DNA of 62,000 bases, counting the filler, from Thelocarpon superellum (Eukaryota): assembly GCA_026025795.1 (NCBI GenBank). It is 2 parts of 2 records of this genome, joined end to end, with 100 filler letters (N's around TTAATTAATTAA, not from the genome) between each part and the next. Parts side by side here need not be neighbours in the genome. Positions count along the whole stretch, not along the records: positions 1 to 30,961 come from JAPEUG010000195.1; 1 more part is not named here. One strand, given 5' to 3'. The notes beneath the pieces were generated by a model, which saw only the letters and a list, made by a program, of their open reading frames with translations, was not told the DNA's origin and did no database searches. Numbering within the stretch: the stretch's first letter is position 1; the number at the start of each line of letters is the position of its first letter. Positions 1-62,000 of this stretch are shown here, piece by piece. Position numbers and translations under genes: made by a program.

Positions 1-1014
1 GGACGAGTTTCCGGATGATTAGTCGTGAGCCTCAATTCAACCATCAGCAAAACCTCGCAGTGACTTTGGATCAAGAGATTTTCTATTTTCTCTTGCGCAC
101 TTGCGCATTTGTTAACGAATAGGGGTGCGGTGTCCTAGTTTTAATCCGAGTTGAATATTATAATGAGGGTTTAATTTTCGCCATTAAAATACTTCGACGG
201 AACTGCGCTGTCGCAACTTGGATTTATGAGACCGTTTTGGACCTTCGATCACACATCGCACTTTTATCTGTTTACGTAATGATGCTAGGCCATCTGCTTC
301 GACCTCTGAACTCTCGGTACTGGACGGTGCAACAGTCGATGTAGGTGTGCTGGACAAGCGGCCCGTGGTAGAAAGTGATCAGTAGCTAGACCACTCGGCC
401 GGGTACGGGATTCGTCTACAGAGAGACGCCTTCGCCGCAGCGCCAAGCTGCCTTACGAGGCTGCAGAGACGGGTAGCGAGATGCGCTTCGATTGAATACG
501 ACCATTCTACGACACAGCTGCCCGACTGGAATGTGGTCCTGGTTGGATAAGGACAGGTGCTGCTGTAACCGGACCGACCCTTCCCTCCGATACGTCATGG
601 TATCGTAAATCATTCATCAGGAGTAGCACGCCTCAGCTGGATATGGTGCGCCACCTCTAACTTCAAAGGTACAAGGTAACGAGATTCTTTTCCAGCGATT
701 TCGAACCACCTGCTTGTTGCGTTGGTCGGTACGAGTAGATGCGGGCTTATATCTCATCCTCGTAAGGGATCGTGAAGATGAGGGGTAGGACTGCACAAAT
801 CTAACCGAAACAAGGTCGAAGGATTCTCTTATGTAAGTCTCTCGCACCCACGTAGCACCTTCTCCCGACAAATTGGGCGGATTTTGCAATCTCGTGCCAG
901 ACAAAGTTGGGACCGTATGTGGAATCTCGTAAGATTTGAAATTGACTTGGCGACTATGCCAAGATATCGCCCGACCCCAGGCACTTCACACATGATCGTG
1001 ATGGAGAAGGCCCA

Positions 1015-1052
1015 CATGCTCCATGCTCCTTGCTCCTTGCTCCATGCTCCGT
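1015..1052. repeat. Heptamer tandem repeat (TGCTCCW)n
   Basis: catgctccatgctccttgctccttgctccatgctcc. Confidence 0.8.
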
Positions 1053-1540
1053 GCGCCAGACTCCTTGGCCTTTGCTCCATTACATCTCCGACTCCCCATC
1101 TCTCCAGCTCATCAGATTCTGCTATACCTTGCACAATCGTGTATAGGGTCGCTAACTGGGCCGCGATGATCTCCTTCTGCCTCCGGGAAGAGGGCAGACT
1201 GTCGACCTACTCCACTCGTCAGGGTCGCGGCATTTTCTGCTTGGAACGGGTCGACGCTTTCGATCTCGATCGTCGCTTGCTTGTGCCTTTGTGATAGATG
1301 CTCGCTCTCCTCAGTCCAGCCTGGGAGGCGATGATCTGGTGGAGGATGCGGACATGTGAGTCGTGCGAGACCATGGTCAGGGCCCATCCGCTCTTCGTCA
1401 AGGCGGGTATCTCATCGGGTATAAAGTCGGGGTCTTGTCTTCTTGCGTTTGAAACATCATCAGCATCATCTTCTCTCGCATCTCCTGCACCCAGCATCTA
1501 GTCGACCATCGATCTTTCGTTCGCAATCTCCTCCGCAGCC

Positions 1541-2291
1541 ATGAAGTCTGTCGCTTGTGCCGCCGCCTTGCTGGCGCTCCTCCCCGCCGTGATGGCGGAT
1601 GTCAAAGAACGCTTCGTCCTGACCGCCATCAACGTTGCGCCGATGGCCAAAGAGTTTGACGTCAACATGGCCAAGGACGTGGCTTACAACCACGTTGAAG
1701 CCAACGCCGGGTATTTCTGGATTGGACACGAGCAGAACCCCGGTTGCACCGTGGCGGAGCATTGCTACGGCGTCTACAAGGATACTCCTTTCGACTTCTA
1801 CGTCCCGGATGATGGCAAGCATCCTACCCTGACCCTGGTAAGTGGCACTCGCCCCTTGAAGTGGGCCCTCATCGCTCGCATGTTACCTCCGGCTCCAGGC
1901 AGATGGCTGACGCGACGGCGGACACTTCTAGGCCATCTGGGATGAGGGTGGCAGCGCCCAAGTCCCCCGGTACCAGCCCGTGGCGGTCAACCCGGCGGGT
2001 GCGCTGGTCTTTACCGGCCTGGTGGTCGGGGACTCCAACCGCTACGAGGTGTACAACAACCACGACGTCGACTCGCCGTTTGGCGTCACGGGGGGCAAGC
2101 TGCGCACGCTGACCTCGCCTCACGGGGCGGACTTCAAGGCCTGCCGCGAGACCGTGCCCAACGCCAACGGAAAGGTGGCCTACAAGATCTACGCCGACGT
2201 GAATGCCTACTCCGCCGGTCCCTGCGCCAAGATCCAGCTCAACACCACCACCCAGGCTTACACCGTCCCGGTCGCGGAGTATTACTACTAG
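1541..2291 (+). CDS. Secreted protein of about 218 aa, PhiA/IgE-binding-protein-like cell wall family; one intron 1838-1931
   Basis: Signal peptide MKSVACAAALLALLPAVMA. A GTAAGT...GCTGAC...CTAG intron joins ORF 1541 in frame to ORF 1980 (AIWDEGGSAQVPRYQPVAVNPAGALVFT...FKAC...YKIYA...C). TATAAA at 1420-1425. The family call rests on the recalled motif pattern only. Confidence 0.75.
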
Positions 2292-2891
2292 TAGTACTGG
2301 ATTAGACTGGACCGACCGGACACGATTAGGTGGACATTCCTGGGATGGTGTGGTCTCATGTGATAGCAGAGCCTGGAGGTTGGGGCTGGGGCTGCCCGGG
2401 GGGTATCGGATGTAGCTGGAAGTAGTGTCTGAGTCAGGGATGCTGTCACTGTCGTTGCAATTGAATAAGACGTTTGCATGACCATGCACAAGCCAATGCT
2501 TGCACCACCGGAATCTACGCCTTCACCTTTGTCGGCAGTGACGATGTCGCATGTCGCTGGCGAGGATCCGAGGTTATACGACCTGGTCCAAGTCCAACGA
2601 CGACCGCCAGAACGTTGTACCCTGTCGCACAAGTCGGGGAATCCTCATTCACTGAGGCTGAACTCCAACAAGACACCTTTGGATCGACGCATCTCGGCTT
2701 CCTTTCGGGAGGCTCAGCGTCTTCTCGCCATGAACTTGGGTCTTTGTTCGTTCGGTTCGACTCCCTCCGGCGGGTGCCACTATCTGAGAGTGACGATGAG
2801 CCCAAGGGCGTCAGCTCCAACCGACCAGGCTCCATGAGATTCGCATGACGGAATCCGCGCTAGGTTGTGGTACCAAGGGGCCATTGTGGAC

Positions 2892-3320
2892 TCACCATTT
2901 TCCACGCGAGCATTCCACCACGAAAACAATGATCCCCGCCAGAACGCACAGCATCACGACGATGAGGCAGAGCAGACGGAGACGGGCACTTGACCAGCAA
3001 CGCCGGCAGCGAGACCTCAGGGCATGGTCGTGCGCTTTTAGCGACCGTGGTGCTGGGGGCGGAGCTACTACCGCCTCCATGTCACCGGGCGGGCCAAGGC
3101 TCAGGCCGTTTTGGGCCAGAGAACCTTGTCCATGGGGTTGAGTGATATGCGTAATCGGAGGTGCCTTCTCGCATTCGATGGTCGGAGCGGCGTCGGCTCC
3201 CCGATCAGGGTATTCTGGGGATTGAAGAAACGTCTGAGCTAGCAGGCTTGGTGTGGGCGAAGGCGTGGGCGCGGCAGGCATCATGGCATCAGCAAAGCGC
3301 GCGCCTTTGGACGGACTCAT
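2892..3320 (-). CDS. Hypothetical single-pass membrane protein; 3' end uncertain
   Basis: 142-aa ATG ORF with a Pro-rich N-terminus, a basic patch and a TM segment (LLCLIVVMLCVLAGIIVFVVEC). A GTGAGT donor overlaps the stop, so a further exon is possible. Confidence 0.45.
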   Translation of the reverse strand: MSPSKGARFADAMMPAAPTPSPTPSLLAQTFLQSPEYPDRGADAAPTIECEKAPPITHITQPHGQGSLAQNGLSLGPPGDMEAVVAPPPAPRSLKAHDHALRSRCRRCWSSARLRLLCLIVVMLCVLAGIIVFVVECSRGKW

Positions 3321-3941
3321 GCTTGGTCGTGGCCACTGTCGAAATGATGGGGCTCCACGTGCACCAATATGCCGAACTATGGCAGGAACGTTGGTACAAG
3401 TACCTACGGCTCGTTGATGGAGAGTGCTTCATCTACACCCAGGGAGGTTTAAACGGGTGACCTTGCACGGCAGCCACATTTCATTCAATGTGGCTGGAGT
3501 TCGTCGGGGAGGCGGTGTCGTCTCGCGTAAGCTTGTCCGGCACATCCCGTCGACCCCTGTCAAGCCGTCATGCTCAGTATCTCCCGCATTACGCTCGTCA
3601 TCAAGCAAGCTCTTCTTCAACTCCGAAGCTGCCAGGATTCAAGCCCCAACCATCGTATTATCTACTAGATTTGCCCTTAACGGTCAAGCGCCACGTGCGA
3701 AAGGTCACTGAACGTCAGCCATGGACCGACCCAAGCTCTGCTAGGTCATCGACGTCATCATTTCTTACCTTTGTCGAGCGTCTAGGCATGCGTCTTTTTC
3801 CCTCTTCGTCAGCCGTCGCCATGCTGCTTGATATAGCCTGTGGATCTCCTGTTCCAAGCTCTTCTTCCGGCATGCCTACCGTCCAGTCGAAGTGGCTCTT
3901 GGACAAGCAACGACGCTGTGCTCCCCCCCGCAGATTCGACC

Positions 3942-4940
3942 ATGCTGGCATTCATTTCTCTCGTCTACTTTCCATTTTGGAGCCTGGCCAGTCCCAAATC
4001 GACGACCATGGCCTCTTCTGATTGGAAAATGGTCTGTTCTCCGGTCGGGCGGACATTGGCCGCGAGTGACCTGATGCAGCCTTGGCAGAGTCTTTCAAAT
4101 CTGTGTTGGAAGCACCGGCAGGTCCCAGGCAACCTTGGTTGCGAATGCACCGACAGCGGAACTCTCACCTGCCCAGATCTCGCACCCGAGTTGGACCACG
4201 ACGCGGGAGCGAGTATGAACGTGGACGAGCTCCGCCAAGCGATGTGCCTTCGCCTGTGTAAATGCGTCGACGCCTTCAACACGACCAACAGGCACTATCG
4301 AACGGTGCATCTCGTCATCTCTAACACTCAGAACCACGTCGTCTTTCAATCTAGCCCCAGTGATCCCTGGCTGGACATCTCGGAGCGAGAGCCGAGTGAT
4401 GGCGGATCAGACGCTGGGGGCTCCGATTCCGGCGTGGATGCCTCTGCGCTGAACTGTTCGTCCACCGCAACCAAGGGAGAGGAGATCTGTCAGTGGAATG
4501 AAGAAGCGGGATCGCCGCTGCAGACACCACCAGCGGTTCCCACCGAACCAGGCCCTCAGCGCCCATCCCGACGACCATGGAAGCCGTCAGCGGGATATAG
4601 CGACGGGTCCTGCAGGGAGAGGTGTGGGCGCGATTCATTAACGTGCTCGAATGAAGCATGCACCTGCCAAGCTGTGCGGCATTCGCCGTCGTCCGTCTTG
4701 TGGAAAGGGCGCTGCATGGACACATCAAGACCCAAGATTCGACAAAGAGGCAGTCCCGCCTTCGACCTTGAAACTCACAGCCAGCACAGCCCAACCTCGG
4801 CTTTGGTGGATGAGATGGACGACCCAATTGTCTGTCCTTGCAACGGTTCCTATGTGTCGTATGCTTGCTGCTCCACCTCGACCGGACTCGTTTGGGAAGC
4901 GGCAAATCGGAAGCTGGGCGAATTGATGTTGGAGTCGTGA
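3942..4940 (+). CDS. Secreted cysteine-rich protein, about 332 aa, unknown function
   Basis: ATG at 3942 gives signal peptide MLAFISLVYFPFWSLA. Intronless. Three Cys clusters, ending in CPCNGSYVSYACC...GLVWE...KLGEL. Confidence 0.75.
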   Translation: MLAFISLVYFPFWSLASPKSTTMASSDWKMVCSPVGRTLAASDLMQPWQSLSNLCWKHRQVPGNLGCECTDSGTLTCPDLAPELDHDAGASMNVDELRQAMCLRLCKCVDAFNTTNRHYRTVHLVISNTQNHVVFQSSPSDPWLDISEREPSDGGSDAGGSDSGVDASALNCSSTATKGEEICQWNEEAGSPLQTPPAVPTEPGPQRPSRRPWKPSAGYSDGSCRERCGRDSLTCSNEACTCQAVRHSPSSVLWKGRCMDTSRPKIRQRGSPAFDLETHSQHSPTSALVDEMDDPIVCPCNGSYVSYACCSTSTGLVWEAANRKLGELMLES

Positions 4941-5534
4941 CAGATATCTAGATATATATATTTATGAGAGTACATGAACGTGACGAGACGACAAAGCTAG
5001 CTCCCAGGCTTATACGAGATAAACTTTGAATTAAATAAACAAGAATAATTAAATATCTAATTATTTTATTCAGTCGCGTCTGAAACCTACGGGTGGCCAG
5101 CCCTTGGCCAGATCCGCGGGTAACGCGCGTCTATCGCCTGTATTGTACTGCGGATGCGATAGCGGGACGGCAATAGATTGAAAGCCGAAGCCGAAGCGAC
5201 CACCTACAGCCCCACAACAAGTCCTGCTAAATCAACCCTACCCATTCCAGTCGACTGAAGGACTGATGTCCACATCATCCATCGGCTTTTGAATGTCCGC
5301 CTCGCGTTTGAATTGAAGCCGTCCGAGCTTCGGCTTTTGTATTGATCCGTAGACTGTGGGTGTACACAGGTTACAGATCACAATGTATAAATTCGGGCGG
5401 ACTCTCCACCTGAGTCAATCCCACTCCAAGCTGTCTATCGAGTGTCCTCTTTCTATCCACTTTTTGCACTTCGACTTCCGCTTCCGCTGCTCAAGATTTT
5501 AAATGATTAGAGTATAGCGCTAGCTACAGCTACA

Positions 5535-6534
5535 ATGTCCCAAGAGATCAAGACCGTCCTGATCGCCGGCGTACGTCCTCTGCACCTCGGCTGCCCCTCT
5601 ATCCCCTGAGCGTCCCAGCGCTGGTCTGACCGAGTAACTGATCCGTTGTCAATGTACCGCACAGGCGGCGGGAAACCTGGGCTCCAAGATCCTCGACGGC
5701 CTGCTCGCAGCGGGCCGGTTCCAAGTCTCCGTGCTCAGCCGAGCCGACAGCACGTCCCGCTTCCCGTCACACCTAACCGTGCACCGGACGGACTACACGC
5801 CGCCGTCGCTCGCGAGCGCCATGCGTGGGCAGGACGCGGTCGTGAGCGTGCTCGGGCGCGGCGGCACCTTCGGCGGGCTCGAGTACCGGCTCATCGAGGC
5901 CGCGGTCGCGGCCGGCGTGACGCGGTTCATCCCGTCCGCCTTCTCCGGCGACAACGCCAACGCGCGAGCGCTCGAGCGCGCCCCCTTCCTGCGCGGTAAG
6001 AAGCAAGTCGTCGACCATCTGCGCCAGCGTGAGGCGGACATCAGTTGGACCGCGGTCAACTGCGGTGCTTTTTTGGACTGGGGGCTGGCAGCAGCGAACT
6101 TCGGGGTGGATGTTGCCGCGCGCAGCATGACCCTGTATGATCCAGGCCACGACCAGCCCTTCAGTGCCTCTACGCTGCGTACGGTCGGTGTCAGTGTGGC
6201 GAGGGCCCTCAGTCCCGAATACGCGGACGAGACGTGCAATCGCGAGGTGTACGTCAGCTCGTTTACGACGACGCAGGACCAGATCCTGGCGTGCTTGGAG
6301 CGCGTGTCGGGCGCGACGTGGCGGACGCACACGGAGCGTCTCGGCCCCCTCGTCGATGCCGCCATGGAGAAGTTCAGACGCGACGACTTCAGCCAAACCC
6401 TCCTGATGATCCAGGGCGCGATGTGGGATCCGGACGCCGGGATGAACTTCGAGGCTGACGGCAGGCTGATGAATGATGCGCTGGCTTTGCCCGCGGAAGA
6501 TCTGGACGAGGTCGTTCGGGGGGTTCTTCTCTGA
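5535..6534 (+). CDS. NmrA-like / isoflavone reductase-like NAD(P)-binding oxidoreductase, about 301 aa; intron 5571-5664
   Basis: Spliced N-terminus MSQEIKTVLIAG|AAGNLGSKIL gives a Rossmann GxxGxxG. Also GQDAVVS, AAVAAGVTRFIPSAF and WTAVNCGAFLDW motifs. TATAAA at 5386-5391. Confidence 0.9.
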
Positions 6535-7166
6535 TTATCCATTCACCCACGGGTCAAGATAGATACATATGTCTTGGAACCCTATTCCACCACTTTGACA
6601 ACGACAGAATCAATAGACATTGTGATGCAATAGCGTTCCAAGACCTATTCCTACCTCCATCGTAGCACTCGAGTTGGACGCCGGAGCTCTGCTAGCTGTC
6701 TACCCAGCTCGCGAGATACGGTCCGAAGGGTCACGTGATCTACGCGTGCTATCACATGACTAACCGTATCGTTGGAAGATGACATCATCAATGGCTGGTC
6801 ATTAGAGAAGCTCGGTGGGAAATGCTGTCTTAGGGGTTGACATATATTTAGTACGGGGAGACCAAGCACAGTTTCAATACTTAGCCTCAATGCCATCAAA
6901 GCTGTATTCCCACTGCGCAACACAGTGACCCCCGGCCTACCCCCACGGTATCCCAGCCGATCGATGACGACTATTGATTCCGCCTAGCTGTACGCTTCGT
7001 CGTCAAAGTAGGCTGATACAGTGGCTTTGAATATGGACACTCAGTGTTAGGCTGTGTTAGAGCGGTAGCGGCGAACAATATCAGAGCGATGGGATGGTGG
7101 TGGTAGAGATGCTACGCCAACGAATGCTATTTCTCTAAAAGGACTGACTACCTGCCCTAGTTCTAG

Positions 7167-8815
7167 CTAGCCCTTGACAGAGTACACCCGAATCGCCTTG
7201 ATGAGCGGCGCCATCATCTTCGGACAATCAAAGACCTGCGCATGGTCCAGATGTTCATGCCAGATGACCTCAAGCCCATATCCTGTCCACGACCTCCGTT
7301 TCCATTCTCCAGTCCCCTGGTTGACCGTCTGGGTGAAGGCTGTTCCGTCATCTCTCTTTGTTGTCTCGACCACCTGGGCATCTGCCCCAGATTCCTTCGA
7401 CGGAGAAGCTGTCAGGTACTGTCCCACAGCTTCGGCATCCACGATGAGATCCCTCCCACTCAACACAACTGTGACGTTCCTGCCCGCTCCTCCCTGTTCC
7501 CCTTCCACGCTCAACTCCTCCTTCCATATTATGTTCTCGCTCCAGAAAAACCTTCTCGCCAGAGCATGCGCGACCCCAATATCCTTGCTCCCGAAATACC
7601 ACAACAGATGCTCCTTTGCGCTCGATGGCTGACGGGCCGTGAAGTTGTATGCGACGTCAGGAAGGTGGAGAAGAAGAGAGACTGGGTCGATGAGGACGAC
7701 AGGACCGATGAGTGGGCCGGTAAGGGAGGATTTGAGCAAGTGCGTCGAGATGATGGAGCCGTATGAGTGGGAGACCAGGATGAACTTGTTCCAGCCATGG
7801 TGTTCGGCAATCAGCTGGATTTCTCGGACCATGACATCCTTCTCAAGCGCTGGGTGCGTTATGCGGGAGCTCACAGACATGAGCTCGAGGGCAATGATCC
7901 CAACCTCGACATCATCCCCTTCCAGCATTTTCGCCTCGTTCAACAGACGAAGAAAGTTGGCGTACGGATACAGTCCGATCCCAATGCCATGTATGAACAA
8001 CACAGGTAGCCGGACGTTGGACGTATGCGGGCGATGCCAGTAAGTGAGGTTTTGGACCGGCGATCTGTACGTGGAGAGTAGAGTAAGGGGTCGGAAGGGG
8101 AAGAGTGCGAAGAATCGCCCAAGGGAAGTGCGGTGGAAGTGGAAACCGATGGTGAGCATCGAACAATACAACACGACGTCGACCGTACTGACGCACTGCG
8201 GAGAGGTGCAGTCAGCATCTCGCGCTGTGAAGGACGAGGCGAATAACAGACAAGATACCATAAAAGGCTTCGATGCAAGCAATCGACCTCGCCCAGCGTC
8301 AGTCTTAAACTCTTCGCGCTTCCTCTGCCCGGTGATAGCTCCCGTCCCAGGAGCTTCTCTGTGGCCTTGACGTAGTCGTCAAGCTCCTCCTCATTCTCCG
8401 CCTTTGCCTGGTCAGTGTTGAAGAAAGCCCAGGTGATGAACTCCTTGAGATTCTCTCGCTTGATGTGTTGCCTCTTGGCGCCCAAGAACCACTGGCTGAG
8501 ATACTTCTCAGGGTCCGTCACGTTATTGTTGCAGCGCTCAAACAATCTTCCCCTCTCTTCTCGTGATAAGGACTCTGGATGGATGGCGGACTGCTGCAGG
8601 TAAGAATAATATGGCAGGTAGACGATGAAGAACACCGTCTCCGCCAGAAACCAGGCTTCGAGGAGGAAGGGGGCGTGGTAGGGGTGGATAATCCGAGGCA
8701 GGAAGGGGTAGGGTAACAGGAGGAGGCAGTAGAGAATGCTGATGAGGGCGACATGGTGGAGGAAGCAGATGGAAGTACGTATGAAGACGTACTCGGCGAC
8801 AGATGTCGCCGTCAT
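7167..8815 (-). CDS. Membrane-anchored alpha/beta hydrolase family protein, about 530 aa; intron 8196-8251
   Basis: Two N-terminal TM segments. LPVLFIHGIGIGL oxyanion motif, SHSYGS nucleophile elbow, LIDPV and C-terminal LDHAQ His. The GTCTGT...GCTGAC...GCAG intron joins ORFs 7940-8815 and 7167-8282 in frame. Confidence 0.88.
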
Positions 8816-9346
8816 GGTGGTGCTTTGTCTCTCTGCTCTTCAAGCAGGGTGAGTGTACTCACTTGGGGTGGGAATGATGAGCTTATGGGGATGTGACAGA
8901 TTGGGTGCCCGATTCCAGCCATACGAACGGACTGCATCTCACCGCCGTTGGCCAGGTGTTTGTGGCGTTCTCCCTCCAGCGCTCCGTGCGTCGCTTCGCA
9001 GTCCAGGGCTGGCGAACACGTGCGGCGAGAGAGCTGACCCTCTGGGAGGTGACCTGAAGAGATCCCAGAGGCAATTCTAAAGCATGAGACACCGTCATCG
9101 GTTCGGCTCGATCTCAGTACGTGGAGCAATATCTCCGTATGTCACCAGTACGTCTCCGGCCGAGAAGATTTCGAGTGGTTCGGCCAGCTGCGATGCACCG
9201 CCGCCGAGATCGAGCCAAACCGACGACGATGACTTTCATCCGGACACGCCAAGTCGACCCCACACCCGCTCGATCGGGATGGGCAATCGGCGACTCGTGC
9301 ATAATTTTACATTCCATACATAGGATATTGCTACATGTTCTTGTTG

Positions 9347-11731
9347 TCACAGGAGCATCGCGTCCCCCTCAAGGCGGAAATCATCGACAAAAGCCATCCA
9401 ATCGGTCCAAGCCAGAGAACCCATCTCCTCGTTGCTCTCGCTCAAGAATTGATCAGACATCCCGCCTCCCAGCGTACCATCTCGATCCCACTCGAACGGC
9501 GGTGGTGCGGGATCGACCGCAGGATCTGGACCGAGAGGTAGAAGTACAGGTAGAGACGCCAGACGTGGCAGCGGAGCTGGAGCATCCTGGTCGACGCGCA
9601 TCTGCTCTGGAAGGGTGACCGGGCCAGGGGAGGTGGAGGCAGCGGTGGTAGTCGTAGCAACGGGGATAGTACCTGCGGGGCCCGGACGCCGAAGCTGAGC
9701 CTGCCGCATCAACTTCTTGATCGGGCGCCACAATAAGCCACCGCTTGAATCAGCCACGCGGTCAGCGCTACGGTCAAAGATCTCGTCCACCGCTTTCCAC
9801 GCCCTCTGTACGATCGGGCCGTGACTCTGCACGCACAGCTCGGCCAGCGTGACGGCCAACGCGTGCCACTGGACATAGGTGCGCGTCAGCCACTGCTGTG
9901 ATGGAATCTGCTCCAGCTCCAGAGCCAGCTCCAGCACCCGCACGCTCTGCGCCAGGATGTTGTTGCTGGGTCCTTCGAGCTGCAGTTGCAGCCGGCTCAC
10001 TTCTCCGCTGCCGCCTCGCTGCAGTGGTCGACGCACCACTAGCCACATGATCCCGATGCAGATGTCCATCGCTTTGCGGATGGCGGGCAGCGAGGGGTCG
10101 TCCTGGTCGCATGATTGGAGATACCGCGCCTCGACGCGCTGTCGTGACGCACTGATCAACGCAATCTTTTCTCGAAGATCACGCTGCGCCGCCTCGGAAG
10201 ATCGTTCGGCCGTGCTCGGCCGGACATACATCAGTTGCCGGATGACGGCCAACAAGTAGAACGTCACGAGACAGAAAGTCATCCCAGTCAGACCCTCCCG
10301 CTCATGGAGAGGAGATTCCCCATGAAAGGACAAGTCCTCATCGTTGACGTTGAGGGGTAGCTGAGTGTCAAAGCTACCTGGAAGGATAACCGGGTCGGAC
10401 GCGCGATCGTGTGACGCTTGCACATCCAGAACAGAGATCTGCCACCACAAGCGACGACGCATCTCCCGCTCGAACGGTCTCAGCATGGTGAGGGAATCGT
10501 CGCGGTGCAGGCTAAGCGCATGAGCGATCCGCACCGCGAGTCCGATCATGGTCCACGTAAAGCGGCTGCTCTCGTGGCAGCGCACACAGAGCTGTCGTGA
10601 CAGTTGGTAAAGCCATCGAAGGATCTCTTCTGGCCGGAGGAACAGCAGAGGCACGCTCGAGGACCTACCAGGAAAATGGTAAACGCTTGAAGGGTCACCA
10701 GATCTGTCGTGTTAACCAAATCAGCGTCGGCCAGGGCTTGCTGCACCCCCAAGTTGTATCCACCCAACAGGTTTTGCTTCGAGTCTCCTATCTGCTGTCG
10801 GCACTCATCGTCGCTCAAGCTGGTGACGGCGGCGTAATACACGGCAAATGCCAAAGCCTGCACTCCTTTGTCTCCAGGGGCATAGTCGAGGTACTGCTTT
10901 GCTTCCCTCATGTGCCTCGACAGGGACGGCCCATGTACGATTTTCAGCACCGGGTCGATCCGTTGGAGGTATATGGTGCATAATGCGTATATCTGTGCGC
11001 GTGATGGATCCCTTACGATCTCAGATCCCTCTGACAGTGCGTCAAAACCGCCGAGAACGAAGTTGGAGCGGCGGTTTTGCAAGGGCAACGAAGGCATCAT
11101 CTGATTGAAGGGCTCGGGCGAGTCCTCCTCGTCCTCGGAAATTTCGCCGAAGATGTCTCGTAGGCCAGCAATCTAGACTGTCAGCTACGCTTGCCATCGT
11201 CCCAGGCAATGTAGAGTCCGTAGGCGTTCACTCACCCCGTCACTGAGCGAGACCCAAAAAGAGCTTCCAAGATAGCGACGCATGTTATCGCCTGCAGCGT
11301 CTCCCGATGAGCTACCAATCGATTCTTCAGGAGACCTCAGGGTGCCACGCTGCTGCTCCACCTCCAATGAATCACGAGGTCTGGTGATCCAGGTCTAAAC
11401 CGCCGAGATCGGTTCAGCTGCATCGAACTGCCCGGGAATGCTCGACTCCTACCTGCGTCTCTTCTTTAGTGGGGACACCAGTGGCGATCTTGTCTCCGAC
11501 ACTCTTTAGCATATCCTCCAGTCGGGTGACCTGCTGCTGGAGCTGGGCAATTTCCTTTGTCCGCCCTCCACGCCTTCCTCGTGGAAGTCCCGAGGGCGCC
11601 AGTGGGACGCATTCCAGGCCGGTGCGGGTACAGCTCGAGCAGGGGAGCTCCTTGTCACATTTGATCTTGCGTCGTCGGCATGACAAGCAGCTCGCCCGTT
11701 TCGTTGTCGGACGGGCAGCTGATTGCTCCAT
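9347..11731 (-). CDS. Zn2Cys6 fungal transcription factor with Fungal_trans domain, about 728 aa; introns 11395-11452, 11173-11235, 10592-10668
   Basis: SCLSCRRRKIKCDKELPCSSCTRTGLEC binuclear cluster. Middle homology region GLAVRIAHALSLHRD...EREMRRRLWWQI...D. All three introns are canonical and phase-consistent. Confidence 0.93.
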
Positions 11732-12013
11732 GAGCGCGGGCTGACTCGGTACAGCTTTGGTCTTCAAGATGACGACATTGGGAACATATTGATGCGTGGC
11801 TGTGACGCAGACGACGACATCAACTGCGACGCTGCATCCTCTGCGGACGACCGTGGACAAACTGATGGTCGACGAGCCCTGATTGGCTGTGGAGAGCTCG
11901 ATAGCATGGAGCTTTCCACTTCTGCATCAGCCGAACTAACAGCGAAACATCGCCAACAGTGGCGAGGGGGTATGGTGAAGGAACGCTCGCCATGGCGAAG
12001 ATGAAATCGACGT

Positions 12014-12039
12014 CGCTCGGCGCTCGGCGCTCGGCGCTC
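12014..12039. repeat. (CGCTCGG) x3.7 tandem repeat
   Basis: cgctcggcgctcggcgctcggcgctc. Confidence 0.9.
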
Positions 12040-12374
12040 AGATGACAAAAGCTGCTCCTCCGGCGCAACTCCTCGTAACTACCTATGATTGGCAGAAGCG
12101 GCAGGCTTACCGGCCAACCTGTTGTCAGCAGCCGCTGCCATCCACAACCAGCCCAGCCAAAGTCTTCCTGGGTCGATACTTTGTAGACGTCCAGGAATGT
12201 AGGAACCAGGGTGTCTTGTGGTGTACGAAATACTTGGCATAGGAGCCGGAATCTTTCCTCCCTTCGTCTCTATTTACTTCTATCGGGGTCTTCCAGTCGC
12301 TCTCGTGAGGGCACCTGTGTCTTCTGCACTGTCCGTCGATATGCAAGCATGCGCGATGCATGCGACCGATTCAC

Positions 12375-12411
12375 CACTCAGCATGACAGGCACCACACTC
12401 AGCATGACAGG
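12375..12411. repeat. 16-bp direct repeat CACTCAGCATGACAGG x2
   Basis: Copies at 12375-12390 and 12396-12411. Confidence 0.85.
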
Positions 12412-12623
12412 AACCTGAGATGGCCATTCATCTCCTTCATCATGGCTCCGCTTGCAAGGTAGTCCTGCACAGGCGTATGCGAGGAATCTTGAGTCGTGGG
12501 TTTCTCGATGCAACAGGGCTGAATATGTCGTAGCGCAAGAGCATGTCTATCGGACGGAGAGCTCTTCCGCGCCTCTACTCCGCCCAGATCGGTACCTCTA
12601 GACACACTCGTCAGCAACGCCCA

Positions 12624-14455
12624 ATGGACTCCGCCAAGGACTTTCTATCGTTTGTCAATGCCTCTCCGACTCGTGAGTAACTCATGAGCACAGTCGCCGG
12701 TGCCTCTCCGGACAAGTCGTAACTATGTCGTAGCGTTCCATGCCGTGGACTCGGCCCGGAAGCAATTGATTGATGCCGACTTTCAAGAGATCCGGGTAAT
12801 GACTTCCCTGCGGCATATGCCTGGCTCCGTTCTTCTGATTCATGAGATAGGAGCGAGATCCTTGGTCACAGGTCGTCCAGCCCGGAGGGAAATACTACTT
12901 GACGCGCAATGGGTCGTCCATCGTGGCCTTTGCCGTCGGCAAGAAATGGAAGGTACGCAAGTCCGCCTCGAGGGCAACGCCATCATTCGAAGATATCGCT
13001 GACATGAGCAGGCGGGCAACCCGATTGCCATGATCGGTGCCCACACGGACTCGCCCTGCCTCCGAATCAAACCCGTCAGCAAGAAGCAGAATGACGGCTT
13101 CCTGCAAGTCGGCGTGGAGACCTATGGCGGAGGTCTCTGGCATACATGTGCGTACTACTTGACACCTTCACGGCGAACACAGCTGACCGACTTGACAGGG
13201 TTTGACCGCGACTTGAGCATTGCGGGCCGGGTGATGGCGAAGACGAGCGAAGGGGCCTTTCTGCAGAAACTGGTCAAGGTCGACAAACCCAGTATGTATC
13301 ATGTCTCCAGCACCAGACCAACCGAGTCTAACGTCACCAGTCCTCCGCGTGCCGACTCTCGCCATCCACCTGCAACGTCAGGATACATTTGAGTTCAACA
13401 AGGAGACGCAGCTCTTCCCCATCGCGGGACTCATGGCAGCGGAGCTCAACCGGGCCGGACCCAGCGCCGACAGCAAAGCCAGAGAGGCAGAAGCGACGCC
13501 CGATGCGTCCTTCAGGCCGCTCAAGGCGCTGACCGAACGCCACCACCCTCGACTGCTAGAGATAGTCGCCGCAGAGGCCGGCGTCGCACCGGGCGACATC
13601 GCCGACTTTGAGCTGGTGCTCTACGACACGCAACGATCCTGCATCGGCGGACTCAACGACGAGCTGATCTTCTCCGCGCGTCTCGACAACCTCATGATGT
13701 CCTTCTGCGCGGTGCATGGACTGATCGACTCCGTCGAGTCGTCGTCCGCCCTCGACGACGAGCCCAGCATTCGACTGATCTCACTCTTCGACCACGAGGA
13801 GATTGGCAGCCGGTCCGCGCAAGGCGCCGACTCGAATCTGCTTCCGGGCGTGATCCGCCGTCTCTCCGTGCTCTCGCCCCCACCGGCCGCCAAATCCAAG
13901 AGCTCTGCCCCCGCAGCCAAAGAAGACATCAGCACCGCCTACGAGCAGACGCTGTCCAGCTCCTTCCTCGTCTCGGCGGACATGGCGCACTCCGTGCACC
14001 CAAACTACGGGGCGAAGTACGAGTCGGACCACCGGCCCGAAATGAACAAGGGCGTCGTGATCAAAATCAACGCCAACGTGCGCTACGCCACCAACTCGCC
14101 TGGCATCGTGCTGCTGGAGGAAGTGGCGCGGCGCGCGCGCTCCACCCGCCCCAGCTCCACCTCTGGCACGCCCACCTCGTCCTCCTCATCCTCCTCCTCC
14201 CCTTCCGCAACAGGAACAGGCGTACCCCTCCAGCTCTTCGTCGTCCGCAACGACGCCTCGTGCGGCAGCACCATCGGGCCCATGCTGTCCGCCGCGCTGG
14301 GTACCCGCACCCTCGACCTCGGCAATGCCCAGCTCAGCATGCACAGTATTCGCGAGACCGGGGGCGTGTATGACGTCGAGCATGCCATCAATCTCTTCGA
14401 GAGCTACTTCCGCCATTTCGCCGCCTTGGAGGCCAAGATTCTCGTCGATTCTTGA
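12624..14455 (+). CDS. APE4: Aspartyl aminopeptidase (peptidase M18), 5 introns; possible upstream in-frame start at 12543
   Basis: [75 protein letters not shown] and QLSMHSIRE motifs. Confidence 0.95.
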
Positions 14456-14728
14456 CGCCGTCGCTCGACCACGCGCCACGGCAACCGGCTCACGGCTCAC
14501 GGCTTGCCTTGTAGCTGGTGCCAATGTGTCTTGTTGTACTTGCGCTGCCATACAATATGAGATCCTACTTATACAGTGCACTCCCCATCCCCACTTCGTC
14601 GTCCATGGGCTAGAGTAGTTGCATGACAATCAACATCAAATCACGCCCTACGGGCTCCCCACCTACGGGCTCCGCATCCTCACTTCTCTCGTCGACCCTC
14701 TCCTCCCCTCGCTCTGCCGAGACTGAGG

Positions 14729-16720
14729 TCATCCCAAGAGCATCTTACGCGGATCCTCGATGAATTCCTTGACCTGTCGCGCGTGGGATAGTTAGACATG
14801 GCCAAGATGATCATCCACGAACATTCGAGAGAGTGATCCTTACCTTGACCAGGAACGTCACCGCCTCTCTACCATCCAGCAATCGGTGATCATACGTAAG
14901 CGCCAGATACATCATCTAGGGGACACATCAATTACAGCGTCCAGAATAGGGGTGGCAACCTCGGCGTGCTTGCATACCGGTCGAATCTCGACTTTTCCAT
15001 TAATTGCCACGGGCTTCTCCTTGATAGCATGAAGTCCCAACACCCCTGATGCTCATCAGTACTCCGCTCTCGAATCTAGTCAGGATAGCAAACGTACCGG
15101 TCTGAGGAAGATTGATAATTGGCGTCCCCATGAGCGACCCAAAGACACCGCCCTACAAGCCTCGTCAATGTCATGGTCGAGGCCTCAAATGAGACGCAGG
15201 TTACGGACATTACTGATGGTAAAGGTTCCTCCCGCCATGTCTTCGATCGTCAACTTGTTGTCGCGTGCCTATCTTCCAGGTTAGAGGGAATCAGTTTGTT
15301 GGATCTTGTAGAATGAAACCAACCTTCTTCCCGAGATCCGCGATCGACTTCTCAATCCCAACCATATCCATGGACTCAGCGTTGCGCACGACCGGAGTCA
15401 CGAGACCCTTCTCCGTCGCGACGGCGACGCTGATGTCGACATAATCCCGGTAGACGATCGTGTCCCCACCGTTGGGCCCTTCAATGGAGGCATTGGCCGC
15501 GGGGATCTCCTTCATGGCCAGCACGCAGGCGCGCGAGAAGGCACTCATGAAGCCGAGCTTCACACCCGTCTTCTTCAAGATCTCGTCTTTGTAGAGCTTC
15601 CGGAACTCCATGAGCGACGACATGTCCACTTCGTTAAATGTCGTGAGCGACGCCGCCGTGTTCTGGGACTGCTTCAAGCGCTCGGCGATTCGTAGACGCA
15701 TTCGATTCATCTTGACCTGTTTTATTGTGAGCTCAAGCACCCAGTCAAGGACACAGGTCTCTTTAAACATACCCGACGTTCTTCTCGGTCGCCTATAGAG
15801 ACTTTTGGACCGCTCGCCTTGCCTTCTGCTGGATGCGTCTCGTCCTTTGAGGGCTTTGGAGGTGGTGGAGCCGGTTGCTTCTGTGCCGCTGGCGCAGGCT
15901 TCTTCTCCGGCGGCGGCGGTGGGGGGCTTTCATCTTTGCTCTTTGACGGCTCGGGATCGGAGGATGTGGCTTGTTTGTCTGAAGCGGGCGATTTGGGTTC
16001 TTGCTTCGCCTCTTCCTTCGCGCCACCCTCTTTCGGCGCACCCCCAAGCTCCATCTTGACCAGGTCTTGTCCTACCGTGACGGTGTCTTCTTCATTGGCC
16101 AGAAATTCCTTGATCGTGCCAGCCTCGGGGGCATTGACGGCGACATCGATCTATTACCCGCACGCCTTCAGCGCCATCGTGGTCGTTGGAAGAGGCATCT
16201 CATACCTTGTCCGTCTCGATGGTCGCAATCTCCTCATCTTGCTCCACGAAATCACCAATCTCTGGGCATCCAGTCAGGACGCTGCGGTCACACGGGAGTG
16301 ACGGGATACTTACGCTTTGACCATTGTTTCAACGTGCCCTCGGTGATGGACTCGGCCATCTCCGGGACTTTGACCGTTTTGTCGGCTGGTAGGGCCTTGG
16401 TCAGCAGTAGGGAGACCCAATTGGACGACCTCCGTACCATAGTGTCGTCGTGCCTCCACTTGCGGCAATTGCAGCCATGAGGATCTAGCACGCTATATCA
16501 GCAACCAGCGCCGAGACAGTTGACGATGACTGCTCCCGTACCGTGACGTAAGACCTGGCAACGTCGATGTCGTCGGCCTCAGCAACGTCGAAGCATGACG
16601 GGCAATTGGCAGGCCATGGCGATTGGAAGAAGATATTGTTCTCGATGGTATTGGCAACCGCAGGGACCGCAACGGCGAGCCCATGTACGGGGACCGACGC
16701 AGGCAAGCTCGGCTTGCCAT
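14729..16720 (-). CDS. KGD2: 2-oxoglutarate dehydrogenase E2, dihydrolipoyllysine succinyltransferase; 10 introns
   Basis: Arg-rich mitochondrial presequence. Lipoyl domain [11 protein letters not shown]...[24 protein letters not shown], catalytic [12 protein letters not shown], and C-terminus [11 protein letters not shown]. Confidence 0.97.
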
Positions 16721-17251
16721 AGCTTGGCGATGACAATTCGTCGACGGCTGCCCCAAGAATGAATGCGAAGCGCAGGAAACTCGATGCAGATGAAAGCTGA
16801 CCGGACGGACTCCTAGGGAACGGAGCAATAGAAGACAACGACGGACAGAAGGAAGAGGAAGAAGTGGAGGATAGTTCCTACAAGCTCTGTACCGAGACGA
16901 CCGGCAACTCTCAAAGGCTTGACCCAAGAACGAGAACAACCTTCCCGGGGAGAGATTTGCGTAAATGGCGCTTGAGCACCGCCGGCCACCGTAAGCCACG
17001 GGATTGGCCAGCGCTACGGAGTGCTGCCGGCCAACCGAGCGCCCGCACAAGAACATCATCGACCTTGGCGAAGGCGGCCAAGAGTCGCGCGACCAACTCT
17101 TCTCAGGCCTGGATCTCTGGCCTCACCACCCGCTGGCCAAAGGGTGTGCGACCGGACGATCTCTTGCCGACCCAATTCTGTGCTTCGTGCATCCACAACA
17201 CGCATCTCACATCTTACATCCTCCGTTATTCCTGCGGCTCCATCAGTCAGG

Positions 17252-17763
17252 ATGGCCAATTCCCAGACCGTCTTGTACGTCTTTCGACGACCTAGACCAG
17301 TGCCTACCAGGTCTAATTGAACGATTAGGTCTCTATATCGCCGGTCACTCAAGCTCGCCTTGGATTGGTCCGTCCATCGTTACTTGTGGCGTGGTCAAGC
17401 TCTTTACATCCGCTCGCTGTTCGAAGCCAACCGCAACGTGACAGACCTACGACAGCGCAAGGTCGCACACTCCACGCAATCCCACCACGTGGACGACGCT
17501 GACGACGGTATACAGGCCCTCATTCAGGAGACGGAAAATCTCCTGCAGGACTGGAAGCATCCGGATCCATATGCCGCCCCGACCGCTCCCGGAGGTTAGG
17601 GAGACCCTCTCATCACGTCTGCCTGGATATCTAATGCTCGGATAGGATCAAAATATGAGAGAAATCTCCCACCGCATACTACCGACCGTGAGGATTGCCC
17701 GATACATGACCTGTCGACCATTCTACTAACATGCATATAGCTCCACCACACATGACGCTCTAG
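17252..17763 (+). CDS. NDUFB9: NADH:ubiquinone oxidoreductase subunit B22/NDUFB9 (LYR family); 4 introns
   Basis: Spliced product MANSQTVLSLYRRSLKLALDWSVHRYLWRGQALYIRSLFEAN...WKHPDPYAAPTAPGGSKYERNLP... Confidence 0.92.
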
Positions 17764-18131
17764 GGTCGCACATCTTCTCTGGGGTCTCGCGGCGTTCTCT
17801 TTGCGGATCATCACTGTGTATACGACCGAACTGGCGGAGAGCTGATATCATCATCACTCGTCCCATCGAATGTGACACTATGCTTCGTTCCTCGGATCCT
17901 CGCGGCACGTCTAGTTTGATATGGTATTTCGCGTTCCGTAATCTCATCCTTAACCCATACCTCCCACCTCCCCCCGGCGTGTCGCATCGCGCACCGTGCC
18001 CGCTCATCACAACAAACGCGCTCGAGTGAGGTCAATGGTGTTGGAGACTAGGAGTCTAAGTTCTCGGACAGTTGCCAAGTCACGGAACCGATCGATGAGG
18101 TGGATGCAAGTACGACAGACCAGATACGTCA

Positions 18132-18932
<801 letters not shown>

Positions 18933-19565
18933 TTTGATGGATGTGGACGGGTTGGAATGGACTCCGAAAAAGGATGAAGAGTCAAAGATGACTTGAGCCG
19001 AAGCTGAGGTGGTGGACGGGATGGGTGGTTTGGTGGAAGCTGTTGGATGGGTGTTGACACGAGAGATGGAAAGGAAGAGAAGAGAAGATAGCAGCGTGGG
19101 CGGCGGTGGGCCGTTTATAACTGCCCGCGGCTTGACGTAGAGCGGGCGCCAGATCAACCCTCCGCACCCTCCGCGCACTTGGAGCGCGAGCGAATCGTAG
19201 GTGGGACCGCTGGGTCGCCAGCCGCGCTGGCCAATCAGCGGCGGGCGCTGCTCGATTTTCCGCCGTGTTATGATCTCGCAAGCGTTCCCTCGCCCAAAGC
19301 GGACTAGGCGGCACGGCCAGCGTGGGCGAAGAAGCGACGGTGAGCGCGCACCGTCACCTTGGCCCCAGAATCACGCTCCACAATCGCCATCCTATAAGTA
19401 GCCTCGCTCCTCACCCACCGCCGCGCTCGCTCTTCTTCTTGCTTTCCATCTCTCCATCTCTCCACCCACCACCGCCGTCTCACTTCAGCTTCTTATCTCA
19501 CACGTCTCTTCGTGTCACTTCATCCACTTCCTCTTCCACGCCGATTCTCATCCATCACCGTCGAT
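18933..19565. promoter_or_regulatory. Bidirectional H2A/H2B promoter
   Basis: TATAAA on the minus strand at 19114-19119, TATAAG on the plus strand at 19393-19398 and CCAAT at 19231-19235. Pyrimidine-rich leaders precede both genes. Confidence 0.75.
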
Positions 19566-20170
<605 letters not shown>

Positions 20171-21494
20171 ATGGGTCGTCTCTCCGGGGTTGTGGGGTAG
20201 CGGGGATTTCTCCGATCTCATGCCGCGTTGATCACGATCTGATAATCTGCGGCGGCGGGGCGGGGCGGATCTGGTTGTGCGTGTGAGACGGAGCTTCCCA
20301 TGCCTGGGTGTTTCGCGGTCTTCTTTGATATCACGCGTCATGGGATGGTTCTGGCTCTTGGCTCTGGCTTTCGGGGGCACATGTCTTCACGGTCTGCGGT
20401 TTTGTTTTCTTACTTCTCCACCCATCCATCGGTGTCGTGAGTGTGAGAGGGAGAAGGAGAATTCTGAGGGCCTGTACAATACTACTAAAGCTCCTGAATG
20501 AACGGGCGAAACATGACCAACATGACATTTGACTCTCATCGCCGCATGGCCTCCATCACCATGATCAATCTCAGCGCCTGCCTTGATGATTTGTATCCAC
20601 GGCTTCAGTCTTGTGACGCGTCCGCCTGGATCAAAGTGAGACGCGCTTCGATGTTGTACAAGCCACGAGGATTCACCCGGTGGCAAGAGCAGTAAGAGCG
20701 AGTAGTCATCAACGCGCGATATACGGAATATGCATAATAGGCGCGTCGGCAGGAAGGAAGGAAGCACGAGCGATCGGACACTACTGCTCGTACTAGTGAC
20801 ATTTGTTTACCTCTTTTACGACCCGTGTCTGGCGGAGAGGGAGATTGCTGATCGTTGTATACGTGTCGGAATATTTACGGGCAGCCGCTAACTTTATACT
20901 AACCACGCCATTATCACCACATAACAGCGTACCGTTCAGGCGGTAACTGCGATGGTACTGCCCTGTCTGTGCATGTTCCTGTTGTACTCGACCACCATCT
21001 TCTATCTCTTGAATACATCATACGAGAGTGGCTGGAAAATGTCCGTAGATGGTTGACCACCTAAAGAACTCCAGAGTGTCAGTCAAAAGTGTCGGAAATA
21101 AATAAACCCGGGACCGCGTACAGTGGCAGCTAACAAAGGAAACTTTTTTTCTCGAATATAATATTAAATTGTCGAGTAAATATACAATATTATATTTTCC
21201 CAAATTCACGACCCCGTGAAAACGGTGCAATACGACTGGGTCGACTCACTGTTCTAAAGCTGTCTTTGAACCGGCCGGAGAATCTCACCTCACGTCGCCC
21301 TAAGCCTTCGGGGCGCCGATTTCAACCCACTCGCTCACCCTCTCTCAACTAGACACGGGCAGGTGCACCAAGTGTTCGGAGCGCCAATTCTGGCCCCCTC
21401 ACTGCCCCCTTTCTCCGACACAGGCAGGCGCCGCTCGGTCAATGGAAGCGCCCGCGACCCCCAATTCGTGGACCCACAAGCATTCCGTTGATAA

Positions 21495-21698
21495 AGCTAC
21501 TCTCCTAATATAAATGTCTATTCCCACACATCGAAGGAATATGATCGAGCTCGATTCGAGACTTTTCTACACTGGCTTTGGAATGTATACACCATCAAGA
21601 AGACCAGCACGGTGACGACCTACTGGCGTCAGCTGAGTCAGCTCTACATCATGGCGCACGATGATATTGCTCAAGCCATAGGGCTATGTTTGCCTTGA
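21495..21698 (+). pseudogene. Fragment resembling the N-terminal part of a DUF3435 tyrosine recombinase (Starship captain-like)
   Basis: Stop-to-stop frame with no ATG ahead of the motif, reading KEYDRARFETFLHWLWNVYTIKKTSTVTTYWRQLSQLYIM. This matches my recollection of the FLxW...IKKxSxxxTYWRxLxxLY block of DUF3435 proteins. No catalytic domain is seen downstream. Confidence 0.6.
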
Positions 21699-22582
21699 GT
21701 ATGGCAATGTTCTTTCAAGTACACCTATACCAGAGCCAAAAGGGGTTAACGGCGATGAATTTTATAGTCGAGCGTCCGGGTTTGGTGTCGTCGTCCGACG
21801 GCACTGTGGCTACGGCGGCCGGCGCGCACGTGAGGCGCCTTGCCCAATTCGAGCCCTCAAGTACCGGATGTAGTTCTGTTGAAGTCCAGGCCTCACATGG
21901 CATGCCCACGTGACCTAGCAAAATGCTTGTAGACCGTGTAATAGCCCACTCCACCCAGAGGGAAATGACAACGCAGAGAACAAGTAAGAAGGCCAGCACC
22001 CATAGGTGCGGGGCATCAAGATCTCGGCCCACCAACAGTTTCACCGACCTGCATTATAACCATTATTTAATTCGCCCTTCTCGCCTCCTGTCACGTCTAT
22101 CTTTAGCAATACGGTGGTATAATTTACTTTGACTGTTGGTACGTATTATTATTTACATTCTACGAAGGCAGTATCACCTATCTTCCGGAAGTTCCCGTAT
22201 CGAATGTCTTCTTGCCTTTGGCGGAGGGTGATGAAGCTTTGGATATGCGTAGAGAATTTGGTAATGCTCTATTTTTCGCCTCGTAAATATTTTCCTCGCA
22301 GTATACTCCATGCTTTGGAAAATCCTATGCGGGCGACAAACCCGTGAATCAATCCATATCTGACGTGCCTGATCCACGAAGAAGAAATACATTCTCCACA
22401 TGTTGATTGTAATGGCGCCCCCATATCTCGAAGCGAAGAAAAGGCGTGGAAAGCTTGTGCCGGGAAAGAGATGGTATATTTTATTCAACCGCCGCTCATT
22501 TCGCCGCGATAAGATCCGTCTAACCACATGCAACCTGACCGGAGGAGAAAGAGAGATGAACGATATGATAGAATGACTACGT

Positions 22583-24226
22583 TCATCCCGCCGGCCCGAC
22601 GTTGGCGTAGCTCTCGTCTGCAAGATCCTTGTCCTCATCCGAAGAGTTCTTGTCCTCGTCTGGGACTTTGATGTGTTCGTCCGCAAGATCCTTATGGTCG
22701 TCGACCAGGTCTCTCTCGTCGTCCTCGACTTCGATGCGACTGGCCGGGTGCTCAATGTTGTGATAGCTCCCGCTCACACTGCTGCTGCCAATTCCCTCGT
22801 CGTCGTCGTCGTCGAGGATCTCGACTTCATCCAAAGCTCCGGCGCGTTCGAGACCGTGGCCTAGCGTGGTCGGTGCGTTGTCCGCGACATGGATCACGGC
22901 CTTTCCCGAACCCGGCGCAGCTACCTGCCGACGCCATGACTTCCAGTCATCTTCATCGCGGATCAAAAATGCAATCAGCATGCTCGGATCCATCTCGCTG
23001 ATGTGTAGACGCCGTAACCGTCGCGTATGGCATGAATCTATCTCCTCGGCCGTATATCCTTCCGCTTGCTCGTGCAGGGGCAATGCCGGCCGTGTCTGGT
23101 GAGGGTCTAGGTAGAAGAAGTATGGACCTTGGACACCGATGAAATAATGTGATGACGATGGTCGGCCTCTAGAAACGGCATCAGAGGGAGTACTTTGGGG
23201 GAGATGATGAGAGCTTACCCCGCAATGCCGACGGATTGTGACATGAGCAGAGACGCCCGCAGTGCCTCCCAATAGACCGGGGTGACCCGGTCGATGCCGA
23301 GCCGGATGCCGACCAGCACCAGGGTTGGTTGGAAGCCCTTGCCATCCGGATTGGCGGCCTTCATGAGACTATCTTCGTAGACATCCGATCCGTCGCCCGT
23401 GATGTATACCCGCAGGCCCGATGATTCGTACCCGGTCGAGAGCGCCCTGGCTAGCGTCAACCTTGTAGTATGGGTGTGAGAAAGGACGGCTTACTGGATA
23501 CATTGTGCCGTGGCCGACGGACCAAACCATTCCCCAGGGTGCTTGCCACAAGACGTCGCCCCATGCTCGACGAACCGGTGTATTGAAAAGGGAGCGCGAG
23601 GATCGTCAGCGAAGAGCGAAATTATGTTCCGCTCCTCTCGCTCCCGAGAACCTCTTCTCCAATCTGGGAGAGGGTTAGCATGATATGTAGCGCGCGGGAG
23701 GTTTCCGGCTCAACTTGCCTCGACCGAGCCGGAGCAGTACGAGAGCATTGGCGAGGATGTTCTGTCCCGATCGGATCATGCAGCCCCAGCCGGTGTCGGA
23801 CGTGAAGCCGCCTTGTTCGAGCAACTGACTCCGCAGGCGCACGGTAAAGGTCATGGCGGCGGCAGCCTGAGGGTCGGGGGACTTGGGGATGGGAGGGAAG
23901 TTGGAGCGGTAGCTCAGCCATATTTTTGAGTCAAAATCGTCGAGGAAGGCCGTGGGCCAGCCACGATCTCGATCGCCTCTCGTCGTCTCATCGTACGCCA
24001 AGCCGTCCCCACTCTCTTGACTCGGCGGGTCGGATGGCGTCTGACTTGCCCCGGGCGCCGACGACTGTGAGGACCCGTTGCTGATCGGCCCGTGTTTGGA
24101 TGCGGCGGCATACTCTTGGCCCAGACACCAGATGGGTGGATGTGAGGCGTCGTCATTCCTAGGCTCTGGGTCCCAGAAGTACTGGACCATGCGCTTGTAC
24201 GGTCGGCCCAGGTCGACGCCTGTCAT
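22583..24226 (-). CDS. ATG4: Autophagy cysteine protease Atg4 (peptidase C54); 3 introns
   Basis: [32 protein letters not shown] (catalytic Cys), [25 protein letters not shown] (Asp/His) and [11 protein letters not shown]. Confidence 0.97.
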
Positions 24227-25128
24227 ACTGGATCTGCAGAGAGTACCGTGCCGTGGAGGAGAGGACCAGAGAGCTGGTCGAGTCAAGCGTCGAGGCGTGG
24301 CAAAGCTCCACCGCGCGACACTGCTATCGGCGGGCGTGGGTCTGATGACATAGCGATCACGCCGCAGATAATGGCTCCGCCTAGGCATTCGCCCCACCTA
24401 CTTACCATACCTATCCCACGAGCTGGTAGGCGAAACCAGCCTATACATGTCCCGCCCGGCCCTCACCTTCGCCTATCCGGACGTTGCCGCTCTACAAGTA
24501 GGTGGGAGAGCCAGGCGACGTTGGTGAACTGTCGCCCGACCCCAAAGTGAACCAAGGGTGCTCCGCGTGGGTCGATCCGCCCACGATTCTCCCTCGACGG
24601 TCGCGTCGACGCGTCGGCACTGTGGAGCCTAGTTTGGGGCTATGATTGTACAGGCGGAGCGGTCGCGACCGCCTGACACGAAGGCCCATAAGACGAGCGG
24701 GAAGCTTACCTAGGCTTTCTGCTGTAGGAAGACACCAGTCAAAGGGGCCCTCTGAGGCACCAAGAGCATCTAAACTTTGGTGGAAGAGCTGGGCATGCGC
24801 GGACCAGTTTCCGCCGGTTGTTCCGTTAGCGGAGCGAAGCGACCCCCGCGCCTACGACTACACTATCCGGCGTTTAGGCGTCTGTTCTGGTGGTGATCGG
24901 CCTCGAAGCGAGGCAACCAGTAACGAGTCACTCTGGAGGGATGACACAAATGACATCGCCCTCTGGAATATTCCGGCACGTTTCCACTCGTGATTACTCT
25001 CGCACAGATCCGGCGGCCAAAGATGTCGAGGCTACCGTCAGCGCACTCGACGCATAGCTCTGGCTTCGTTGTTCACGCTGCGCAGTCACTTCTTCCGTAA
25101 TCGAGGGATCTGTCTGTTTTCCTCCGCG

Positions 25129-27657
25129 ATGGCCCGAGGCAGAACGACCGGGACGCGGGGGAGGGCGAGGGGCCAACGAAATGGCATGCGTTCCGGCCCG
25201 AGCCCCCGCAATGGTCCTTCAAATCCCCGTACTGCTGCTTTAGAGTACCGGCCCCCTCAGCTCGATCTCGGTCGGTAGTCTCGTGGTTCATCGCGACTTG
25301 AGGTTGCTGACTTTACTACCACGCAGACGGAGGACCCTCGCACTACTCTCTTCGGGATGAAGCCCAGAATACGGGGCGTAGTCAGTCCTTCTGGGCATCC
25401 GACACCAAATTACGACACAACAAGGTCGCTTTCGTGAGCGCGGGTGCAATGGATCCCAAGGTCATTGAGCCCCTTACCAATAACCCTGCGCCGCCTGCGG
25501 TGACGGACTCGGAGATGGCTCTGGCCGGCCTGAAGCTGGACGACAAGGGGCCTTTGGCCGAACCCGACCCTCCGGCATTGGTCGGGGAGACGGCGTGTCT
25601 GGACGCACCACGAGTGATAGGGGAATCGACCACGCCACAATTTATCATTGACGTTGAGCCTTCGCAAGTTCCGCTCGAGACGAGCTTCCCGCCGCCATCC
25701 GTACGCCGTCTCTCGGCCAGTCCATCCGATTCCAGTGAGGATGTTGTTCTCTTCGCGGGCCGCAAAGGGTTGAATGGCAAGTTCAACGAGAAGAATCCGT
25801 CACCGTTGGCATCTCGGAGATCAACCCCTAACCAGTCACGCACGGCGAACGAGGACATTGACCTCAAAGTTCAAAATCTACCTCAGCGATCTGGGGGCTC
25901 AAGCTCGGTATCAACTCAAGCTCTGTCACCTCCACGCGAGGCGGCGAAGTCTACCGACTTGATCGAGATCACCGTGATGGAGACTGCACGCCTATCTCGC
26001 GATGTTCCACTCCCCACGGGATCGATGGACCCCTCCCACCGAACAGGCGGCAGCGATGCGATCCTGGCCGATTACATTGCGAATATGCGAGAAAGTGGAG
26101 CGATGGACGACTTCCTTCCGGGCCAGCAGGCGAATCAGCGTGATCTTGGACCCTCGCCATCTGGGACCGATATGGTACCGAGCGCCCTCCCCGAGCCACA
26201 CCTGCACAAGAACTACGATAGATGGAACTGGGACGCTTCGGCCATCAATGACTTTGATGACCTGAGTACCTCTACCGAGGCCATCGAGGCCGTTGGGGCC
26301 ATCTTGTCAAAGAGAGCGCGATCCAGTGGACTACAGTACCTGGTGGTATTGGCCGGCGATGTGATTGACAATGCGCGCTGGATCTCAGCTGCCTCCTTAT
26401 CCATGCCTGGGGCTACTGAAGTTATACGCCAATTTGAAGACGATGAACGTCTTCTCGCAGAATATGCCGGAGGGTCCGAGGAAATCTCGGACGACGGGAA
26501 GAGTGTGAGCAGCGACGCGGAAAGTGGGCCGGCTCAGGGTGAGGGGAAGCTGGATGACGAAGATGAGGATGTGCTGGACGAGGCCGATCTCCTGCAGCGC
26601 AAGGTCGAGCGAATGACAGACGAAAGGATTGCAAGGCTCCTGGCGAAGCAGGAAGAACTGGGCATGGGGTCGGAGGAGCTCCTGCTGTTTGACGACGACG
26701 ATGAAGCAGAGGCGGACCCAGGGAAAGGCCCTTCCAAGTCGAAGATGACTCATCGTCGGCCATCGCGGAGCTCGAAGAAATCCAAAGCGACACGACCCAT
26801 GGCCGATTTTCCGTCCGCCACATTTCTGGCTGATGCGTATGACAACTTCGATGTCATGGACTGGGAACGTTCCAGCGTGCAGATCACCCCGCGGGGCAAG
26901 AAGAAGGCCCTGCCGTTCCAAGTGTCCGATTCCGAGCTGGAGGCTCAGCTGATCTCGTCATGGACGAAGGACCGCAAGAAAAAGAGCGCTCAGAAACAGG
27001 AGCGAGAGGAGCTTCGGGCCCAGGGACTCCTCGGTAAGAAGAACAACAACCAACCGAAGCTACAGGCCAAGTACGATGAGGGGATGACACTGGAGGATAT
27101 CAAGGATGAGATCCGGGAATTTCTCTTGTCTACAAAGCAATCGTTCGTGTCCCCTTTGTGGTCTTGTGTGAGGGCTCTCCCACTGACCTACCAAATCGCG
27201 TAGGCTCGCGCTGCCACCAATGGACAAGAAGGATCGAAAGATTGTGCACGAGATTGCCAACGCCTTCAACTTGAAGTCCAAGTCCACCGGCGCAGGACGT
27301 GGCCGGTTCCCGACCTTGCTCAAAACGGCACGATCGGCTAAGTATGACGAGAATGCGATCGGTGACCTGGACGCACGCCTCCGCCAGCGGCGTTTCTTTC
27401 CACGCATGGACAAGACGGGGCGGAAAGGCCTTGCGGTACCGAATCGGAATGGCGGAGGCCGCAATGCCGCCGTCTCCTACCGTGATGGCGAAGTGGTGGG
27501 TGCGGCGGCACCGGAGCTGGGGGTCGATAATCGCGGTCGCGCCATGCTCGAAAAGATGGGTTGGAGCACGGGTACGGCGTTGGGGGCCTTGGATAACAAA
27601 GGCATCCTGCAACCCGTGACTCATGTGGTCAAGATCTCCAAGGCTGGTCTCGGCTAG
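25129..27657 (+). CDS. SQS1: Sqs1/Pfa1-like protein with R3H and C-terminal G-patch domains; introns 25271-25326 and 27143-27203
   Basis: LRHNKVAFVSAG and FDVMDWER motifs. R3H region LPPMDKKDRKIVHEIANAFNLKSKSTGAG. G-patch NRGRAMLEKMGWSTGTALGALDNKGILQPV...KAGLG. Confidence 0.9.
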
Positions 27658-28158
27658 CTTGGGTCATTGCTCGGCGCGTGTGGGATAGAAAGATGTTGTA
27701 TGCCTGGACGTGGCCGGCCCCAGCCATCAGTCCAATGAGAATCATAGCCATGGGCATACGACGACATCGACGGAGTTACTTGGGATTGCGTCCATGAGGC
27801 ACGATGCTGGTGGCGCCACTGGTAGGTTCCCATACATGATCCACGTTCGTGAGGCGAACCCAAGCGGTTGGATGGCTGGTAATGAACAGAGATAGACGGG
27901 CCGGGGCGGACCGTATCCTTGGGGACTGGCGATGAGGACGCTCGCCTCATCTTGCTCGGATAGACATGGCACGCTAATGCATCATGTCTCCAATCACACA
28001 GGGATCTTGACATAGTAAGCAGAGAGAAAGCAAACAACACGAGTGAATGCTGGCCATCTGCAGGATGGTGAGACTGTTGTTTGCCATGAACCTAGTTGAC
28101 TTGTATCCTCGCGTTTCTTCTCTCATCGTCCATCATTCCATCCTGCTTCAACCTGGAC

Positions 28159-30791
28159 ATGGCTGGGACCGGGCCCCAGTCTCGTTCCCTGGACTCATTG
28201 CAATCCAGCGAGGAGAGAAGTCTCCTCGATGCCATCGACCAGCTGCGTTCACAAGGCATCAACCATCATGTCTCGCTGCCACAGCTTATCGTCTGCGGCG
28301 ACCAGTCTTCCGGCAAAAGCTCCGTGCTGGAGGCCATCTCTGGCGTCCCCTTTCCCGCCAAAGACAATCTCTGCACCCGTTTCGCAACGGAGCTGATCCT
28401 CCGCCGCACCCATGCCGTCGACATCTCCGTGGCCATTGTGCCCAGTGCGACTCTACCGGAGTCCGAGCGTCAACCGCTGCTGGGCTTCCGTGAGACGCTG
28501 CGGAACTTCGACGACTTTCCCTCGTTACTGGATAAGGCCAAGGAGGCCATGGGCATCTCCGAGACCTCCAGTGCCTTCTCGAACGATGTACTTCGCGTGC
28601 AGATTTCTGGGCCCGACCGTCCACATCTCAGCATCGTCGACCTCCCCGGCTTGATCCATTCCGAGAACAAAGCCCAGTCGAGGGCCGACGTGGAGCTCGT
28701 GTCGGCGATGGTGCAGGGTTACATGGCCAATCCGAGGAGTATTATCTTAGCCGTTGTCTCGGCCAAGAATGACTACGCCAATCAGATTGTACTCAAGCTC
28801 TCCAAGGAGGCCGACTCGAAGGGCCTTCGGACCCTGGGAGTCATCACCAAGCCCGACACGCTGCCCGAAGGTTCCGACAGCGAGCTTGGCTTTGCCAATC
28901 TGGCGAGGAACAAAGACGTCGAGTTTCGTCTGGGTTGGCACGTTCTCAAGAATCGGGACTACAGGTCTCGCGATTGCTCCACCGAGGAGCGTGACCGGGC
29001 CGAGGAGGCCTTCTTCGCAAGTGGCATCTGGAAAGAGCTTCCGCGTGAGATGGTGGCCATTCGGTCGCTCCGACCACGATTGAGCAAGGTGCTCCTGGAC
29101 CACATTCGAGCCGTGCTACCAAGCCTGGTGGCAGAGATTGACAGCAACATCCAGAGTTGTCAGAAGCAGCTGGAGAAGCTGGGAGGTAGTCGTGCAACGC
29201 TGGATGAGCAACGAATGTTCCTCCTGCGCATCAGCCAATTATTTCAACCCCTAGCCAGGGCGGGGATCGATGGTACCTACGGCGACTCCTTCTTCGGTGA
29301 CCCTCTCTCGATTGAGGGCTACAACAAACGCCTTCGATCGGTGATTCAGAACCTCAATCTGGACTTTCAAGAGTCAATGCATACCAAAGGTCATCGATGG
29401 CACATCGTTGATCGAGTTGATCAGCTGGCGACCGCGAATAGGCACGCCTCAAACCACCTCGATGTGCATCCTGAGAAAATCACGCGAGACGACTTCGTCG
29501 ATAAAGTGCGATATCTTCTTCAGCGAAGTCGAGGTCGTGAGCTTCCTGGTATGTTCAATCCTCTGATTGTAGGGGATCTCTTCAACGACCAGTCTCGGCC
29601 GTGGGAAGGCTTGGCTCGGCGGCACATCCTTGCGAGCTGGAAAACTGCTCGCGCCTTTCTGGATCTCGTCATCTCGCATCTGACGGACGAGAACACCGCC
29701 GAGTCGCTTCTGAGAGAGGTCGTCGATCCTCTCATGGACAAGATATCGGCGCAATTGAAAGAGAAGGTCACGGAAGTTCTTATGCCATTTCAAAAAGGCC
29801 ATCCTATCACCTACAACCACTACTTCACAGAGACCATCCAAGCTTTGAGAGAGAAGCGCCTCGAAGAGCAAATGACGACAAGGCTTCGAAAATTTTGGGG
29901 CACGGTCGACTCAAGCACCTCACCGGGCACATCTGATGCGAGAGGGGTCCAAATGAAGGATCTGATCTCGGCATTATCAACGCGCGACGAGCTTGACATG
30001 GACCGTCATGCCTGCGTGGAGTTGCTCGATTGCATGGAGGCTTACTACAAAGTAATCCTTTCAGTATGAAATTCTTCTGAGCTGGGCTGACCTCGTATAC
30101 CACACAGGTCTCACTCAAGACAGTGGTAGACAACATCGCCGCTCAAGCGGTGGAGGCCGTTCTCGTCACCGGTCTCGATGATCTTCTGTCGCCCGCTCTC
30201 GTCATGGAGATGAAGGCCGACGTCGTCAGTCGAATTGCCGCCGAGTCTCAAGAGACTCAGGATCGGCGGATCCAGCTGTCACGAACGCTGACCGAATTAG
30301 AAGCGGGCGCGGCGACGTGCAAACGCTTCGTCGGTCGTAGCCCTTCCAGTAAGCGCGAAGAAAGGGTCACTTAGCATGAGATCATGGCGCTGATCGGTCA
30401 AAGCCCTACAAAGTATTCCGCAGAGGTATATTCCGTCTATGGAATGGGAGACGGATGATGTGGGGTTGCAAACGAGTTCCTCGGCGGCGGAGGCTGCAGA
30501 TTCGGATGAGGTACTCGAATCCTGAGGATCAGCCTGCTCTGAGCTAATGACTCCTCCAAGCAACAGAGGACAGAGCATTTCGAGTCCGCGGCACTCAACG
30601 CAGAGATACAATCTGAGCCTGATACTGCCGCCACTCCTCAGAAAGCCACAAAGTACGGTGCTGTGACCGAGGCGGCCGAGGACACTCCTCCTTCGACAGT
30701 GAAAAACGAGGGTGTCGAAAACGATTGGTCGTCTTCGACACCTCTTCGGCCTAAGAAAGACAAGAAGAAAGGTTCCAATATGTTTCGCTGA
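28159..30791 (+). CDS. Dynamin-superfamily GTPase, Mx-like fungal clade, with GED; introns 30052-30107, about 30349-30402 and about 30511-30560
   Basis: G1 LPQLIVCGDQSSGKSSVLEAI, G2 CTRFAT, G3 IVDLPG, G4 TKPD, RGRELPG and GED YYK|VSLKTVVDNI. The last exons are less certain. Confidence 0.92.
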
Positions 30792-30961
30792 AGAACAGAA
30801 TCTCAGCAGCTTCATGAGGGACCCGTCCTTACAGGACTCTTCCACAATAAGCACGATGCTCGGGATTGATCTTGAGAACCGAGTCCAGACTGAGCATGGA
30901 TCTGCGAAGACATAGCCCAAGGACGCGAAATAGAAACGAGTCCATTCTTTCTTTACAATCT

Positions 30962-31061
30962 NNNNNNNNNNNNNNNNNNNNNNNNNNNNNNNNNNNNNNN
31001 NNNNNTTAATTAATTAANNNNNNNNNNNNNNNNNNNNNNNNNNNNNNNNNNNNNNNNNNNN
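30962..31061. other. Artificial contig-joining spacer (N44 + TTAATTAATTAA + N44)
   Basis: Exactly 100 nt and symmetric. The central palindromic 12-mer places TAA stops in all six frames. Confidence 0.95.
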
Positions 31062-31366
31062 CTATGAGGAAAGAGGAAAAGGAAAGAACCATTCATCACG
31101 ACAGCAATCCTGACACCTTGAGACCCGGTATGCACATCAAAACAGCTGGACAGCGGTAGCGTCGTCGCCTGACGTATTCAAGTCCAAGAAAGCCGCAACG
31201 TAACAGAAAGCCGGAAACAGGAAACAGGAGAGAATCTGGGGGTGTGGCGGGGGGGGAGGAGAAAGGGGAAAAGGAATCGTGCGCCAATCGAAATCAACAT
31301 CAAGCACGTGCGGGATGCGGAAGGCACGAGTCACCGCCCGTCCGACCATGCCCGTTAGTCCGTGGC

Positions 31367-33234
31367 TCAGGCCGTCGCATGGAGTCGACGGCTGATCTCC
31401 GTACCGTCGGCACGCTTGTACTGCATCTTCAACTGTTGGAGCTCGTAGGCGCTATCGAATTCATCCTCATCGTACGACACATGCGGTACCTCGAGACCCG
31501 TCTGTGCCTCGTTCGGCCGCATGCCGTTGCGGAAGGACTGCTCCTGCGGGGTCGCGTTGAATACCGCGCCATACGGCCGCTTCGCCGACCGATTAGGGTC
31601 GGACGGCGCCGGTGGCGGCGGCGCACCGGCGTACGCGCCGTAGAAGCTGTTGCGGCCTTGAGTGCCGTCGTAGCTGGGGCTGGGCTGGCTCGGGCCGGGC
31701 CAGGACGCCGAGGTCGGACCCACGGGAGAGCCGACACTCTCGTACTTGGGCTCCAACGGCATCGGCACCTTGAGCGGCGGTAAAGCCTGCCCGTTGCTGC
31801 CCGGCGTCGGCGTCCGGTGCACCGGAGCGGGTGCGGAGGGCGATGAGCTCGCATACTGTGGCATGCTTGAGGGCGCCCGAGCGTAGTTGGGGTCGGTGTA
31901 GGCGAATCCGTTGGCGGGTGTTGGAGGGCCAGAGTACGAATGCACAATCGACCCCCGCCGCGACGTCGCCGGATGGTCCATGCTATTCTGCCGGCTATGC
32001 TGTCCGGGCACATTGCTTGGCCGGCCCGGCTGCGGGATCGGCGCGTTGGGAAAGTAGGTCATCTGCGGCGGCGGATAGCCCTGCTGCGCTTGCACCATCT
32101 GAGACGGCGTGTTGGAGTATTGCGGCGATGCATACTGCGGACCGGCAGCGCTTCCAAAGGCGAGGTGGGAATATCCATTCGCCAGCGCCTGGGGAGCCAT
32201 GGGCGGCGCGGGCGGCGGTGCCTGCTGATATGTCGGCTGCCCATACGGCCCCGTGGGCTGCTCGTGGAGGGAGTTGCGACGGTGGTCCACATTGTAGGTC
32301 GGAGCGACGTCGATGCTGCCGTTGCTGGGGGACCGGGGGTGCGAGGGCGGCGCGACCATCTGCGGTGCGGGCTGAACCGGGGTGATCTGGTGGTAAGGAT
32401 CCGGGGTCGGCGTCGCCCGGGACCGGGCATACTCGCTCTCGTCCGCGAACTCATCGAGGTGTCGCCCAGACTTCTCCGGGCGACGGCGCATCCGCACATC
32501 GCGTCGGATGCGCACGCGGCACCCTTGCTCCGCCACGACGCGGCTCAGCACGGTGCTCTCGGCGAGGCCTGGAAACTTCTTGGCGCTGTAGACGGTGAAG
32601 GGATTGGATTTGACCTCCAGCCGCCACTCCACATGAGCTTTGGGCGCCAGCGGCCCCAGGATCTTCTTCTTGTTCGACCGGTGATCCGGGTGGTTCCGGG
32701 CCGGCTCGGCGTCGGCATCCTTGGGCTCCTTGACCTCCTCATACAGAGTGAAGCCGAGGCGGTATTTGCCTTCATGACGCACCGACAGATCCGGGAATAG
32801 GAAATATCCAGCCGGGGCGGGGCGATCGAGATACGCCACGCCCGACACGGGCATCCCCGTCAACACCGGAGAGGTGGCCGGCGTCTGCGGCACCCGCCCG
32901 TGCGCGATGGGCCGCGCGTTTTCCAGCGTCGCGAAGAGGAAGAAGTTGGCATTGTACGAAAAGGTGACGTCGTTCATCGCCTCGCCCTCGAAGATGCGGA
33001 GCTCCACGACGGGCGGTGGATCCACGGGCCGTCGGTCGGCAGACGCTGGAGAGCGGGTCAGCGGAGCGTACGGTAGCGAGATGTGGCGGACTGACACTTG
33101 GCCCCGGAGCCACATGCTCGGGCGCGTTCCGGCTGCTGGATGACTTTCAAGTTGTACGTCAACTTCCGGCCCTCCTTGGTCACCCTGGTGGAGGAGCTCC
33201 ATGTGGCGTCGCTGACGGACATGACGCTGCTCAT
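31367..33234 (-). CDS. veA: Velvet regulator VeA, about 605 aa; intron 33046-33095
   Basis: [116 protein letters not shown] and C-terminal MQYKRADG. Confidence 0.97.
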
Positions 33235-36200
33235 CTCTGCCGCTGCGCCCGGATCAAGGGCGCTAGGAAGACGGTGAGACGGAAGCCCACGAGGTGAGTT
33301 CAATCGCTGCTGGACAACAATGACGCGTCAGTCGTTGGACAACAGTGCGGCTCGCATCGAGAACATTTGCAAGCCGGGAAAGGGGGGAGATGTTGCTTCG
33401 GCGGTCTTGGCTGGGGTCGTGCCACGGCAAGGCTCGTCGGCATGGAAGGCGCGTCAATCGAAATTTACTTACGGCTTTCCTGGCTCAAGGTAGAGACTTG
33501 TCCCCAATCGAGGCGACGATGAACGAGACGATGGAAAATGGGTTCGGTCTGGTCATGGTAACGGAATGTCAGCGCCGATCCGACAGGGTTTGGGACGCGA
33601 GGATGGGCTGGGTTTATGAGTGGTATAGCCGACCGTCCACTCCCTCGGGACCGGTCGGCGGGACGAGGACCACAACCGGACGCAGAAGCCGCACGCACCA
33701 CGATGAGAGACCACCCCGTCCAAACCCAGATCGGCGTCGACCGGTGAACACTGGATGAAGTCGGAGCAATCCCAGGCTCGCCGGCCTTTGTCTTCTTGCT
33801 CGCGGTCGGGTTTGCGGGAGGGACGGCGAGGAGGAGAAGGTGGAGCGGATAGGGCGTGCGGTCGCAGCGCGGTCCAAGTGACGTACCCGCGGGCTGGTCG
33901 ATCGCCTCGAAAATCGGCGCGAATCTCGACCCGGTTGTCGCTAGACGACCAGGCCTGAGCGTGGAGCGGTGCGGCGACGAGCAGCGTCCAGCCGCGAGGC
34001 CAACAGGCTCGCGGTGACGGGGAAGGGCGCGGGTGGTCGTCGTGACCACAACGCGGGTGGGATGGGATGAAGAAGAAGCAGACGTCGGAGATGAAAGAGG
34101 AGGCGGTAGTGGTGGTAAGGACGACGGAGGTGCAGAGGTGGCCGTCGACCAGACCAAGCGTGATGGAGCGTGACGGGTCAATCATAGCTGCAGATGCAAT
34201 GGGGTCCCAGGACTGGCGGGCCGCCGCTATTCCTCCCATGACAGACGCACTGGGTTCTGGGTCCACTATTACTGGCGCACCGATGTGTGTGCGATGCAGT
34301 GCCCGTCGCCGGTGCGCGCTGGACCAGGCCTCGTCCTGCCATGGGGATGCCGACCGTACCCAGCCAGACCCGGTACCTCGCCGTGGGTGCAGCTCGGCGG
34401 TGCGGCCGTGTACAGTGCCCATCTCTCCCGTGCCCGAGTGGGGTTAGGGGGGTCCCGGCTTCGCTTCCATTACATTAGCCCTTGCGCGCCGTCGGGTCGG
34501 TGGTGGAGCCGGAGGGGCCGCCAGTGAGGGAGGGCGCGACGGTGGTCGGCTAGGGTGGTGTTACCGTGAGGGCGGAGTGCAGAGCGCCGCCCTTCAGGAG
34601 CCACGAGCGAAGAGCTCAGTAGAGTTCCAGGGAGCTGATGGTCCTACGGGGTGTCTGGGCGTCGCCGCCAATGCACAGGCCGCTACATCGGCGGGCTAGC
34701 CTTCCAGTAGTCGCCCACCCTGGGCGCAGGCGCGAGGGTTAGGATGCGCTCCCACTGGCCGGGAACCTACGCTGCATCTCGCCTCTCGTCTCTCGCCTCT
34801 CGCCTGGCCGACACGGCAGCTTGGGAAGAGGACGTTTCCAAAGGCGAGCGTGGTGGGCCGAGTCCCTTTCAGCAGCAGGTGTTGGACAGCCTCTCGGTTC
34901 CGTGGGCGTGGTGACTCCATCCCCCCACCCTCTCCCAATCCTCTCCCCGGTCGGCCCCGGCAACGGCTGTGTCCACCCGGCGCACGTCCTCTTCACCACC
35001 CAGGCCGGTGGCGTCCGATCGTTGCTCCCCAACCCTGGCGGCTGGCCGACTAGGGTTCTGGCAAGCCTGACCGAAGCCCCCCGACAAGGCGATCGGCGAC
35101 GGCGGCGGGCCGGCTAATCGACTTCCGTCCTTAGCTGCCGATTCCGTGGTCCGGACCAGGATGGGGGTGGCGGCGCGGATCGTGAGGGGCGGCCTGATAG
35201 AGGACGGCACCGTCACCGATGCTGCTGCTCGACCCGCGACTTGTCACGATCCCGATGTTCGCGCCTACTTGCACGAGTATTCGTGGAGAGCAAACGTAGC
35301 CGCTTAATCCAACCCCCATCGCCGATGACCACTGGCGCGGGTTGAGACAGAGTAGACCTGGCGGATCCGGGTACGGCCATGGGACCAAGTACCGAGACCC
35401 GGTTCTCGCCTGAACAATGTCGTGCTCGACGCCGACGGCTACAGTTGCTCTGGGGGCTGCTGAGGGACGTGTATGTGTACTTAAGCGATATGAATACCAC
35501 TGCATAAAATACGGGGAGGTCTCCAATAAAAAGAAATGGGTACGCAATACTGGTAATCATCGCAAGTCCGTGCGAGCCAGATCCACGTCCGAGTCAGGCG
35601 CTGGATCCTCCGACCTCAAGACGTGCATCAACAGGTCTCACGTCCGATCAATGGCACTAGCATCTCGATATTCCCAAAGGGTCCCAAAGGGTCACGACAT
35701 GGCCGTTTTCATCTCGTCATGCTGCAATTGAAGCTCCCCTCTTACGGGTACGCCTGCGAAGTACAAGGCGCGCGTGAGGGGTCTGATGGGCCACCCGCGC
35801 GTGCAAGCCCGTAAACGATTCGCGACAATAACGGTAATTCGTTTGCAAACCGCCGCCAGCGCTCATAGTTCGCGCCCACTTCACACTGTCGCCCTCTCCC
35901 TCTCCCTCTTCCTGTCTCTGTCTCCCTCTCTCTGGCTCCCACTCTGGTCTTCCACTCCTCATCCCGCTCCCTCATTGTGGCGTGCCTGCAGATACCGATC
36001 AGCTCGACGCAGGTCAGTGGCGCACCGCGAGGTGCACGAATGAGCCATTGGAGACCACTGGGCGGCGTAAGGGACTGTGATACGATTTCGCACTTTTGCT
36101 CGGCACGCCGGGCAACCCGTGGAAGCGATAAGCGAAAGTCCACGGTCAACCTCCACGGCGCGAAGACAGACGCCGGCCTTCAACAAGTAGGACCCTTTCT

Positions 36201-36518
36201 TCTCATCGAAGCATTGCAAGTACGTTTCTCGACAAGCTTCGCGTTCGTAGGAGAGACTAGCATACTGCAGCGCCCCTCTGACACGTCTGTTGGGCTCGAA
36301 GTATCTACAAATTGAAGGGAATCCCCACTCCCCCGGCCGAAAAAGCAGTTTGGACCTGATGCCTTCACGACGGCTTCGGCTGCTTGAAGGCCTTGTTTGC
36401 AGAGGTGCTCAGTCGGGACCACATAAGGCAAATGCCGCTCAGTTTCTGACGCCTTCCCTCCCGCTTTCCAAGGGCACAAGCCTCATTGTCACAAGAGCTG
36501 TCGATGCATGACGACAGG

Positions 36519-37997
36519 TCAATCTTTGCATTCATGGGCAAGTTCGGTAATGACATCGCGAATCATGTGGTTCAGCCTCAAGGCACGGCGACACGTAGGG
36601 GGGGGGCGGCCTTTCACGGTTGTAGGCGGCATTTCGGGCAGGCCGTCATTGTTCTGTGACACTATCTGTTCGGCAAGCATCTGGAGTGACTCGCGTTCGG
36701 TTGTTGCATTGGCGCCGAAGCTTTTGAACATCTGCTGCGTGATCTCGAAGTATTTCGGCCATTCTCGGCGAACTTGTTCGGGAACCACTGTCGTGGCGTT
36801 CTGCCACCTCACAGATAAGCTGTTGGCCGCCGCCGCCTCCGGGACGCCGCAGAGGATGGAGGCAACTTGACCACCTTGGGCGGCAGAGAGCTTGGAGCCG
36901 ACCACGTTGCTGAACAGGTGACAGTCGCCTTTTGGCCATAGCCGGCTGTAAATGTCGCTTGCCCTTTCCGACTCGCCAGCGGAGCCTTGGCTGGTAGTGA
37001 GCAGAACCTTATCGCGCTGAACTTTGAATGTTGACTTTCCTGCGATACCAATCAACTGCTGGCCCCGGTCCTTGGGCACGACGAGAGCCCTACCTGGACT
37101 GATGCTGACCACAGCCGCGCTCTCCTGCGCGTCCACCCCGCCATTCTCTTTGAAAGCCTGCATCAGCTCGCTGAGTGTCATAGCTTCGCCTCTCTTGTAA
37201 TGCAGGAGCAAGCAGAACGTATCGAAAGGTTCAAGGTTGAGGTATTCCGCCAGCGCGTACGGAGTCACCAATGTCTTGTTCAGTAAAGAGGAACGTGCCT
37301 CCCCCGGAGGTAGCTGAGGACCGCCCCAGACTGCTTTTAGAATCTCCTCTCCGACGGGGGAAGTATCGAGCGTGGAGTCGGAGTGAGCCAATAGCCGTCG
37401 GTTGCCGGAGTTCACATTGTTCACGATGATGGACGCGATGTTGAATATGGTGCCGAAGAACGCTAATGCCCAACGCTTCGACAACCAGAGTGGATGATCG
37501 GCAGGATCAGCCATCGTGGCCTCATCACACAACTCCGCACAGGCTGAAGGTATAGGGCAGATTGAGGCAAACACAACAGGAAGGCCAATCCCACTCAGGA
37601 GGCAGCCGCCTAGGGATTGGTGCAAGATATCCTGAATAACGACGACGGAGCCAGTCGCAGCAAACCATATGACTCTTGCCAGAGCATGATAGGTCGCAGC
37701 GCTGAGAGCACATTGTCCAGGGGCTGAGCAGACTCCTGTCTCGAGGTCTCGCGGAACAACACTATCCTTTTGCTGTGGCTTATGACGCGGTCGGCTTGTC
37801 TGCGGCACCGCCTTTGCCAGGCTTAGTCGGCCGTCGTAGCGCTCCGTAAGCGGGGGGATGACGTGCTGCACGTCTGCTGTGAGCTTGCCAGGTATGGTGC
37901 CATTCCCGCCTTGCTTGGTCGTGGTTGGCCCGGTCCGGGCAACTTGCCACAAAAGCGATAGCACAACAAGGTCTGCAACACCAACGAGCAGTTTCAT
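36519..37997 (-). CDS. Orphan predicted secreted protein, about 492 aa, with hydrophobic segments and dibasic processing sites
   Basis: Long ORF in a visibly lower-GC zone. ATG at 37997 gives signal-like MKLLVGVADLVVLSLLWQVA. PR, KR and RR sites present. No family recognised. Confidence 0.55.
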   Translation of the reverse strand: MKLLVGVADLVVLSLLWQVARTGPTTTKQGGNGTIPGKLTADVQHVIPPLTERYDGRLSLAKAVPQTSRPRHKPQQKDSVVPRDLETGVCSAPGQCALSAATYHALARVIWFAATGSVVVIQDILHQSLGGCLLSGIGLPVVFASICPIPSACAELCDEATMADPADHPLWLSKRWALAFFGTIFNIASIIVNNVNSGNRRLLAHSDSTLDTSPVGEEILKAVWGGPQLPPGEARSSLLNKTLVTPYALAEYLNLEPFDTFCLLLHYKRGEAMTLSELMQAFKENGGVDAQESAAVVSISPGRALVVPKDRGQQLIGIAGKSTFKVQRDKVLLTTSQGSAGESERASDIYSRLWPKGDCHLFSNVVGSKLSAAQGGQVASILCGVPEAAAANSLSVRWQNATTVVPEQVRREWPKYFEITQQMFKSFGANATTERESLQMLAEQIVSQNNDGLPEMPPTTVKGRPPPTCRRALRLNHMIRDVITELAHECKD

Positions 37998-40655
37998 ATT
38001 GTGAGATGAGCACGAGATGTTGTGATTGGCGATGGCCAAGGAGGTGTTGGAGAATGAGCCCCAAATGATGTTTGATGATTGTCATCGTCAGAGTCGACGT
38101 GAGACGGAAGACTATATACTGACAGCAAAGCAAAAGGCGGACATGATCCGAAATCCTGTGAACAATGTGTCAAAATGGCCTATCGCCGGCAAATCGTACG
38201 CGCCTGACGGAGGAAAGCTGCAGTCAAGAATGCCTATTAAATGGCACAGAAGTGCTGGTAGAGGGTAAAGACCCGCACCGGGCAGGCTTTCATGAGGCAT
38301 TATTGATCAAGAAGTTAACGAAATGCTTGACGAAATGCGCAGCACAGACGAAAAATGGGTCAGGAAGTCAATAGCACCATGCGAACTTCTGAACCTGCTT
38401 CTGCTCGAGCTGCAGAGTGTGCCGCTAGGAGTTTGGTGCTGTCCGGCGCTCCTTGCAGGAAGACGCCGCGAGCCATTATTGACGGATAAGGCGCAGGCCA
38501 ACGCCCTGGGCGCTCGCTTCTGCGCATAAGGCATTGTAGGCTGGTGGCATTGAAATCCAGCGCGTGCTCATGCAGCTGGACATATTTTGAAGAGGATGTT
38601 GCCTCACAGTCCTGCACACACCTACAACGCAAGACGTTGATCGTCTTGACCTAGTTGTTCATCAACGTCTACTCAGGTGCGAGGTCTGGACATCGGCAGA
38701 TGCGCTATTCATGTCCTTGTCGCCTTCATTGGGTCACAGCTTGTTATGGATGTTGCGCAGGTAGTCTGCAAGGAGAGCCTGATGGTCCCAACGTATTACA
38801 GCCAAGCATGACGACTCTGCTTGGGCTGTCCTGTTGGAGGATGACATAATCTATAGTCGCAGCAGCAGGTCCGGTAGGGCAGAACAGGGAAAGCTGCATC
38901 AGGGGTCCACATATATCTAATATGGGGAGACCCAAATAAATTTTTAATAGTCAGCCTCAACACTATCATTCGCTGTAATCCGCCTGCGCAACAGGATGTG
39001 AGGGCTCGTAAGGTCACGAGCACTCCACGTGACCCTGCAGCATCTACATAAAGCAACTGTAGCTTAGCCTAGCTAGGAGAGCAATCAATCATTCTGCTTC
39101 TAGGGACAAGAGGCCTAGACAAGAGGCCAAGAGCCTAACACTTTCTGTGGACGAGAATGCTTCCCTGTTGTTGCTTCGATACAGCTGGCACTCACCCGCC
39201 TCTTCGTCACCGGTTCAGCTGCATTTTACTTCTGGTAGGGTCGGTGGTAAGAGCCCTCATGCGCCAAAAGTCCCCCCACTAATTATTAGTCAGTAGACAT
39301 GTGCGAAGTGCACAGCGAAAGCTCCAGACGCCGCGCGATCGGCCCTCTACGCGAGGTCTGCCTCTGGCTGCAGATTGGGCGGCAGCAAGACCGCTGCTCG
39401 GAGCCAAGAAAGGTTTCGGTAGCTCCTCGCCATTCGCCATCGGCACGAGCAGCGCGGAGCCAGTCAGATGAATGCGGCAGCACCAGCTGCAACTAGGGAC
39501 GATCATGCAGAGGATGGACGACTGTTCATTTGTCGTCGTCATAGGGGACCCTCTATTCGATGTCCACGCGCGCGAGCAAAGGGGTTGGATCGGTGGGCAT
39601 CCAAATAAGCCATTGGTATAGAGGGTGCTCCGGCAGGCATAGGGTTCTCTCCTGTGGACCAACAGCCAAACAGTGGGGATGCAAACCGGACCCAGGGTGG
39701 AGCGACGGGGATCACGCGGACCGAAAGACGGTCTGTTCGCATGACAAGGGGCACGTGAAAGGCCGGATCGGAGTCTGCTTCGCTTTCGTCCGTGACCTCT
39801 TCCCACGCAAATGGTCCGCGGGTTCCGGCGTTTTCACACGGTGCCTCGCCAAAGTGTCAAACCCTGCTCCCTGTGGGTGGCACGGAAAATAGGTCCTTGC
39901 AGCCATGATTGAAATCCAAGTTTCCCGCCTGACGGGCACTCTTCCTACAGTCGCAGCACGCTCTGGATCTCCTTGGTCCCACGGAATAGTTCATCAGCTA
40001 CGGACCTGCACTGACAGCCACTCACCACACCAGACGTGCTCGAACGGTTGGAAAAAGTCACCTTGGTACTAAGTTCAGGCTGGTGTCCTGGGGTCACGAA
40101 CGCCGGCTAGTTGCGGAGCATTCCAAGGAGGAACTACTTGTAAATGATAGCGGGTGCCACCAAACCGCCCAACTGCCGTACGAAGAACGGGTCCTCATAT
40201 GCTCAAAAGCAACGGGGACTCGTCGAAAGCGAGGCTACCAGGCTATAGCGGTCCATCGTCATTCTTCCTGGCCCGGACAAACGCCACCCGGAATTAGTTT
40301 CCCAGCGAGGATGGCGTTGCCTAGGAGGGTAAAGTGGGCGAAGGGGACCCCCACCCACTCCGCCGATCGGAGATGATTGCTTAGCGCAAGATCAGGTGCA
40401 GGCTGGCCGGCGAGTGCGGAACTGACGTCGAGGGTAATTGGGGAGAGGGGACAGGCGTACGGACGGATGGATGGATCGACGGACAATGGCAGGGAAAGTC
40501 ACGGGCCGTGGGAAGAGAGTATGTGGCTGGTCCTGACGCCTGAGACACGGAACCAGTATTGCCGGTGCCTTTACTTAGCACTGGATGCAGGGAAGTTACC
40601 ATCACCCATTACTGCACTCGACTGGTTGGTGCCTTGCGTTCGCCGTCTGGTCAAC

Positions 40656-40708
40656 GGGATGCGAGGGATGCCCGGGGTGCCAGGGACGCCAGGGATACCA
40701 GGGATGCA
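40656..40708. repeat. Degenerate 9-bp tandem repeat (GGGATGCCA-like)
   Basis: gggatgcga gggatgccc ggggtgcca gggacgcca gggatacca gggatgca. Confidence 0.8.
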
Positions 40709-41434
40709 AGAGAGACGTGAGCAGACGGGCGGACGGACCAAGCCACCCACCATGCCATCAGAACCAGTAGATCTTTGGCACGAGTACTCGGACTTCTACC
40801 TCGCGTACGGGAGACCCGCGGACGAACACTTCCGCTGCGGTACCGGTAGAGCCTCCTCGTGGATACGCGTGCGAGTACTCATATTCACGACGGTAGCGAA
40901 CACGGTCAGAGACTCGGAGACGATGGGACCAACCCTAATAATCCAAGTCATCGACTGTCGGGTTGATCGAGGGCATGTTCATGGTTTTGGTACCAGCAGG
41001 GCACCAGCAGCGAATGAACGAACGAATTGTGAACCTACCGCGCCACCTCTGTCATTTCATTTGTTATCTCCTGGGAGTACGTGGGCGGGCAGAGTCGGTA
41101 AAGTCTAATGGCCCCCACCCCGGCGAAGTGATAGACTAGGGTCAGCCGGGGCCGGGGGCCAGGGACGGGGATGGGGACCAGAAGCAGGAGGTGTGAACCG
41201 CGCCAAACCTGCCGGCAACTTACCCCCGTCCGCCTAAGCGAAAGTGGCCGATCAAGTCAAGTCGCGTACCTGCTGACTACTCGTATAACTCTCTACCATA
41301 CAGGTGTGCGTCATGGAGGTCTATGGTCAACGTCCCGGACGGTATTTAGCTGGGATGGTGTGGGTGGAAGGGAGGGAGAGAGGAAGGGACATCTGTGGAC
41401 GCGTCGTCGGCGACGCCAGTGCATGTGTCTTTCA

Positions 41435-41452
41435 GTGTGTGTGTGTGTGTGT
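41435..41452. repeat. (GT)n microsatellite
   Basis: gtgtgtgtgtgtgtgtgt. Confidence 0.9.
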
Positions 41453-41540
41453 AGGCCGGCGTAAATGGCGATGCATTCAAGCGTGAGTACAGAACGAGGA
41501 CGAGCACGTAACTCGCAAGGCCAATATATGAGCAACTGGA

Positions 41541-41615
41541 GTACTACTAATATACTACTAGTAGTAGTACTACTATCTAGTAGTACTAATTAGTAAGTAG
41601 TAGTAATACTATTAG
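41541..41615. repeat. AT-rich TAG/CTA triplet low-complexity tract with internal palindromes
   Basis: gtactactaatatactactagtagtagtactactatctagtagtactaattagtaagtagtagtaatactattag. Confidence 0.8.
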
Positions 41616-42576
41616 TGGGTGATAATGACGACGCCTCGTCCATCTCACCACCATAATTCCAAGTACCGCAGCGTACTCGTACCCACTTCTACTTTCCTCC
41701 CATGGAAGCACCATGTCCACGCCAGAGCCACTATCGGTACGCTGAAATTACTGCTGCATGCTGCGCAGTGAACCCCCCAGTCAGCCACAGGGGGGCTGAT
41801 CATGTCTTCCCTGGTAAATGTGCACCGAATAGCTCGCTAGTCAGTCGTGTGGATGATGGGCAGGTATTTAGCACCAGCACGTTGCGCGAAACCCACGAGA
41901 CGACCGGGTTCTGGTGACTTTGGCTTTGCACCGGACCTCCCCGCTACTGTATGGTATCATCCTTATCATACCAGACCTGCTGGTACCACAGAGGGCGGAC
42001 TTCTTCTCGGCCTTGTTCCATGCAGTTGCTTCCGGAGTGGTACTTCCTACCTCAGCGTGAAACCATCTATTTAGCCACCTACGTCCTCGTACCTTAGGCA
42101 TAAACACGGCCTCGGCCACGACCACGCGCACCAGAGCTGTACCAGGAGTAGAGTTACAACGTAGGCCTTGTGGCTGCCTCACGCTACCAGGCCACCCTGG
42201 GACATCCAACGTGCGCTGACTGTGCGCTAACTAGCAATCAGCGTGATTGATCGTCACCAGTTAGGTGGCACTAGAGGCGTTTATTTGCGCCGTCGGCGGG
42301 GAGGTGATGGACACGAGTCAATTATCTAGAGAGTTGAACACTACACAGCGGCCGGACATGAATCATCACGACAGATCGGACGCCACGGCATTGACAATCC
42401 TCGTCAGCATCGACGGGGCCCCCAGATGGATGTACCGAGCGCCAAACGTAGCACCTCCACATCGACGTCATGGCCCCGAGGGCGGTGCACAGAAATATCA
42501 AAGGCTGATGCGCGGACACCAAAACAAATGAGACCGAGGGAAAAGGGGTCGCCTCGTGGCCAGTGCCCTGCTACCT

Positions 42577-45500
42577 TCAGAGCCGAATGCGAGGAAGTGC
42601 GCCCGGGTAATTCCGTAGATAGGTATAGACGCGTGCGGCTTCCTGCCATACTTGTGGCACGCGATTCATCAGCATGGCCATGACGACGAGGATTAGCAGC
42701 GGAATCTAGCAGGCGTCAGCGGGCGTCAGCGGATCGACGGGGACGAGGATCCTTACCCAGATAAAGAACAATTTGCGATCGCTCGCAATCTTCTTCATCT
42801 TCTTCGCGTGCGCCGTCCGAAGTTGCTCTTGATCGTCCTTGGACATGGGCCTAGTGCCCAGGCGCACGTGGAGCGCCCGGTCCACGGCCATCAGGGGAGA
42901 CGAGTCGGCGGTCTTGTCATACGCTTGCCCACACGCGCGATCTGCCACGGTGTCGATGGCGGCGTGAGCGGCCGATTCTTTCTTCAGATCGCGATCACGT
43001 TGGTCCTCCTCGGCCCGTGGGTAGATCTCTTCGTAGGCCGGTGGAGCGGACGCGATCCCCGAGAAGAGCTCCCACCAACGGTATTCCCCCTCCTTCGACG
43101 TCTCCTCCACGCCTCGCCGTGGCTTGGCCCCTGATCGCGAGGACGTCCGGAGCGGCACCAGCGAGCTGATGCCGCGCGCCATTGGATTGGGCAGGTACGT
43201 TGGATAGGTCGGCAGATTCGGCATCGTCGGGAGGGCGGGGATCTGGGGGAGGTTGGGCAAGTGCGGCAGGCTGGGTAGATTCGATTGCATTGTCTGTTGC
43301 AACGTTTGCTGCAACAGCTGGAATTGGATTGCCAATTGCTCCCGGAACGCGGCCACCGCCGGGGTCACGCCCACCGCACCGTCATCGGCAGGTGCCTGCA
43401 TCGCCGGGAGCGCGTTCCGGCCGACAGCGGGAGTGGCGTCGTTCACCCGACTGGCCCGCCGCGAGTATGGTCGTCGCTTTATGAGGACGATGGCCTGATC
43501 GGAGTCGGAGTCGCTACTGCCGCCGTCGTACGACGGCGGCCACGTCGAGCCCACCGTCACGGCGGAACGGACGCGACGGAATTCTGACGGCGGCCGACAT
43601 CGCGGGCGGTGCTCGACACTGCGCGTCAGGTGCAAGACCTGCCGCGACGTGGCCAGATCGGCCGGGGTGTACCCTTTCAGGCTCCGGAGTGTGGCGTCGG
43701 CACCGCTCAAGATCAGGCGACGGACGATGTGCGGATGATTTGACAAGGCCGCCAAGTGTAAGGGAGAGTAGCCGCCATTGTCGCGAGGTTCGAAGTTGAC
43801 GTTGCGGGCGAGCAGCGCAGCGACGAAGCGATGGAGTCCTCGCGCGCTGGCAAGATGAAGCATCGTCTGCCCCGATCGTTGGATGCGAGAGTTCAGGCGC
43901 GGCTTGCGCCCGCTGTCATCGAGGTCGATCAGATCCAGACATTTGAGCAGGCTATCCTCGACGCCGAGGGCGGCCTGATATCCCGTCTCGGAGGCGTCCT
44001 GACCACCACCTTTGGAGCCGCGTGGAACCCCAGGACCCCCAGGACCCCCAGGACCCCTCGTCCCCGGTTCACCCTTGACGATCCTGGCGGCGAGATCGTT
44101 CACATCCTCCATCTGGCCATGCATCTTGTTTCCCACCACGGACAGCGCCAACCGTAGGAGTTCCTGCTCGTCCTCTTCCCGGTAGGTGAACCACACGGTC
44201 GGGCGCATGGAACCGGTAGGGCCGCGATGGGACTGCGTGGGCGATTGCTCATGCTCATGCTTAAAGGTGACGGCGACGGGGCCCGCCACTGCGGCCGGTG
44301 GTACCATGCAAATAATCGTGGTGTCACCCCACAATGTCGTCGTTGCCAGCGTCTGGCCAAACATGACCTCCAGCCCTGGGCAGAAATGAGAGCCCAGTAG
44401 CGTGACCTCGAAGCCGCCAGTCCGGGGGCCGTCGTTAGGAATCAATCGGCTGATCGCCGGCGCACGCCTCGCATTGACCTCATCCGGCCGCAGCCGAGTC
44501 TGGGCCTGGTGGCGTGAATTGTAGCTGGCCAGAGCCTGCATCAGGAGGGATTGCTGCATGCTGAAGCCGTCCTGCCCGTTGTTGCTTGGGCTAGGGGCGC
44601 GACTTTGATACGTCGAGGCCGGTGCCGAGAACATTTGGGCAACAGGTAGATTCTCTAGGCTCTGGGTTCGACGGTCGGCATGTACAGCCGTGACATCAGG
44701 ACCACCGGACGTGGGTAGGTTAAGACCGTGGGGATACGATGCACGTATGCTGACGTTCGCCTGGTAGCTTCCTGGATCGTAGCTTCCTGGATCGATCGTC
44801 ATCCCGTACGGCGGGTATGAGGGGGTGCGTGGGGACGGAGTCGCGGACGTCAAGCCATTGGCGGGCAGGTTGTTGACGAAGGAGGACTCTCCCTCGTTCT
44901 CCAGGCGGGTCATGGACAGCCCACTCGGCACCTTGATGGCACCGCTGGACTTTCTCTTCTTCGTCGCACGGCCAGGAGCCGCGCTGGGTGAGGCCTGGCG
45001 CGAGAGATTACGTGGCGTGCCGGACACCGACGGACCGGACGCGGAGTTGGGCGGGGGTGCGTGGGATGGGGCGTAGGGTGACGCGTACTGAGAGGGCGGC
45101 TGTTGCTGCTGCAGCCGTTGGAGATCAGAGCTGGAGTGGGACACGCGAAAGGGCGCCACGGCCATGGAGGTCGAGGTACGTGTGTTGCCGTACGGATTGC
45201 CCGAGAATCCGCCCAAAAATCCGCTCGAGTATCCGCCCGCGTATCCGTCCGCGTATCCGCCCGGACCAGGCGGGTCCGGCATGCCCCCGAACCCGCCCGA
45301 TCCAGGCGGCTGCGGCGCACCGTCGTACCCGGGTGGCCCGCGGGGTGGCGGTGGTGGCGCTTGGCCCGGTGGCGGAGGCGGCGCGTGTGTCTTGTGGTCG
45401 TCCGTGATCATGATAGAGTCTGTCATGTTCTGCGCCACGACGTTGCCTCGGTAGTCCTTGATGGTGAAGATGACCTGGAATCCCATCTTCTCCGATTGGT

Positions 45501-47244
45501 GCCGACAGTAACATGCGATGCGCATGGGCGCGTCCACTTGCAGGGCACCGTCGGGGATGATGGGTACGGATCTGTCATCGTAAGGCGAGTTGTCGCCCGA
45601 CGGGGGATGCCACTCCTTGATCTCCACACAATTGAAGACGATGATGCGCTTGTCTTCGTCTTTCTGCCATTCCTCCTCTTCCTCCACGCGCTTGACTTTC
45701 TTGCGGGCCGCACGTTTGCGTTCGCGAGTCATGCAACCCACGCAGATGTTGACGTCTGCGCCGTTGAGCGGGTTGTTGCTGGGGTCATCGTCCATGGGCG
45801 CGTCATCAGACGACGTGCCTCGGGCCTCGTCCTCTCGCGACAGGAGCGTGGGGGGACCTGCAGCGCGACGCAGGGCGCGTTGGAGTTTGCCCGGGTCTTG
45901 CATGGCGCTCGTGCAGACCAGGTTGGTGTGTAGCTCCAGCATATCGGGAGAGGGTAGAGGTTTGGGCTTGGCGAGCAGCTTGGCTTTGGAGATGGTTTTG
46001 GTCGGTAGATGTAGTTTCGTTACCCCAGGCGGCATGGGGTGGAGAGACAGGCGAATGGGGATCTGTGTCTCTACGCGAGTCTTTAGAGGGGTGGGGTGAA
46101 TGATGAGCTGCGGCCCAGGTGAGGGCGCAAGTGGCCCGGGCGCAAAGGCTCGTGATCTGTCCAGGCCGGAGGGTGGGACAAAACCGGGATTAAAGGGCGA
46201 GGTCGATGGGGTGTATTCCGCTCGGGGTGGAATCACGGGACTCGAATAGCCCTGGCCGGCCGGCCACAGCGGCGCTAAGGGCCGGTCGACGAGTGTATCG
46301 GGACGGGTCATGGCAAAGCCAGACATGGATGTCGGAGAGTCGTCATATACGTACGTATCCGGTGAGGATTCGTGGCTGCTCCCGACAGCAGATAGCGGTG
46401 ACGCGTCGGCGGACAACGACATGAGCGATGGCACGGTGGAGTGCTGTTCAAGTCACATCAGTGCTGGTCTTGGAGAGGAAGGGTGCCTACATACGGGCAA
46501 GTTGGAGTCTCGGTGCTGTGGATATGACTGCATGTGGTGCTGCGGGATACGGTAGGGCATCTCCACGTTCGCATTGAGCCGGCCGATGTGGTTATTCTGG
46601 AAGGGTTCCTTGTACATGGACGAGGGGCTGCTGGCGGCATTTTCGAAGTCGAAGTCATTCGACATGACCTCGTTGCTAGTCTCAAACTCCGTGCTGCGCA
46701 CGACTTGATCGGAACCAGGATTGACATATGGCCCTGGGTAACGGAAGGAAGCCTCGTCATCGCCCACCGTCACCTGTTTCTGGTAATCGGTCATGCCGTT
46801 GTCGTCGGTCGAGAGTAGATCGTCGGGCGCCGCAGCGGAGCGCATGGATTCGTCGGAGGTCTTGCGTTTGTGGCCGCGCAAAGAGCCGGAAGAGGAAGAA
46901 TCCGTCACACCAAGGCTCGGCGTGGATCGAGTCGAGGGATTGGACAAGGAGCGGGACGGACCCGCGATGCGGCTGCGCGATGGAGGATGTGACTCGTCTG
47001 ACGTGGAGCGTTGCAAGGTCTCTGAAGCATATGATTGAGCGGCTGTAGTTTCGTCGTCAAGCATGAAGATACTGGGTGGGCCGGCTAGGGTTTGGTCGTC
47101 GATCACGTCGATGCCGGCAGAAGACTGGCGCGCAAGAGCGTCGTTGAAGAAGTCACTGCCCACTCCCACATCCGGGTCCAAGAGGACCGGAAGCGTCGGG
47201 TCGGATCCAGTAAGGATGGAGGATGAATCGCCTTCGCGTCTCAT
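42577..47244 (-). CDS. MGA2: Spt23/Mga2-type ER membrane-bound transcription factor (IPT/TIG, ankyrin repeats, C-terminal TM); introns 46444-46494 and about 42706-42756; start uncertain
   Basis: KTRVETQIPI, CVGCMTRERKRAARKK, RIACYCRHQSEKMGF and IMITDDHKT. IPT domain ISRLIPNDGPRTGGFEVTLLG. Ankyrins GQTMLHLA and GYSPLHLA. PPAY Rsp5-binding motif. TM DRKLFFIW|IPLLILVVMAML. Confidence 0.93.
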
Positions 47245-48655
47245 GGCCGCAGCGATACAGCATCAGCGAGAAGACGGGGCGACGTATGAGGCAGCAGCGG
47301 GATTGAAGCCGCCCCGTGGCTCCGGCGGAAGGCTCGATTCGGGAACGGAGCTAGGCGGGGTGGCTGACCCGGGTAATTCTTTAGTCCGTCGGTCAGTCTC
47401 TCGACATCGTGATCACTGCGCCGTTCGCCACGTCAAAGAGGCGTATCGAAGGCCTGAACTCGCGGTGGATATGCTTGGATATGCCACGTGCCCGATCACG
47501 GTAAGGGAGGCGACGGAGGGGCGCTCGCCTGCGGTTGAGCCGGAGGACGGACGTCTGACGCTGAGATCTGGTGTGGAAGCCTTCACAGATGTCGTCCCGA
47601 CGTGGGGCTAAGACCCGGGCAGACGAAGGCGGGCTTCGTTGGCACTTATAGTCGGCCGAAGTGGAGGGAGGTGGAGGGAGATGACGAGCCAGAGGAATGG
47701 GGAAGGGCCGTGCCAAGATGAGATGTGCAGCGAGGTCGGAACTCTCGGCGGTCACGCTAGCATCAGTCGAGTCGACTTCCCTGATGACGCCCGCTCGCTA
47801 ATTGGTCGACCGTTGGCGACACGGACAAAATGTCCAGGCTGGATTTCCATGGCACTTCCGTTCCATGGGAATTTGGACCAAGCTGGCTACAGACTGGGGC
47901 GCGAGAGATTTTGCCTGGATCCACTTCTACCTGTAGCGTCTGGGCTGTGCCAGGGCCACCTTACCCTGCGCAGTGATCCATCGCCGGTCTGGGCTGCTGG
48001 GCATGAGTCGGCCGGCAGCATGGCCGGAGTTCTGGTCTGGGAGGACCGAGATACGAGCGCGTTGCGATTACGTTGGGGGCAAAGTGTTGATCATTCTCAC
48101 GGCAGTGATCACCTACTAGTTGATCTACCTAGTGCCTCACTAGTCACCGTTTCTTCACACCGGACGAGGCAGTTGTGCCCAGCCGTCGAGTGCGGCGCGG
48201 CGAGATCGTCGACCGCGGGGTTGAGTTCCAGAGTTCAGACACAAGACACCGCTCGGCACCCGCATTAGTCAGCAAGTTGGCGCACGCCAATCCGAGGCGG
48301 AGGTTCAACGGCCCTAGACCCCCACTATGATCTACGAGCACGTGAGGGCGTCGAGTTACACAAATGAGGTAGTTGACAGGACCAACATCATTCGATTCAG
48401 GGCCGATACTGCCCTTGGAGCAGATCTGACCATGACTGGTCTAGTACGGCCGCCACTCCCCAGTAACTCTTACACTCTAGTCGCTCCTTTTCTAACTTCA
48501 AGGTATCGTTGCCCTTGGCATAGCTCGACCATGGCAAAGTTGTTGACGCGATTTTTAGGCCATTACACCAGCGTAGAACAAGAGGGAAGAAACGGGTCCA
48601 CAGACATGAAAATGGAATAGAGCAAATCCGTGCCCTCCTGGCCCCTGCACTCGGT

Positions 48656-49983
48656 TCATGATCCCTTGGCCTTTCTCGCCCCAGCGACCGCTAGATGGTC
48701 CGCGGCGACGTTGCCCGGGTCCTGCGCGTGACCTTTGATCCACTGAAACTCCGTCGTGGCATGCATGGCCTTCCGCTCCTCGATCTTCCGCAGAATATCC
48801 TCCACGAGATCCTTATTCTCCACCGTCTTGCCCGCTGCGGTCTTCCAGTTGTTCTTCCTCCAGTTGACGCTCCATACCGTTACGCAGTTGATGGAGTAGG
48901 AACTGTCGGTCAAGATGCACGCATCGCGATGCCGCGGTGTAATTTCCAGCGCCCGAGATATGGCCGTTAGTTCCGCTCGCTGGTTCGTCTGTCGTGACCC
49001 TGCAAGCCCTTCCGACACGTTCCTACCACCCACGATCATCGTCAGACGAGTTTTCGGCCGAGTCATCTTCTCACCACCGCGACGTACCGTTCGTCACCGA
49101 CGCCAAAATAGACCCCAACGCCGGAGATAGCGCCCCGCTTGCCGTTGCCGAGGCTGCTTCCGTCGGTATAGATGCGAATGGGTCCGGCACGGCTCAGGGG
49201 CTTAGACGCCGACATCAACCGTTGCGCCTGCGACGGCTTCTTCCATTCGATCTGCCCGGTGTGAGGATTCAGTGTCAGACTAGGATCGAATCCATCTTCC
49301 GCCCCCGTCGGTAGTGGGCCGGTGCCTGGCTCGAAATCCGGAGGTTCAAGGGGCGCCGTGGGGGTCTCCGCCGTCGGGATCGGGAGAGCGACGTGGCGAG
49401 TGACATCATTGGTCTTCTTCGTCCTTTTCGCCGCCGGGGGCCCTGTGTCGTTCCGCGTGTCGATCCTGGGTGCGCCTGGGGAGCGGTCACTGGTCACGCT
49501 CGACGTGTCCATATCATTCCCGTGCACAAAAGCCTCAGCCTCGGTGCGGGATGTGAAGCATCGATGCTTGGGTTTCGTCCATCCGGTGATTTGCGCCTGT
49601 GCTGAAGGCCAGTTCGTGTATACCCCGGGCACGCGCCCATTCCGGACGGCATAGAACTTGGGTAGGGCGAGGGAAAGGGCGCTTGCAGAGTCTGGTGGCG
49701 GGTCGTGTCCGGTCGCGAATGCTTCCGCCTCGGCGAGCGAGGGAAAAGATTTGAACGTGGCGTTCTTAAACCCCTTGACCTGCTCAAGGCAGTCGTGCCA
49801 ACGATGGTAGACGCCCGGATGGTGTCCGACGCGGACGGCGTAGAATTTGGGTTCCGTTCCCCGCTTCCGCTTCGTCCCCGCCGACGAGGCGATACTGACA
49901 GGTGACGGCGACCTGGTTGGCTTGGGTCCGGGTGCCAAGCCCGGCCGGTGGGCCCAGCCTGGGGAGATGGAGGAACCAGCCAT
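48656..49983 (-). CDS. RNH1: Ribonuclease H1 with two N-terminal hybrid-binding domains; intron 49023-49087
   Basis: Two KFYAVRxG...PGVY..W repeats. Catalytic IYTDGSSLGNG, QTNQRAELTAI, ILTDSSYSI, ENKDL and WIKGHAQDPGNVAADHLA. Confidence 0.96.
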
Positions 49984-50890
49984 GAGGATTGAAAGACCTC
50001 GTATGAGTGCTGACACTGCTGCGTTCAGGCGGGGGCCATGGCGCTGGACGTGACGCCGTGCCGACCCCAGAAAGCCCTCGCGATATGGCAGGTGAGCAGG
50101 TGTGGCAGCGGTGGGAATAACGGAGGGCAAACGGCCGAGTCGAGCGACAAGGCCTCGCTCGCGGGGAATGGCGGCGATGAGAGGCACCTGCAGACAGGGC
50201 CCTGCCTGAAGGAAAGGGAGATCACCAGGGCCGGGCGTAGAGCACCCTGATGGGCTTTCTAGACATGCAGACCACGTCAACCTGGGAACGGTCAGAGATC
50301 TGCCAATGGTGGGCGAGCCCATACATTGACTCACCTGGTCTGTCACATCTTCCGAAGGGAGGACTGAAATGATCGGGCAGGAGAGTGCGTGGCCACAAAC
50401 TCCTTTGTCCACCGCAGAAGCTCTGTCCCCGCCTAGTATCTTGAGACAAGAAATAGCGCCGTCCCAAGAGCGGTTAGCTCAGGCAGGACGTATCCGCAAT
50501 AACTCAAGCACACCCGGTCCGCAGTAGTATCGTAGCCAAGAAACGAGTGAGTCGTTTGCCCCCCCAACATTGCTAATACTCAGCACTAAGTATCTGGACG
50601 GACCCACCCAGGTCAGGTGGCGCGATTGAGGACCATAGCCGTATCGAATCTGCCAGAGCAGTCACCGTTGTCGCTCGAGCACCCTATTGGGTTATCACTC
50701 GCGGACCCTCTCCTCCAGGTCCCGTCCGTGACAGTCTCGCTCTCAGCTTCATCTTCGCTATCAATCCGTTCCCATTGCTGCGCTCGTCACTTGGACCCCC
50801 GAGCGAGTATGTTCCGGATACGGTGAAAACATACGAGCCTATAGCGTGTCGACGTCGTCTGGCTCAGAGGGGCTTGCAGGGCCGCTGGAG

Positions 50891-51378
50891 ATGTTCGAGG
50901 TAGGTCGCCCTTGTCGTTTGGCGTGGACAAATCGGTCCAATTCCGGTGCATTGCCGACAGCTCTGACGACGTGCAGCCGGATGTGGACGATCGTTATCAC
51001 TTGCGCACGCACCGGGCGCGCTCCGTTGTGCTGACGCCCGCGGAGCTGGTGGAGGTTCGGGCGGCGCAGCGGACGTTTGAGGGTGCCTACGTGCGCACCG
51101 CCATCTCGCAATTCTCCTTTGCCCTCGTCGTGCTCAAGATCTTCACGTCGGAATTTTACAGCATCGGCGCCCTGTTCGCCGTCTACGGCTTCGGCGTTCT
51201 CATCGCGAGCGCCTTTCGGCGACAGCAAGGAAATAAGCAGTTCTTCGCCGAACAGGGCCAGGATGGCACCCGCAAGGCCATGTTTCGCACGAGTGGCAAT
51301 GTCGTCGTGGCTCTGACCGTTCTCAGCATCGCAGCATATGCGTGTCTCTTTGCCTTGATCCTTAAGCTTCGAGCATAA
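50891..51378 (+). CDS. Small 3-TM membrane protein, DUF202-like; probable intron 50900-50977
   Basis: RAAQRTFEGAYVRTAISQFSFALVVLKIF, two further TM segments and FRTSG. The GTAGGT...CTGAC...GCAG intron joins MFE|PDVDDRY. Confidence 0.8.
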
Positions 51379-52605
51379 TCCATGGGTTGGAAATTTCAGA
51401 GGGGAAAAAGATCATGACGGGGCAAATCCATTGTCAAGTAGATTATTCTGTTCATTCACAATACTCCACAGTCATTCTACCATCTCAAGCTTCCGTTTCC
51501 ATGGAGAATCGGCAAACATAAATCTACGTGTGCCGTCGCATGTGAGTCCATGAAGCACGGCGGGTCTGATTCCTCCCCACGCCACCTGGGCCGCACCGCG
51601 ACCGGAAGGCCGAGAAACGTGCCGACCGACGAGAAGATCCCGGAACAAAGATCCCGGAGCCAAAAAGTAGCAGGACAGCAGCGGGAGGGTCCTGTCACGA
51701 CTCACGGCCGGCCCTGAGCGCGCAAGGCCCTCGGAGCTCCGAACAGCCCCGCGCAAATCCCTGCCCCGCGGGCTCCCTTCCACGGCTGCGGGGATTGATG
51801 GGCGCACGCAACCACGCACCACGGCTGTGCGTGAGGTCGAGCTTCGGTATCGATGCGCTCATAGTGTCTTTATTCCCCGTCGTGGTCACGACCGTGCGTT
51901 GACGCAGTCTTGACATGTACCTCCGCGCGGAAAGGCACCGACCTAGGTAACGTCCAACACCGAGAGGATCGGTACTTTTCCAGCGGTGGTGGGTGGTGGG
52001 TGCTTCTGAGTACCCGGGGAGCACGGAGCAAGAAGTTTTGGCGGGGCAGCTGCCGGCACTTCTACCCCGCGCCAAGCGTCGTAGATGAAGGGCCCGATCG
52101 CCGACGTTCGCTACCGCCGACCAATGCGCCACCGTTTGCCGCCGTCAGCCTTTGCCTGCATGACCCGTCAACATTCTCCGCCGGCCCAAGGCAAATGCGA
52201 CCGCGCCGTGGAAATTATCATGGGCGGCCCCCCGCTGCGTCGTTATCACTGTATCAGCGACTGAATGACAAAGATTGTGAGCGGGAAGCAACATCTGGCT
52301 CATTGTCCCCAGCCTCAATGCTGCCGCGGCGAAATCTGGTACCAAGTTTGTCAGTGACTCTTGGGTCGCGTGTGCATGGAAGCGAAAGCCAAATGAACGC
52401 GCGGAGAAAGCCTGGTGGGGGATGGCGGAGGCAGGCGAGTGAGTATAGAAGGCATCCTACGACGTTTTATTGTGCATATACCGAGCATCTGGTTTGCTTG
52501 CTCCGGTGAGACCTAGGGACCTAGAACTCGAGGTTTTTATGTGCTGGTCAGGGCTAGAAAACGTATGGTGGAATGGTCCCAAGCGCTCGGAAGATACCCG
52601 TCTCA

Positions 52606-54444
52606 CTACCACCCAAACTCTTCGCAGTGCAGTTCTACGCCAGGACCCGAGCTACGCGAGCGGAAGGTGACCGCCTGTCGAGTTGCGCGCATTAGCGACG
52701 AGGGGCCACACGCGGATACAATGACGGTGTGGTGCGGGGCCGTGTGCCGAACGACGCCCTCGACCACACTGGACACATTCGGCCGTCCCTCGAGTACGTC
52801 TGGCACGTTCCTTGGGGTCTGGTCGGTCTTGTCCGATGTTGGCGTCGACGGAACCGTCAGCGTCTTCAATTCCTGTTCTGGAAACGAGGAGCTCCGGCTT
52901 GCCGCCGCCTCGACCGGGTGCGTGCAATACAGCGCCAGCGTCACGCGGGGCGAGCGTTGCAAGATGCTCAGTTCCTTGGCGAACCAGCTGAATTTGCCTA
53001 CCACCCGACTTAGCGTCTGGGGTCTGATGACAGTGCGATCGACCTACCGTGCTCACGAACAGCCCAGACGACATCGATCGTCGGGGGATTGTCCGCGGGC
53101 CCCGCGCGGAGCAGCTGCATGGCGATGGCGATGGCGAAGCTCGCGCCACTGCCACCGGCGATGAGGACCACCTTGTCGAAGGCGGCGAAATCGGGTAGGG
53201 TACCGTAAGGACCGTCGATGCTCGCCGGGACACTCTTCTCGGCCTGGTCAAGGGCGTGCCGGTGGAGGGACCCGGTGAAGCCGTCGTGAGCGGCGATGAC
53301 AAATTCCACCGGGTCGGTGGAGACGATGGTGAAGGGATGCATCTCGGCCTTGCGGATCTGCCGCATCCACAGCTGCGCGTGCAACCCAGGCTGTGCGCGT
53401 GCGAGTGGTCGAGAGAGGATCACGCGGGTGCCTCCGTACGGTAAGGGGGTGAGCGTGGCCCGGTTGCCGGAGGTGTTCCATGCCGTCCTCAGGAATCGAA
53501 TCAATCGGTCCGCTAGCCAGATGGTGGCACAGAAGATGACGATAATCAGTGTATGCGTTGAAATATCGGATCGATGCTGACCCAGGCCGATAAGGATCAG
53601 GGCTGCGCCGACGAGATGGATGAGGTAGAAGAGCTCATAGTATCGCTTCCGCAAAACCAGCGCGGTGACCAAAATGACCAGCATGGACGCGCCCGCCACA
53701 ATGCCGGGCTGCTGCCGCATCGAGATGAGCTCTTTCAGCGCACCCTCTTGGGCTCCGGCGATGGTGAAGATGCTACCGCGGGTCAATGTCGATGCGAGCG
53801 GGGCAACGTTCGGGACACGTACACGGCATGTAAGATGACGAGCAGGATGGTGGTGTAACCCGCGATCTGATGGAGCACATTGAGACGTTCATAGGAATAC
53901 GCCGTGAGGAAGCCCAGCGGCGTGTTCTTCAAGGCCAAGAAGAACAGCAGGGCGAGGTTCGCCGTGGCGACCCTAACCGTAGACTGATCAGCAAGCGCGG
54001 TTCTAGACGTCCGGCCGACGTGGGACCCACGCCACTCACCACCCAAATCGTCTGGACACATGGCTGAGCAGGGTGTAGTTGAGGTTGGTGAACAGGACCA
54101 AGACGTTCACGACGACATAGATACTGACCACGACGGCGTGTCCTGTCGACGTGAACCCGGGAAACGGGGCCAGCAGAACGCTTCGGATAAGCCTGTGGGT
54201 CTGCCATCAGCGATCGATGGTCGCGTGGCCGTCGGAGGCATTGAAATACCCACCGGACGAGATACAGGGGCACGCGAGCCGGAGCCGATGTGGCGGCGAC
54301 GCTCGACTTAACTTGCAATGACTGGAGCCCATGTCCGATCACGAACAGGGCCATCAGGCCACCCATGGCCGCGGAAAAGTAGATCAAGGCATCCACATTA
54401 CGAGGGTCCACGGGCAGCTCCCCTCGGGCCACCAGGGCAGTCAT
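52606..54444 (-). CDS. Ferric/cupric reductase transmembrane component (FRE family); 4 introns
   Basis: LALKNTPLGFLTAYSYERLNVLHQIAG, RKRYYELFYLIH, FAD-binding HPFTI, DGPYG, NAD-binding VLIAGGSGASF, ACGP and C-terminal LHCEEFGW. Confidence 0.93.
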
Positions 54445-54895
54445 TCTGTCTGCGAGGCGATCGACGACGATCACCGGGGAGCAAGGGTACAGGATCGCGG
54501 CGAGTCTAGAGACGAGGAGACATGCTCAAGATGCGGCCTTGACCATGATGTAGCAGAAGGATGGCCTGGCCCCCCCCCTCCATCCCAACGCGCCTTCCCC
54601 AACACTCATGTGCTAGGGCATATTGTAGTGTCACGTTGATGACGAGTTCAGGGATGAAGCCTCCGTCCTCCTTCGACGGTATGCCACTCGGTCTGCAGCT
54701 CGAGCCGACCTCTGGCCGTTCGGGAGGAAATCAGCATCGAGGTATGTTATCTACCTAGGTGGGTAGGTAGCATACCTCAACGGAGAGATCTTGGTCATCG
54801 GCGCAGGTGCTGGTGTTGTACAATGCACTACCGGGGCCCCTTTCCTCTTCCGAAAGGAGGCGGCACGCCGAGGTCTCGTCTCATTTGCGAGGAGG

Positions 54896-54925
54896 GGCGG
54901 GCGGCGGGCGGCGGGCGGCGGGCGG
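54896..54925. repeat. (GGCGGGC)n tandem repeat upstream of the ferric reductase
   Basis: ggcgggcggcgggcggcgggcggcgggcgg. Confidence 0.85.
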
Positions 54926-55875
54926 CCACGACGAGTGTCGCTTTCAGCCATCCGCAGCCTCAACGGGGGCAACTCTTCGCGATACCTTGAGACAAATCTC
55001 ATCACCTTACTCTTCAGCATCCGCGCCCTGGTAGAAGGTACGACGGGAGTGATGCGAGTGATCATCGTGATGGATCTCGATCGATCAAGCAGCCACGCGG
55101 TTGAGTACGACTCGTCGGTATTTTGTTCGCGGCGTCTATTGCACCGCAGGGCAATTTAACGAGATCGAAGGCTGACGGCGTGCTGGGCCTGGCTGACCAC
55201 GTCCCTCATTAGACGTGCGTCACACCAGGCGCTCCACCACCGCTTCTGCCCAGAGGCCCAGGTAGGGTTGTCTCGTACCACAGCTTCCTTCGTCAGTAGC
55301 TACTACTGTAGCCAAGAAGGCAGCCTGCTTTTGCAACTTGGGCCGGTTGAGCCACCTTGTTGTGGCTCGGTGGTCGGCGGTCGGTGGCCAGGGTGCAGCT
55401 CGAGCGGCGATAGGTCTGCGCCGTTTCACCACTGGCGCGCTCACTAACGGCTAGTTAGGCGGAGCCTCGGCGGCTTAGGCGGGACATGGGCGTTAAGCTA
55501 CGCTGTCGGTACTCGTACGGGATACGACATGCCGGCCCGCGCCAGGCCCCGCGGGCTATGCGACTTGGACCGGGAGAGATGCTAGTCGGACGTGCCAGAG
55601 ATGGATTGTAGCCAACAAGACCAGAAGCCGTTGAGCGGATACGCAATCTGCTCCCCACCGTCTGCCCGCACTAGTCCTCTTTCGCCCTCTTCGCTGCCTT
55701 CCGCCGGAGCCCTAAGGCATGTCGGTATGTGGGTAGTACGCGGACGGGACCAGGATCAGCTGCGTCACCTGCCAAGCCCTTCGTACGCAGCATCAGGTCG
55801 CAAACTACGAGGGCGAGTACGTGAGTCTGAACAACAACGAAGCCGAAGGCGACGACCCAGGTCGGGTGTGAGCGT

Positions 55876-55912
55876 CATCGGCGCTGCCATCGGCGCTGCC
55901 ATCGGCGCTGCC
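55876..55912. repeat. (CATCGGCGCTGC) x3 tandem repeat
   Basis: catcggcgctgc three times, upstream of PFK26. Confidence 0.85.
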
Positions 55913-55974
55913 CTCAGCCGCTGCTGTGTCCGCGCGAGACCGGCACGCACCTGGGCGTGCTTGGGCGGCTCCAC

Positions 55975-58513
55975 ATGTGCGACGCCGATCCGCCTCCGCC
56001 GCCGCGGCCACAGGCACATGCACAGGCACAGGCACAGGCACAGGCCTCTCCGCCGCCGCCGCGACCCCAGCCCCAGCGTCGACAGAGTCAACATTCGGAT
56101 ATTGCCAAGTCCGCCATCATGCGGGCCCCCTCCAAGCCTGCGGACGCGTCCACCGGGGTGGCCGACGCTGGCAAGATGATCCGAGACAGTCTGCCCGCAC
56201 CCTTTCCCTCCAAATTCAGTGTCCGACGACCGAATGATGGCGACATGAGACCTCCGGCCTCTAATCGTCCCCACGCGGCGATGCAGAGCGTCATGAATGG
56301 CACCTTGACCAACGGGACTGGCCGAGCCCTGACCGACACCCCCGTCTCGACGGCCCCAAATACGGCTCCAAGCAGCCCGAGGATGTGAGTGTTCTCTCCC
56401 TTCGTCCGCGTGTCTGGTCACGCTGGTGGTTTGGAGGCGGCTCGGCCTCCGTCCTGACGCGACGATCAGTCCCCCTCGCCGACAGGACTCAGGCTCATCT
56501 ATGACACGCAGTCGACCGACCACCTTGGATATCCCCGGCCTGACCAAGTCCAAAGTCTCCCCGGATGGACGGATCTCGTCGCGTGACATTGGATCCAAGC
56601 TGGTCATTGTCATGGTCGGCTTGCCCGCGCGTGGCAAATCCTACATCACGAAGAAGACGGCCCGCTACTTGAACTGGCTCCAGCACGACACCCGGATCTT
56701 CAATGTGGGCGAGCGACGGCGTGTTGCGGCCGGGGGACCACTGCGCTTGTCCCACCCGGGTGCCAACCGCGATTTCACGGCGTGGCGGGAAGCCTCCGTC
56801 AAGCAGATAGGCATCACCACGGCCACGACCACGACCACGGCCCCCGCCTCCATTCCTGATCGCGCGGAAGGCTCCTCGAAGGATGCCACGATCCTCACCA
56901 ATGGCCGGCCCGAGCACGACACCTCCTTCGACGCTCTCCCGCCGCCAGCCACACAGGAAGATCTGCAGGCGCTCGCTGACCGAGCCAGCACCTCAGCTGC
57001 AGCGCGCGGTGACGAGGAGCTGTCTGAGGCCAATGTCTCGACGCCCGAGGAGCATGCCAACACCGACGTCATGGAGCATTCGGCCTATTTCTTTGATCCC
57101 AAGAACGTCAAGGCGGCGCAGATCCGGGAGCAGGTGGCCATGTCCACGTTGGACGAGCTACTAGATTTCATCCTCGACCAAGGCGGGTCGGTGGGCATCT
57201 TGGACGCGACCAATAGCACGCTTGAACGACGGAAACTCATCATGAAGCGCGTGCGGGAGCGAGCAGGGCCCGAGTTGGGCGTCCTGTTCCTCGAGAGCCT
57301 GTGCGAGGATGAAAACGTATGCCTGCGCCCGATCCTTCCGCTCTCCTCTCCCCGGCTAATGACCGAGCTAGCTCCTGGAGTCGAACATGCGTCTGAAGCT
57401 ATCAGGGCCGGACTACAAAGACCAAGACCCGGTGGCGGCCTTGGCGGATTTCAAGCGGCGGGTAGCCATCTACCAGCGAAACTATGTGCCGCTGGGTGAT
57501 TTCGAGGAGAAGAACAACATGCAATATGTGCAGGTAAGCGGCGCGCACGGGCTCATGTCTTGGGGGTGGTGTGGCTAAGACGGTCCTCAGATGATCGACG
57601 TTGGTCGCAAGATAGTCTCACACCAAATCCGAGGGTTCTTGGCGGCCCAGACCGTCTACTACCTGGTCAACTTCAACCTCTCGCCGCGACAGATCTGGAT
57701 CACTCGTCACGGCGAGTCGACGGATAACGTGGAAGGAAAGATTGGGGGCAACTCCGGCTTGAGCGAGAACGGCCGAGGCTATGCCAAGGCCTTGACGCGC
57801 TTCATCGACTACAAGCGCAAGGAATGGGCCATTCGGCAACGAGAAAAGGTCGCCTCCACCCACTTCCCGCCTCGACCCGGTGACACGACCCCACCCAATC
57901 CCGAGTACACCACCTCGGGCGACGGCCAGACCCCCGAGAAGAACTTTTGCGTGTGGACGTCGATGCTCCACCGGAGCATCCAGACGGCTCAATTTTTCGA
58001 CGAGGAAGAGTACGACATCAAGCAGATGAAAATGCTCGACGAGCTAAATGCCGGTGACATGGAAGGCATGACATACGAAGAGATCCGGACGAAGCATGCG
58101 GACGAGTACGAGCTCCGGCGACACGACAAGCTCCATTATCGATATCCGGGGGCCGGAGGCGAAGGCTATCTCGACATTATCAACCGCCTGCGTGCCGTCA
58201 TTGTCGAGGTCGAGCGGATGACGGATCACGTGTTATTGGTGGGCCATCGTTCCGTCGCCCGCGTGCTGCTCGCCTACTTTGTGGGTCTCAAGCGCGAAGA
58301 CGTGGCCGACCTGGATGTGCCATTGGGCATCTTGTACATGTTGGAGCCGGTGAGTCGTCCGTGCCATTCTCGTTGCTCCCCATGTCTCATGAGGCTGCAT
58401 TATAGAAACCCTACGGGGTCGACTTCAAAGCCTTCCGCTACAACGCCAGCGACGACTGGTTCCACTACGAACCTGATTATGCCCTACGACGAGCAACATC
58501 TCATGCCAACTGA
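55975..58513 (+). CDS. PFK26: 6-phosphofructo-2-kinase / fructose-2,6-bisphosphatase family (Pfk26-like); introns 56385-56469, 57317-57370, 57534-57590, 58350-58405; start uncertain
   Basis: RPTTLDIPGLTKSKVSPDG, P-loop VMVGLPARGKSY, FNVGERRR, ILDATNST, KLSGPDY, ITRHGES and YRYPG. Confidence 0.94.
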
Positions 58514-58898
58514 TGCAATTTGCAATTCCCCCTGTGAGTTGGTGCTGGCGTTCGACCATATATGGGTGGTTCGATTCTTCTTAGTAGCACAGGCGCACGG
58601 GGCATCCATGTTACGGCGTCTCATCCGACCGACGTTGTATGATGTATGATCTCTTTTTACGGTGGGTGGACGTTGGTTGGATGGAGGATGGCTAGTTCTG
58701 TGCTCTTATCCACCCGCCACTGCTTACCGTCAACTTCTTCTTGCTCTTACCCTTTGATCCTCGGCCATCACAACGGTGGGTCTACTGTGCTACAGCGTGA
58801 GCGTCGGCTGTGTTCTTGCGCGCGCTGACTTTGGAGTATCGTCTGGCCTCAAGGCGAATGGGGATGGGTGCATTGACTTTGGGGGACAACTGCGGAAT

Positions 58899-58937
58899 GT
58901 GTCTGATCGTGTCTGATCGTGTCTGATCTTGTCTGAT
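58899..58937. repeat. (GTGTCTGATC) x4 degenerate tandem repeat
   Basis: gtgtctgatc gtgtctgatc gtgtctgatc ttgtctgat, between the convergent PFK26 and TAD3 genes. Confidence 0.85.
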
Positions 58938-59099
58938 AGTACTCTGCTCGTATCCATCTGGATAACTGCGTCCTCACTTTCCTCTTGCACATGTCCACGA
59001 GATTTCATTTCTGGTTCACGTCTGACGTCACCCTCTCTTCCGCCCCCCTTTCGCTCGTTCTCTCCGACCCAGTGCCCAAATGAAGCGTAGACGCGCCGA

Positions 59100-60545
59100 T
59101 CAAGCGTGGAGAGGAAGCACGTCATGGCTCCTTTGCCCGTCCGTCCACTCCCACGCCAGCATTCGCCAATTTAGCTCCCTGCGGTGGAACAGGCCGTATC
59201 CCAGCCCCGGTGCTCGCTGTCTCTCCTTCTCGCCTGCTTCTGCTTCTTCAGCCTCCCCTGGATCGTGCTCCTGCCCTTGCTCTGGCTCAGCTTCTTCTGG
59301 CTCGTGCTCTTGCTTCGACGTCACCGTCTCGCACGTCAATCCACCAGTAAGAGGCATCCGGCTGGCAATAACGACACGGCCGAAGCGCGAGTGTGCGAGA
59401 GCCATGCAGCACATGACGCACGGTTCGTGCGTGAGGTAGATGTCTAGATCGAGACATAGATACCGGCCGGGAACCAGGGTCGCTGCGTCGTAATAGCCCT
59501 CTTCGACGGGCGTGAGCGGAATGTCTTGGAAGATGGACCCCGACGGGCCTTGCAGAGATGAGGCCCAGCCGGTCTCGGCCCGCCGTCTGCGTGCCACGAG
59601 CCCGATGGCTCGCATCGTCGCGTGAGCCATCACGTTGCCATTCTTGCTCCGGTCCGTCGGGAGCCGCGGGGCGTGTGGAAGGCCGCTCCATCGCGCATCG
59701 CCTGCCACTAGCACGGCGGGCTGTCGATCCGAAGAAGGCGGAGGCTCGACCACGACTGCTCCGACCGCTTCGCCTAGTCGGTGCTGTCGCGATGCCCCCG
59801 CCACCTGAAAGGCCACGCCCATCCATCGAGCGGGGTCGAGGCTGGCTCCAGCTTGGCTCCAGATGCTCGGATGCGGGCCGAATGGATTACTCTGCTTGTA
59901 CACTGACGGCCAGTACCGCGTCGTCCAGCGGGTAGCTTGAGCGGCTGACGTCGGCGCTGAGCGAGGGACTGGGATAACCACCGGCTGAGAAGGCTGCTGT
60001 TCGTCGCTGAAGACGGGAGAATGGCTTAGGAGGTTGAGGAGGTCCGGGAATGAGACGACGCTCGTGGGGGCCACAAGCATGACCAACGTCGACTGAAGGG
60101 CTCCCTCATCTTCCGAGACGCTGCGTTCTTCTGTGAAGACCTTCTGGAGGTGGGCTGGTAGGTATGCGAGCTTCACGAAACGTCGTAGATGCTGTAGGCC
60201 ATTGATATATCGGTCCGGTAGTGCGTCATCCAGGCAGCTTTCACCGTTGGGCCCGAGTCAGTCCAGTCAACATGCCTTGCAACAATCCACATACCAGACG
60301 AGTCGGTGAGCAGCTTTAACAGGAACCGGTACAATGTATACATCAACTTCAGATACGAGTCAGCCGGTGGAGGTCGTCGCCGTATGGTGTACGGGATAGG
60401 CCGTCAACCAACCGGTGTCATTCGCACTGGCAACTTCCAACTTTGTCCTCAACGGCACCAAAGTCCGGTCATCGTCCTGCACACCCCGTCCACTCTCTGG
60501 CACCATCTCCTTCTCAGCCGCATCCTGGCCAAGTTCGTCCCGCAT
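59100..60545 (-). CDS. TAD3: tRNA-specific adenosine-34 deaminase non-catalytic subunit Tad3; 2 introns near the 5' end
   Basis: LQHLRRF, WTTRYWP, MAHATMRAI (Glu of HxE replaced, as expected for Tad3), YLCLDLDIYLTHEPCVMCCMALAHSRF and ELNWR. Confidence 0.92.
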
Positions 60546-60823
60546 GGAGCTTTACATGGTGGATGAGTGGATGAGTGGATGACCAGATGAACTGGGAGTC
60601 TCGTTCACTCGTGCTGGAGGATCGTCGCTACCGCGACTGCGACCGCTTCTCCAAGAACTCCTTGGGTATGAGGCGACGTCCATCTCATTCTACCCTCCGA
60701 TGGCGTCTACGGGAGCAGTCTATCGTCACGTTTCATCCCATCGGATGCATCCATTACTACCTCTTCTAGAGGTCGTGTCACGTCCCACTATCTGGAGCCG
60801 GTGGAAGTCAAGTGGACCTCGGC

Positions 60824-62000
60824 CTACCGGAAATTCTTGAGGGCACGCTCGAGCTCTCTCAGGCAGTTGGTTCTACCCCGCCGATATGGATCCGATTGCA
60901 CGCTCATCATCGACTCATGAAAGCTTTCGATGGCTGGACACTCGCGTGCCCAGCGCCGGACGGTCTTGAGGATCTTGACGCCGTTGTACTGGAAATGGCA
61001 ACGAACGACCTCTCCCCAGACGCCCTCCCGCCAGGATCGATCCCTCAGCCACGGAAGCATGGCAAATCGCACCGTGAGCGCCGTCTTGCGGCGGTTGTAA
61101 ACCTGCGACAGCTTGTTCGCTCGCGGGCTCATGTCCTCTCCACAGCCGGGCTCGTTGCGCCACGGCTCATCGTTGAGGATCAAGGCGTGGATGCTGACCA
61201 GCACCGACATGATCGTGGACCTCTTGGCCTGCCACTTGCTCTCCGGCGGACCATGCCAGATACCCAATAGGGAGAGGCAAACTCGAGAGTACATCAGCAA
61301 TGTACAGTCTGGGCCAAGTCGCCGGAACACCTACCCTGGCCGTCCGCGTGGAGGTTGGGATTCATGTCCGCCCGACCGTCGTGGAAGCCCAGAAACCAGA
61401 CCTTGGGTGGCTTGTCCGGGTAATGCTCCCCGGCAAAGATGTCGAACCTAGGTCACTTTAGCCATGGCTACAGGAACAGGACGGTGAGCACGCACTCGAA
61501 CAACGCTCCCTCAGACGGAGTATCGTCGGGGCCAACGATGAGGGCCTTCATGACGCCGGGGAGCTCGGAAGATGCCTTGACAAAGATGCCTTCGGGCAGG
61601 GATGTTGCCATGGTCGAGACGTCTTTCAGGATGTACGGGATGCGCCCCTTGGGAGATGCGTGCATGGCGTCAAACTTTCGTCGATACCAATGTCGCTTGG
61701 AGACGTCTTCGGTCAAGTCCAAGCACTTTTCTTTATGGAACGCCGTCCACGCGCGGCTTCCGTTGCTAGGGCTTCCACTCACCATCTTCCCTTTTCCCTT
61801 GTCCAGGGCGGTGCCTGGCGCGTGGGATCCGTTGATGTCGGAGTAGGCCTGGTGGATGCGCTTGCAGAGCGAGAGCGTGGTCCGCTCGGATTCGCTCTGC
61901 ATGATCTCCGCCGACGTGCCCGCAATCTGGATCATGATCTCGCTCTGCCGGTTGAGGTTCTCCAAGCGGGCGATGACGGCCGGCGCCTGTCCTTCCCTTG
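60824..62000 (-). CDS. Large ubiquitin-conjugating enzyme (BIRC6/UBE2Z-like UBC domain), 5' truncated by the window edge; introns about 61448-61495 and 61282-61334
   Basis: MATSLPEGIFVK...MKALIVGPDDTP, FDIF...YPDKPPKV, NPNLHADGQVCLSLLG (catalytic Cys) and STIMSVLVSIHALILNDEPWRNEPG. Confidence 0.88.

What the first reader, a model, noticed from the sequence alone, without database searches (positions are those of the whole stretch)
21495..21698. Relic of a DUF3435 (Starship captain-type) tyrosine recombinase between H2B and ATG4
Seen: a + strand stop-to-stop frame missing from the ORF track encodes FETFLHWLWNVYTIKKTSTVTTYWRQLSQLYIM (21555-21653), then loses the resemblance. Knowledge: DUF3435 tyrosine recombinases are the captain genes of giant Starship transposons in Pezizomycotina, and I recall an N-terminal FLxW...IKKxS..xYWRxLxxLY block in them. 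Inference: this is the scar of a Starship-like insertion that was later deleted or decayed inside an otherwise core gene block. A TTAC-N7-A string, the target pattern described for some Starships, lies about 700 bp upstream at 20807-20818, but it is short enough to occur by chance.
Basis: partly seen in the sequence, partly recalled or inferred. Interest (0 to 1): 0.7.

Follow-up and report, generated by a model that had tools for sequence, protein, structure and literature searches.

The report
Dead scrap of Starship recombinase gene
A piece about 130-160 bases long of a recombinase gene, of the kind that moves giant fungal Starship transposons, survives as a non-working fossil between two ordinary genes; it is an ordinary relic.

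Summary
The peptide is there and is a real captain relic. Window 21528-21653 matches residues 78-119 of ~700-aa DUF3435 proteins at 48-86% identity (19 of 23 tested). It misses Pfam PF11917 itself because that model starts near residue 160. Two relatives are listed by accession as Prometheus-family (fam05) captains in the starfish tables, and a modelled relative folds like Cre.

The relic is part of exon 2 only. It has no start codon and no catalytic domain, and no other captain DNA was found in the 2.4-kb interval. The TTAC-N7-A string is chance: 5 in the interval, 4.6 expected, and it is the Hephaestus target, not the one reported for Prometheus elements. No element ends, cargo or empty site were found, so 'scar of a Starship inserted here' stays unproven. 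A solo LTR lies 220 bp downstream, and two more lone captain scraps occur elsewhere in the genome. The scan has noted similar relics in other genomes. Ordinary fossil.

The parts
21528..21653 (+). Core of the relic: 42 codons of captain exon 2, equal to residues 78-119 (three helices of the N-terminal helical domain) of Prometheus-family DUF3435 recombinases
   Evidence: helices 75-81, 84-97 and 103-121 in the model of relative P0052
21495..21527 (+). Probable decayed 5' start of exon 2, including the intron-1 acceptor AG (21495-21496); one codon shorter than in relatives
   Evidence: anchored alignment to L010 and L011 beats random interval 33-mers at p 0.005 and 0.009 (a test chosen after seeing the match)
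21877..22037 (+). Solo LTR (TGTTG...CCAACA, 161 bp) with a decayed 5-bp target duplication; unrelated to the relic, shows the interval collects mobile-element debris
   Evidence: 3 copies in G000, 76-85% alike; copies L003 and L004 have perfect 5-bp duplications
21809..21859 (+). 51-bp piece 86% identical to one other place in the genome (L005); origin unexplained
20807..20818 (+).
19566..20170 (+). Histone H2B gene (left neighbour)
   Evidence: translation, recognised from knowledge; divergent H2A confirmed by PF16211/PF00125
22583..24226 (-). ATG4 cysteine protease gene (right neighbour, convergent with H2B)
   Evidence: PF03416 Peptidase_C54 in two exons

Best explanation
21495-21659 is a dead fragment of exon 2 of a Prometheus-family (starfish fam05, clade 1) Starship captain gene. 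The intact ancestor was a ~700-aa Cre-like tyrosine recombinase that cut its element out and put it in elsewhere. The fragment does nothing now: it has no start codon, 42-54 codons of the N-terminal helical (presumably core-binding) domain, and none of the catalytic residues. Shown: identity, position in the gene, absence of other captain DNA nearby. Inferred: it is most likely the last recognisable scrap of a captain-led element that once inserted in the tolerant space between the 3' ends of H2B and ATG4 and was worn away by deletions, as a solo LTR beside it and two other lone captain scraps in this 19-Mb genome suggest.
For: Homology: (48-86% to 19 of 23 relatives). Seven of 18 scanned hits carry PF11917, starting at residue 148-190, that is downstream of the relic. 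Family: QKX63180.1 (P0055, 66% to the relic) and KAG8531641.1 (P0057, 52%) are fam05 in Table S4 of PMC11162782; fam05 is Prometheus; median identity is 35% within and 26% between families (whole domains, so only a rough scale). In a tree the relic joins the path between these two proteins. Mechanism of the intact form: the model of P0052 matches Cre (best E 2e-5); captains are needed for movement (PMC10104507 passages). Dead: amino-acid-changing differences per site are 0.14-0.18 against L009/L010, versus 0.06 between those two, at similar silent divergence 0.57-0.67; 5 of 42 residues occur in none of 35 relatives. Genomic rather than cDNA origin: acceptor AG probably kept. Context: solo LTR; two other single-exon captain scraps, each alone in 8-9 kb.
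Against: Erosion in place should often leave several colinear scraps, but none of the rest of the captain gene was found by profile search at protein or DNA level, and 7 of 7 flank-versus-relative alignments were at shuffle level (p 0.135-0.955). The 3' 30 codons are well kept (1 private residue), which is odd if the rest was worn away slowly. No repeat-induced point mutation signal (TpA/ApT 0.6; only 138 bp). The tree had no other family as outgroup and the relic's exact position is unsupported (25/29 and 72/45). The best hits (74%) are tied to fam05 only by inference from isoform counts and scaffold numbers. An unrelated repetitive protein, P0010, ranked third (24% identity, 12 summed repeats).
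Confidence: 0.58

Rival explanations
1. The piece never belonged to an element at this site. A short stretch of captain DNA from elsewhere was pasted in as filler during double-strand break repair, or was carried in by another small mobile element.
For: Sharp 3' edge; no other captain or element DNA in the interval; good preservation of the 3' 30 codons; all three captain pieces found in the genome are lone stretches of about 130-230 bp; a second short piece shared with another locus lies 150 bp away (21809-21859).
Against: No target duplication or carrier element was recognised around it; the best inverted repeat in 20501-21900 is at shuffle level (p 0.46). Non-coding element DNA would be invisible to these searches, since the nearest captain DNA at hand is only ~75% identical, so the blank flanks are weak evidence. 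No donor copy was found in G000, which may be incomplete.
Confidence: 0.3
2. Assembly artefact: DNA of a co-occurring black yeast was joined into this contig.
For: The closest named relatives are from Chaetothyriales; the database labels the neighbouring gene's record as a metagenome-assembled genome; black yeasts live in lichen thalli (PMC13486527 passages).
Against: The piece lies mid-contig between two host genes, carries private changes in its 5' part, and sits among host-genome repeats. A chimera of only 130-160 bp is not what assemblers usually produce (inference).
Confidence: 0.05
3. The fragment has been kept by selection as a new small exon or peptide, for example a DNA-binding decoy against incoming captains.
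For: The frame is open for 67 codons, the acceptor AG is probably kept, and 29 of the last 30 residues occur in relatives.
Against: The only in-frame ATG is the last matching codon; amino-acid-changing differences are 2-3 times those between intact relatives; an open frame of 67 codons is common here (152 frames of 40 aa or more in 8 kb).
Confidence: 0.05
4. Chance resemblance.
For: No direct Pfam DUF3435 hit.
Against: E 2.8e-11 in a 1.84-billion library, iE 4e-17 to a captain profile, DNA match E 3e-19.
Confidence: 0.01

Closest known systems
Prometheus-family (fam05, clade 1) Starship captains, e.g. QKX63180.1 of Talaromyces rugulosus and KAG8531641.1 of Bacidia gigantensis (PMC11162782 Table S4)
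   Same: 52-66% identity over the relic to these two; 71-86% to Exophiala, Knufia, Rhinocladiella and Cladophialophora captains. Those relatives carry the YXXR motif typical of clades 1 and 3.
   Different: Only ~6% of the protein is left; no start, no PF11917 region, no catalytic residues, no element ends or cargo.
Hephaestus captain HhpA and its TTAC(N7)A target (PMC10104507)
   Same: Same superfamily and clade; Cre-like fold.
   Different: A different family; its target motif does not apply. Predicted Prometheus targets in A. fumigatus are A(N3)CTA(N17)T and A(N10)TACTTATTA(N)A(N6)A.
Derelict or degraded Starships (PMC11162782; remnants called common in PMC10104507; degraded Tangerine copy in PMC13486527)
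   Same: Non-mobile remains of a captain-led element in the host genome.
   Different: Those are mostly large and marked by repeat-induced point mutation; this is ~0.15 kb, 50% GC, with no such signal.

Membership tests
DUF3435 / Starship captain recombinase (as source of the fragment) | Sequence homology to PF11917-bearing proteins | tested here: met
DUF3435 / Starship captain recombinase (as source of the fragment) | Direct match to the PF11917 profile | tested here: not met
   the profile begins at residue 148-190 of relatives, downstream of the relic
DUF3435 / Starship captain recombinase (as source of the fragment) | Tyrosine recombinase fold in the full-length relatives | tested here: met
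   model of P0052 (mean pLDDT 68, pTM 0.45) matches Cre, E 2e-5, TM-scores low; no sequence-level match in PDB
Working captain gene | Full-length gene with core-binding and catalytic domains (R-K-H/Y-R-Y) | tested here: not met
   only positions 76-121 of 696 present in the window; no PF11917 match in G000, though that search's control was blank
Prometheus family (fam05) | Falls in the fam05 clade of the captain tree or scores best on its profile | tested here: inconclusive
   two relatives are fam05 by accession and the relic lies between them in a tree without other families; starfish family profiles not available
Starship element | Captain as first gene at the 5' end of a 20-700 kb element with cargo | tested here: not met
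   interval between the two stop codons is 2,412 bp; 0 of 21 other interval frames scanned gave a Pfam hit at the thresholds used
Starship element | Short direct repeats and terminal inverted repeats at the ends | tested here: inconclusive
   motif counts and inverted repeats at chance level; ends cannot be called without an empty site
Starship element | Empty site in a related genome | not testable with these tools
   no relatives of G000 are held; laid no reads
Hephaestus family | TTAC(N7)A target at the element edge | tested here: not met
   5 matches against 4.6 expected; relatives are fam05, not fam02
5S-rDNA-targeting Starships (Enterprise, Arwing, Voyager) | Broken 5S rDNA at the insertion | tested here: not met
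   no 5S match in the interval by Rfam or with the genome's own 5S
Solo LTR (21877-22037) | TG...CA ends, 5-bp target duplication, dispersed copies | tested here: met
   duplication perfect in 2 of 3 copies, imperfect in the window copy; superfamily not determined

The most novel reading that the evidence does not exclude
The scrap records a horizontal arrival of Prometheus-family Starship DNA from a lichen-dwelling black yeast (Chaetothyriales) into the Thelocarpon lineage. It is 71-86% identical to black-yeast captains but 57% to the captain of Vezdaea, recalled as a nearer relative of the host. More boldly: all three captain pieces in this compact genome are lone single-exon scraps with no mutation signature and no parent element, which would fit capture of short pieces of incoming foreign Starship DNA at chromosome breaks rather than decay of whole insertions.
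Probability: 0.12. Interest if true: 0.45.

Novelty: new member of a known kind. Interest (0 to 1): 0.13.

Why it matters
Little by itself. It shows that Prometheus-family Starships have reached a little-sampled lichen-associated lineage whose assembly shows no intact captain, and that scraps lying outside the Pfam DUF3435 model are missed by the usual captain screens. If the horizontal reading held, it would add one more case to the black-yeast-to-lichen-fungus transfers already reported (PMC13486527).

Tried and rejected
TTAC-N7-A as target: chance. 5S-rDNA insertion site: none in the interval. Inverted repeat 20822-20839 / 21342-21359 with a CCCG core, considered as element ends: 15 of 18 match, but the best inverted repeat in the region is at shuffle level (p 0.46), and the 2 other genome matches equal the 2 of the control; one lies inside an unrelated gene. 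A Tc1-like end at 21119-21139 (motif recalled): single copy. 20780-21240 and 21230-21530 are single-copy in G000. Exon 1, intron 1, later exons or UTR of the captain in the flanks: not found. Intact captain in G000: none found (genome may be incomplete, control blank). Viral contigs: 0 of 9 candidate stretches were relatives. Donor lineage by tree: unresolved. laid nothing, which leaves the empty-site and chimera questions open. Prometheus direct repeats from Table S13 of PMC11162782 could not be seen because the stored supplement is cut after S10. The tblastn steps printed nothing through a script error and were repeated. Earlier-findings look-ups by place and by sequence were empty.

Full report
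Observation. It lies in the 2,412-bp space between the stop codons of a histone H2B gene (ends 20170) and a convergent ATG4 gene (ends 22583). ATG4 and the divergent H2A were confirmed by Pfam; H2B was recognised from its translation (recalled knowledge). Window 1-30961 is contig C107 of G000, a 19.2-Mb assembly in 797 contigs. A neighbouring gene is 100% identical to a database record labelled Thelocarpon superellum, metagenome-assembled; NCBI places the genus in Pezizomycotina, Thelocarpales.

Identity. The peptide does not match PF11917 directly; its three Pfam matches are weak (E 0.015-0.086) and below cut-off. It does match longer proteins: 8 of 11 candidates (best E 5e-10) and 33 proteins (best 2.8e-11). 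I scanned 18 of these hits with Pfam: 7 carry PF11917, starting at residue 148-190; 7 short ones have no family; 1 has a weak unrelated match; 3 (P0010, P0034, P0037) are unrelated repetitive proteins. P0010 ranked third, at 24% identity over 12 summed repeats. Against 23 longer relatives the peptide hit 19, at 48-86% identity, always near residues 78-119; a profile of them scores window 21522-21659 at iE 4e-17. DNA identity to three metagenome captain genes is 73-76%. An AlphaFold model of relative P0052 (mean pLDDT 68) puts these residues in three helices of the N-terminal helical domain and matches Cre recombinase best (E 2e-5, low TM-scores). That the helices are the core-binding domain is inferred from their place upstream of the catalytic arginine motif.

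Family. P0055 is QKX63180.1 and P0057 is KAG8531641.1; both are fam05 in Table S4 of PMC11162782, and fam05 is the Prometheus family, clade 1. The best hits (74% over 42 residues; Exophiala spinifera, Knufia) share a 90% cluster with an E. oligosperma gene of four isoforms. I infer from isoform count and scaffold numbers that this is exooli1_139457-60, whose E. spinifera cluster-mates are fam05; this link is not by accession. In a maximum-likelihood tree of 17 relatives plus the relic, the relic joins the path between the two fam05 proteins and lies outside the Lecanoromycetes clade (100/100), but its sister group is unsupported and no other family was included.

Anatomy. In relatives the match lies inside exon 2. 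The relic probably reaches back to the intron-1 acceptor at 21495-21496 (p 0.005 and 0.009 against random interval pieces, a test chosen after seeing the match), so it came from genomic DNA. It stops abruptly after 21653-21659. The only in-frame ATG is the last matching codon. Nothing else of the captain was found: protein and DNA profiles gave one hit in the interval, and 7 of 7 flank alignments to L009-L011 were at shuffle level while the relic itself scored far above. Silent divergence to L009/L010 is 0.67 and amino-acid-changing divergence 0.14-0.18, against 0.57 and 0.06 between those two; 5 of 42 residues are seen in none of 35 relatives, 4 of them in the first 7 codons (the relatives were picked by a motif, which favours agreement in the 3' part). 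There is no sign of repeat-induced point mutation in 138 bp.

Target site and ends. TTAC-N7-A occurs 5 times in the interval against 4.6 in shuffles and 0.9 per kb on the contig. It is the Hephaestus target (PMC10104507); Prometheus elements of A. fumigatus have other predicted targets (PMC12153272). The loose Gnosis motif occurs 4 times and the Logos core not at all, which tells nothing. No 5S remnant and no inverted repeat above chance were found. No empty site could be tested: no relatives of G000 are held and laid no reads.

Surroundings. A 161-bp solo LTR lies at 21877-22037; it has 2 further copies, both with perfect 5-bp target duplications. A 51-bp piece at 21809-21859 has one look-alike elsewhere. 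Two more captain scraps exist in G000, at C151:24345-24548 and C159:3197-3361. They cover residues ~134-209 and ~121-189, are only 31-43% identical to these relatives, and are each alone in 8-9 kb, so they are probably not parts of the same gene copy. No intact captain was found (the control was blank and the assembly may be incomplete).

Reading. Identity as a captain fragment: about 0.97. Prometheus family: about 0.8. Non-functional: about 0.93. How it got here is open: erosion of an insertion in place is favoured (0.58) over capture of a small piece (0.3), because debris accumulates in this interval and non-coding element DNA would be unrecognisable at 75% identity; against it, no second scrap survives and the 3' codons are well kept.

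Literature seen. PMC11162782: passages, sections 20 and 23, supplement part 1 and searches; Tables S11-S15, including the direct repeats in S13, were cut and not seen, and may bear on the target-site question. PMC10104507, PMC12153272, PMC13486527, PMC12256816 and 10.1101/2025.02.28.640899: passages only. A search for Starship with Lichinomycetes listed one paper, which does not name Thelocarpon; this is not a full novelty search. Degraded Starships are described as common, and transfers between black yeasts and lichen fungi, including within Prometheus, are already reported. Six earlier notes of this scan describe similar dead captain fragments in other genomes (unchecked, not used as support).

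Verdict. Real, correctly named, ordinary: a new member of a known kind, interest 0.13.

Noticed in passing
window 21877-22037; L003:1501-1662; L004:1420-1582: Small solo-LTR family, 3 copies, 76-85% alike, no full-length parent found in G000.
   Followed up: yes
window 21809-21859 and L005:1501-1551 (G000:C499:5139-5189): 51-bp GC-rich piece with a CACGTG core, 86% alike; in L005 it lies upstream of what looks by eye like an Anp1-type mannosyltransferase gene. Captured promoter piece or tiny repeat; unexplained.
   Followed up: partly
L007:1477-1704 (G000:C151:24345-24548, -): Second lone captain scrap, start of the next exon with an acceptor-like AG, only 31-34% identical to the fam05 relatives, perhaps another family.
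   Followed up: partly
L030:3164-3361 (G000:C159): Third lone captain scrap; about 450 bp away on the other strand lies what looks by eye like a hydrolase/NB-ARC immune-receptor gene, a type often carried by Starships, though on the side that would be outside the element.
   Followed up: partly
window 21140-21200: Short AT-rich patch with an 11-bp perfect inverted repeat (21155-21165 / 21186-21196); single copy.
   Followed up: partly
window 30962-31061: Two runs of 44 N around a 12-base TTAA repeat: an artificial joint; sequence beyond it is not on contig C107.
   Followed up: no
L029:1-897: Long frame with tandem copies of a charged coiled-coil-like peptide repeat.
   Followed up: no
L011:581-588 and L009: The metagenome captain genes used as references are themselves damaged or have sequencing errors: a one-base frameshift in an A run in L011.
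   Followed up: no
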